Below the pieces are notes generated by a model. It worked only from the letters and a program-made list of their open reading frames with translations. It was not told where the DNA came from and searched no databases. DNA of 64,000 nt from Mobula hypostoma (Eukaryota), in assembly GCF_963921235.1 (NCBI RefSeq), contig NC_086108.1:85128001-85192000 (forward strand), in the 5' to 3' direction. The translations under genes and the position numbers were made by a program. This document shows, one piece after another, positions 1 through 64,000 of the stretch (positions are counted from its first letter, which is position 1; every line of letters begins with the position of its first letter).

Positions 1-1036
1 TGTCTGGTTAGCTGCCAATGACTAGTGATGTTCTATAGGAGTTGGTGTTGGGACCACTTCTTTTTCTGCTGTATTTAAATTGTTTAGATGATGAAATAGA
101 TGGTTTTGCTGCCAAGTTTGCAGATGATACAAAGATTGGTGGAGGGGCAGGTAGTGTTGAGGAAACATGTACAGTGCAGAAGGACTTAGACAGATTCAGA
201 GAATGGGCAAGAAAGTGGCAATGAAATATAATGTTGCAAAATGTATGGCCATGCAGTGTGGTAGTAGAAATAAATGTGCGGGCTATTTTCTAAATGGGGA
301 GAAAATCCAAAAATCTGAGATGGGAGTCCTTGTGCAGAAAACCCTAAAAGTTAACAGCAGGTTGAGTCAATGGTGAGGAAGGCAAATGCAATGTTAGGTT
401 TCATTTCAAGAGGTCTAGAATACAAGAGCAGGGATGTGATGCTGAGGCTTTATAAGGCACTTGTGAGGCATCACCTTGAGTATTGTGTACAGTTTTGGGT
501 TCCTTATCTTAGAAGAGATGTGCTGGCATTGGAGAGGGTCCAGTGGAGGTTCACAAGGATGATTCTAGGAATGAAAGGGTTACTATATGAGGAATGTTTG
601 ATAGCTCTGGTTCTATACTTGCTGGAACTTAGAAGGATGAGGGGGGATCTCATTGAAACCTCTCTAATGTTGAAAGGACTAGACAGAGTAGATGTGAAAG
701 GATGTTTCCCATGGTGGGAGAGTCCAGGACAAGAAGGCACAGCCTCAGGATAGAGGGGCACCCTTTCAAAACAGAGATGCAGAAAAATTTCTTTTGCCAA
801 AGGGTGGTGAATTTGTGGAATTTCTTGCCACATGCAGCTGTGGAGGCCAGGTCGTTGGGTGTATTTAAGGCAGAGATTGATAAGTTCTTGATTGGACATG
901 GCATCAAAGGTTACGGGGAGAAGGCCGGGAAATGGAGTTGAGGAGGGAAAAAAAAGGATCAGCCATAATTAAATGGTGGAGCAGACTCAATGGGCCAAAT
1001 GGCTTAATTCTGCTCCTACGCCATATGGTCTTATGA
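1..1036 (+). mobile_element. CR1 LINE 3' fragment (RT C-terminus and 3' UTR), frameshifted
   Basis: ORFs give VLGPLLFLLY..KFADDTKIGG, LYKALVRHHLEYCVQFW and FFCQRVVNLWN; tail ends TATGGTCTTATG. Confidence 0.9.
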
Positions 1037-2170
1037 TATTGTCTACTTGACTTTAGTAAGGTCTTTGACTAGGTCCCACATGGCAGACCGATCTGGTTAG
1101 GTTACACAGGATTTAGGGTGGATTCAGAATTGGCTTGATGATAGGAAAGAGAGGGTAATGGTTAAAGGTCAATTCTCTGACTGGAGGCCTGTGGCTAGTG
1201 GGATGCCCCAGAGGTCAATGCTGGGATCTCTGTATATGAATGCTTTGGATGTGAATGTACATGGAGAAATTGCAAATTTGCTGGTGATTCTAAATTAGGG
1301 AGTCTCAGTGAAAGTGAATCCAGTTGCAATGAATTAAAAAAGATCTCTTGATCAGTTAGGTGGATGGGCTGAGGAATGGGAAATGGATTTCAACTTCGAT
1401 CAGTGTCAGGTGACACCTTTTGTATAGTCAAACCAGGGTAGGAATTAAATAGTAAATGGCAAGACACTGTTGTGGAACAGAGGGACCTGGGAATACAAGC
1501 ACACATTTCACTGAAAGTGGTTGTGGAAGTAGACAGGATGGTGAAGAAGGTATTTAGCATATTGTCCATCGTCAGTCAAGGCATTGAGTTTATGAGAAGG
1601 GACACGTTTCAGATATAAAAGTCATGGGTGAGATCACATTTGGAATATTGTGTTGAAATTTGGTCAGCCTGTTCCAGGATTGATATTGTCAGGTTGGCAA
1701 GGCTGTCGAAGATATTTTCAAGGTTGGTGCCCTGACTAGATTATATGAGTTAAAGGGAGAGGTTGGCCATGCTAGATTCTTATTCCTTGGAGTATAGGAG
1801 AAGTGTGGGTGATGTCATTGAAATTTACATAATCATGAAGGATATGGATGAGATGGTTCAAAATCTTTCACCCAGTGTTGGTGAGTCCAAAATTAGAGGC
1901 GCAAATACAAGATTAGTGGGAAATGATTTAAAAGAAACCAGAGAATTAACTTCTTCACACAAAAGGTAGTAAGTACCTGGAATAAACAACCAAACGAAGT
2001 GGTTGATTGCAACCTTTAAAAGGTATTTAGATAGGTATATGGAGGGGAGGGGCTTGTAAGGACATGGGCTGAAGTTAGTCAGCTGGAACTAACAGAGAGG
2101 ATGCTATGGTTGACATGGTCCAGTTGGGCTGAAGGGCCTTTTGCTATGCTGTATTTCTCTATAACTCTAA
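1037..2170 (+). mobile_element. Older CR1 LINE fragment (RT to 3' end)
   Basis: YLDFSKVFD.VPH-like at ~1043; GMPQRSMLG; YSLEYRR..GDVIEIY; degenerate 3' tail. Confidence 0.85.
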
Positions 2171-2449
2171 TTCTTCCTTCTGTGATTGCTACCATTTTGT
2201 TTGGTTATCTGTTAGAAATCAAGTCTGGGGTTAATTTAACCTATAAAAATGGAAGAGTTCAAAGACTGTTTCTATGGGCACTAAGTTCAGCCTGAAAACA
2301 GCTGATTGTCCTTTTCTCTACTCAGCAAATTGCTAAGCCCAAGTCCACTGTGATATTATATGCTTAATTCACCTTTCCATAATGACCATCCAATCATTTA
2401 TCCTATCAAGGCTTTTCTCCAATGGCTAACATCAATGTCTGCGTTAAAT

Positions 2450-2836
2450 GAAAGAAGGTTTAAAAGCCTCAGGAATTGCACCACCATGTTCAGGAGCAGT
2501 TGCTACCCCTTAGCCATTGGGCTCGTGAAGCAAAGGGGAAACTTCACTCAACTTCACTTGCCTCATTGTTGAAATGTTCCCACAACCAATGGACTCACTT
2601 TCAAGGAGATCTCATCTCATTTCTCCAATATTTATTGCTTATTTATTATTATTATTATTTCTTATTTTTGTTGTTTTCTGCAGTCTTGCTGAACGCCTCA
2701 TTTGGGTGGTCTTTCATTAATTCTGTTATGGTTATTCTATATATTTATAGAGAATGCCCACAAGAACATGAATCTCAAGGGGGACACTGAGACATATATG
2801 TACTTTGATAATAAAATTTATTTTGAACTTTGAACA
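2450..2836 (+). mobile_element. Rex1/Babar LINE 3' end
   Basis: RRFKSLRNCTTMFRSSCYP C-terminus; tail ATAATAAAATTTATTTTGAACTTTGAAC shared with other copies in the window. Confidence 0.75.
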
Positions 2837-3404
2837 TTAATGCCATTCATCCAAAATTAACAGAGCTATTCATAACATATGAATGACCCTGGCAAGCCTA
2901 GCACTTGTTGTCATAGTCAATGCCGAAGTCTGGTTTATTGTCATATGCAAGTACATACAGTATATGAACAGCTGCAATTAAAAATTTACTTGCAGCAGGA
3001 TCATGGATGAATAGCATCATATAAGCAGAATTCACAAGAAAACATGAATTAAATTGTACACAATGTTACACGGAAAGAATGCAAATAGAACAAAAACAGC
3101 AAATGTCTACAAGGCGTTTATTATGCAGAAGTAAAAAGGCAAACTGTTGTTAATGAGGTGCATTAAATTTCTTCCCTTTATCAGAAACCAGTTTATTTTC
3201 GCTGACATTTGTTGTGAAACTTGTTGTCCTGAAGCAGTACTGTGTAAGATATAAAAATAACTCTAAGTAACAAAAGTAAGTAAATCATACAAAAAAGGAA
3301 TAATGAGAACAATGCATTCACATACTTCCTGGTGCTTGCCCCAGTAAACCTATGGATTTGTTCTTACTTCAACATATTACTCTTCACACCAATTTACTTT
3401 TTAA

Positions 3405-3650
3405 GAGCATAAGACGTAGAAGCAGAAATTAGGCCCATTGAGTCTGCTTCGCCATTCCATTTTATTATTCCTTTCAAACCCATTCTCCTGCCTTCTCCCT
3501 GTAACCTTTGAAGTCCTATAATCAATAACCTATTAACCTTTGCTTTAAATATACAGTACCCATTGGCTTGGCCTCCACAGCCACCTGGCAATAAATTCCA
3601 CAGGTTCACCACCGTTTGGCTACAGAAATTCCTCCTCTTCAGTTCTAAAA
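3405..3650 (-). mobile_element. CR1 3' end
   Basis: VVNLWNLLP..IFKAKVNRLL on minus strand; similar to 800-1030. Confidence 0.85.
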
Positions 3651-4260
3651 ATTGGGGTGGGCATTAAATCACCTTGCAACTAGCAGCTGTACAGGAGGAG
3701 GCACAGGAGATTAATGGAATCTCTGTACACTTGGTCTTTGGAGATGAGGGTCTCCCAGGCCACTAAGTCAAACTGAAATATTAAACCACCATATGGCATA
3801 CAACGTTCCCTCATATCGACAGAACCACCAGGGAGTGAAACATCATCTTGTGCATAATGACAAGTTCAAACATCCTTAATTTGAGATTTCTCGTGTTATC
3901 TCCCACGAGACTTTCAATTGTTCTCCAAAATACTGCTATCACCAGCAACAACTCACATAGGAGGAAGAAAACATGCATTTATGTAGTGTCTTTTGTAACC
4001 TCTGTCATCTGAAAGTGAACTGAAATAATTTAGAAGTGTGCTTCTGCTGCTTTAAAACATATCAGTGAAATTGCACACAGCTCAAAATCAAAATCATAAA
4101 AGTGACCAGATAATTTATTTAAATTAGTGGTCGCCAACCTGTCGATCACGATCGACCGGTCGATATTTGAGACTTTCCCAGTAGATCCTGAAAAAAACCA
4201 AAAATAAATACACAAACACTGTTGTAATGTGAGCATTATAAAAATAAGTAATACTAATTT

Positions 4261-4468
4261 GGCCCTGATCAGAGGCGACGCAATTGATTGCAACGGCAAT
4301 CACCTCTGATCTGGACCGACATTTACGTGCCGGGCGGCACCTAGTTAATTAGCTTGTTTATTTCAGCTTTTTTCTTAAAGAAGTGCTGGGTGCATCCTGA
4401 CTACCGCTGCACCACTGCATTCTTCGTGGCAATGTATTGGTCCGCGGCCCGGAGGTTGGGAACCACTG
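4261..4468. mobile_element. Partial fold-back hAT-type MITE inside the hAT 5' region
   Basis: Ends in GGAGGTTGGGAACCACTG (hAT-like TIR); matches 23991-24181. Confidence 0.75.
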
Positions 4469-4501
4469 ATATACTGCACTCGCTTGTGATATCCTGATAG
4501 C

Positions 4502-5461
4502 ATGGTGGAGGTTCCACGAAAGAAGACGAAAACGTACAAATTCCATCCAGAATGGGAAGAAGAATTTCAATTTACCTTGGTGAAAGACAAGTGTGTATGT
4601 ATGTTGTGCCACCAAACACAAGCACTGACTAAAAGAGGGAATCTGGAGCGGCACCACAACACCAACCACCAGAAAGACACCTACCCCCCAAAGAGCGCAA
4701 TTCATGCCAGGGAAGTTGAGGAGCTGAAATCGGGGTTGAAGGCCCAGCAATCGTTTTTCACAAAACATGCTGCTCAAAATAAGGCTGCTATTGAAGCATC
4801 ATTTCGTGTAAGTCACCTTTTGGCTAAACACAAGAAGCCTTTTACAGATGGCGATTTATTCAAGGAAGCAATGGCCATTACCACAGAGACTGTTTTTAAT
4901 GACATTAAAAACAAAAACGGCGTCACAACCGCAACACGTAATGTACTGCTTGGCCCTGCAACAGTGACAAAGAGGGTAGAGTCACTGTCAGAGGACGTGA
5001 ATATTTTTCACTACAGTTCGATGAATCCCTGGATGTAATGCAAACAGCTCAGCTTGTTGTATTTGTCAGAATGGCTTTCCAGGATTTTACAACAAAGGAT
5101 GAATTTCCTCACTCTTTTGCAATTAAAGGAGAGAACGAGAGGTGAGGATATTTACAATGAGTTTAAAAAATATGTCCGTGAAAATGACATCCTCATTCAT
5201 AAACTGGTGGCAATTACTACTGATGGGGCCCCAGCAATGTGCGGTGTACGCATTGGTTTGATAGCACTAAAAGTTAGTGCCTACTTCGGGTCAACTTATC
5301 TATGTGAAATTGCATTTTCACAGATGAAAATTATTAAATCTAAGTACAGGAGCCGTCTTACTGACAGACACCTCATAGACTGTCTCAGACTGGCTGTCTG
5401 TAGTTATGAGCCAAATTTCAGGGAACTAACAGAAAGTATTCAGCCCCAGTCGTCACACTGA
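4502..5461 (+). pseudogene. Disrupted hAT transposase (GTF2IRD2/SPIN/ZBED-like)
   Basis: Zn finger CVCMLC..NLERHH; TTDGAPAM catalytic motif; hATC FGSTYLCEIAFSQMKIIKSKYRSRL; frameshifts and a large internal deletion. Confidence 0.88.
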
Positions 5462-6261
5462 GTGCAAGAGTCAATTTTTATTCATTTATTTTTCGTGTTG
5501 AAATAAAATTAAATAATGAAACTTAGAACTAAAGATGTGAAGTATTGTAATATTCTTAAAGAAAGACAGCTATGGCCTGTTTGATATGTTAGTTACAGTG
5601 TTTTCTTGTTTGAATTAATTTGAAAGTTTGACGAAAGTATTTCGTGTAATTCAAATACAATTAGCCCAAGTAAAAGGCCTCAAACTGGAAGTACAATCTG
5701 AACTGTTTTTTCTCTGAGCGATTTAGTAGGTAGATCTTGCCTTTCACTGAGGTCGAGGTAGGGGATCTTGGGCTTAAAAAAGGTTGGTGACCACTAATCT
5801 AAATGATGTTGGTTGAAAGATTAACAGAATCCTGGAAGACCATTCAAGTTAATTCCAGCTTTCTATAAAATCAATTAGCAGGACTTTGCAATTTTTAATC
5901 TTTCACAAATTGCGTATTTTCCTTCCTTTCAAATTCTGGTAAAGGGTCTTTCATTTGAAACATTCACTTTGTTTCTCCTTCCACAGATGCTGTCTGACCT
6001 TTTGAGTGTTTCCAACATTTTCAGTATTCTTTTCTTTCAGATTCCCATCATTTGAGGCTTTTTGGAGACTTGCCCATTTCAAAGCCAAGTTCAATGAGTC
6101 TCAATTGCCATCAACAATGTATTCAAAAACCGAAGACTAAGACATAAAATAAACACTTCCTTACATTATTTTGAATTATTTTGTTGATCACTTTAGAAGT
6201 AGGTCCTCTTCATCTCAATTCTTCCACTAATGGGAATAGTTTATCTTTATTCTATCAATTT

Positions 6262-6312
6262 CATCGTGCCGGACGTCGGCCCCCTAGGCCTGAGTTGATG
6301 TGGTAGTAGTAG
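6262..6312 (+). mobile_element. 51-bp retroposon tail (probably RTE-type) ending in (TAG)n
   Basis: 9-bp TSD TATCAATTT at 6253-6261 and 6313-6321; CpG-rich; (TAG)3 end. Confidence 0.65.
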
Positions 6313-6748
6313 TATCAATTTTTAAACACCTTTCAAATCTCTCTGCTTTTGAGACAAAATCCTAGCTTTACCAGTCATTCCCCATAATGCAAGATTCTCA
6401 TTCTTGTAAACTTCTTTGCACCTTCTCCAGGACACCAGGGTAATTTCCCAACTTTTCTTCAAAATGATGTATCAAGCATTACTGATAGGTTCTTGCTTAG
6501 TAAGATTGTCAAAGCTTATGGAGAATATGTTAGGATAATAAATCAGTTATGATTGAATGGTGGAGCAGACTTGGTGGATCAGGTGACCTAGTTATGCTCC
6601 AATGCCTTATGGTCTTCTGCTCTTAATAGAATGAAAAGTGGTCTTATTGTGACACACAGGATTCTGAAAAGAAGTGAAGTTAGATATTGAGTGAATGCTT
6701 CTTTTGTGGTCAGTTTGAGAATTAGGAAACGTTGTCTCTGGGTAAATA

Positions 6749-6947
6749 TCACAAACAAGAGAAAATCTGCAATCTGTGACCTAACACATCGTATTTCTCT
6801 CTCTCTCCCTTCCCCCGCCCTTTAAATCTACTCTTCAGCTTATTTTTCTCCAGTCTGCTGAAGGGTTTTGGCCTGATACGTCGACTGTACTTTTTTCCAT
6901 AGACGCTGCCTGGCCTGCTGAGTTCCTCCAGCATTTTGTGTGTGTTG
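6749..6947 (+). mobile_element. Penelope-like pseudo-LTR fragment with inverted 5' piece and degenerate hammerhead
   Basis: 13-bp direct repeat CTCTGGGTAAATA at 6736-6748 and 6948-6960; CTGCTGAAGGG..GATACGTCGACTG. Confidence 0.75.
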
Positions 6948-6984
6948 CTCTGGGTAAATAGTAAGTCGTTTATAACTGGGAAGT

Positions 6985-8110
6985 GGAATCAGAATCCGGT
7001 TTAATATCACCGGTATGTGTCATGAAATTTGTTGTTCTGTGCCAGCAGTACATTGCAATATATAACAATAAAAACTGTAAATTATGGTAAGAAAATATAT
7101 AGATAAAAGTTAAATTAAGTAAGTGGTTCAAAAAGAGCAAAAAAAATAGTGAGGTAGTGTTCATGGGTTAGATGTCCATTCAGAAATCTGATGGCAGAGG
7201 GGAAGAAGCTGTTTCTGAACTGATGAGTGTGTGCCTTCAAGCTCCTGTACTTCCACCCTGATGGTAGCGATGAGGAGAGGGCATGTCCTGGGTGATGGGG
7301 GTCCTAAATGATGGATGTCACCTTTTTGAAGCATCACTGTTTGAAGATGTCCTGGACTCTGGGGAGGCTACTGTCTTTGATGGAGCTGACTGATTTTACA
7401 ACTCTGTGCAGCTTATTTTGATCCTATGCAGTGTCCCACCACCCCCACACATCGGACAGTGATGCAGCCAGTTAGAATGCTCTCACGGTACACCTGTAGA
7501 AATTTGCAAGTTCCTTTGGTGACATACCGAACGTCCTCAAACTCCTAATGAAATACACCTACTGTCATCCCTCCTCAGTAACTGGACCCAGGACAGATCC
7601 TCAGAGATGATAACATGCAGGAACTTGAAATTTCTCACTCTTTCCACTTCTAATCCCTCTATTAGGACAGGTGTGTGTCCCCTTTCTGAAATCCACAATC
7701 AATACTTTGCTGTTTCTGACACTGAGTACAAGACTAGCTCTGTGACACCACTCAACTACCTGATATATCTCGCTCCTGTATGCCTTCTCATCACCATCAG
7801 AAATACTGTCAACTATAGTTGTGTTGTCAGCAAGTTTATAGGATAGCATTTGAGCTGTGCCTAGCCATACAGTCATGGCTATAGAGGGAGTAGAGTAGTG
7901 GGCTAAGTACGCACCCTTGAGGTGCATCAGTGTTGATTATCACGAAGTGGAGATGTTATTTCCAATCTGCACAGACTGTGGTTTTCCGGGAGGAAGTCGA
8001 GGATTCATTTGCAGGGGGAGGTACAGAAGGCCAGGTTTTGGAGTTTTTTGATCAGACCTGTCGGAATGATTGTGTCAACACTGAGCAGTAGTCAATAAAC
8101 AGCGGGAAAA
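6985..8110 (-). mobile_element. Rex1/Babar LINE 3' portion
   Basis: [26 protein letters not shown] motifs; (ATTCTG)-type tail at ~6987-6996. Confidence 0.88.
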
Positions 8111-8175
8111 TGTCAAAGTCAAAGAGGAGTTTATTGTCATAGGCACAAGTAGATGTTTGCACAGGTGCAATGAAA

Positions 8176-9771
8176 TGCCTATAAAAGTATTCACTCCCTT
8201 GAATGTTTTCATGTTTTATTGGTTTACAACATTGAATCAAAGTGGATTTAATTTGGTTTTTTTCGACACTGATTGACAGAAAAAGACTCTCGTGTCAAAG
8301 TGAAAACAGATCTCTGCAAAGTAATTTAAATTAATTACAAATATAAAACACAAAATAATTGATTGCTTAAGTATTCACTCTCTTCAAGTCAGTATTCAGT
8401 AGATATACCTTTGGCTACAATTACATCCTTGAGTCTGTGTGGATAGGTCTCTATCAACTTTGCACATCTGAACACTACATTTTTTTCTGCATTCTTCATG
8501 ACAAAACTGCTCAAGCTCTGTCAGATTGCATGGGGATTGTGAGTGAACAGCCCTTTTCAAGTTCAGCCACAAATTCTCAATTGGATTGAGAACTGGACTT
8601 TGACTTGGCCACTCCAGGATTTTGACTTTGTTGTTTTTAAACCATTCCTGTGTAGCTTTGGCTTTATGCTTGGGATCATTGTCTTGCTGGAAAAGAAGTC
8701 TCCCTAGTCAGAGTTCTCTTGCAGACTGCATCAGGTTTTCCCTCCAGGATTTCCCTGTATTTTGCTGCACTCATTTCTACCTTCACAAGCCTTCTAGGGT
8801 CTGCTGCAGTGAAGCATCCCCACAGCATGATGCAACCACTACCGTGCTTCATGGTAGTGATGGTTTGTTTTTAATGGTGTGCAGTGTTTGGCTTGCACCA
8901 TACATAGCATTTAGTCTGATGGCCAAAAACATCAACTTTGGTTTCATCGGACCATAGAACCTTCTTCCAGCTGACGTCAGCGTCTCCCACATGCCTTCTG
9001 GCAAACTCTAGCTGAGATTTCATGCATTTTTTTTTTCAACAGTGGCTTTCTCTTTGCCAGTCTCCCATAAAGCTGCGACTGGTGAAGCCTCTGGGCAACA
9101 GTTGTTGTATGTGCAGTCTCTCCCATCTCAGCCACTGAAGTTTATAACTCCTCCAGAGTTGTCATAGGTCTCTTGGTGGCCTCCCTCAGTTGTCCCCTTC
9201 TTGCAAGTTCACTCAGTTTTTGAGGACAGCCTGCTCTGGACAGATTTACAGTTGTGCCATATTCTTTCCATTTCTTGATGATTGATTTAACTGTACTCCA
9301 AGGGATATTCAGTGACTTGGGAATTTTCTTGTATTCGTCTCCAAACTTGTGCTTTTCAATAACCATTTTGTGGAGTTGCTTGGAGTGTTCTTTTGTCTTC
9401 ATAGGGTAGCTTTTGCCAGGATACCGACTTGCCAGCAGTTGGACCTTCTAGATACATCTGTATTTTTATAACAATTGCTTGATACACCTTGACTACAGCC
9501 AGTGGTCTCCATTTAACTAATTATGTGACTTCGAATACCAATCGGCTGCAGCAGTGATGATTTGGTGCGTCATATTATAGGGGTGAATACCTATGCAATC
9601 AATTATTTTGTGTTTTATATTTGCATTTAATTTAGATCACTTTGTGGAGATTTGTTTTCACTTTGACATGAAAGAGTCAAAAAAAGCCAAATTAAATACA
9701 CTGTGATTCAGTGTTGTAAAACAATAAAACATAAAAGCTTCCGGGGGGCGGAATACTTTTTATTGGCACTG
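8176..9771 (-). mobile_element. Tc1/mariner DNA transposon with long IR/DR-type TIRs (Passport-like)
   Basis: ~200-bp inverted repeats (8176-8385 / 9581-9771), each with two AGTATTC-type direct repeats; right end GGCACTG|TA; left tip lost. Confidence 0.92.
8390..9402 (-). pseudogene. Decayed Tc1 transposase
   Basis: MKTKEHSKQL..KKIPKSLNIPWSTVKSIIKKWKEYGTT paired-like domain; downstream [20 protein letters not shown] and [16 protein letters not shown]; stops and frameshifts. Confidence 0.9.
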
Positions 9772-9852
9772 TACCTTCAGCAGCATTATAGAATTCACAA
9801 GAAAAACATAAATTAAATACAGTTTTCACAAGGTGATCAAAGTGGTGATAGT

Positions 9853-10359
9853 AGATTATTAGATTAGATTATGAGGACACGTAGTCCTCTTTTATTGTCA
9901 TTTAGTAATGTATGCATTAAGAAATGATACAATGTTCCTGCAGTATGATATCACAGAAACACAAGATGGACCAAGACTGAAAAACTGACAAAAACCACAT
10001 AATTATAACATATAGTTACAACAGTGCAAAGCAATACCGTAATTTGATAAAGAACAGGTAAAAAAAAGTCTCAAAGTCTCTCGAAAGTCCCATCATCTCA
10101 CGCAGACGGTAGAAGGAAGAAAAACTCACCCTGCCATGAACCTCCAGCGCCGCAAACTTGCCGATGCAGCACTCTGGAAGCACCCAACCACAGCTGACTC
10201 TGAGTCCGTCCGAAAAGTTCGAGCCTCCGACCAGCCCTCCGACACCGAGCGCCGAGCACCATCTCCGCCGAGCGCTTCAACCCTGGTCCCGGCCGCCGAG
10301 CAACAAGCAAAGCTGAGGATTTGGGGCCTTCTCCTCCGGAGATTCTCGATTGCACAGTA
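9853..10359 (-). mobile_element. Younger retroelement 3' UTR with GC/CpG-rich segment, family uncertain
   Basis: Short (TAATC)-type tandem tail at 9853-9871 with AATAAA; interrupts a Rex1 3' UTR. Confidence 0.55.
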
Positions 10360-11234
10360 TTGCTAAAGTGTACTGATAAGGGTTTTGCCGATGGTTCAAG
10401 AACTGAATGTTTGAAGGGATGTAATGGTTCTTTGACCTAGCAGTGCAGGACTTCTGCCTTCTGTAAGTCCTGCTCTATTGCAGCTTTGAAAAGATGGCAT
10501 GGTCCGGATTGTGCAGATCTTTGATGATCGATATTGCCTTCTTGAGCTAGTACCTCATTTAGATACTAACAATGGTGGAGTCGATGTGCCTGTGATCTAT
10601 TGGGTTGAGTCACTCCTCTCTGCAGCTCCTTACATTCCTGCACACTTGAATTAGCGTATCAGATTATTATGCAAGCAGTCAGGTTATTTTTAATGCTAGA
10701 TCTGAAAAGTTTGTTAATCTGTTTGGTGACAAGCCAAACCTCCTTAACCTCCCAAAAAAGTAAAGGTGCTGTTGCACCTTTCTTGTGGTTGCATCTGTGT
10801 GCTGGGCACAGAACAGGTTGTCTGATATGTTAACACCCAGGGATTTAAAGCTCCAATTCCCCAATGCAGACTGGTGCATGTTTACTATCCTTCTGTTCTT
10901 GAAGTCAATAACCTGCTCTTCAGTTTTCCTGGCATTGAGCGAGAGGTTGTTGTTACAGCACCACTCAACCAGGTGTCCTATCCCGCACTGGTAAGCTGAC
11001 CCACAGCCACCTGTGATTCATGTAACAACAGTTGTGTTGGCGTAGTCTGAAGATGGCATTGGAATTGTGTTTAGCCACACACAAAGTCATGCCTGTGGAG
11101 CGAGTAGAGCAGGGGCTAAGCACGCAGCACTGACGTGTACCGTTGTTGGTGATCAGAGAGTAGGAGATGTTGTTACCAATCCTCACTGATTGAGGTCTGC
11201 TGATGAGGCAGCCAAGTATCCTGTTGCAGAGTTG

Positions 11235-11435
11235 AATACTGCTATGAGCTATCTTTTAAGTTCACTTAGGTGTTCAGATGTGGGTTTGATTTAAAACATG
11301 ATGTGAGAGATGACAATTCCAAGAGTGTGATACTTCAAGACTACAATAAAGTTTTGGTTTAGATTTTGTGCTTAAGTCTAACATAGGACTTAATTGACAT
11401 TACTTGACTTGGGTTATAGTGCCACTAACTGAGGC
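11235..11435 (-). repeat. Old Deu-SINE-like 5' half
   Basis: TAGATTTTGTGCTTAAGTCT..GGACTT..AGTGCCACTAACTGAGGC resembles the reverse complement of a tRNA-derived head plus Deu domain. Confidence 0.55.
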
Positions 11436-11677
11436 AGGATTAAATTTTAAAGAAATAATTAGTTGGTGATATTACATCATGATATTATTGCCCCAAATTT
11501 ATTTCTTTGAAAACATATAACAATTATATTTGGAGGGAGCAAACACATTCTATCTATTCACACTTATGCCAGCAGAACGACGACATGAACAGTTTTTAAT
11601 TGTTCATGCTACATGTTACTTTAATTATAATTTAAAACTGCAAGAGAATCAAGGAAAACACCAATTCTAACCAGTCA

Positions 11678-12152
11678 GTCCATGGCCTCCTCTACTGCAG
11701 TGATGAGGCCACACTCAGGTTGGAGGATCAACATTTTATATTCTGTCTGGGTAGCATGACATCGAATATGTGAATAATTACACCCCCCTGACTCTCTTTC
11801 ACCATTCCCCATTCCCATTTCCCTCTCTTGTCTTATCTGCTTATCTGATCAACACCTCCCTCTGGTGCTCCTCCCCCTTTCCTTTCTTCCATGGCCTTCT
11901 GTCCTCTCCTATCAAACTCCCCCTCCTCCAGCCCTTTATTTCTTCCACCAATCAACTTCCCAGCTCTTTACTTCACACCCTGCCCCTCTCCTGATTTCAC
12001 CTTCCTCCCCCCATCCCCGCCTTCTTACTCTGACTTCTCATCCTTTTTTGCAGTCCTGATGAAGGGTCTTGGCTTGAAACTTAAACTGTTCACTCTTTTC
12101 CGTAGAGGCTGCCCGGCCTGCTGAATTCCTCCAGCATTTTAAGTGTACTGCT
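11678..12152 (+). mobile_element. Penelope-like element 3' end with hammerhead-like motif (12051-12088)
   Basis: EATLRLEDQHFIFCLGS C-terminus; pyrimidine-rich UTR; CAGTCCTGATGAAGGGTCTTGGCTTGAAAC. Confidence 0.85.
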
Positions 12153-12994
12153 CAGCAAATCCCTCTTTTCTGACCCACAGGTCAGCAATAAATGTTTCAC
12201 TTTCGAATTGTTCATAGTTCTGTCCTACTTGGAGTTGTAATCAGGGAAGAATATTATAAAATACAAAAGACAGTTTTGCAACATGCTGAATTGCTAGTTT
12301 ACTGCCATCATGTATAAGTGGAAAGCAGCCAAACGTGAGTTTCTTGTTATTCCAGCGTATTTGAAATTGATATATTAAACTTTCTATGGTTTACAGCCAT
12401 AGCCAGCATGAAAACTACTGATTGAGCAGTAAGCATCTCTAGGAGTGATTAAAAAGATGTTTGAACAGCATGTGGCCACATTCATGTAGACTGTGGGAAG
12501 TAATCATATCCAATATTTTTGGAATGATCAATGTAACTTTCAAGCAAAGCAAAATGTATAAAATTAACCTGTTTGACACATAAGCTGGACCAAACTGTTG
12601 TTTATGATCACCGATGTTCTAAGATGGGGATTTTTAATATATATATATCATGAATCAGTTATGATAAAACTGGATATGGATGCAGGGTCAAATCTTGCAA
12701 GAACTTGAGTGCCTTGAGAATCCAGCACCATTCCTCTTATACCTGTGCAAATCAGCTTTGGGTGGTGGTTTTGGATCTGGGATGAGGATTAAAACAATGA
12801 GCCTCAGAAGCACCTTTGCTACGATGAGGCAGAGTAAAAGGAGCTTGCTATTCTACATCACCACAGGAGAGAGATGCAGTTTACAAGAGGACACAACTGA
12901 TATGCAAGTGGTGGATAATCTTCTTGCCACATTGTGTATCATATAGTGTGAGATATAGTGTGTAACATCAGCTAGTGCTATATATTGGCTGACT

Positions 12995-13605
12995 GCAGGA
13001 TATAACAGCGAGGATGCAATGACGATGCTTTATTGAAATGGTCAGACTACATTTGGAGTATTATAAGAGCTTTGGGTCCCATTTCTAAGAAAGGATATGC
13101 TTGTATTGGAGAGTGTCCAGAGGAGGTTTATGAGAAAAATCCTGGGAAAGAAAGGGTTAACTTATGTGGACTGTTTGATGCTCCGGGCCTGTACTCACTG
13201 GAAGTTTCGAAAAATGAAAGGGGATCTCATTGAAATATTGAAAGGCCTAGATAGAGTGAATGTGGAGAGGATGATTCAAATAGTCAGAGAGCCTAGGTTC
13301 GGAGGGCACAGCCTCAGAATAAAAGGACATCTCTTTAGAATGGAGATGAGGAGAAGTTTCTTTAGCCAGAGGGTGGTGAATATGTGGAATTTATTGCCAC
13401 AGGTGGCCGTGGAGGCCAATTCATTGGGTATATTTAAAGCAGAGGTTGATAGGTTCTTGATGAGTAAGGACATCAAAGATTACAGGGAGAAGGCAGGAGA
13501 ATGGAGACGAAAGGGATAGTAAAATAGAATGGTGGAGCAGAGCAGACTCGATGGGCCAAATTGTCTAATTCTGCTCCTATGATTTATGGTCTTATGGTCT
13601 TATGA
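12995..13605 (+). mobile_element. CR1 3' fragment
   Basis: LESVQRRF..GDLIE..FFSQRVVNMWN; (TATGGTCT)n tail. Confidence 0.9.
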
Positions 13606-13794
13606 TCTCACTTTATGGAGAACAATAATACAGATCATTGACCTCTGATCCTACCACAGCTACGGAATTATTAGTGGGTTCTTGAGGTTGACAGCTCATA
13701 GATCAATAAAACATGTAATGATTGACTTATTTCCGCTTTTGTGATTGTGCCAATCAGAATGAGTGGAAACTTGGGCATGTGGCCCAAGGAGTTT

Positions 13795-14247
13795 CAATAG
13801 ACAATAGACAATAGACAATAGGTGCAGGAGTAGGCCATTCGGCCCTTCGAGCCAGCACTGCCATTCACTGTGATCACGGCTGATCATCCACAATCAGTAC
13901 CCCGTTCCTGTCTTCTCCCCATATCCCTTGACTCCGCTATCTTTAAGAGCCCTATCTAACTCTTTCTTGAAAGAATCCAGAGAATTGGCCTCCACTGCCT
14001 TCTGAGGCAGAGCATTCCACAGATCCACAACCATCTGTGTGAAAAAGTTTTTCCTCAACTCCGTTCTAAATGGTCTACCCCTTATTCTTAAACTGTGGCC
14101 TCTGGTTCTGGACTCCCCCAACATCGGGAACATGTTTCCTGCCTCTAGCGCGTCCAATCCCTTAATAATCTTATATGTTTCAATCAGATCCCCTCTCATC
14201 CTTCTAAATTCCAGTGTATACAAGCCCAGTCGCTCCAATCTTTCAAC
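13795..14247 (-). mobile_element. Young CR1 3' fragment
   Basis: Open frame ERLGLYTLEFRRMRGDLIETYK to stop; (CTATTGT)n tail at 13795-13820. Confidence 0.92.
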
Positions 14248-14339
14248 GTGACACTCCCGCCATCCCTGGCATTTCCACAGGCACTTGACACCATGACTAC
14301 ATGAAAGTTGTAAGGCAGACCTGAATCAGCCAGGACCAA

Positions 14340-14900
14340 AAAAAAACAAACCCCTGGAGGAACTTAGCAAGTGAAGCAGTGGCTATGGAGGCAAATAGTT
14401 AGGTGACATTTTGAGATGAGACCTCAATCAGTACTGAGTGTGCATAGGGGAGATAGGAGATGAGGGGATGGCTGAGGCAGGGTTTAGCAAGTGATAAGTG
14501 GAGCCAAGTGAGGATGGAGATAATGGACTGATAGATCTTGGAGGGGGAGCAATGGAGATGGGAGACAGTGAGCAAATGGAGTTAGTTTGAGTGAGGGTGG
14601 ATTAGAGGCTGTAAAGTGATAAATTGAAAGTGCAGATGCTGGAATCTGGTCAGTATAGTGTAGAGTACAGTATAGTAGAGTACAGTATAGAGGGATGTTG
14701 GGCAGATGGAGTACCTGGGGGTTAGGAGGATCAGAAGCTGAGTGGATGAAAGGCAAATGGAACCAAGTGGGTGAGTGATATGAAATTGTATGAAGGTGAG
14801 GAGAAAGGAAACCACAAGGAGAGATAAAAGGAGCACATGGAATGTAAATGACCCAAAATTGGAAAACTCAATTTTCATACCATTTTCTTCTGACTCCACC
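14340..14900 (-). mobile_element. Old Penelope-like 3' fragment
   Basis: CTGGAGGAACTTAGCAAG..GCAG terminal motif; purine-rich UTR on plus strand. Confidence 0.6.
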
Positions 14901-15661
14901 TGGCTGAATCTGTCCATCTTCTCCCACGAGACCTTGTTCTACCTATCTCTGCCAGCTCATTGCCTCCCCCTACTTCCTCTCACTTCTTTATACCAGCTAT
15001 CTTCCAGCAGTATGCTTTTGGGGTGTGGGAGGAAATATGAGCTCTTGGGAGGAGCCATAGGATCACACTCAGAAGATGCAAATTCCACACAGATAGATGG
15101 AAGATCAGGACCGTACCTGGGTTGCTGAAACTGTGATGTAGTGGATTCACTGGCTGATCCACTGTGCCTCCCTACATCTGCTACCGAAATATACAGGCTG
15201 AGCAAGCGTGAGGCTGGAACCTAAAGGCACAACAAGACACAGAGCAGAAAGACTTCTGAGCCAATTCCAAAGAAGGAAGAGGATGGGGGATGTGTAAATG
15301 CCACAAACGCAAAGCAATACTCTAAGTACTCGAGTATGCTTCACAGAGTCTCCTGATTGCTGAATATAAACTCAGGTACCTTCACGTCATTGCTAGACAA
15401 GAGAACTCTCATTTCTCCTTTAAGAATAGTTTACAAATTATTTCTTTGACTAAGCCACTGTTCATCTGTCCTGAGCAATTTGGAGCATTTTATTATGCTG
15501 GAGTTGTGATACAAGTGCAAGCCTTTGTTATCGTTGGAACTCTAAAGGGAGATTAAAGTGATTACCTTTATCTGTACAGTGAAGTGCGTCCTTTGCGTGA
15601 ACGACCAACCCAGTTGGAGGATGTGCTGAGGGCAGCCTGCAAGTGTTGCCATGCTCATAGA

Positions 15662-15915
15662 GGGGTGGTACGGTGGCGTAGTGGTTAGCACAACACTTTA
15701 CAGTACCGGTGAGCTGGGTTCAATTTCCGCCGCTACCTGTACGTTCTCCCCGTGACCGCATGGGTTTCCTCTGGTGCTTCAGTTTCCTCCCACAGTCCCA
15801 AAGATGTACTGTCTGGTAGGTTAATTGCTCATTGTAATTTGCGCTGTGATTAAACTGAGGAATTAGTGGGCAGTTTGAAGGACTGGAAGGGCCTATTTCT
15901 TGCCGTATCTCAATA
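15662..15915 (+). repeat. tRNA-derived V-SINE (HE1-like)
   Basis: A box TGGCGTAGTGG, B box GGTTCAATTTC; core GGGTTTCCTCTGGTGCTTCAGTTTCCTCCCACAGTCCCAAAG. Confidence 0.85.
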
Positions 15916-15944
15916 GGATGGAATAGAATAGCATGTCCACATCT

Positions 15945-16100
15945 TACTAACCCGTTCTCTCGGAATGTGGGAGGAAACTGGAGCATCCCGAGGAAACCTA
16001 CGCAGGCATGAACAGAATGTGCAAACTCCTTACAGAGAGCGTCGAGAACGGAACCGTGTTTGCTGGCAATATAAAGCATTACGCTAGCCCATATGCCACA
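15945..16100 (-). repeat. V-SINE, inverted relative to the preceding copy
   Basis: GTGGGAGGAAACTGGAGCATCCCGAGGAAACC is the reverse complement of the V-SINE core. Confidence 0.8.
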
Positions 16101-16620
16101 AAGGAGGTGCTCAGAAACCTCACTTGTGTAATGCCTTTGAATTCATGAACATATTGATAGCAGCCTGATTCTTCAACTGAGAATTAATTAATAAAGAAAT
16201 AAATTTACACTTTAACTTTTTGCTCCTGCCAAGATAACAATGTGACTAATAACCGCGGACTATATCACAAACTGTATATCACTTTAAGTAGGATTATTCA
16301 TATAATTTGCATGTGATACAATCTCCTGTTTGTTAAATTATGGTACTGTGAACAAGCCTACACCAGCGATGATGTCCTAATTTTTCTGAATTTACAGCCC
16401 AAACATGGATATAACAAATTCAAATTAAATAAAGAGTAAATGGGGCAAATCAAATTAGCATGGAAACTGAAATGCTTTTCACAGCTTGACAGAAAGCTCT
16501 GCAACTGAATATATAGTATTCATACATGAATATGCAATATTCATACGTGAAAACATAGTAAATAGATTTAATACTGTATTACTATCTTCATACTCATTGT
16601 TCAAACTGAATAAAGTACAA

Positions 16621-17171
16621 ATAGAACCATAGAACCATAGAAACTACAGCACAGAAACAGGCCCTTTGGCCCTTCTTGGCTGTGCCGAACCATTTTCTGC
16701 TTAGTTCCACTGACCTGCACACGGACCATATCCCTCCATACACCTCCCATCCATGTATCTGTCCAATTTATTCTTAAATGTTAAAAAAGAACCCGCATTT
16801 ACCACCTCGTCTGGCAGCTCATTCCATACTCCCACCACTCTCTGTGTGAAGAAGCCCCCCCTAATGTTCCCTTTAAACTTTTCCCCCCTCACCCTTAACC
16901 CACGTCCTCTGGTTTTTTTCTCCCCTTGCCTCAGTGGAAAAAGCCTGCTTGCATTCACTCTATCTATACCCATCCTAATTTTATATACCTCTACCAAATC
17001 TCCCCTCATTCTTCTACGCTCCAGGGAATAAAGTCCTAACCTATTCAACCTTTCTCTGTAACTGAGTTTCTCAAGTCCTGGCAACATCCTTGTAAACCTT
17101 CTCTGCACTCTTTCAACCTTATTTATATCCTTCCTGTAATTTGGTGACCAAAACTGAACACAATACTCCAG
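16621..17171 (-). mobile_element. Young CR1 3' fragment
   Basis: Open 135-aa frame QRRFTRMLPGL..FFTQRVVGVWN; (TTCTATGG)n tail. Confidence 0.92.
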
Positions 17172-19169
17172 TACGAGTGTCGGATCACAGCATTTTACAC
17201 TGAAGTATAAAACTTTGTTTCTGACTGTTCAAGCATGCAAGTCAGAAAGAAATGGGGAAGACACTAAACAGTAATTACAATCCATTCTGGCATATCCAAA
17301 TCTTTCTTCTGTGTCCCGACTCATCTTTCTGCTTCCCATTTTCAATTGTAATATCATACTGTTTAAGTACTGATTCTTTCTCTACCACCTAACAACATTA
17401 CCTTAGCACTCCCCATTGCCTGTTCTTCCAGATGCTCTCGATCCAGTGTACCATCATTAACATTCTACAACTGCACGGTGTTCATTACTTGAAGCAGCCA
17501 TATCTCATTCACTTGTGTACTTTCAGGCTGCTTCTGCATAAAAAGTGCTGTCAGAAAACTCTAAAAAGATATAATTATCCTAATGTCTTCAAATAGACTT
17601 CAGCATCACGCAACCTGAGATTACGAACAAGAAATACAACATGATTCATTGGTTTGTGAACAAAACATCAACATTTATCCATCAGTTAAGCATCCAATAT
17701 AATTTAGCTTACACCTTTGTAATCACATTTTCACAGATGCACAAGTTTCTGCATATGCATTCATGTTTATTCACTTATTAGGTCAAAAGTAACAGTTATT
17801 CATTCTCAATTTTCCACATTTACTTTTAGAGTATTCTGAGACTAAGACAAAACAATCCCTGCAGGTTAAATTTTGTAAGTCAAAAATGTCCCAGAAATAG
17901 TTTTATATCCAGCAAAGTGGGACATGTGTTAAGATGGATAAATTATTCTCTTTAAGACAAAGTATCAGCAATCAATGCCACACTTGATTCGAAATCAGTG
18001 CATAGGCCACTGGATGTATAACTAGTTACTACCCACTTCCACAGACTCATACAATGAATAAAATTTTCACGGAAACTCTGTTTAAAATGGGAGAAAGCAT
18101 GAAATTAAGAAAAGGCTATTTGTTTTTGTCAAGTCGATTCTATTCACAACCCAAATACAATCCACTCTAGCATGGGTCTTATTCAAGCATTTAATTTCCT
18201 GAGGGAAGGTTCTGCACAGAATCTCAAAATGTAAATCAAATTTCAGAGTATCTACTAAATCTTATATCCTACGTTATACATCCTGATTCGTTACTTTTCT
18301 TTGTGTGGCATTTCTGTGCTTCAAGCAACTAAATAACCTTAATATTGCACAAATTATTTGATCATCCCATTATGTGCTTATCCTTGGAATCTTCAGTTGC
18401 ATTTGTAACAAGAAATTCATCCAACCTATTTTATGCTTGTTGCTTGACACATCATTACATGCTGCAGTGAAAAGTTTATGCCACATATTCACAATTCTTT
18501 AAGAATAATAGGAAAGATAAGTAAGAAGTACAATATTATTTAAAAAGAAACAGAGCACAGAGGTTAATGAAATAAATTCCTGTAAAATGATGAAAAACAA
18601 CAATTAAAACAAAACGTGAAACTATAAGCAATAACCAGATGCAGTACAAACATGGATGCAGAAAGAGATGTTTGATAATTAAGTGTTATTGAGTATGATG
18701 AATTTAGAAAGGACTAAGAGAAAATAGGGAGAGAAGAGGAGTCTTGGCATTTTGTTTAATTAGTTGATGCAGCGGCAGTAAAGACTGGACATGATGTTGA
18801 CAGAAGCAGAAAGTCTTTGAATGAAGAGAGGAATGCAAGAATAGGGTAGGTTGTTCAGTTGTTTTGTTTTAGCTTGTTCTGCCATTCAACGAGATTCAGT
18901 ATGTATGTGGGGGGGGGGGGGCGGTTTGGAAAGTAGCCTGAAGAGAGCAGAGGTCCTGTGAGGTTGTCAGAACCATTATGTGATTCGTGGATCAGGGAAG
19001 TCATAGTATGGGCTAGTGAAAAAGATTGCTCTTCAGGTTGCTTTGGTTTTCGGGCAGGGTGCAGAGTGGGTGGTTGCTTGGCTGAACGGAACATGAAGGG
19101 TTCAGTGTCTGGGCCAATGGACTATGAGAACCTCAAGAACAAAATAACAGGACCAGAAGCAGGCCATTT

Positions 19170-19505
19170 GTTCCTTAAACCAAAGTTCAAAGTACATGTA
19201 ATATCAAAGCACATATATGTCACCATTTGCAACCCTGAGGTTAATTTTCTTGTGGACATACTCAATAAATCCATAGTAGAATAACAACCATAATATAATC
19301 AATGAAAGAGCAAACCAACCTGGGCATTCAATCAGTGTGCAAAAGACAACAAACTGCAAGTACAAAAATAAAGAAATTATAATAATAAATATTGAGAGCA
19401 TGAGATGAAGAGTCCTCGAAAGTGACTTCCTAGATTGTGGGAACATTTCAGTGATGGGGCAAGTGAAGTTGAGTGAAGTTATCCCCCTTGGTTCAAGAAC
19501 CTGAT
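19170..19505 (-). mobile_element. Rex1 3' UTR
   Basis: Reverse complement of the 2530-2836 type tail. Confidence 0.75.
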
Positions 19506-19519
19506 TAGTTTTTCTGTAA

Positions 19520-19840
19520 ATAATAACTAATAATCAGCTTTACCATTCATTTGCTATCCCCACATCTCTTGATTTCAATAATCTATTGATATCCAGAAAT
19601 CTATTGATCTCAGTCTGAATGAAATCAATGCTCACTGGAGTAGAGCTTTCTAAAGATTCACCTCCCTTTGAGCGAGAAACTTTCAGTCCAGTATGGTCTA
19701 TTCCTTGAATTAAATGTGACACCATAATTCCATACTCCTAAACTGGGGAAATATTCTCCTCATATCTTCCCTGTTGAGGCCTCTATGTATTGTTTCAGCG
19801 ATGTGACCTGTCATTCTTCTAGTATCCACAGATTAAATAT
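19520..19840 (-). mobile_element. Old CR1 3' fragment
   Basis: QTEINRFLDI-like C-terminus on minus strand. Confidence 0.55.
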
Positions 19841-19869
19841 ATGGCCTTGGCATATGGCAGTCCCAATAT

Positions 19870-20700
19870 ACCAAGCCGACAAAAAGAGGTGGATAAAGCC
19901 CAGTCCATCACAGGAGAAAATCCTCCCCACTATTGAGTACATCTACGAGTATTGCCATAAGAAACCAGCATCCACCATCAAGGATCCCTACCGACCAGGC
20001 CATGCTCTCTTCTCACTGCTGAGCTACAGGAGCCTTAGGTCCCACACCACCAGGTTTAAGAGCTGCTGGTGCCCTTCAACCATCAGGCTTCTGAACCAGC
20101 ATGGCTAACTTCGCTCACCTCAACACTGAACTCATGTTCTTCATTATTATTTGTTTGTTTGTTTGTTCGTTTAGTTATTTACTTATTTATTTTTGCATTT
20201 GCACTGTTTGTCCTCTTTTGCACATTGCTTCCTTGTCAGCCTTCAAAGTTCAAAGTAAATTTGTTATCGAAGTACATATATGTCACCATATACTACCCTG
20301 ATATTCATTTTCTTATGGGCATTCATAGTAAATGCAAAGGGACACAATAGATTCAATGAAAAAATGGATAAACAACCAGTGTGCAACAGAAAACAAACTA
20401 TTTAAATACAAAACAAAAAAATGAATAAGCAATAAATATTGAGAATATAAATTGAAGAGTCCTTGAAAATGAGTCCACAGGTTGTTGGAATAGTTCATTG
20501 TTGGGGTGAGTGAAGTTGAGTGAAGTTATCCCCTCTGGTTCAAGATCCCGATGGTTGAGGGATATTAACTCATCCTGAGCCTGCAATTCCTTTCTGAAGG
20601 CACCAGCAAGAAGTGAGCGTGGCCTGGATTGTGGAGGTCCTTGACTATGGATGCTGCTTTCCTGTGATGTGCTCATTGGTGGAGGGTTTTACCTCTGATG
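19870..20700. mobile_element. Two Rex1 3' ends tail-to-tail (plus 19870-20240, minus 20242-20700)
   Basis: IKDPYRPGHALFSLL.YRSLRSHTTRFKS on plus; TTCAAAGTTCAAAGTAAATTT tail start on minus. Confidence 0.8.
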
Positions 20701-20704
20701 GATT

Positions 20705-22725
20705 GGAACTGAGAAATCAGAATGGTATGACCACATTAATGGCGCTATATTACAGATCACCCAACAGTCCTAGGGATTAACGGAACAAATTTGCAGAGGG
20801 ATTGCAGACTGTTGCAAGAAACATAGGGTTGTTACAGTAGGTGATTTTAACTTTTATTGACTGGGAATCCCAGACTGCAAAATGTGTTCAGGACAGTTTC
20901 CTTTATCAGTGTGTAGAAGTCCAAATGAAAGAGCATGCAATACTGGATCTACTATACGGAATGAGACAGGGCAGGTGTCAGATTTTTGCGTAGGGGAACG
21001 CTTTGCATAGTGAACACAATGCCATTAGTTTCAAAGTAAATTTGCAAAAAGATAGATCTGGTCTGTGGGTTTAGATTCTAAATTGGAAAAAGGTCAATTT
21101 TGATGGCATCAGTTAATGAGCTGGCAAGTATGGATTGAGACAGGATGTTTTCTGGCAAAGGTGTACTTGATAAGTGAAATCGTCCTCTGGAAGATCAGAA
21201 ATGTAGTCCATGTGTGGAACCAAAGCAGATGGGAGAGATCTTATATACATTGTTTGCATCTGTATTTTCTTGGGGGATGGACACAGAGTCCATAGAAGTG
21301 AGGCAAAACAGTATCATCTTCATCGACCCTGTGCAGTTTATGGAAAAGGAGGCGTTTGCTACCCTGAGGTAAATCAAGGTAGATAAATCCCCAGGGCCTG
21401 GAAAGATGTTCCCTTGGACCCTATGGGAAGCAAGTGCAGAAATTGCCAGGGCCCTTAGTGATAGGAGAGGTAACAGAGGAGTAGAGGATAGACAATGTTA
21501 TTGCACTGTTTAAAAAAGGCTCTAAACATAAACCAAGAAATTATAGGCTGGTGAGCCTGACATCGGTTGTGGGAAAGTTACTGTAAGGTATCCTAAGAGA
21601 CCGGATATATAAGTACTTGGATAGACATGGATTGATTAAGAATAGTCAGTGTGGCTTTGTGTGTGATAGGTCATGTCTAACCAATCTTATAGAGTTTTTT
21701 GAGGAAGTTACCAGGAAAGTGGATGCAAGGATGGCTTTAGCAAGGCAATTTGACAAGATTCTGCATGGGAGGTAGGGCAAGAACGTTCAGTCACTTGGCA
21801 TTCAAGATGAGGCAGCAAATTGGATTACACATTGATTTTGTGGGAGTAAATGGTTGCTTCTCTGACTGGAGGTCTGTGACTAGTGGTTGCCACAGAGATT
21901 GGTGCTGGGTCCTTTGTTGTTTGTCATCTATATCATTGATATTGGATGATAATGTGGTTAACTAGATCAGCAAATTTGCAGATGACATCAGGGTTGACAG
22001 TGTAGCGGACAGTGAAGAAGTCTATCATGGTTTGCAGAGGGATCTGCGTCAGCTGGAAAAATGGGCTGGAAAACGGCAGGTGAAGTTTAAGGCAGACAAG
22101 TGCAAGGTACAGGTAGATAGGATCGTAAAGAATACTTTTGGCGCAATGGGCTTCATAAATAAACCTACTGAGTACAGGAGATGGGATATTATGTTGAAGT
22201 TGTATAAGAGGTTGGTGAGGTCTAATTTGGAGTATTGTGTGCAGTTTTAGTCACCTACCTACAGGAAAAATGCAAGCAAGGTTGAAAGAGGACCTGAGTT
22301 ATAAGGAAAGATTGTATAGGTTAGGACTGTATTTCTTAGAACATAGAAGATTGAGAGGAGATTTAACAGAGGTATACAAAATTATGAGTCGTATAAACAG
22401 GCTCGTTCCACTGAGGTTGGGTGAGACAGCAATTAGAGCTCATGGGTGAAGGGCGTAAGGTGAAATGTTTAAGAGGAACATGAAGTGAAACTTCTTCACT
22501 CAGAGGGTCGTGAGAGTGTGGAATGAGCTGCCAGCACAAGTGGTGCATACCAGATTGATTTCAACATTTAAGGGAAGTTTGGATAGGTATATGAATGGTA
22601 GGGGTATGGAGGCCTATGATCTCAGTGCAGGTCGATGGGAGTAGGCAACTTAAATGGTTTTGGCATGAACTAGATGGGCCGAAGGGTCTGTTTCTGTGCT
22701 GTACTTCTTTATGCCTCTATGATCC
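20705..22725 (+). mobile_element. CR1 ORF2 (endonuclease to 3' end) with multiple deletions
   Basis: YYRSPNS, VGDFNF, NYRLVSLTSVVGK, RSCLTNLIEFFEEV, KFADDI, LVRSNLEYCVQF. Confidence 0.9.
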
Positions 22726-23085
22726 TGCATGCTGAATCTTCGCAAACTCCTAAGAAAGCAGAGGTGTTACCGTGCTTTCTTTGTAATGGCACTTACGTGC
22801 TATACCCAAGACAGATCTCAGAAATGATAACACTTCAGATCCTCCAAAGAGGACTGGCTCATGGACATCTGGTTTCCTTCTCCTCAACTGAATAGTTAGC
22901 TCCTTGGTCTTTCTGTCATTGAGTGAAAGGTTATTGCTGGAGCACCACTCAGCCAGGCTTTTATTCACTCTCCTATATGCTGATTGTCACCACCTTTGAT
23001 TCAGCCAATGGCAGCGGTATTATTAGCAAACTTAAATATGGCATTGGAGCTGTGCTCAGCCTCAGAGTCATAAGTATAAAGCTTA
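22726..23085 (-). mobile_element. Rex1 RT fragment
   Basis: LAEWCSSNNLSLNDRKTKEL. Confidence 0.8.
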
Positions 23086-23142
23086 GTCCCCAGTGAGGTT
23101 AAAGACGCAGTGTTTGTATGCAGCTTCTTTTGATTGATTCTA

Positions 23143-24655
23143 CAGGTGTCCCTGCTTTTCGAATGTTCACTTTACGAAATCTCACTGTTACGAAAGACCT
23201 ACATTAGTACCACGTTTTTGCTAACAGAAGGTGTTTTCACTGTTACAAAAAAAGCAGCGCAGGAAAAAAATCAGCATGTGCCCCGAGCAGCCACTCTCCC
23301 CCAGATTCGGAATGGCATTCTCGCCAGCATTGCTTAAACATGTGCCTGTGAGCAGCTGTTTGCAAGATGAGTCCTATGGGATCGGAAAAGCCTGAAAGAG
23401 CTCGTAAGGGTGTTACACTTAGCGTAAAACTAGACATAATGAAGCGTTTTGATCAGGGTGAACGAAGTAAGGACTGAGTGAGTTTGGTTTCTGGAAGCTG
23501 ACAAAGATGATGTCGAAGAGGTTTTGGCATCCCATGACCAAGAACTGATAGATGAAGAGCTGATGCAATTGGGAGAAGAAAGGATAGCAATCAAAACCGA
23601 ATGAGTAATGATAAAGTACGACTTTAATTTTGAAAGGGTATGCCAGTTTAGGGGATACTTGCAGGATGGTTTGAGTGCTTACAAAGAACTGTATGATAGA
23701 GAAATGTGCGAGGCTCAGCAGTCAAGCAAGCCTTCCACATCAGCCACAGCAGACGACGAACCTCGACCTTCGACATCGAGGCGGGCAGAGATAGAAGATG
23801 AACCGCCTGCTCTAATGGAAATAGACGACGAGATGACACCCCAGTGTCCCACCAACCCAACACCCAGGCCACAGACAGATACCGATTCGCAGAGAATGCA
23901 GCAGTAGCCGGGAGGCACACAGCACATCTTTAAGAAAAAAGCCAAAATAAACATGCTAATTAATTAGGTGCCGCCCGACACGTAATTGTCGGCCCAGATC
24001 AGAGGCGATGCAATCAGCAATCGGCACTGATCTGGGTCGATAATTACATGCCGGGCGGCACCTAATTAATTAGCATGTTCATTTCAGCTTTTTTCTTAAA
24101 GATGTGCTGTGTGCCTCCCGGCTACCGCTGCATGCTTCGCGGATCGGTATCGGTTCGCAGCCTGGAGGGTGGGGGCCACTGCACCACCCAAACCTCTGAC
24201 GACTCAGCCTAACACACCATCATCAGTGTGCTCGGCGTTGTCCCGATTCCGGTAAGTGATACTACACTGTACATACATTATTTCTACTTTATATCGGCTG
24301 TGTATTTTTACGTGTTATTTGGTATGATTTGGCAGCTTCATAGCTTAAAGGTTACGGGAGAGCACTTGCGTGAGATTTTCGCTATGGAGAACAGTTCAGG
24401 CAATGATTGTGGAAAAGTATTTCTACTTTATATAAGCCGTGTATTTATCATATCATTCCTGCTTTTACTATATCTTAATGTTGTTTTAGGTTTTATGTGT
24501 TATTTGGCATGATTTGGTAGGTTATTTTTGGGTCTGTGAACGCTCACAAAATTTTCCCATATAAATAAATGGTAATTGCTTCTTCGCTTTACAACATTCC
24601 GGCTTACAAACCGTTTCATAGGAATGCTCTACTTTTGGATAGCGGGGGAAACCTG
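23143..24655 (+). mobile_element. Tigger/pogo DNA transposon, non-autonomous deletion derivative, inserted in a Rex1 3' UTR
   Basis: TA|CAGGTGTCCCTGC...GCGGGGGAAACCTG|TA; 23368 MSPMGSEKPERARKGVTLSVKLDIMKRFDQGE (CENP-B/psq HTH) followed directly by acidic C-terminal DDVEEVLASHDQELIDEELMQL; DDE core absent. Confidence 0.88.
23842..24181. mobile_element. ~340-bp fold-back (palindromic) hAT-type MITE inside Tigger
   Basis: CAGTG...CACTG ends; arms ~23877-24008 and 24020-24151 are near reverse complements. Confidence 0.85.
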
Positions 24656-24741
24656 TATTGTATTTTTTTCATTATATTGTGAATGCCTACAAGAAATATG
24701 TACATATGTACTTTGATGACAAATTTACTTTGAACTTAGAA

Positions 24742-25750
24742 GAGCTGGTCTGGTGAGCCTTCATATCAATCCTTCTATAGCAAGTACATTCCTCTTTATG
24801 AAAGTAGATCAAAACGGTGTACAGTTTTCCAAGTCTGGTCTCTCTTCTACTCATGTTATTCCCTTGCACTAAAGGCCAACATATCATTTTACTTCTCATG
24901 ACTTGCTATAACTGCCAATTAGTTTTCAATAACTTTTGTACAAGGTAATTTACGTCCCTTTGAACACAAGTATTTCCCATCCTCTCGCAATTTATAATAA
25001 AATTACTTTTTATTTTGGATTATTTTTCTCTAAAGGGAAACAGTACATTTTTGGACATTGTACTTCATTTGCCATGTCCTTGCCTATTGACTTATCTTCT
25101 CCAAATCCCCTTGAAACCTGTTTGCATCCTCATCATTTTCACATTGGAAACATTGGAAAATTTACTATTGGTCTGTCTGGTGCATGCATCTTCATTACCA
25201 GACTGCTAATTACTGGGGCCCAAGCATCAATCGATTTGTAATGGCACTTATGTGCTGGACCCAGGACAGATCTCAGAAATGATAACACCTCATGGACCTC
25301 TGGTTTCCATGAGTTACCGAATGCTAAATCCTGGTTTTCTGTTTGTTAACTGGCTTTCAATCCACTCCCCAGTTCCATGTGCTTGAACTTCACAAGCCTT
25401 CTGTATGAAAAACCATCTGAAAGTCCATTGGGCCATCTCAAAGATCTTCAATTGATTAATCAAACATGATTTCCCTTTTATGAATCCATGTTGACTCTTC
25501 CTAATCATACAATTATTTATTAAGTGCCTGGATATTACTTTATTTGTTATATGCTCCAAGATACTGATGTGATGCTAACAAGTCAGTAGCTCCCTCTTTT
25601 CTTTAACAGTGGAGTCACATTTGCTATTCTTCAATCTGCAGGAACAATTACAGAATCTCTAAAGCTTCTGAAGATGAAAACCAGAGTTTCTGCTCTTTAT
25701 ACCTCTTTCAAAATACTGGGTTGAGGACCATCAGTTTCTTTGGATTAGAT
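24742..25750 (-). mobile_element. Old CR1 RT fragments
   Basis: MIRKSQHGFIKGKSCLINQL on minus strand. Confidence 0.75.
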
Positions 25751-27386
25751 TATCAGGAAGAGTTTAGAAGGTCAAGGTGAAGTAGGGTTCTGAGTTGATT
25801 CGGAGGCTTCAGATCCACTTAAGGGAGCTTTGGTTTTGCTGAATTAAAGCAGGTCAGCAGTTGGAGGAGATACTGAGATGCATGGAGATCAGGCTTTGGG
25901 TTAAATGAGGAATTGGAGTGGGGGAGATTGGGGGATATCATTTCTGGGGGTGGAGGAAGAGATGGTTTGTTGGTCAAGGGCTGGAAAATGTCAGTCCTAT
26001 TTCCTCTGACCATCAAAAGACTGAAGTTGAGTTTTTTTAAAGAGGTCTCACAAAATGATTTTTGGAAGGACCAAAGTAGTAGGTGCTGCTTCTATTTATA
26101 AAAACACGATCATAAATCATTGGTGGATATGGGTAAACTAAGTATATAAGTGATTGAAAGTAATTATCAGAATTGCATATCCTAGACTTCCATATGAAGA
26201 GAGATATATAATAAACTAGCTCTCAAATGTTCCTGATATTGAGACACTCCCTTTAAACTAATTTCATGCTTTAGGGATCATGTAAAAGAATAATGTTTCC
26301 AAAATTTCTCTAAAATCACGACACTGAAATAAATCTCATCCTTCAGAAATCATTTCAATTAGTCTTACCATTTAAAAAATCCTCTAAGTTATTCTCACAG
26401 TTTATAAATCTTGTGAAAGCTCCTCATGCTTTAAGAAGCCTGTAAATTAATCTCACTATTTAAAATGCTGAATATCAGGCAACATCTCCTGGTATAGTGG
26501 GTTCAATCTCAGTCCCATAACACTTTTCATTGCGTTAAATTACATTGCATAGACATTGTGCATTTAACAGTCTTCCGCTGCATCACTGACTCCCGGAGCC
26601 ACCGACAAAAGTTAACGCTCAGACTGTCATTAATCACTCCCTTTGATTTTATAAGATTCGCTTCCCAGGTTTCATCCAGGGATTGAAGATTTACAGAAGC
26701 CCAGACTGTACTGCAGCTGATCGATTAGCCAACCATCCTACATAATTGATCCAGTCGGTGAGGAATATGAATATATCAAGTCAGATAAATGAAACATCCA
26801 AACACAAGAGCATTCATGTTAAAATACTCTGATTTGCTTCCTTCTTGATAGAGCATGAGAGAAAATTATTGTGAACAGCTGTCCTGTGGAATTCCATTTT
26901 ACACAAAATCTATTGTGCTTCTGTACCAGAATCAGCCATTTGTTACTGAACATCTGGATTTGGATCATAAACAGTGAAAGACAAATATTGAATTCTTGTT
27001 TGTTTTTACATGATTTTCCTTCTATTGGCAATTTGTGCCTTATAATATACTTAATTTTTGGATTTTATTAATTATGTCCTCTGTATGCTAAATGAACATG
27101 TTTTAATTATCCTAAGATTGCTATATTGGCTATTTAACCATGTTGCCTAAATAATTCTCAACAATTATTTCACTCAAGTTGTATGAAATTTTAACATATA
27201 ACTTTTGAAAAAATGTTTGTATTTGTCAGCATTAGGCGTGTTACTGTGAAGTACTGGAGCATTTTCCATCTATTTTCAGCACTAAGTCAGATGTAAAGTT
27301 GGGTAAGTGCTCAATAAATCCTTTCTACATGTTTCCAGCAGGGTGCAATTGCTCTATTCTCTTAAAATCACGTTTTTTTTGAATGG

Positions 27387-27597
27387 CAAAACACACAAAA
27401 TGCTGGAGGAACTCAGCAGGTCAGGCAGTATCTACGGACTTCCCCCCATATTTTCCAATCCTGAAGAAGGGTCTCAACCCAAAATATGTCAACTGTTTTC
27501 TCTTTTCTATAAATGCTGCCTGACCTGCTGAGTTCCTCCAGCGTTTTGAGTGTGTTGCTTTGGATTTCCAGCATCTGCAGATTTTCTCATGTTTGTG
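27387..27597 (+). mobile_element. Penelope-like terminal fragment with inverted 5' duplication
   Basis: 27388-27435 is the reverse complement of ~27510-27556; CTGAAGAAGGGTCTC motif. Confidence 0.75.
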
Positions 27598-27652
27598 GCT
27601 TTTTTATATACACATTCCATTTCTGTATAACTTACTTTCTTTGTACACCTGT

Positions 27653-27885
27653 TGTGGTAAACCATGTATATAGGTTGTAACTGGGTTACCTGTCTGGACA
27701 CGCCCCTCTGCTGACTGCTCCTGTGGCTCCTCCCATAGACCCCTGAATAAAGGCGATTGGGCCTTGGCTCCTCCTCTCAGTCCAGGGGCAGACACTCAGC
27801 ATGGATGTTGGACCATTTACCGTTAATAAAGGTCTTTCAGTATTTACTCTACTTCCAGTCTTTTGGAGTAATTGATAGTGCATCA
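27653..27885 (+). mobile_element. Solo LTR (233 bp)
   Basis: TG...CA ends; 5-bp TSD CCTGT at 27648-27652 and 27886-27890; AATAAA signals. Confidence 0.8.
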
Positions 27886-28059
27886 CCTGTCTAATTCATG
27901 CAATAGAGTTTGTCATCACAGTTACTAGGTAGAGATTGTCCCAAATGTATACTGATTAAACCTCTTAAAAATTCTGGAGGGAAACCAGATTTATTTCAGA
28001 GGAGTGAGCTAAATTCAAACCTGGATTCCCAATTTGAAAAGAGTCCTGATCCTTTCAAA

Positions 28060-28192
28060 ACATCCTGATGAAGGGTCTCAGCCCGAAATGGCAACAGTTA
28101 CTAATTTCCATCGATGCTGCCTGACCTGCTGAGTTACTCCAGCATTTTGTGTGTGTTGCTCTGGATTTCCAGCACCTGCAGAATCTCTCGTG
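28060..28192 (+). mobile_element. Penelope-like terminal fragment with hammerhead core
   Basis: CTGATGAAGGGTCTCAGCCCGAAA at 28065-28087 plus the shared tail. Confidence 0.75.
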
Positions 28193-28549
28193 GTTTTGTA
28201 TGGATTCTGTTCAGTTCAGTTTCCATATTCACATTTCATTCAGATGAAGCCCTGCAAGCAAGCAATTCTATTAATACAGATGCCCTTTTCACATACAGAA
28301 TTTCTGTTGTCATCTGTTTGCTGTATGAATATATCTCAGCTTAGATGAATTCACCCACAGTTATCTGACATGCTATCATAATTCTTGATAAACAATTCTT
28401 GCTGGGACTTATTTAAATTCCAGATTATTTGATTTTCAAGCATGTACTACTCCATTGGGTGGAATTCAAAATATTAACACCTACAGTCTGTTTAAAATAT
28501 TGGCTTCCACTGCCTGTATTGTATTCAATCAAATAGTATTCCTCTAGTA

Positions 28550-28678
28550 TCACAAACACGGGAAAATCTGCAGATGCTGGAAATTCAAAGGAACATACAC
28601 AAGACCTCTGAAGAAGGGTCTTGGCCCGAAACATTGACTGCTTACTGGATGCTGCCTGGCCTGCAGAGTTCCTCCAGG
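28550..28678 (+). mobile_element. Penelope-like terminal fragment with inverted 5' piece and hammerhead core
   Basis: CTGAAGAAGGGTCTTGGCCCGAAACATTGACTG from 28608. Confidence 0.7.
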
Positions 28679-29155
28679 ATTGCAAAAGCACTGTCATTAT
28701 AACTGATATTACACTGCATTTTCTAATTAAGATCCCATTTGAATATTAAACAATATGCTGTCGGAGACTTGATTTTGATATGTGAACTCAATGTAAGATC
28801 AGATCCATATAGTGGATTCAGCTTTGGTCAGCTTTCATAGATCCTCAGTGTTCTTCAGTATGAAAAACTCTGTGTGGTGTCTGAAGCAATGTGTTAGTTT
28901 AAACAAATTAATTGTTGTGGCTGAAGAAAAGGTTGAAAAATTGGAGAAGTAAAATGGTTGATCTCAATGGGTTTAGCAATTTCAGCAAACAGAAGCAGCT
29001 TCCTTGAGGAAAGAGATTGTTGATCACCACAAATGATTGGACCTTGGTTTCACCTTAACAACAAGTCAGATTTTTCTCCCGTCTCTCTTGCTCAACACCT
29101 CAGTGTAAGTCAGCGGAAAAAACAAATATACCAGAAAACATTCGGACGGCAAAGT

Positions 29156-29300
29156 ATACTCAATGGCCACTTTATTAGGTACACCATCACACCTATTCAT
29201 CAGCCAGTCATGTGAAAGCATGCAGACATTGCCAAGAGGTTCAGCTGTTGTTCAGACCAAACATGAGTGTGGGGGAAGAAATGTGATCTAAGTGACTTTT
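29156..29300 (+). mobile_element. Tc1-type transposon 5' end fragment
   Basis: TATACTCAATGGCCACTTTATTAGGTACACC, a Tc1-like TIR recognised by eye. Confidence 0.65.
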
Positions 29301-29485
29301 CCAGCGTTAAATCTTTTTCTCTAAGTCTACTATCTGAGATTCTGCAGACTATTCTATCTTTAACTAATGAGTCTCTCAAATCTCCAAATTCACAGGACTT
29401 ACTCAATGTGTGAAGCTCAGCTAAGTATCAGCCAAAGGTAATACCTTGTTTCTCTTCACAGGAAAAGAACTTGTATCTCTCAAAT

Positions 29486-32400
29486 TTGTCCTGGGTATGA
29501 CTCTAAACTGCAACCGGTGATGAGGCTCTGATTGGGGACTTTCAGAGCTTTGGGGGAAAGTGGAGTTACCTCTTAGTCATTCATTGCTCCCAGGGCCGCT
29601 CTGACCCAGAACAGTAGCATCTGCAAGGGTTCCTGCTCAGGATACGAACGAAGGCCAACGTCAGATCCAGCAGGTTCAGTAACTGAACTTATGATGGAGA
29701 AGGCAGACCTCAAATATCGACGGCTATAGTACAGGCTGATGAACATTTGGGAAGAGAAATGGCGATTAACAGTAGGCAATAGCAAACCACCGTTGCTAGA
29801 TGCTAGGTTTCCTAGAATCTATTTGCTAAGAAAACCATGGTCAAACTCACAAAATGTATCACACAACAACAGCGTCAGGAGGATCTTCAAGACAACTCTG
29901 AAGATGCTTCGCTCAGCAGGGTTGATTCTGGTCAGCAGGGGATCACCGACCGTCATCAAGCTACTGCTCATAAAATTAAAGTAACACAAAAGAAAATTAT
30001 TGCCACTTGGAATGTAAGAACCCTATATCAAGCAGGAAGATTGGACAATGTGATAAATGAAATGGAAACACTGAAGATTAACACCATGGGAATTAGTGAA
30101 GTTCATTGGATAGGTACTGGAACATGTCAGAATAGAAATAAAACACTAATTTACTCTTGTGGAACATCCCATACTAATGGAGAAGGAATTCTTATGGATG
30201 AAAACATGGCAAAAAACGTTTTAGGACATTGGGCAATATCAGAAAGAGTGCTCCTTGTTAGATTCAGAGGACAACCATTTGATTTAGCAATTATACAGGT
30301 ATATGCACCAACAACAGATGGAACAAATGAGGATATAGATAAATTCTATGAAGAGCTTGAACAAGCAAAGAATGGATGCAGATCTCAAGATATTGTTATT
30401 GTCATGGGAGATCTAAATGCTAAGGTAGGACAAGGTGCTGATGGAAATATCATAGGAAAATTTGGACTAGGGGAAAGAAATGAAAGAGGTAAGAAATGGG
30501 TAGAATGGTGCAAGATGAATAATCAGGTCATTATGAATACCTACTTTAAAAACCATCCAAGACGCTTGTGGACCTGGAAAAGTCCAGGTGATAACTTTAG
30601 AAATCAAATTGACTTTATGATTATAAACCAAAGATTTAGAAACTCAGTGACTCAATGCAAAACATATCCAGGTGCAGAATGTAATAGTGACCATAACCCA
30701 GTAGTATGTCATGTAAAAGTAAAACCTAAAAAAACTAAAGGAGCAAAAACCTGACCAATCCCTGACTACTTGCAATTAATTAAAGAAGAAAACTTAAGAC
30801 AAAAATGTACAATTGAAGTAAGGAATAGATTTCAAAGTCTAGAAATAGAATCTGTTGAAGATGATAGCATTCATGTAGAAATGAATTTTAACTCTCCAAA
30901 GGATGCCTTGGTCAGCAAAGTCAGTGATTCCTAAAAAAGAAAAAAGCACAAAGAATAAATGGATGACAGATGAAATCAAAAATCTATTGGAAGAAAGGAG
31001 ACAGAAGAAAGCAAATCCTATAGAATATAAAACCTTAGATAAAAAAGTTAAAAGCTTATGTCAAAAAGCCAAAGAAGAATGGTTAAACCAGGAATGTGAG
31101 CAAATAGAAAGAATCCATATTACTGATCCAAAAAGGTTACATCAACAAATCAAGAATATCACTGGTAAAAAGCTCCTCTGTTCTTCAGGGGGATGTTTGA
31201 AAGCAAAGGACGGTACCATTATCATGGAAAAAGATGAGATTATGAACAGATGGACTGAGTATATTCAGGAATTGTTTGAAGACGATTGGAGCGAAAAACC
31301 AGAAATTAAGAAAAATATTGAAGGTCCAAGTATTTTAAACTCTGAAGTTGGTAATGCAATAAATAAGATGAAGAAAGGAAAGGTAGCAGGTCCTGATAAA
31401 TTAGTAACGGAACAAATTATTGCCCATGAAGATTATGGAATTGAAAAACTTACTGATTTAATCAATGACATTTATGAGACTGGAATAATACCAGAAGAGA
31501 TGAAGAATCAGTATTTATCACTCTTCCTAAGAAAGCTGAAGCAATAGAATGTGAATTACATAGGACCATAAGTTTAATGAGTCATATCACCAAGATACTT
31601 CTAAGAATTTTGATGACAAGAGCTAAAAGTAAGATACAAGCTGAAATAGGTAAAGAACAATGTGGTTTTGTGAAAGACAAAGGTACAAGAAATGCAATAT
31701 TGATGTTAAGGATACTATCAGAATGAGCTATTCAAGTGCAAAAAGATTTGTTTGTTTTATCGACTACACAAAAGCATTTGATAAAGTGAAGCACAATAAA
31801 TTATTTGAAATATTACAGGAAACTCTAGATCTAGATTCGAAAGACCTCCGCCTAATCAGAAATCTGTACTGGTACAAACTGTCGCTGTAAGAATAGATGG
31901 AGAAGTGAGTCAGTTTACAAAAATCAAGAGAGGCGTTAGACAAGGGTGTGTTTTCTCCCCTGATTTATTTAATGTGTACTGTGAAACAACATTATAAAAA
32001 ATAACAGACATCTTGGGAATCAAAGTTGGTGAAAACATCAATAATTTCAGATATGCAGATGACACTCTTTTAATTGCAAGTACGGAGGAAGAACTACAAA
32101 ACTTAATTGATATAATTGTTGAAGAAAGTGCAAAAATGGGTTTATCTATCAATTGCAATAAGACATAATGTATGGCGATATTTAAAAAGAAGGAGAATCC
32201 TATCTGCAGGCTGAGAATAAATGGGGAAGACATAAAACAAGTACAGAACTTTTGGTACTTAGGAAGCTGGGTGACATCAGATGGCAGGTGCAACATGGAC
32301 GTCAAAAGAAGAATAGGGATGGCAAAAGACACCTTTACAAGAATGAAGAGTATACTGACCAAAACTAAACTAGGGATGACAACCTGCCTCAGAGTACTGA

Positions 32401-32839
32401 AATGTTACGTTTTTCCAGTTATGTTATATGGCTCAGAATGTTGGACAATATCTAGTAACATGAGGAAACGAACTGTAGCAGCAGAGATGTGGTTTTTGAG
32501 GAGGATGCAAAGAATATCATGGATGAAACAAATATCTAATGTGGATGTCATGAACAGAGCAAGCACAAAAACAGAAATAATGTATGAGATCATGAAAAGG
32601 CAATGTAATTTCATTGGACATGTGATTAAGAAAGAGGAGTTAGAATGCACGATAATTATGGGAAAGATTGAAGGGAAGAAAGCAAGAGGAAGCCAAAGAC
32701 AAATGATGATGGAGACAGCAGCTAGAGAACTGGAAATGAATGCCAATGAATTGATCCACTTGACCCGAAACAGGAGTGTGGGGGCTATGGCAGTCAAAGC
32801 TCAAACTGGGCATGGCACCTGATGATGATAATGAAGACG
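29486..32839 (+). mobile_element. Near full-length RTE-clade LINE (3.35 kb)
   Basis: 11-bp TSD ATCTCTCAAAT at 29475-29485 and 32840-32850; (GAT)n tail; APE endonuclease plus RT. Confidence 0.95.
29837..32822 (+). pseudogene. RTE ORF (APE endonuclease-RT), disrupted
   Basis: IATWNVRTL, VYAPT, MGDLNAKVG, NQIDF, SDHNPV; FIDYTKAFDKV, GVRQGCVFSP, YADD at 32052-32063; several stops and frameshifts. Confidence 0.93.
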
Positions 32840-33719
32840 ATCTCTCAAATCTGACGTCTTAACTTGGGACAATATATTCCTCAAATTTTGTCATCAGAGT
32901 GTCCAATGTAAAGTTTGTCTCATCAATTTGAAAGCTATTGTAGATGCCCAAAGCATTTTCACCAATTACATGTAGGAAGATAGGCACTTTGAATTTGTCC
33001 TCCATGCCTCTGGCTCTACTTGCTGCTAAGTATATATTGAATCACTGTTTGAAGTGTTTCCAGTTATCGGGTAGATTGCCAGTAAACTACATAGGTGCAG
33101 GAAGACTTAGACTATCCATTTCAGGTTCTTACCTGAATCTCTCTTGGTGAACAATGGCAGCTTCAGGACACAACATGCTCTCTGGCTGGCAGCCTCTTTC
33201 TGTTAGAACCCAGCATCTCTTTCTCTATCGATTGCAGTATAAATACTCTCTGTGTTTAGTCCTCATCCAATTTCTGATTCCATGTTATGTTTGTTCTTAC
33301 TAAAGACAAACAGTGTGGGTAAAACTAACATGTATTTTTGCACAGGACACTTCAGTAATGGCTTCAGCCCAACACGAGTGCGTGCGACCAGCTCACCAAC
33401 GTCACTTCCATTTCTGGGTGAACCGCCCACATTGCACACTGGGAACAGAAGTTCTTTATTATGTACACACATAATAACACAGCATCTGTTCTGCAGTTCA
33501 ATATTTATCTATGTTTGCTCTGCAGGTGGTCTGCAAGTGGACAATGAAATCCTAGAATAAAAACACATAAATTAATTTGAGACAGGTTTTTGTCACATGA
33601 TTACATTCACTGTTTAGCTGTCATTATTTCCCGTGTATTTCACAAATTACTCAGCCTGCCTTTGAATCTTCTGGCAACCAACCTATGCTAACATCATGGG
33701 ATTCTTGTGTTTCACCATT

Positions 33720-34150
33720 GCATAGAACATAGAACATTGTAGCAGAGTACAATGTTCTTTATTGCAGAGTACAGATTCTTTATTGAGTTATCTAACTTCT
33801 AGGATGAAACATGGTCCTATCATGAATAGTTAAAAGAAAACTTAGGTAGATATTCCTTGGATTTTAGAAGAATGAGTAAAGAATTTGTTGAAACATTTGT
33901 GAATGGACCATCATTCAAATTCAGTGCACTGTTCCACCTTTCTCCACATATCCTTTGATCCTTCCTACTCTTAAAAAAATTAACTGCTTCATAAATATTC
34001 AATGAATTCCACTGGTTCATCATTTTCTGGGAGAAGAAAATTTTTCTCATCTCAGATTTAAATGGCTATGCCTTATCTTTATATTGTAAACACTGGCCTT
34101 AGTCACAGACATCCACACCATTGAGAATATTTTTCCTGCATCTAATCAGC
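33720..34150 (-). mobile_element. Scrambled old CR1 3' pieces
   Basis: MRKIFFSQKMMNQWNSL; (ATAGAAC) tail at 33721. Confidence 0.6.
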
Positions 34151-34829
34151 AGATTTGGGAGAATTTTCAAGGCAACCTAACTTGAATATGCTTTGGAATC
34201 AATTAAATATGAATGTGTGATTTTTAATTTTCACTAAAAGAAATATCTTACTGAGAGGTTACACTGAACATCAATCAGGACAATAAAGTAAAAGGAGAAA
34301 AACGATTGAAAGCCTTGATTGCTTTTGTATTTAAATGTTGAATAAAACTTTGCTTTCCATTCCACCAGGAAAGGATTTTTGGAGAAACAACACAGTGCAG
34401 ATTCTCTTTACACATTCCTATTGTATCTGCAGGAGAGGCTGTCCCAATTCATTGAAAATCAGTCTCTGTTTGCCATTTTAGGAAATAATAAATTAATATT
34501 TGCATTTCCCATTTAACTTGCATCTTAATATAATTAATTAATTTGCTATAGAGGATTTAAAATATTGGAGGCAACAAAGTTAGGCCAACATCAGTTTTCC
34601 AAATGTGGACTCCCTCCCACACACCAATTGCTGTCATATTTCAATGTAGGTTTATTCTGTTGGAGATTTTTAATTATTAAATTAAAAATGGTTCTCCCTG
34701 GTTAACGTTTAATACTTAATAGAATCATGATTGGTGGAACTTCCATATAAAAATGATACTTTGGTCATCAGTAGAGCCATTAAAAAGAAATTACTTTATT
34801 AATAATGTCAAGGGTCATAGAACAATTAT

Positions 34830-35362
34830 TGATGAATTAGTAGATTGTGCAGAGAAATGGCAGACAGATTTAAGTCTTGAGAAGCATAAAGCAATGTACT
34901 TTAGTAGGACTAAATAGAATATGAAATAGACAATGAATAGAGGCACTCATGGAAATTCTGAGAAATAGTGAGACTTTGGTAACACGTTTAAGTCTTTAAG
35001 GCTGCAGCACAGGTACTGTAAACCTGGTAGATAAGAAGGTGTGCAGGATACATTAGGTAATGCCCAGAATATGAGACTAGGGGAGTTATGGTACAACTAC
35101 ATAAATTATCACTTAGGTCTGAGGTAGGTGAAGGGTGGAGGTTCAGAGAGGGTTTAAGGAATAATTTTTTTTCACTGAGCAGATGATTGAAATCTAAAAC
35201 TGACAGAGTGGGTACTCTCACATTTAAGATTATTTAGATGAATGCTTGAAGCCCCAAGGTACAGAAGACTGCAGGCTGAGTGCTAGAAAATGGGATTAGA
35301 AGATAGATACTTGATGACTGCCATGGGCAGAGTGGACTGAAGGGTCTGTTTTCTTACTGTGT
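34830..35362 (+). mobile_element. Old CR1 3' fragment with deletions
   Basis: Degenerate AEKWQ, LYKLSLR and 3' UTR GGACTGAAGGGTCTGTT. Confidence 0.6.
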
Positions 35363-35534
35363 AACCAACTGAATCAGACAGGGCTTCCTTAGTGGCTATC
35401 AAATATTCATTTGCTCTTTCCTCAACAAGTCTTTCAGTCAGTAAGCAGGTAAGAGCTGGAATGGTTTATCAAAAAGAAGGTGTCTGAGACCATGTTTATG
35501 AAATGACTACCTTGACAAGAAATTTAGGTTACTG

Positions 35535-36397
35535 TTCAGAGGTTACAGCAGGACATTGATAGGATGCAAAACTGGGCTGAGAAGTGGCAGATGGAGTTCA
35601 ACCCAGATAAGTGTGAGGTGGTTCATTTTGGTAGGTCAAATATGATGACGGGATATAGTATTAATGGCAAGACTCTTGGCAGCGTGGAGGATCAGAGGGA
35701 TCTTGGGGTCCGAGTCCATAGGACGCTCAAAGCAGCTGCGCAGATTGACTCTGTGGTTAAAAAAGCATACGGTGCATTGGCCTTCATCAGTCGTGGGCTT
35801 GAGTTTAGGAGCCAAGAGGTAATGTTGCAGCTATATAGGATCCTGGTCAGACCCCACTTGGAGTACTGTGCTCAGTTCTGGTTGCCTCACTATAGGAAGG
35901 ATGTGAAAACTATACAAAGGGTGCAGAGGAGATTTACAAGGTTGTTGCCTGGATTGGGGAGCATGCCTTATGAGAATAGGTTGAGTGAACTTGGCCTTTT
36001 TTCCTTGCAGTGACAGAGGATGAGAGGTGACCTGATAGAGGTGTATAAGATGATGAGGGGCATTGATCATGTGGATAGTCAGAAACTTTTTCCCAGGTCT
36101 GAAATGGCTATCACAAGAGGGCACATTTTTAAGGTGCTTGGAAGTAGGTATGGAGGAGATGTCAGGGGTAAGTTTTTTTATGCAGAGAGTGGTGGGTGCG
36201 TAGAATGGGCTACCGGCGACGGTGGTGGAGGCGGATATGATAGGGTTATTTAAAACTCTCCTGGACAGGTACATGGAGCTCAGAAAAATAGAGGGCTATG
36301 GGTAATCATAGGTAATTTCTAAGGTAAGGATATATTCGGCACAGCTTTGTGAGCCAAAGGGCCTGTATTGTGCTGTAGGTTTTCTATGTTTCTATGC
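35535..36397 (+). mobile_element. CR1 3' fragment
   Basis: WAEKWQMEFNPDKC..LVRPHLEYCAQFW; (TTTCTATG)n tail. Confidence 0.92.
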
Positions 36398-36398
36398 T

Positions 36399-38770
36399 AT
36401 ATTTTGTCACTCCAAAACATAAAAACTAATTGAAAGTAAAACAAGGAAGCCTGGAATGTGAATCTAACTTTGTTGTTACTTTAACAAAGGCGCGCAAGTA
36501 TGACATAGTGGTGTGATTATGTATGCTATTTACATACTTTTACATACATCTTGCCGTGTATTATGTAAACAACAAAGAATGCTTAATCAAACGATATATC
36601 TATAATGTTACTCAAATATCACTGAAATATTAAACACACAACTCCTCCCTGCTTACCTATGAACTCCAACTCAATACAGAGCATCCCAGTTTTTATACAT
36701 ATACTATATATACATTCACAGCATAGTAAATTTTAAATCGTCCTATTCAGGCCTAAAGATTTATTCACTGTGGAAGATTTCTTAGTCTTGTAGGATAATA
36801 TCTTTTCTGACAAGGCAGGTCACTCTGCTTGGCTGCTGAGACTTTTGGCTGTGAAAACAATCTCAGGTTCTAGGCCTGCTCTCTGGTGGTTGTAGGAGTT
36901 GACTTTGAGATTGCAGGAAGTGGTTTTGACAGCTCTGGACACCTTTATTCTCCTTTTATCGGTTTTTCTCTTTGGAACTGCTTCGATCTTTGCTTCTCTC
37001 CTAGTCCCAGCTTCTGTCTCTGTTTATCCTACTCTTTTTCTATCTCAAGTTCCTTCTCTCTTTCATGCTTTCTTCTTCTTGCTCATGTTCTTTCTCTCTA
37101 TCTCTCCTCTCCTTTTCAACTTCTCGTCTTTCTTTCTCTTGCTCTTCTTTTCCTCCTTTTTCCTGAGCATCTGTGAATTAGTAATTCTCTCGAGAAATTA
37201 GGCCTTGTTTATGTTCCACTTCCATAGCACTTACAGTATGTAATCCCCTTCTTCCTTTTCCATTTTCTTTCTAGGATATGCATCTTGATTTTGGGAAGGT
37301 GCATTTAGTTCACTGGTAGATTCTCTAATTAATCCTTCTATTGTTCCCTTTACGATCTGATCTCTACTTTTGGTTTCCTCATCCACAAAATCATCTGATA
37401 AATCTTCAATTTTTGTATCTCCATTGACCCCTTTCTTTTTGGCCTTCCATTCATCTAGATGGACTTTGGTCTTTGATCTACTTTTATAAATAGCTTTTTG
37501 CTTCCCATTTGAATATTATGCAATAATCTTAATTTATGCAGAGTACATTGTGGTTCTTTATACTTACAAAAGCCAAATGCTTGCAACTTTCATGAAGCTT
37601 GTTGAACTCTGTTCCAGCTGAAAACCAAACCACAATTCACAAGTAACTGCCTGATTAACATATCAAAAGCTTTCTCAGATATGCTGCATACAAAAACTGT
37701 CAAGTTGGACCTCTGCTTTCGTCACTTTTACAATCCCTCTGAGCAGCATGGTCCTTCCTTGGTCCAATATGCTTTCCAACCAGACCCACAGAGGTTGGCA
37801 ACAACACCTGTGTGCCCTTTGTTCAATGGTTCATGGTATACAGCACGACAACAGTTGTGGCATCATCTTATACCTTTCTTAAATCGCTTTCAGTTGACTC
37901 CATTACAGGGAATGTGGCATGCAAGTGGGGGATGGATCTTAGCCACTCATTTCCACGCACTGTTGGCCCTCCTGTTTTTACCACATGCAAGTCCAATGTG
38001 GCTTGTTGGTTGTTGTATTTCACAGTTACAAATGTCATTCCCACAGGAATTATCTTTTCTCTATTATAAGTTCTTATTTGGATATCTGCAGGCTTCAGTT
38101 CAGTATCTTTGAAATGCCATTCAAATTCATTTTCTGGAATGACTGACACGGCCGAACCAGAGTCCAATTCCATTTTAATAAATTTGCCATTCACTTCTGG
38201 TGTAAACCATATTGCTTGTCTATTGTTAGTTTTCATATTTTAAATCTTAAAGCTATCCAGTCCTGTGTCACTTTCATCATTATTAGAATTTTCCTCAGCA
38301 GCATACAGATTTATGCTCTTTTTCAAACTGCAACTTGACTTTTTATCTTTATCTCTTCCCTCTGCAGTCCATTTATTTCCGTCTGCCTAACATGCTCTTT
38401 GTATGTGTCCTACTTTGTTGTATTGTCTGGTCTGGTGTATGTGAGCCACTGCAATAACAGTAACACAATTTGTTTAGCCAGACATGCTTCAATTTAGATG
38501 TTGCAATTTTGTTCACGCTCTCTTTCATTCCTGACTGCAACTCAGTTGTGTCTGTCTGCTGCTTCCATTGATACAGCTATTTCAACTGCTCTTTCAAATG
38601 TAAGTTGTGCTTCAATTAGGAAGCATTTTTGAATGCTTTCTTGTAAGGTTCCACAAACGAAATGATCTCTCAATGCACCATTAGGCCCATCACTGAACCG
38701 ACAATGCTCCGACAATCTCTTCCATTCAGCCATGTAATGTGAAATGGACCCTTTTTCCTTAGGCACAAGA
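36399..38770 (-). mobile_element. Gypsy element (5'-truncated gag, protease, cargo, 3' UTR, PPT, 3' LTR 36399-36640)
   Basis: gag LSEHCRF..LRDHFVCG; protease MELDSGSAVSVI; PPT GCAGGGAGGAG before LTR start TGTGTG; LTR, gag and 3' UTR match the copy at 49637-54768. Confidence 0.9.
36955..37807 (-). pseudogene. RBM25: Intronless RBM25 retrocopy fragment (RRM and start of the RE/RD-rich region) inside Gypsy
   Basis: Manual translation: VLLPTSVGLVGKHIGPRKDH..GPT/TVFVCSISEKAFDMLIRQLLVNCGLVFSWNRVQQAS*KLQAFGFCKYKEP..KTKVHLDEWKAK..DEETKSRDQIVKGTIEGLIRESTSELNAPSQ..KERREVEKERRDRE, matching vertebrate RBM25 as I recall it; stop and frameshifts present. Confidence 0.92.
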
Positions 38771-39119
38771 TTATTCCATGCTGTGGTGGCTGATCAGTGC
38801 TAAATTTTATAGTTTAAAGCATACTACAGCAGTACAGAGAGTTTGTTGATGTTCCCTAAGCCAGGAAAGGGATTCCCTTTTCCTTCATGGAGCTGAGAAG
38901 ATTTGGATAGAGATTTGAACTCACTTTGCATTGGTGTCATTTGCTGTTATCAGATGTTGACGCCAACAGTGAGTTTAACTACATACTGTGACATGGTCTC
39001 GTGCCTTAAGTTAGGGTACTGCTTACTGCCTTCCCCCAAGAGTCTTGAATGACCCTGACAACTATTTCCCTTAACACCCCCTTAGGATACATAACCGCCC
39101 CCGTTTGGAATCACTGCCC

Positions 39120-39325
39120 TGAAGTTTTCATCCAGAGGATGGCTGAAGTCTGAGATGTGGCTCCTGAGAAGATAATGGAGGCATCCGGCTGAACACTTGA
39201 ATCAGCAAGGTATAGCAGGCTATAGAACGCATGCTAGTGAATGGGATCAGGATTGATGGGTCCTCAATGTCTGGCATGGTCATGGTGGGGCAAAGGTCAT
39301 CTTTCTGTGCTGTATAACTCTACAT
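39120..39325 (+). mobile_element. Old CR1 3' end
   Basis: TTTTCATCCAGAGGATGG..TTTCTGTGCTGTATAACTCTA. Confidence 0.6.
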
Positions 39326-39427
39326 CTGCATTGAAAACCATGTGACTGGTAGGCACCTGGTGGTTATTCCCATCTGTCTTCTCAACTCACAGTCCCAGCA
39401 TCTGCAATACTCAATGCAATTTGGGTG

Positions 39428-39600
39428 GGGTGGGGGAGTGGTTGGCTCTCTACAGCACTCACCTGACAAGGTTTTGGAAATAGTTGCTGTGTGCTGGTCT
39501 CTGTATAACCATACAAACAGAAAACTATGCTCTTGTCCAAGAACGTACAGTGAAAAGGAGGAGGGTGAGCTGGAAGAGCAGGAAGATTAACATTTTGCAT
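39428..39600 (+). mobile_element. Possible PIF/Harbinger transposase C-terminal relic
   Basis: GSLQHSPDKVLEIVAVCWSLYN followed by acidic EEGELEEQED resembles HARBI1-type LQYSPEKV..CC.LHN. Confidence 0.4.
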
Positions 39601-40624
39601 GAGAGAATAAAGATGATGGGAGGTTCTTCAAAATGGAGGCTCTCTATGGATAAACTGGCAGGACCTATTTGATAAAAGATTATACTGAACACCCACTTCA
39701 CGGGTTCTACCCACAGTCATGCACCTCATAGACTTGCACATAAAACAGAACATTTGCAAACACCTTGTCTGTAGAGGAAAGTTCATGAAGAGCCAATAGG
39801 CTGATTGATGTTACATCACTGTGCTGCAGTGCAAAGGTAGCAGGAAAACTATGAATGGATGCAGACTTTTGTTACCCTCTAATGCATACATTGCTTCAAC
39901 TAGCAGGTTCACCACATTTTTTGTGCACAAGACTCCCTCAGCGAAGAACAATCATTATTTAGGACAGGGGTGGTGTACGTTTTTGAAAACATGGTGCAAA
40001 TTCAGAAAATTATCTTAAATGCCATGGAAAATATGAGAAGAGATTATCATTGATCAATGAATTAGTAACAACTATTGAGGATTTTTTATAATGGAGAAAG
40101 GATGAGTCTTGCAGTCTACTTATGTGCATTCATCGTTTTACTATTAATAAAAGTGTAATAGAGCAGATTCAACAAAATGAAACATTTTTGAAAACCCGCT
40201 CAAAAAGGATTTATACTAATCTTTTAAAAAGACAATTGAAAAATCACAGCATTTCTAAATAGTATTGTTATTGCAACTGGTATATAACATAAGAAATATG
40301 AATGTGAAGTTATAAGCTTTTTCAAATACAGATGTGTTCACCAGGTCAGGCAAAACATATTATCCAATATCACATGTTCTCACAACCATCGAGCTGCCAC
40401 CGAGCCATCATGTGATGTTTCCTTTGAAAACATCTCATGGTTCTTGGGTTTTTAAAAATCACAACTTAATCGCTGCTTAATTTGGCCATAAAATTATCAT
40501 TATGTATCTCTTTATTATGGGTGTGGTTTAAAGAATTGAGGGACGACACTGTGTGCAACCTGCCACCAAGGTTTTGTATCTGCTATCTTGGGCACATGTG
40601 TCATGTGTTCACTACTCCTAAAGC

Positions 40625-41880
40625 TTAGAACATACAGAATAGAATAGTATGGCACATGAACGGGTCTTTTTGTCCATAATAATGTAAATTGAACTTATAA
40701 ATGCCTAAATAAACTATCCTTTCCATCTGCAAAACGTCCATATCCCATTCACTGTACATTCACCTGCCTATCTAAGAGTATTTATTGATAACCTCAATGA
40801 CTTGGCCTCTTCAGCAGTCTATGGTAATGAATTCAACAATTTCACCACCCTCTGGCTGAGCAAATTCCTACTCATCTCTGTTTTAAACAGATGTCCTTCT
40901 ACTCTGAGGCTGACCACTCTGGTCCCAATCTCCCCCACTACTCAGACCTATCAATATTCAGTCGATTTTAGTGAGATATCCTCTCATTCTTCTAAACTCC
41001 AATGAATACTGTCTAGTGTCATCAAATGCTTTTCATAATAAAGCCTTTCATCCCCCAGATCATTTTTGTAAACCTTCTCTGGACCCTCTCCAATGCCAGC
41101 ACAGCCTTTCATCAATAAAATGTCCAAAACTGCTATTTCCTCAAAGAATTTCAATGGGTTTGTCAGGCAAGATTTTCCTTTAAGAAAACCATGCCGACTT
41201 AGCCTATTTTATCATGCGCCTCCAAGTACCCCAAAACCTCATTTTTAATAATCAACTCCCTTTCCAACCCTGGGAATATTGCTAACTGAGCCAATAATTT
41301 CCAAACTTTTGCCCCTTTCTCTTCTTAAAGAGTGAAGTGACATTTGCAAATTTCTACTTCTCCTGAATTACTATCTTATTGACTAGCTTACCTTCATATT
41401 TCATCTTTTCTCTCATTACTTTTTTGGCTGCCTTCTGTTGGTTTGTAAAAGATTCCCAATCCTCTAGCTTCCCACTAATTTTTGCAATATTATATACCCT
41501 CTCTTTTGCTTTTATGCTGTCTTTGACTTCCCTTGTCAGTCATGCTCCCTTTGGAAAACTTCTCCTTTCGAATCAATCTATCCTGCACCTTCAGAATTGC
41601 TCTCAGAAACTCCTTCCAATCAACTTTGGTCATGCTTCTGAAATTGCCTTTGCTCCACTGTAATGCTGACTTTACCTTCTCCCTCAGATTTAAGGGTGAA
41701 TTTATCATATGATGATCACTGTCTCCTTAAGGTTCCTTAACCTTATAACGTTAATCAAATCAGGTTAATCATATAACACCCAATACAGAATTGCCTTTTC
41801 CCCAGTGGGCTCAACCACAAGCTGCTGTAAAAAGTCATCAGGAAAGCATTCTTCAAATTCCTTCTCTTGTGATCCTGGTT
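40625..41880 (-). mobile_element. CR1 fragments (3' end plus ORF2 pieces)
   Basis: SQRVVKLLN; SRHGFLKGKSCLTNPLKFFEE; FLQQLVVEPTGEKAILYWV. Confidence 0.8.
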
Positions 41881-42082
41881 TTTGACCATCATAATGGTCA
41901 ATAGTCAAATAATCAGGTAATATCTGCTTTAATGCAGTCATGTTAAGAAAGACTAAACTGATAACTTGCTGGACAAAACATTTGTAATTCCAAAGTAGCA
42001 TTTGTTCTTGAGATCATTTGTGTGCCTGACACAAAGCTATATCTTTCGTTAAGCAAGGTTCCTTGAAAAAATCAACCAATTT

Positions 42083-42417
42083 TAGAACATAGAACAGTAC
42101 AGCACAGTACAGGCCCTTTGGCCCCCAATGTTGTGCTGACCCTTAAACCTTGCCTCCCATATAACCCCCCCCACCTTAAATTCCTCCATATACCTGTCGA
42201 GTAGTCTCTTAAATTTCACTAGTGTATCTGCCTCCACCACTGACCCTCTGACTCAGGCAGTGCATTCCATGCACCAACCACTCTCTGAGTAAAAAACCTT
42301 CCTCTAATATTCCCCTTGAACTTCCCACCCCCTATCTTAAAGCCATGTCCCCTTGTATTGAGCAGTGGTTCCCTGGGGAAGAGGCACTGATTGTCCACTC
42401 TATCTATTCCTCTTAAT
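42083..42417 (-). mobile_element. CR1 3' end
   Basis: LRGIDRVD..FFTQRVVGAWNALP; AGAACATAGAAC tail. Confidence 0.9.
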
Positions 42418-43089
42418 TTTGCAGTCTCTATTGCCAATGTAGGACAAATACTGATTTTGGTTGAAGAAGGAGACAACATTACAGTTGACTATTCAATTGG
42501 ACTTGGTGGCAAAATGACTGAATGTACCCCATGCCCCACCTGATCAGAGCATGCCCATTTGTAAACAAAGCAATAAGGTTCTCACATACTTCACTAAGAA
42601 ATCCAGAATCTCCAGTGATCTCAGCTTCATTTGAGCATGATCGTTGAGAGACTGACGACTTCTGACTTCATATTGATTAACAAGCATTATTTAGGACCCG
42701 ATTGAGGGATGATAAACATGTCAGTGGTATGAGGGAATTGATTCTAAATCTATGAGAGGCAAATGTGCATCTTCCTAACAAATGACATCTCCCATAGATG
42801 GACAAATGGCATAGTTACTGTCTTTCATTGATTTCTGAGGTTCAATGTATTTTCTATGCTTTCTTTAACCTGAACACTTACGCAAAGGACAGCCATGCAG
42901 CATTGCCACATTCATTTATTCATCATTCATGAGGCTACAGAGCTGTTCCATTTGCACAATAAAGAGGAATACTCACTTGTCTAGCTTGGTGAGCCTCTGA
43001 GAGTGGAAGGGTATTCCTCTTTGATGTACAAAAGTCTCGTTACAGACAGCTTGAGATTGGCGGACAAAGCGGAACATAACGGAAAACAA

Positions 43090-43570
43090 CTAAAATTGCG
43101 GATTTTATTGCAATTCAGATGCTGGAAGCTGAAATAAAAATAGAAAATGCTGTAGGAACTCAGCCAGTTATGCAGCATTGGTAAAAGGAGAAACCAGCCA
43201 ATGTTTTGGGTCAGTGATCGTTCCTCAGAACTGGGGGAAGAGTGGAGGGACAGCAGGTTTCAAACAGCTGGTGGAAGGAGACTGGGGTAAGACAAAAGAT
43301 TGTACGGAGATTGGTTTAGGTAGATCAGGTGATAGGAGATTGAGCACTGAGTGATAAGAAGGCATTATATAGAAATTATGAAGGGGCATAAATATCGCAC
43401 ATTGAAACCCATGGGTGAGCAGCTGACTTGAAAAAGGAAACTTTAATGATCATTCCAGAAGAGGTGCCAAATGCCCCAATAGATGATAATATGCTTTTCC
43501 TCCAGTTTACATTAAGGCTTCTATATGGAATTGGAGGATGCCACCGACAGATAGAACAATAGCAGTGGAG
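43090..43570 (-). mobile_element. Very old Penelope-like 3' fragment
   Basis: CAGATGCTGGAAG..AATGCTGTAGGAACTCAGC terminal motif. Confidence 0.6.
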
Positions 43571-43691
43571 TTAATTTCAAAGTCCTGTAATGACACACAT
43601 ATTTACATTAATTCACTTTGTGTTTGTGAAAGAACATATATGGTTTTGTGTTGACATCTTCATTTGCAAGTGAGACAGGACAGTGAGGAAT

Positions 43692-43692
<1 letters not shown>

Positions 43693-43734
<42 letters not shown>
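43693..43734. repeat. (GT)21 microsatellite
   Basis: Perfect GT run. Confidence 0.98.
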
Positions 43735-43736
<2 letters not shown>

Positions 43737-45334
43737 ACACACGCTTGTGCTTATGTGTTAATGTCTGATGGATTGTGGAATTTCAACTGTCACACTGCCC
43801 TGATTTGATTCAGGATGATAACTGTAGAATCCACGGACACTTGGGTTAATGGTAAGGCCACATGTCATAAAAGTTTGGGAACCCCAGCTCTAGAATGAGC
43901 TGATTCTCTTTCCTGTTCTTCCCTGGATCTCCTCCTGGAGCCCATGTTGTAGAAGACAAGACTCATGCACTCCAGTGCCTCTTTTGCAGTCCACTTAAAT
44001 CTGTGCACAGACATTTCAGGCACTGCCATAGTCTGGTGAAGAACATCCTTCAAATATTGGAGCCCTGGCATCAATTAACAAATGAATAGACCAATCAGTG
44101 CTAACTGTTAGAACATGCACACATTCTTATTTAAGGCACCGAAGGGCACTCCAAATGCTCTTAGACAGTTGTATGAAGGTTGCAATTGATTCTTGTACCC
44201 CGGCTGCACAGGATATCCCCAGGTTAACCACATAGTGCAGGATTTGTACTCTTATTTCAGAGTAATCAATATATCAGGGGTGTGTTTGGTTTTGTACATG
44301 TCTGTAGTCACTGTTTGCTACTCAATCTAACCTGGAGTATTACCTGACAAAGTTACAATCAGTAAATGCAATCAATGAACAGGGCAGAACAGTAGTTTGA
44401 TTACAGACCATTTGGAATCGTTCAGCTTCTCTATCTCTTTTTGTCACAACTGGTTGAATGCAGGACTTAAATTGCTTGGCAGTGTATGCATTAATATGGA
44501 GCTATTGCAGTTGAGACAACTGGAATACCTGAATACTTGACTCTGAAATAATTACCATTCAAAGACATGGGTGGGGTTCACACTGGCTGCGAATACATGT
44601 ACCAGTAAACAGCCTTGCACTGAAATTATATGTGTGGTCACCAACCATCAATTTCTCTTAATACCATGGCAGAGAAAATAAAGTAACATTTCAGAGTTTC
44701 AAATGTACCAATCTTTCTGCAGACAATTGTCCTGAAGGTTATCAATCAAGACTGCACCCCGAGAAATAACTTCTTTCAGCTTCTTTAAGGTCCATTTCCC
44801 TGGTGATGATGGAGGTTTTCATGAGAAGCAGAACTCATTGGCACCTAGGGAGTATCAAAGTAATAATCCTAAATGGCATTACCTGTTAGCTGAAACTTAT
44901 ATTTCAGACTGTGTTATAAATGGTTTAGAAAAGCTATTTTGAATTAAGTTCTACAAAACTTTAAAATATGCAATCTCTCAAATCCATAAAATTTACTTTT
45001 TTTAAGTGGCATCACCACCTCTGAGAATTCTTGGGATGTTATATAAATAGATTAAGAATCCTTCAAATGCATCAGTAAACATAATATACTGTTTGCTCCT
45101 GGGGTTTATTCAATTCATATCATGTTGATCCAATTCAATCACATTCTGTTATAGTATATGCATTACACTCAATTAAATTGCAGTCTCCTATGCAGGAAAA
45201 CAGCGATGGAAACAGAGATGTTCAAAGGTGATTCAGTTTAGTATGATTACTCTTGAACTGTTTTGAACATTTAGTGTTGCAACAAAGCAATGAGATGCTG
45301 AGGGTGTGTTTTGACGTAAAGCTTTTAGTTTTGG

Positions 45335-45845
45335 GTCAGTGAGCAGCATTTTTACCTCTAAGAAGAGTGATAGTGAGTTCATTTTGCAGGCCGGAGTGTT
45401 GAGCAGATACTCGAGGCTGATGCTATAGCACACCAAGAAGTGACTGCTGCACCACCTGAGGTGCTGTCCAACAAAGAGACATCAACCAAAGCAACTCTCT
45501 GTTGGGCGTGGGCAAAAATCTCACGGTATTCAAAATTAAATGGCAAACCAGAGCTAATAAAAGGCATTCTGACAAAAACTCATCCATCTGAAAAGTTAAC
45601 ACTGCTCCTCTCTTGGCAGATGTTGTCTGCTATCCATGGTCTATCTTCATATTTCCAGCTTCTGCTGTTTCTATGTCACCAAGACAGATTATATGATTTT
45701 GAAGTCTTGATGTGTTCAAGATTGGTTATCACATTTCCTTATATTACAACAATGACAATGCATCAAAAAGTACTTCAAAGTAAGGTGCAATGGGAGATGC
45801 TGAAATCGTGAAAAATGCAATATAAATTCAAGTCTTTTCCTCTTT
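45335..45845 (+). repeat. Old Deu-SINE-like (SacSINE1-type) element with a small internal insert
   Basis: Head CAGTGAGCAGCATTTTTACCTCT; Deu-like GAGGCTGATGC..TGCTGCACCACCTGAGGTGCTGTC; tail ATTACAACAATGAC..CAAAAAGTACTTC..ATATAAATTCAAGTCTTT. Confidence 0.6.
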
Positions 45846-46064
45846 CTTAATTCAGAACAGTCGATAGCATGGAGCAGACAGGCATTTCTAGTTATTGCTT
45901 TCAATTTATTTGAGTTTCTTCATCATTTGTGACTTTTTTATTACTTATAGTAACAGTTTTGAGGACATATTGAATCAAATTCAGTTGTTTTTTTTAAAAA
46001 AAATTGACTCACTTCCTGTCCTTTCTGTGATTGTGGCAACTCTTGTGGACCCATCAGCTTTCTC

Positions 46065-46338
46065 ATTTTTCACTCACCTCAACACGAAACTGATTCTACA
46101 CCCTATGGACTTACTTTAAAAGACTCTATAACTCATGTTCTATATTATTAATTATTACTATTTGTTTTTCCTCTGTATTTGCACTGTTTGTACATTGGTT
46201 AGTTGTCAGTCATTGTGTGCAATTTCTAATTGATTCAATTGAATTTCTATGATCCTGATGAATGCCTGCAAGAAAATGAATCTCAGAGCAGTATGTGGTG
46301 AAGGTATGTTCTTTGATAATAAATTTACTTTGAACTTA
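46065..46338 (+). mobile_element. Rex1 3' UTR
   Basis: Matches 2540-2836; ends TAATAAATTTACTTTGAACTT. Confidence 0.75.
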
Positions 46339-47129
46339 AAACATTGAACCTTGTCAGCAGCATCACTGTCAAGTCTTCTTGTCTTGTCCATCATCCAGGT
46401 ATGGAATTGTTATAGAAAATGTACATATAAGATAAAGAAGATGTGGTGTTTTCATTCAGTTATCCCTTTCCTGGATGAAAAATATCATGCCCACTATCTG
46501 GAAGAGGTCACCCAACCTGATATGCAATAAGGATTGAAGCTAGAACTAGTAGGTCTTGGCTTTTTCAGATAAGGTGCCAACTCCAGTAGCTAACTTTTAA
46601 ATTTTTTCTAAAATTCTAAGTCTAATTCTCAGGGCTCAGAGAATAAAATTCTCAGGGCTAAGGAATGAAATTTGCTGATAAAATACAACTTACGAACAGA
46701 TTCAACAGCTTGCATTATAGATTCAACTCGTGGTACTCATTCATTTTTTATCTGCAAGGTTGTCGCAGGAACGTACCTTCATTAAATTGTCAGTTGTCAA
46801 GCTTTAAAGCTTCATATCTATGTAATTAAAAGGCTTCTTCCCAGCATGTGTCTTAAAAATATTTGTAATTTATTTAACCAGTAATATCAGAGAAATTGTA
46901 ATGAAACAGAAGGAGAGAGCAGCATGACTGAAAATTGTAATCCACTGATGAAACATGGCTACCCCTTGCAACCTTTGAGCAAATGGTCACTTAAAATGAG
47001 AAGGGAGATAGGCAGGCTAAAACACAAATGAAAGATCTGAGGTAAATTTGGGAGATGGAGGGAATAATGACAGTTGAGTGCAGGCTGGCACAGATTGCTG
47101 TTTTAAATTGAAGCATGCATTTCTCAAAC

Positions 47130-47615
47130 AAATGAGTAGCAGCACGTCATATTCCACCTGGGTATCCTCCAGTCTGACAGCATGAACTTTGATTTCTCTA
47201 ACTTCTGGTAATTTATCTCCGTTCCCCCTTCTCTTTTTCAATTCCCCATTCTGGTTCCTGTTTTACCCCTTCTCTTCTCCCTATCTGTTCTGCAACCTTC
47301 CTCTGGTGCCAATCCTCCTTCCTTTTCTCCGATGGATTGCTCTGCTATTCTAACAGATTCCACCTTCTTCATCTCTGTCCATTTTCCATTTATTACTTCC
47401 CAGCTTCTCACTTCATCCTCCCTCCCCAATCCAATCACCTTCGCCCTCACTTACCTTCTCCTATCACCTCCCAGCTTGTACACCTTTCCAGTCCCCCCGC
47501 CCCACCTTCTCATTCTGGCTTCTTCCCCTTTCTTTTCCAAACCAAAACATTGACTGTTTATTCCTCTCCATAGATGCCACCTAACCTGCTGAATTCCTCC
47601 AGCATTCTGTGTTTT
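47130..47615 (+). mobile_element. Penelope-like 3' end
   Basis: QHVIFHLGILQSDSMNFDFSNF C-terminus; pyrimidine-rich UTR; shared tail. Confidence 0.8.
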
Positions 47616-47799
47616 TAACTCACACTGTCTCATTCACCCATTGCCTTTGATCTCTCTGTGTTTCTAGCCGAAGCAAATTCTTGCTTTAGCGATGTCTTGG
47701 TTCTAAACTTACTCTTGTTTTGAATCTACTCTAAGTCTTTCTCCTCCCTTAGCCCCTACCAGGACTAAACTTTTAAGATTTTTTAAAAATCCAAATGTA

Positions 47800-47990
47800 A
47801 TTATTCCACAAGTGACTCCATTTTCAAATCTCTAAGCTCTGGAACTCCCACACTTCCCCACTGCAAATCTCTTCACCTCTCGTTCTTCCTTCAAAATGTT
47901 CCTTAAAACCTATCTCCCTGCCAAAGCTTCTGGCCATCTTACTCAAATCTTCTTCATGTTGCTTAGTTTACAAATTCCTTCTGTTTCGCA
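47800..47990 (+). mobile_element. L2 LINE 3' end relic
   Basis: CTAAGCTCTGGAACTCCC..TCCTTCAAAATGTTCCTTAAAACCTATCTC (KLWNS..SFK..LKTYL). Confidence 0.6.
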
Positions 47991-50900
47991 GGGATGGTTT
48001 TGGGGACAGTGCGGGCAATGCGGGGACAGGTTAGGGTCTAGGGACAGGGATGAGAGGAGTTAGAGGTCAGGGGTAATAAATGAACAGTCAGAGGCAGGAG
48101 CCAGAGTCCAGGTTGGAGCACTCGTGGTAGGAGGCCAGTGATCCTGTGGATGGATGTTGGATCAGTGGGCCTGGTGGACCAGGACCCTCAGGCTGCCTAG
48201 CCTCAGGATCAGAAGTCCATATGGAGAGGAGGGGTGAGGGTTGGAAGTTAATGCAATACCTGGATTTCAAAACACCATGATCGGCGGGACCTGAAGGTCG
48301 AAAACTGAAATCAGCAATATTCCTTTATACCCTTTTGTTTCAACAAGCTTAATCTATTCTTAAATATTGAGAACCTCTCTATTTTTATCATTTAATCTGA
48401 TCAGACATTTCAATTCTTTCAACATATTTATGTTTTCTTATAGCCAGCAGCATTGTAATAAGTAAGCACAGACTCCACAACATTGCATCAATATCAATCC
48501 TTTAATACTATCCACTACTCTTAAACTGTGGGTATATTAGGTTTTATATTGATTCACCAGAAAACCCATAGGTTATTTTATCTTATGTCCTTTGCAATCA
48601 AATCTAGCATGCTATTAGCTTTTCATAGCTATAATCACATGAGGTTGTTAATTACTTTCCTTCCAGTTCATCCCAGCATGTAAGGCTGAAAAGCCTTACT
48701 AAGTGCAAAAAATTACAGTTCTAAAGACTCAATATCTAGAAAAGTTAGCTTCATGTGTGCTGAAAATACTTGCGAATTTTCCCTTGTGCTTCATTCAATT
48801 AACTGATTTCAGGTCCTCTTGAGAAAATATTCTTGTGAAATTATGTGTGTGAGATAGAGTAAAGGTAAGCTGATCTCATCTCTCCCTATGTGCTTCACGT
48901 GAGTTGTACTTTTCATTCTCTCTTATATAACTACTCTGGACAATGAACATTGCAACCACAAATTTTGGTTGACAGCTTGGCCGAAGATTTGTGAAGTGCA
49001 AGCACTGAAAATTTGATTATTGCTGAGCACTAGTTTCTCAAAGTCTCGCTCAAGACACAAGCCTCTTAGTTAAGTATTATAATGAGGGTTGCCTTCATTT
49101 CTGGCTGCTTAAGTGTTTGAACAAAAAAAATGAACCATAAGGCAATTGTATGTTCAATTATGAGGAAGAGTGATGCTGTATTCCCGACATTTGATTAAGA
49201 TATTCATAAGACCATAAAACATAGGAGCAGAATTAGGCCATTTGGCCCATTGAGGCTGTTCCACCATTTCATCATGGCTGATTTATTATCTCTTTCAATT
49301 CCATTCTCCTGCCTTCTCCCCGTAACCTATAGTAATGTTACTAATCAGTAATTTATCAATCAATGCTTTAAATATACCCAATGACTTGGCCTCCACAGCC
49401 ATCTGTGGCAATGAATTCCACAGATTCACCACCCTATAGATAAAGGGATGTCCTTGTATTCTGAGGCTGTGCCCTCTGATCCCAGATTCTCACACTTGAG
49501 GAAATATTCTCTCCATGTCTACTCTACCTAGTCCTTTCAATTAGATTCCAACCCCTCATTCCAACCCCTCAACTCCAATGAGTACAGGCCCAGAGCCATC
49601 AAACACTTCTTCTATGTTAACGTTTCATTCCTGGGATATTATTGAATATTTCAATAATAATTGTGTAATATTGTAAATTTATTGTTGATTAAGCATTCTT
49701 TGTCAATTTACATAATTCATTACGGGCTACATGTAAAAGCCATTATGCCACCACATCATAAGTGCTAAACGTCTTGCTAAACGTCAAAACAAAGTTTACA
49801 TGCATCTCTTGGTCTCCCTTGTTTATCTTCCAATTAGTTTTATGTTTTGGAGTTACAAAACACAATAGTGATGACAGGGAAGTGTGAACTAAACCCAAAA
49901 TGACTACCTACCTATTGAAATGTAGTGAGAGGTTTGGGTTAAGAAAAACAGTGATACTTTCGAGTTAAAAGAAAAGTACAAGCACCTGATTCTTCGAGAA
50001 GAGACAGAGATGTTCAAGTTAAAAAAGTCATAAAATGGACAAATTCACCGGTTCATAAGCGATGAGTACCTGGTGATAATAATCATAAATAAAAAAAGCA
50101 GAAATGGCTGGCTACATCAGAAAGATAGATGTGTTCGATTGCACAAGAGATAATTGGATATTGTATACTGAGTGAATTGAGCATTATTTTAAAGCAAATA
50201 AAATAGCCAATGTAAAATGAGTGCCGGTTTTGCTGAGTGCATTAGACTCCAACCAAACCAGCCAAAACGAGCTTTGCTGATATCATGAAAGTAAAGCAGG
50301 AATATTTAGAATCAAAACCATTGTTGATTGCAGAATTCTTTAGTTTTTATAAGCAGAATCAAAAGCTAGGGAAATCCACTTTAGCGTATATGGCTGAATT
50401 GAAAGATTGAGCATTGTCAGTTCAGTGATGGGCTTAATGATGCACTGAGAGATCAGTTAGTTTGTGGAAGCATCCAAGAAAGCACTCGAAAATGGCTCCT
50501 AACTGAAGCACAAATCGCACTTAAAAGAGCAGTTGAAATCACTGTTACAATGGAAACAGCAGATAGAAACACAATTGAGTTGCAGTCAGGAATGAAAGTG
50601 AGTGTGAACAAAATTGGTATAAAAATAGAAATCTGCTTGGCTAATCAAATTGTGTTACTGTTGTGGCAGGGGCTCACATATACCAGATTAATGCAGGTTA
50701 AAGGTGATAGTTGCAGAAAACGCAACAAAGTAGGACACATACAAAGAGTATGTTAGGCAGACAAAAATTAATAGACTGCACAGAGAAGAGAGGAAGAAAA
50801 GAAGTCAAGTTGCAATTTCAAAAAGAGCATTAATTTGCATGCTGTCGAGGAAAAATCTCAATGATGAAAGTGTCACAGGACATGACAGTGTTGAGACTTA

Positions 50901-51879
50901 AAATGTGAAAACTAACAATAGACAAGCAATGTAGCTTACACTGGAAGTGAACAGCAAATTAATTACAATGGAATTGGACACTGGCTCGGCTGTGTCAGTC
51001 ATTCCACAAAAGGAGTTTGAATGGCATTTCAAAGATATTGAACTGAAGCCTGCAGATATCTAACTAAGAACTTATACTAGAGAAAAAATAACTTCCATGG
51101 GAATGATATTCACGATAGTGAATACAACAACCAACAAGCCACATTGGGCTTGAATGTGGCAAAAACAGGAAAACTAGCATTGTGAGGATGTGTTTGGCTG
51201 AAACAACTAGAACTTGATTTGAGATCCATCCACTATTTGTGTGCCACATCCCCTGCAATAGAGTCAACTGAAAGCAAATTAAGAATGGCACTGGATGATG
51301 TCACAGCAGTGTTCAAGAATGGCATCGGAAGACTTGAACATATCAAATGAAAATGCCACACCCAAGTTTTACAGAGCCTGTCTGGTTCCTCATACCTTAA
51401 AGTAGCCAGTGAGCTAGATTGCATGGAGGCTGAAGGAATTCTTTCCCAGTTTGAGTGGAGCAGATGGGCAATGCCATTGGTCCTGGTAGTCAAGAAGAAT
51501 GGGTCTGCCAAGATCTGTGGTGATTTTAAGGTCACCATCAATCTAGTACAGAAAGGAGATCAATACACTCTACCCAGGATAGTGAATATCTTTGCAAACT
51601 TTCTGGAGGAAAACAGTTCAACAAAGTGGACTTAACTGAGACCTCCCTATAGATGGAGATGGAAGAAGAGTCCAAAGTACTTCTTACCATACACACTCAC
51701 TAAGGGCTTTATTTTTGGAGAAGCATCTGCACCTGCAATGGCAATCTGGAAGAAAACTATGGACAAGGTACCGCAAGGCTGACCAGGCACTTAGTGTAAC
51801 TCGGACAACATCATTGTTACTGGTGAAGGTGACAAGGAACACCTCCAAAATCTTAAGATCTCATTAAAAAAATTATAAG

Positions 51880-52489
51880 TGTAATGCCCCGGTTCATATT
51901 TTTACTGTTATGCTGTATGTATTTCATTTAAGAGCAGTCTGTTCTGTTTTCAACTAGTTTGGGATATTGTCGAAAATAAGAGATGCGGAGAAATGTGTGC
52001 CATCCGATTAGGATGGTTGAATTAAGGGGAGGTTTTTCTGGTGAGGGTCACTAAGGTCAGGCTTGGGGCTTTTGTTCAAGAGGAGATGAAGAGGGAAAGT
52101 GCAGGAGAGAAGAGGTCATAGGATTTGACCTGGAGCGGGACCGTGATTCAACGAAGTCAGGGGCGAGATCAAATGAGGATCGGTTACTATGGAGAAACTT
52201 TGAGCTCTAACTTGTGCGCATTTGACTGTTTCATTAAGATGGGCCCTTTTCTTTTTTGTTTTTCTCTTTACTAATCCTGTAGTCAAATTACGATTCATAA
52301 GTTTAATCTTTTATCGTTAGAGGTGTACTGTCCGTTATTTCGTGGCACTTATTTGTAAAAGGGTAGTAAATTACACAGCATCCACACAAACAGGGGTTTG
52401 GGGTGGGAGAGCGCCTCGATCTTACGAGTCTGGTGGGGCCGGAAGTCGTCTCCCCTAGACCTCCGCAGCTAAGGAAACCAGGGGTTCCA
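51880..52489. mobile_element. Solo LTR (610 bp) of another family inserted in the Gypsy RT
   Basis: TGTAATGCCCC...GGGGTTCCA; 4-bp TSD TAAG at 51876-51879 and 52490-52493. Confidence 0.85.
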
Positions 52490-53051
52490 TAAGGTTATGA
52501 GCACAACACGAGTGTGAATTCTTTAAACCAGACTTATTGTGGTCACACTATTGACACACAAGGATTACACAAGTGTGCTGAGAAAATTCAGGCAGTGGTG
52601 AATTCTCCAAGGCCAAAGGACGTGTCACAGTTCCGGCCCTTTTTAGGATTTGTCAATTACTTTATCAGGTTCCTACCAAACTGGGCTACTGTGCTCCGCC
52701 CCTTGAACTCAGGTCAGAGAAAAATGGCAATGGACAAAGCAGTGTGAGGTTTGTTCAGAAAGGTAGAGGAAATGGTGACGGGAGACACTGTAATTATACA
52801 TTATGATTCACATCATCCCGTGAATCTTGCTTGTAATGCCTCGTCTTATGGTATAGGTGCAGTCACGACACATGTTATGAGTGATGGAAGTGAACGCCCT
52901 ATAGCCTTTGTATTATGTTCTCTTACCACTGCACAGAGAAAAAATAGCTCAGATGCACAGAGAGGCCTTGAATCTGCTTTGGGGTGTAAGACCTTTCAAC
53001 CAGTACTAGTATGGGAGAGAGGACCTTACCCTCATTACTGATCATTAGCTT

Positions 53052-53870
53052 GGATTAGATTAGATTAGATTCAACTTTATTGTCACTGTACCAAATACAG
53101 GTACAAAGCCATTGAAATACAGTTAGCATCTGACCAGAAATGCAAAGAATAGTGTTATTTACAAAATAACTGCGAATAAAAAGTAAGTGCTACAGCACAC
53201 AAATATAAAAGTACTGAGACAGTGCAATGTGGGTGCAATACTGCTTAGCGCTGTGATGTGAGGTTCAGCAGGGTCACAGCCTCAGGGAAGAAGCTCTTCC
53301 TGTGCCTGCTGGTGCAGGAGCAGAGGCTCCTGTAGTGCCTACTGGATGGGAGGAGAGTAAAAAGTCCATGGTTAGGGTGAAATGCATCCCTGATAATGTT
53401 TTTCGCCCTGCCCAGGCAGCGTTTATGGTAGATGTTCTCAATGGTGGGCAATTGGGTGCCGATAATCTGCTGGGCAGTTCTCACCACACGCTGGAGTGCT
53501 TTGCGGTCCGATACGGGACAACTGTCATACCACACTGAGATGCAGTTGGTGAGTATGCTCTCGATGGTACAGTGGTAAAAGTCCATCAGTATCCTGGGAC
53601 AGAGGTGAGCTTTCCTGATGCTCTGCAGGAAATAAAGGCACTGTTGCGCCTTTTTGATCAGGATGGAGGAATTCAGGGACTGGGCGAGATCCTGGGAAAT
53701 GTGGACACCAAGGAATTTGAAGCTTGATATATGCTCCACTACAGGTCTGTTGATGTAGATGGGGATGTGAGTGTGGCTCCTAGCATGCCTGAAGTCCACA
53801 ATGATCTCCTTGGTCTTCTGGGTGTTAGGGCCAGGTTGTTGTCGAAAGCAGTCACACCACGCGACTGCTG
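53052..53870 (-). mobile_element. Rex1/Babar 3' fragment inserted in the Gypsy RNase H
   Basis: Open frame KTKEIIVDFR..FKFLGVHIS..IESILTNCISVWY..SFFPEAVTLLN; (CTAAT)n tail. Confidence 0.92.
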
Positions 53871-55644
53871 TCATCAACTACTGCTGTCCATTGTCAGTTC
53901 ACAGAAGGGTGTTCCACTACAGCAGCAGCACGAGTGCAGAGATGGGCTCTGTTCCTCAGAGGACACAATTACAAGGTTGAATTCAAGAGGACAACTAATA
54001 ATGGAAATTCTGACGGATTGTCCCATTTACTCTTGGAAAAGAAAATAACTGAAAAATATACGCAAGAGGACACTCCTCTTGACGTATTCTCCCTAGTGCA
54101 AATCAACAGTGCACCGACTGTGGCAGAGATGATCCAAAGGGAAACCAGAAAAGGCCTCACATTGTATGCAGAAATTGCTGCAGAAATTCCAGTTCCCCCA
54201 TTTTTGCCAGGACTGGGATGAACTTGCTCTTGATAGGGGTTGCTTTAAGTGGGGATTGAGTGTTGTTGTACCATCTAATCTAAGAGCTAAAGTATTGGGG
54301 GGTGGGGGAGGAGCGACATGCCTGTCATCTGGTTGTGGCCAAAATGAAAGTGTTGATTCGAGGCTCTGTCTGGTGGCCTGGGATAGATCAGCAGATCAAA
54401 CAGCTTGCCGTGCACTGTTTGGGATGCCAACATGTCCAGAAGATATCAGGAGCATCTTGGAGGAAGGAGAAGAAAGATGCCCAGAGCTGTCAGAACTACT
54501 TCCTGCAGTTCCAGAGTCAACTCCTACAACCACCACGGAGGAGGCCCCAGAACCTGAGATTGTTTCATAGCAACAAGTATCACCTGCCAAGCAAAGTGAC
54601 CTCCTTGTCAGGAAAGACGTGATCCAACGAGAGTAAGAAATCCTCCACAGTGATTAAAGTTTTAGACTTGAATGGAACAATTTAAATTTACTATGCCGTG
54701 AATGTCTATATAGTAGATGTATTATATAGTATAGTATACCATTTATTTATTTATTACAAAACATAACAAGGATAATCCTTATGAACCTGCAGTGACTGGA
54801 CTGTCTCCAATACCAACATATCCTTTTCTAGATAAGGGACAAAAAACTGCTCACAAGTCATAGTATTGTACTGATCTCTGTCAGTTTAATTTTGACATAT
54901 GACTGCAAGTAGTATTGTCTAATGTGCAGAGTACAATTTGCACATATACAAATTTTCTCTCTGCTGCGGCAGGTGATGAAAAGGAGTGACTCTGTATTAC
55001 TGCAACAGTGGTAGTCTTAATTAGAAATAACTGAGATTTCACTTAGGCAGCTCTTTTTTACATCCCAGAGGACACCCCAAAGCATTTTACATAAATTACT
55101 TAAAAAATTTGCCTGTAGACAATGTTTTGTTCATGCTGAACTAAACTGGAGGTTAATTGTACTGTTTTTATGCACTACGCATTGTTTTTTTAACCATACA
55201 TTAGTAGCCAAAGCAATTCCACCCATTCAGAGCTTGTTATGAAAATTATGTCTTGGTGCTCCTTGTGTACAATGTGCTTGAGCACAAACATTGTTAGATG
55301 CACAGATGTGAGGCCTGTGAAGGATGAATTCTTAGAAGTACTGCTAGGATTGCAGATTTGGGAGAGAGGCATTTCCATTTTAGGATTTTTAAAAATCTGT
55401 TGTTGTCTTCCTTAGCCTGCAGTCATAAATACAGAATTCACTTATCCTGTCCGACTTCTGCTGGTAGGGCATCACTGTTCTGAAGAGACTACACTATATT
55501 CATTAGCTACTAAGCACAGCCCAAACTTCAGCTTGCAGAACAGCCCGCTGCTCATTTTCAAAATTAACGCATCTCCTTGCTAGCACCTCCTGCAACCTCA
55601 GCTCCAGCTTTCATGCCATAGGAGAGCACTTATGTCTCCCCTGA

Positions 55645-56080
55645 GATTACTTTGGCACTGCCCAGGATCAGAAAAAGCAACAGAGGGTTGCAGAATCCGC
55701 CAACTCCCTCATCGGCTCTAGCTTCTCCAGCGTTGAGGATATCTTCAAAAAGGCAATGCCTCAAAGAGGCAGCATCCATCATTAAGGACCTCCAACCCCC
55801 AGAATGTGCTCTCTTCTTATTTCCACCATCAGAGAGGAGGTAGAGGAGCTTGAAGACACACGCACTCACTGTTTTAGCAACAATTTCTTCCCTTCTGCCA
55901 TCAGATTTCTGAACAGACAATGAACTAACCCATGAATACGATCTCACTATTTTTGCTCTTTTTCGCGCTAATTTAATTTTTTATACATATTTCTTATGTA
56001 ATTTATAGACTTTTTTGCACAGTTCTGACTCTGCAAAACAAATTTCATGACACACAGAGTGTCCGTGATAATATTCTAAT
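55645..56080 (+). mobile_element. Rex1 3' end
   Basis: QCLKEAASIIKDLQPP..FPPSERR. Confidence 0.8.
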
Positions 56081-56577
56081 TGTGATAATTTTCCAAATGC
56101 AAACCAAAGCCTAAGCTCTGGAATATTTTCTCCTGGAATGGCACATGTAAATGCAACTACTCCTGCTGTTTTAAAACCCTGCCAAGGAAATCCCACTTGT
56201 CACCGTAGATTGATTACAGAACCACTGCAAGCCAGGGTGGTCCTGTCTATTTATTGGTCTTTCAGCTTATAGTGCACTAATTCCCCAGAATAACAACATA
56301 TAAGATCTCATCACTATGGAAGCTTATAAACACAAGAGGTGCTGCAGATGCTGGAAATCGAGAGCAACAGGCACAAAATGACGCAGGAACTCAGCAGGTC
56401 AGGCATCATCAATGGAAAGAAATAAGGAGTCAACATATTGGGCCAGTCCCATCAGGACTGGAAAGGAAGGTGAAAAAACAGAATAAGAAAGTAGGGGAAG
56501 AGGAAGGTGATAGGTGAAGCCAGGTGAGGGAGAAACTAGGAGGGTGGAGGAAGAGGTTGTCTGTGAGGAGTTAATAC

Positions 56578-57550
56578 ATTTTCCCCTTGACTGCATAGGT
56601 TTCCTCTGGGTAGTCTGGTTTCATCCCACAGCCCAAAGATGCATGGGTTAGTAGGTTAATTGGTCATTGTAAATTGTCCTGTTATTAGTCTGTCTGTCTG
56701 TCTAGGTACCATATCCAATGCGGACTTTGTTGACCATGGTTTTCCATGTAGATCTATCCTTCGTTTTTTGGATGACTTCCATTTCCTTGATGTGTAGCCA
56801 CCTGGCTATGCTTTTGATGTACATAAGCCGAGGTCCTCCTCTAGGTTTGCTCCCTTCAATCTTTCCAGAGAGTATGAGTTTTCCTAACTGATTTCCCGCA
56901 TGATGTGTCCTAGGAATCTGAGTTGCCTTTCTCTTATTATTGGTATGAGTGATTGAACTGCTTGGACTCCTCTGAGAACTTCTTCATTTGATGTGTGTGT
57001 GATCCATGATATTTTTAACATTCTCCCGTAGAACCATAATTCAGCTGCTTCTAGTCTCTTTTCCATTGCTGGAGAAATGGTCCAGCATTCATTTCCATAA
57101 GTCAGGATAGAATAAATGTAGTACTGCGGTATTCTGTTTTTAATGTACGTGCTCATCTTTCTGTCTGTTAATATGGTCTTCATTTGTTGGAAAGCTTCTT
57201 TCGCGATTGCTATTCTGTAATTGATATCTGTGTCGCACCTGCCATTACTTGTTATTAGGCTGCCAAGATATTTGAATTTGTTGACTTGTTTGATGTTTGT
57301 ATTTCCGATCTTGATCACACATTGTAGGATGTTTGTCTTTCAGGAGATGACCATGCTTTCTGTCTTCTTGGTGTTGTTTGAGAGGCCTCTGCGATTACTT
57401 TCTGCTGCCACTATAGTGAGTAGTTCTTGAAGTTCTTGAGTCAGCTATTAGTACGCCTGTTATTAGATTCATGTTAAATAAATGGGTTGCTAAGTGGCAC
57501 ATATCAACGGCCTGGAAGTGACTGCTCCACACTGTACCGCTGAATAAAAA
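56578..57550 (+). repeat. V-SINE (5'-truncated) split by RTE
   Basis: GGTTTCCTCTGGG..CCCACAGCCCAAAG..AGGTTAATTGGTCATTGTAAATTGTCC; tail resumes at 57467. Confidence 0.75.
56689..57455 (-). mobile_element. 5'-truncated RTE LINE
   Basis: 11-bp TSD CCTGTTATTAG at 56678-56688 and 57456-57466; (CAGA)n tail; FKYLGSLIT..LTYGNECWT..LRFLGHIMR. Confidence 0.93.
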
Positions 57551-58139
57551 GTGAGAGGGGAGGTGACAGGTGGAAAAGGGAAAGGGATGAAGAAGGAGTC
57601 TGACAGGAGGAGAGGCACCAGCGGCAGGTGATGAGAACAGAAAGGCTAAAATGGGAACCAGAGTGGGGAATGGGACAAGAGAGAATGGGGAGGGGGAGGA
57701 AATTACTGGAGAAATGGATGTTCATGTCATCAGGTTGGAGATTACCCAGAAGGAATACGAAGTGTTGCTCCTCCAACTGAGAGAGGCTTCAGCATGGCAG
57801 TAGAGGAGACAATGTTGGAATGGGAATGGGGGATGAAATTTAAATGCTTTGTTTCTGTTGTTTAAGGATGCAAGTGGACATCACTGCAAAAGAAGCTTGT
57901 TGACAATGGCAACAATCACAATGCTAAAGGCAAATCATGGAAAATGGCAACAGCAGACACGTTGACATGCTGAACATGCATTTTATTGAATTTATTTATG
58001 AGCAGTCATCTCTGAATTCAAAGCATCATGATTCATTGTTGCCTTAAAGTAATCTATATGGAAGACTTCAGAATTAAAACTTAGAATGCTCAGACTTAGG
58101 CTATTTTGGTTATGGATTATGTTGACAATTATATATAAC

Positions 58140-58790
58140 ATCAGACACAAAATGCTGGAGGAACTCAACAGGTTGGGCAGCATCTGTAGAAGTGATTAAA
58201 CCGTCAATGTATTGAGCTGCGATCCTTCTCAGTAGTGTAGTGGTTAGCACAACGCTTCACAGTTCCACCAACCCGGGTTCCATTCACACTGCTGCCTGTA
58301 TGGAGTTTGTACATTCTCCCTGTGACTGCGCGGGTTTCCCCCGGGTGCTTCAGTTTCCTCCCACAGTCCCAAAGGCGGACTGGCTGGTAGGTCAATTTGT
58401 CACTGTAAAAATTTTGCTTGCAATTAAGCTAGGATTGAATTGGGGGTTGCTGTGCAGCGTGGTTCAAAGGGCCAGAAGAGACTACTGTGTACTGTATCTC
58501 AATAAATAAAAATAATAAAAAGGACTGGAAAGGAAGGGGGAAGAAGGCAGAACAAAAAGGTGGGGGAAGGGAAGGAGGATAGCAAGAAGGTGATAGGTGA
58601 ATCCAGGTGAGTAGGAAAGATAAACGGTTGGAGAGAAAGGGATCTGATAGAAGAGTAGAGTGGACCATAGGAGAAAGGAAAAGAGGAGGAGACCCAAGGG
58701 GAAATGATAGGGAGGTGAGAAGAGGTAAGAGGCCAGAATAGGGTATTGAAGAAGAGGGGAGGGGGAGGGACTGTTTTTTAACCGGAATTA
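58140..58790 (-). mobile_element. Penelope-like 3' end split by a V-SINE
   Basis: AATGCTGGAGGAACTCAACAGG terminal motif; resumes GGACTGGAAAGG at ~58521. Confidence 0.75.
58232..58520 (+). repeat. V-SINE with A-rich tail
   Basis: GTGTAGTGGTTAGCACAAC head; V-SINE core; TATCTCAATAAATAAA tail. Confidence 0.88.
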
Positions 58791-59369
58791 TACATAACTA
58801 CTGGACCTGGAAGTAAACTTTGATGATCAAAAGAAGTGAAAGTGCTTTCAATAAACTGACTGATGAGTCTCTATCTCATCCTCAAAGAATTCTTGACTGG
58901 TGTAGCATTTCATACACTGTCCATGCGATTTGCCTACTGTAGATGTAAATATATACTGAACATGGGTGCAGTTTATGTACTTGCATTCCAGTGGGAGCTG
59001 CTGAATTTTGTTTAGCCCAACCTCAGGAAGAATGCATGCCAATTCTTTTGTATACATAAACATTTGATATGCACTAGGTTCAAAATAGTAGGAAATTAAT
59101 GGTCTACAACAAGATGCCTCGTGCTTCTCCTATGGCAGAGTGCTACACTTGTGGAAGCCCAGTCAGGTCTTTAAAGACTCCAATGTAATATGCAGACATT
59201 CACCACATAAGCACATATATTCATACTTGTTTTTGAATATATAACAAACTCAATTTGGCCCATTGCATCTATGTTGGCTCTCAGAGTAATCCCATTAGCC
59301 TCGTTCCTCCACATTTTCCTGTAAACTATTCTCTGTCATATGCCAAGCAACATCTCCTAATTCCTCTAC

Positions 59370-59465
59370 CATCCATCTTCCCTATGAGAAAAGCATCCAT
59401 CTTCGCCTTGAGTAAAGTATCCATCATCCCCATGGGAAATGCATCCATCTTCCACATGGAAAATG
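59370..59465. repeat. 24-bp minisatellite x4 inside a degenerate minus-strand V-SINE
   Basis: CATCCATCTTCCCTATGAGAAAAG and three variants at exact 24-nt period. Confidence 0.85.
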
Positions 59466-60662
59466 TGCAGTAGCCAATTAATCTACCAACCTTTGGGATG
59501 TAGAAGGCAACCTGAACTCCTTGAGAACACACATGCAATCACAACTAGATGTTAGGACTGAATCTAATATTGGAGCTCCACAGAATACTGATAGATTCTG
59601 CACATTTCTAAATGGATCAAGAGCTGGTAATGAAACACACAACACACAACATGGTCACTTCTTTGTGTTTGCTGCCTCAGAGTTCTCACTGGGCCTTTCA
59701 TTGCTACTTACATGGGAACGTCTCTGGAACCTGTGGACTCTGACAAAGGTCAAAGGGTATTATAGTGATTCTTAAAGGGGAATATTATTGGTTCAAGAGG
59801 GCAATTCATATTTAAAAGTTGATGGCCTTCTCCCCCTATGATACTCACCCAAATCCAACCATAAATAGGAAATGTCACCTTCAATGTCCCTAGAATTACT
59901 CCTTCTTGTTCTATAATGTTCTGAAGTGTCAGCCAATTTCCTAGTTTGATGTATTGATTACCTGTCAGCAGTTAAAGCACAATTTGTCTTTACATCCATT
60001 CATCTGATTTGAGCTTTTGAAAAGACTGCTTGGTCAAATTGATGCAAAGCCATGCCTTCTTTGCCAAAGACTTATATTCTTAAACAATGTAGAAGGGCAT
60101 CTATTAAATTATCTTTTAATATTAGGTTATGCTATTCATCATAGTTTTGTAATTCCTCCCTTATATAATATCTTTATCCTTTATTTCCATCAATAGTTCT
60201 TTTTAACCGGCATGCTGAATTTTCTGTAATGTTTCATACTTAATTCATTATGCAGCTGACACAGAAGGACAATCGATGAAAATTTTTTTTTTTAAACTGC
60301 ATTATGTTCTGGACCTCCTTGGGAAAATACTGCAATTGTTTTTCAGTGAAGTGGCTTTGCCACTCTTTCTTCTGACATTACCTGTCTCAATCCAAAATGA
60401 GTTCCCAAGTGTCCATTTATTCTCACCTTTTCCTCAAAATATGGAACAAAATGATTTGGTAAACATGACCTGGACCATTACTGACCTAGCTAACCAGATC
60501 TCTTACATCTTCATCTGTCTGGTAGAATTGGTCCTCGATCTCAACAATTTCTCTTTTGGTTCCTCCCATTTTCTCCAAGACAAAGGTGTGCATAGCAAAG
60601 GGCACTTGTATGGACCCCTGCCAAGCCTACCTTTTTGTATGGCTCTGTGGAACAGTCAACGT

Positions 60663-62012
60663 TCAGAATCAGAATCAGAATCAGAATCTAGTTTATTATC
60701 ACTGGCATGTGTCGTGAAATTTGTTATCTTAGCAGCAGCAGTTCAATGCAATACATAATATAGAAGAAGGAAAAAAAAAAGTAAATCAATTACAGTAAAC
60801 CTAAATTGAATAGGTTAAAAATCATGCAAAAAATAGAAATAATATATATATTAAAAAAGTGAGGTGGTGTTCAAGGTTCAACGTCCATTTAGGAATTAGA
60901 TAGCAGAGCGGAAAGAAGCTGTCCCTGAATCACTGAGTGTGTGCCTTCAGGCTTCTGTACCTCCTTCCTGATGGTAACAGTGAGAAAAGGGCATGCCCTG
61001 GGTGCTGGAGGTCCTTAATAATGGACACTGCCTTTCTGAGACACCGCTCCTTGAAGATGTCCTGGGTACTTTGTAGGCTGGTACCCAAGATGGAGCCGAA
61101 TAAATTTACAACCCTCTGCAGCTTCTTTTGATCCTGTGCAGTAGCCGACACCACCCCAACCCCCCGCCCCGCCATACCAGATGGTGATGCAGCCTGTCAG
61201 AATGTTCTCCATGGTACATCTGTAGAAGTTTTTTTGAGTGTATTTGTTGACATACCAAATCTCTTCAAACTCCTAATAAAGTACAGCCACTATTTTGCCT
61301 TCTTTATAACTGCATCGATATGTTGGGACCAGGTTAGATCCTCAGAGATCTTGACACCAAGGAACTTGAAACTGCTCACTCTCTCCACTTCTGATCCCTC
61401 TATGAGGATTGTTACGTGTTCCTTCGTCTTATCCTTCCTGAAGTCCACAATCAGCACTTTCATCTTACTGATGTTGTGCCAGATTGTTGCTGCAACACCA
61501 CTCGACTAGTTGGCATATCTCGCTCCTGTACGCCCTCTTGTCCCCCTCTGAGATTCTACCAACAATGGTTGTATTGTCAGCAAATCTATAGATGATATTT
61601 AAGCTATACCTAGCCACACAATCATCGGTATAGAGAGAGTAGAGCAGTGGGCTAAACACACGCCCCTGAGGTGCACCAGTGTTGATCGTCAGCGATGAGT
61701 TGTTCTCACCAATCCGCACAGCTTGTTGTCTTCCAGTTAGGAAGTTGAGGATCCAATCGCAGAGGGAGGTATAAAGGCCCAGGTTCTGTAACTTCTCAAT
61801 CAGGATTGTGGGAATGATGGCATTAAATGCTGAGCTATAGTTAATGAGCAGCATCGTGACGTAGATGTTTGTGTTGTCCAGGTGGTCTAAAGCCATGTGG
61901 AGAGCCATTGAGATTGCATCTGCTGTTGACCTATTGTGGCAATAGGCAAATTGCAATGGGTCCAGGTCCTTGCTGAGGCAGGAGCTCTGTCTGGTCATGA
62001 CCAACGTCTCAA
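60663..62012 (-). mobile_element. Rex1/Babar LINE (RT to 3' end) inserted in Penelope
   Basis: [43 protein letters not shown]; (ATTCTG)4 tail at 60663-60688. Confidence 0.93.
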
Positions 62013-62235
62013 AACCTACACTGGTGATGCTCCCCAGTTTTTACCCGTTACATTGACAGCTGCATTAGTGCTTCTGGAACCCATGCTGAGCTTTTTAATT
62101 TCACCAACTTCCACTCTACCCTCAAATTTAATAGGTCCATTTCTGACACCTCTCTCCCCTATCTTGATCCCTCTCTCTCCATTTCTGGAAATAGACCACC
62201 TACCGACATTTTTTACAAGCCTACTGACTCACAGT

Positions 62236-62370
62236 CCTCCAACTTTCAAATCCCTTACTCACTCTTCCTTCAGTTAGTCCTGACGAAGGGTCTCGGCCTG
62301 AAACGTCGACTGCACCTCTTCCTATAGATGCTGCTTGGCCTGCTGTGTTCACCAGCAACTTTGATGTATG
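62236..62370 (+). mobile_element. 135-bp hammerhead-bearing Penelope-type insert
   Basis: 11-bp TSD TGACTCACAGT at 62225-62235 and 62371-62381. Confidence 0.85.
62276..62311 (+). ncRNA. Minimal type I hammerhead ribozyme motif
   Basis: Stem I AGTC/GACT, core CTGACGA, stem II AGG-GTCTCGG-CCT, GAAA, minimal palindromic stem III ACGT, GUC cleavage triplet (cut after 62307). Confidence 0.75.
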
Positions 62371-63929
62371 TGACTCACAGTTATCTTGACTATACCTTTT
62401 CCCACCTTGTCACTTGTAAAAATGCTGTTCCGTTCTCTCAGTTCTCCCATTTCCGCTGCATCTGTTCTCAGGATGATACTATCTATTTCAGAACATTCGA
62501 GATGTTTCTTCATGGGTTTACTCAAGGTGCTCGGTTTCAAAGAGCAGGGTTTCCCTTCCACTATCAACAATGCCATATTCACCTGCACATCCTCTATTCC
62601 CCACATATCTGCCCTCATCCCATCCTCCCACCATCATAACAGAGATAATGTCTCCCTTATCCCTATCTACCACTCAATGAGCCTTCGTATCCAGTACATC
62701 ATTCTCCATAACTTTTGCCATCTCTAATGGAATTCTAGTTCTAAACACTCCTCTCCCTCTCCCTTCTCTGCTTTCTGTAGGGATCACTCTATGTGACTCC
62801 CTTGTCCACTCATCCCTCCCCACTGAGCTCCTTCCAGGCACTTAGCAAATGGCACAAGTGCCACAACTACTCCTACACCCTTCCCTCATCACCATCCTGG
62901 TCCCCAAAAAGTCCTTCCACATGAGGCGACACTTCACCTGCAGGCCAGTCTGGGTTGTCTACTGTATCCGGTGCTCCCGGTGTGGCCTCCCCTCCTTCGG
63001 TGAGACCAGATGCAGATTGGGACACCACTTTATCAAGCACCACCACTCTGTCTGCTGCAAAAGGTATGATCTCCTTGTGGCTACTATTTTCACTTAACTT
63101 CCTATTCCCATTCTGACATGTCTATCCATGGCCTCCTCTAATATCTTGATGAGGTCAAACTCAGGTTGGAGGAACAACATCTCATATAATGTCTGAGAAA
63201 CCTCCATCCGTATGGCATAAATATTGATTTCCTCGAACTTCCAATAATTTATCCCCTCCGTCCTATTCCTTTTTTCCGTTCCTCTTTTTAGTTACCTTCT
63301 CACCACTTCATTTCTCCTCATCTGCCATCGCCTCCCTTTTTTCCCCTCCTCTTTCTGTTCCTTTCATGGTCGAGTGTCTTCTCTTATTTGATTCCTTCAC
63401 CTCTTCCTCATATCCTCTCCCACCCTCTTACTTCATGTCCACTCCCCACCCACCTGCCTTCCTCCTCAGCTGGTCTTACCTATCACCTACTAGATTGTAA
63501 TTTTTCCTCTCCCTCTACTTTCTTATTCTTGTTTCGTCTCCCTTCTTTCCCAGTCCTGATGGAGGGTCTCCTCTTAGCCCAAAGCACCATCTCTTTATTC
63601 CCCTCCATAGACTTGCTGAGTTACTCCATCATTTTGTGCGTGTTGCTCACATTTTCTAGCATCTGTAGAATCCCTTGTATTTAAGTTATTATATTTGTTT
63701 TTTCTGCTTTCAATACTAGCATATTGTGCTTGTATCAGTGTTTGCATTTTATAAGTTGTTCTTCTGGCTTTTATGATTGTAAATGTGCTTTTATAATTGC
63801 AATATCATGTAAATAAATCTTTTTATGTGTTTGGAGAAATGTATAATAACACCATTTAAAATAAATCTCATGGCATTAATATTTTGTTAAATTCTAAATT
63901 GAAGAAATTAAAAATTCTAGATGGAATAT

Positions 63930-64000
63930 GTAAACACAGGATCTCTGTAGATGCTGGGAATCCAGAGTAACACATATAAAATGCTGGAGGAACTTGGCAG
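63930..64000 (-). mobile_element. Penelope-like terminal motif running off the window end
   Basis: GATGCTGGGAATCCAGAG..AATGCTGGAGGAACTTGGCAG. Confidence 0.7.

Follow-up and report, generated by a model that had tools for sequence, protein, structure and literature searches.

A large non-autonomous Ty3/Gypsy-like LTR family carrying a spliced fragment of RBM25 mRNA in the genome of Mobula hypostoma

Acutely transforming retroviruses, with their gag-onc fusions, are replication-defective and helper-dependent agents in which host mRNA is fused in frame with viral sequence. In the LTR-mediated retrocopies of animals (Tan et al. 2016, PMC5131818), a partial mRNA takes the place of an internal open reading frame in sense orientation, the hallmarks of L1 are absent, and microsimilarity, with a median of 6 bp, marks the two switch points. 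The available part of that paper also raises possible secondary retroposition as a non-autonomous element, giving 'more than one insertion site' for two fly retrocopies, and discusses maize Bs1, an LTR element with host exonic fragments from three parent genes, found in 1-5 copies per genome, all with common switch points, for which a functional chimeric gene has been reported. CrocERV29 and CrocERV31 captured host mRNA of KIT ligand and nectin3, respectively, replicated afterwards, and are common to related species (Chong et al. 2014, PMC4299795). As described in the sections of PMC4299795 consulted, these endogenous retroviruses exist in 9 and 6 copies, carry the cargo beside or in place of env, and show purifying selection; capture is treated there as a general process, with RSV and v-kit mentioned.

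The locus analysed here lies in a stretch of 64,000 nucleotides, referred to as the window, and carries a spliced fragment of RBM25 mRNA in place of pol. It resembles the retrocopies of Tan et al., as far as the available part of that paper describes them, in its spliced fragment, replaced ORF, and microsimilarity, and in the absence of poly(A) and of a target-site duplication (TSD) at the cargo. Two recognisable LTRs, the criterion used in that part of the paper, occur in 6 of the 20 RBM25 family copies examined for both ends and not in the window copy. Compared with the fly retrocopies as presented there, the RBM25 family stands out by 913 counted junctions and nested deletion sub-types, while it differs from Bs1, as summarised in the same source, in having one parent, about 2,000 copies, and neutral decay. 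Like the CrocERVs in the consulted sections, it is a vertebrate LTR element that replicated with captured host mRNA; unlike them, it belongs to Ty3/Gypsy, has its pol replaced, is more numerous by two orders of magnitude, and shows no purifying selection after insertion. In contrast to the transforming retroviruses, the chimera has no env, spread within the genome through the germ line, and gives no sign of a cargo acting on the host cell. The mechanism, LTR-mediated retroposition, is already known, and the events described in the available parts of PMC5131818 and PMC4299795 comprise 1-9 copies each. The RBM25 chimera is a member of the LTR-mediated retrocopies, and what is new is its scale as a large non-autonomous family. 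A search of freely accessible papers found no description of an RBM25 Gypsy family.

On the minus strand, the window copy runs from gag and protease through the cargo into the Gypsy tail, the polypurine tract (PPT), and the 3' LTR (Table 1), the order proposed in an earlier sequence-only reading. Three blocks align with a cargo-free sister copy in the same window: gag/protease (37856-38736 against 51305-50387, 78.6% identity), tail (36955-36695 against 54464-54722, 83.6%), and LTR (36634-36402 against 49642-49860, 68.9%). Between the gag/protease and tail blocks sits a segment of ~910 nt unrelated to the sister; the sequence-only reading had correctly recognised an unrelated coding insert, while its estimate of ~850 bp was too short. 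That reading had also placed the resumption of Gypsy sequence in the 3' UTR, an assignment that must be corrected, as the 3' switch site falls within the pol coding tail, with about 60 codons left before the pol stop. The window copy has no 5' LTR, starts in mid-gag near ~38760, and has no RT, RNase H, or integrase. It matches the Pfam gag-asp_proteas profile weakly (E 0.004, below the cut-off), its cargo frame is interrupted by stops and frameshifts, and its repetitive exon carries a 138-nt deletion. An extra T typical of chimeric copies is present in a T run near 36858, and the LTR end is supported by hundreds of contigs in four sequencing runs that diverge from the window at 36394-36396. 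The window locus is old and non-functional.

Table 1. Positions in the window of the chimeric element, its parts, and the sister copy
Feature	Position	Strand	Basis or remark
3' part of gag and protease, Ty3/Gypsy, decayed	37863..38760	-	alignment with sister; 5' limit from other copies
5' switch point, TGCCACA	37856..37862	-	common to Gypsy pol and RBM25 exon end
Spliced RBM25 mRNA fragment, sense	36944..37862	-	parts of 9 exons; RRM and start of Glu/Arg-rich region
Exon junctions in cargo	37853, 37808, 37638, 37580, 37420, 37246, 37160, 36972	-	alignment with spliced parent
3' switch point, GAGAAGAAA	36944..36952	-	last captured RBM25 exon equals uncaptured pol tail; one mismatch in window copy
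pol C-terminal coding tail, downstream of integrase core	36753..36943	-	comparison with other copies
Polypurine tract	36642..36654	-	directly before LTR in most copies with intact 3' end
3' LTR, about 248 bp, TG...CA in other copies	36395..36641	-	alignments; run contigs
Sister copy without cargo	49634..54733	+	5' LTR, gag, PR, RT/RNase H, integrase zinc finger, tail

The sister copy, which contains two nested insertions and lacks the integrase core and the 3' LTR, matches Pfam RT_RNaseH_2 (1e-12) and Integrase_H2C2 (1e-8) as well as two PDB entries, one of them named Ty3-G Gag-Pol (3e-8). Because it combines RT/RNase H and an integrase zinc finger with this Ty3 Gag-Pol match, the backbone is classed from its domain order (PR-RT-RNase H-integrase) and its Ty3-like RT/RNase H as apparently Ty3/Gypsy-like; its gag is one that we take to be Mag-like. 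The sister had been expected to display what the chimera is missing, which it does for RT/RNase H and the zinc finger but not for the integrase core, lost in the sister too. Its zinc finger is joined directly to the pol tail (window 54440-54466), near the purine-rich site used in the RBM25 chimera, which suggests that this site is a switch or deletion hot spot. The RT region of the sister holds a 610-bp TG...CA insertion (51880-52489) with a 4-bp target duplication, TAAG, and has there what appears to be the solo LTR of a different family, and a LINE-like fragment is nested at 53050-53860, where a minus-strand frame matches Pfam ALKBH8_N (3e-13). Elsewhere in the window, 29816-32822 and 4490-5461 hold decayed LINE sequence encoding an endonuclease domain (Pfam 2.5e-9) and a decayed frame that weakly matches the Spin-doc zinc finger (4e-5, below the cut-off), while 23856-24173 forms a near-perfect palindrome with 154-nt arms, 86% complementary, around a 10-nt spacer, with related sequence at 4296-4411.

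The cargo frame of the window copy is too decayed for direct search, giving no RRM in Pfam, no PDB match, and no match in the protein search, and the identity of the cargo was taken from a less decayed family copy, L006. The open frame of L006 contains Pfam RRM_1 (7e-7), and its best named protein matches are RBM25 (about 74% identity, E about 1e-52), the other best matches being unnamed RRM proteins in an equal score range. The parent gene was located on contig C1 via the C-terminal part of an RBM25-matching protein; the Pfam PWI profile failed to find it and matched two other genes instead, presumably SRRM1-like and PRPF3-like. The exons of the parent have AG/GT borders throughout, and the window cargo shares 773 of 914 aligned positions with the spliced parent (84.6% identity), in agreement with the original assignment to the RRM and charged region of RBM25. 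All eight exon junctions are crossed exactly and without a gap, the introns of 1,093-6,053 nt (28.1 kb in sum) being absent, so the earlier statement that there are no intron-sized gaps holds at every junction; the first five junctions are also gap-free in 25 of 28 other copies. Relative to the protein P0010, the cargo stops in mid-coding sequence, about 430 codons ahead of the stop. A 48-nt in-frame exon (C1:99832586-99832633) is found in the parent, in the cargo copies, and in a shark RBM25 protein (P0124), and is not in the five named bony-vertebrate RBM25 proteins compared, a distribution that points to an elasmobranch host; the family copies are thus a fossil of an old transcript in which this exon is kept.

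At the 5' switch point, the 7-nt word TGCCACA occurs both in the Gypsy frame just after protease and where an RBM25 exon ends, is read in one and the same frame in the two, and leaves the cargo in frame with pol. In two full-length copies, RBM25 and the uncaptured element have the 9 nt of GAGAAGAAA in common at the 3' end, and 199 exact uncaptured-type 3' sites occur genome-wide, a count that supplemented the fetched uncaptured loci, 2 of 10 of which reached this site; here RBM25 and pol are read in frames one base apart. Shared words of at least 7 nt and at least 9 nt would arise by chance with rough probabilities of 1e-3 and 1e-4, respectively. A 12-nt match in the sister was considered as the true 3' microhomology and rejected, as the full-length copies share 9 nt; the longer match overstates the shared sequence because the sister lost its integrase core. 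In uncaptured copies about 2.4-3.0 kb separates the two switch sites, bearing out the view that pol was replaced rather than interrupted. The cargo has no poly(A), with a longest A run of 5 near the 3' junction, and no TSD in the 40 nt searched on either side, where the only common word is one 6-mer, rejected as a TSD since it is native Gypsy sequence at both places; both absences had already been reported by the sequence-only reading. Given the eight exact junctions, the replaced pol, the microhomology at both ends, and the mid-coding end without poly(A), the proposal of that reading, in which an LTR element took up a spliced mRNA via template switching, is supported.

The junctions are also found in independent sequencing runs. 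Contigs of a run labelled organism B cross the 3' junction (36917-37306) and the 5' junction (37755-37928) with 5 differences each, match at about 98%, and additionally bridge the 5' truncation into unique flank. The runs of organisms C and E supplied one low-depth contig each, across one junction, at about 94% and 91%, and these are closer to the window than the paralogues are. Deep summed cover over the cargo was seen in all four runs examined, out of 24. Since run contigs bridge the junctions, the locus is no assembly artefact, and the family is common to several organism labels.

The principal result beyond the sequence-only reading is that the chimera multiplied: it is a non-autonomous family of about two thousand copies, spread after capture, and the window locus is therefore a descendant of the capture and not the capture event itself. 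A DNA search with the cargo returned 2,863 first-look candidates, of which 40 were scored and all 40 matched, and a protein search gave 54 more places, 9 in common with the DNA-search list. Among the fetched copies, gag/protease lies upstream in 29 of 29 and the pol tail downstream in 27 of 29. With up to 2 mismatches allowed, a 25-mer spanning the chimeric 5' junction matches 913 times, a count validated on exact-match sites, and its reversed control has no match; the junction matches fall on many contigs and on both strands (468 and 445), and 8 of 8 sampled exact matches run into spliced RBM25. As 13 of 30 known copies match this probe, the scaled total is estimated at about 2,100 copies. 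The uncaptured equivalent of the junction, probed with one degenerate base, has 2064 matches, so that chimeras make up about 31% of the sites counted at this position of the family.

The copies are dispersed and retain the cis signals of an LTR element, namely TG..CA LTRs, PPT, and a putative primer site. The 200 nt beyond the 3' LTR are mutually unrelated in all 24 copies with a clear LTR end. Mean divergence is 12.3% from the parent and 16.3% between copies, and the LTR pairs of the six two-LTR copies are 0.73-0.83 identical, an LTR-LTR divergence as deep as that between copies. A tree of 36 copies, from which L022 (split) and L061 (truncated) were left out, is star-like, with terminal branches summing to 3.41, internal branches to 0.11, and a parent branch of 0.037. 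A test for 5-bp TSDs over five two-LTR copies found 12 of 25 positions matching, above chance (p=0.02) and below the ~80% expected from LTR divergence (p=0.0004). Full-length relatives with the same LTR and integrase-region sequence exist, and none of the chimeras examined has RT or integrase in place. Some copies are rearranged: L027 has two cargo segments in tandem, with Gypsy sequence before each, and in L022 an insertion of about 900 bp splits the cargo. In L010, an uncaptured RT-bearing segment of the same family (L010:186-1425) lies directly upstream of the chimeric junction, possibly marking a recombinant of full-length and chimeric copies.

Since insertion, the copies have decayed neutrally, as is shown for 33 of them. 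Among non-CpG singletons, 96 of 461 are synonymous, against 22-29% expected, and the pooled pN/pS by unweighted counting is 0.73, where neutrality with transition bias gives about 0.71. Four copies picked for stop-free matches have pN/pS of 0.60-0.95, the other 29 ranging over 0.42-1.48. Domestication is not supported, as no intact frame under purifying selection was seen in these four copies or in the window copy. Among 58 protein matches of 124-396 aa, none combines a protease-side part with an RRM part. The majority of copies depart from the parent at 24 sites; 21 of these differences are synonymous, two of the other three are CpG, and at one such position the shark protein has the residue of most copies (Ala, where the parent has Ser). 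Because the majority differences are mostly synonymous or CpG and the shark residue agrees with the copies, they most plausibly reflect later change in the parent itself, and the burst most plausibly followed closely after capture. Recurring net deletions of about 30, 138, 119, 270, and 450 nt in the 3' half of the cargo suggest several copying rounds or repeated slippage in the purine-rich repeat.

The reading preferred here, with a probability of roughly 0.88, is that a non-autonomous Ty3/Gypsy LTR family was born of one RBM25 mRNA capture by template switching and was then copied to ~2,000 sites. RBM25 mRNA would have been packaged together with the element RNA; during minus-strand synthesis, RT would have left the element in the pol tail at the 9-nt purine word, used about 1,070 nt of spliced RBM25 as template across eight exon junctions, and returned to the element at the 7-nt word just after protease, both switches being deduced from junctions that are themselves observed. 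The exchange replaced the RT/RNase H/integrase region and kept LTRs, primer site, PPT, gag, and protease, as the copies display. Because no examined chimera has its own enzymes in place, those of full-length relatives would have driven a burst of copying not long after capture, carrying the chimera to the dispersed sites, and during this burst the purine-rich 3' half of the cargo would have shrunk by nested deletions. Co-packaging and trans-mobilisation are steps that we infer, as neither can be observed in dead copies. The unclean TSD signal weighs against this reading, as does the small share of copies with two recognisable LTRs (6 of the 20 examined for both ends). The cargo most probably rode as a tolerated passenger on an RNA in which every cis signal was kept.

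With the same origin, the cargo may still have been more than a passenger. If the masters encoded a Gag-protease-RBM25(RRM) fusion, or depended on translation reaching the normal pol stop, their spread could have been favoured, an account that we consider unlikely. In a form no more probable, the element benefited from the RRM it had captured, the in-frame fusion helping its own RNA processing or packaging, and a base that restores the pol tail later spread because of this benefit; if true, a selfish element would have co-opted a host splicing-factor domain. The in-frame 5' junction fits such a role, although one junction in three would be in frame by chance. The modal cargo lengths are in frame, with net deletions of 138 and 450 nt, and the frame is kept overall in 14 of 28 copies despite private indels (p=0.05 against 1/3); yet a Glu/Arg repeat with a 6-nt period is prone to in-frame deletions even when selection is absent, and an out-of-frame shared +4/+5 insertion (L001, L005, L026) and the 119-nt deletion also occur. 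The extra tail base restoring the pol frame is present in 15 of 28 chimeras against 3 of 134 uncaptured copies (p=4e-11; 37 copies entered, 29 scored at the site, one dropped for deletion of the site), but it is missing from the other 13 and could reflect a founder effect in one master. In favour of an active cargo, 30 of 92 chimera-type 3' junction matches are 1 nt longer by hand count, and L020 is open from the cargo into the tail, as is L078 over 256 codons; against it, the tree is so star-like that hardly any internal branch is available for measuring selection.

The remaining alternatives concern how the chimera arose or multiplied. A LINE-made RBM25 retrocopy could have inserted into, or recombined at the DNA level with, a Gypsy copy, with deletions removing pol, poly(A), and TSD before the spread. 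LINEs are abundant in the window, and microhomology marks DNA-level deletions too, but this route would demand two separate deletions, each ending at microhomology, and it appears improbable given that the cargo ends in mid-coding sequence without poly(A) and that no intermediate was found among 41 cargo loci examined (29 + 8 + 4); an anchor at the mRNA 3' end, poly(A), and TSD, by which L1/LINE processed pseudogenes are recognised, are all absent from the cargo. A single capture followed by segmental duplication, or by carriage inside another mobile element, in place of LTR retrotransposition is suggested by the weak TSD signal and by the one LTR missing from many copies. This scenario is largely refuted and very improbable, as similarity ends at the LTR end with unrelated flanks throughout, the copies occupy many contigs and both strands, and LTR-LTR divergence equals that between copies. 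An assembly artefact or chance similarity can be set aside almost entirely in view of hundreds of diverged copies with the same junction and of junctions bridged in runs with other organism labels.

A single capture has here come to make up about a third of the parent family at the counted site, leaving a vertebrate genome with some two thousand copies of one host gene fragment. Gene annotation could overcount RBM25 because of them, and reads could be mapped to the wrong place. Their number lets a single event serve to examine both selection on a captured frame during replication and the erosion of the cargo.
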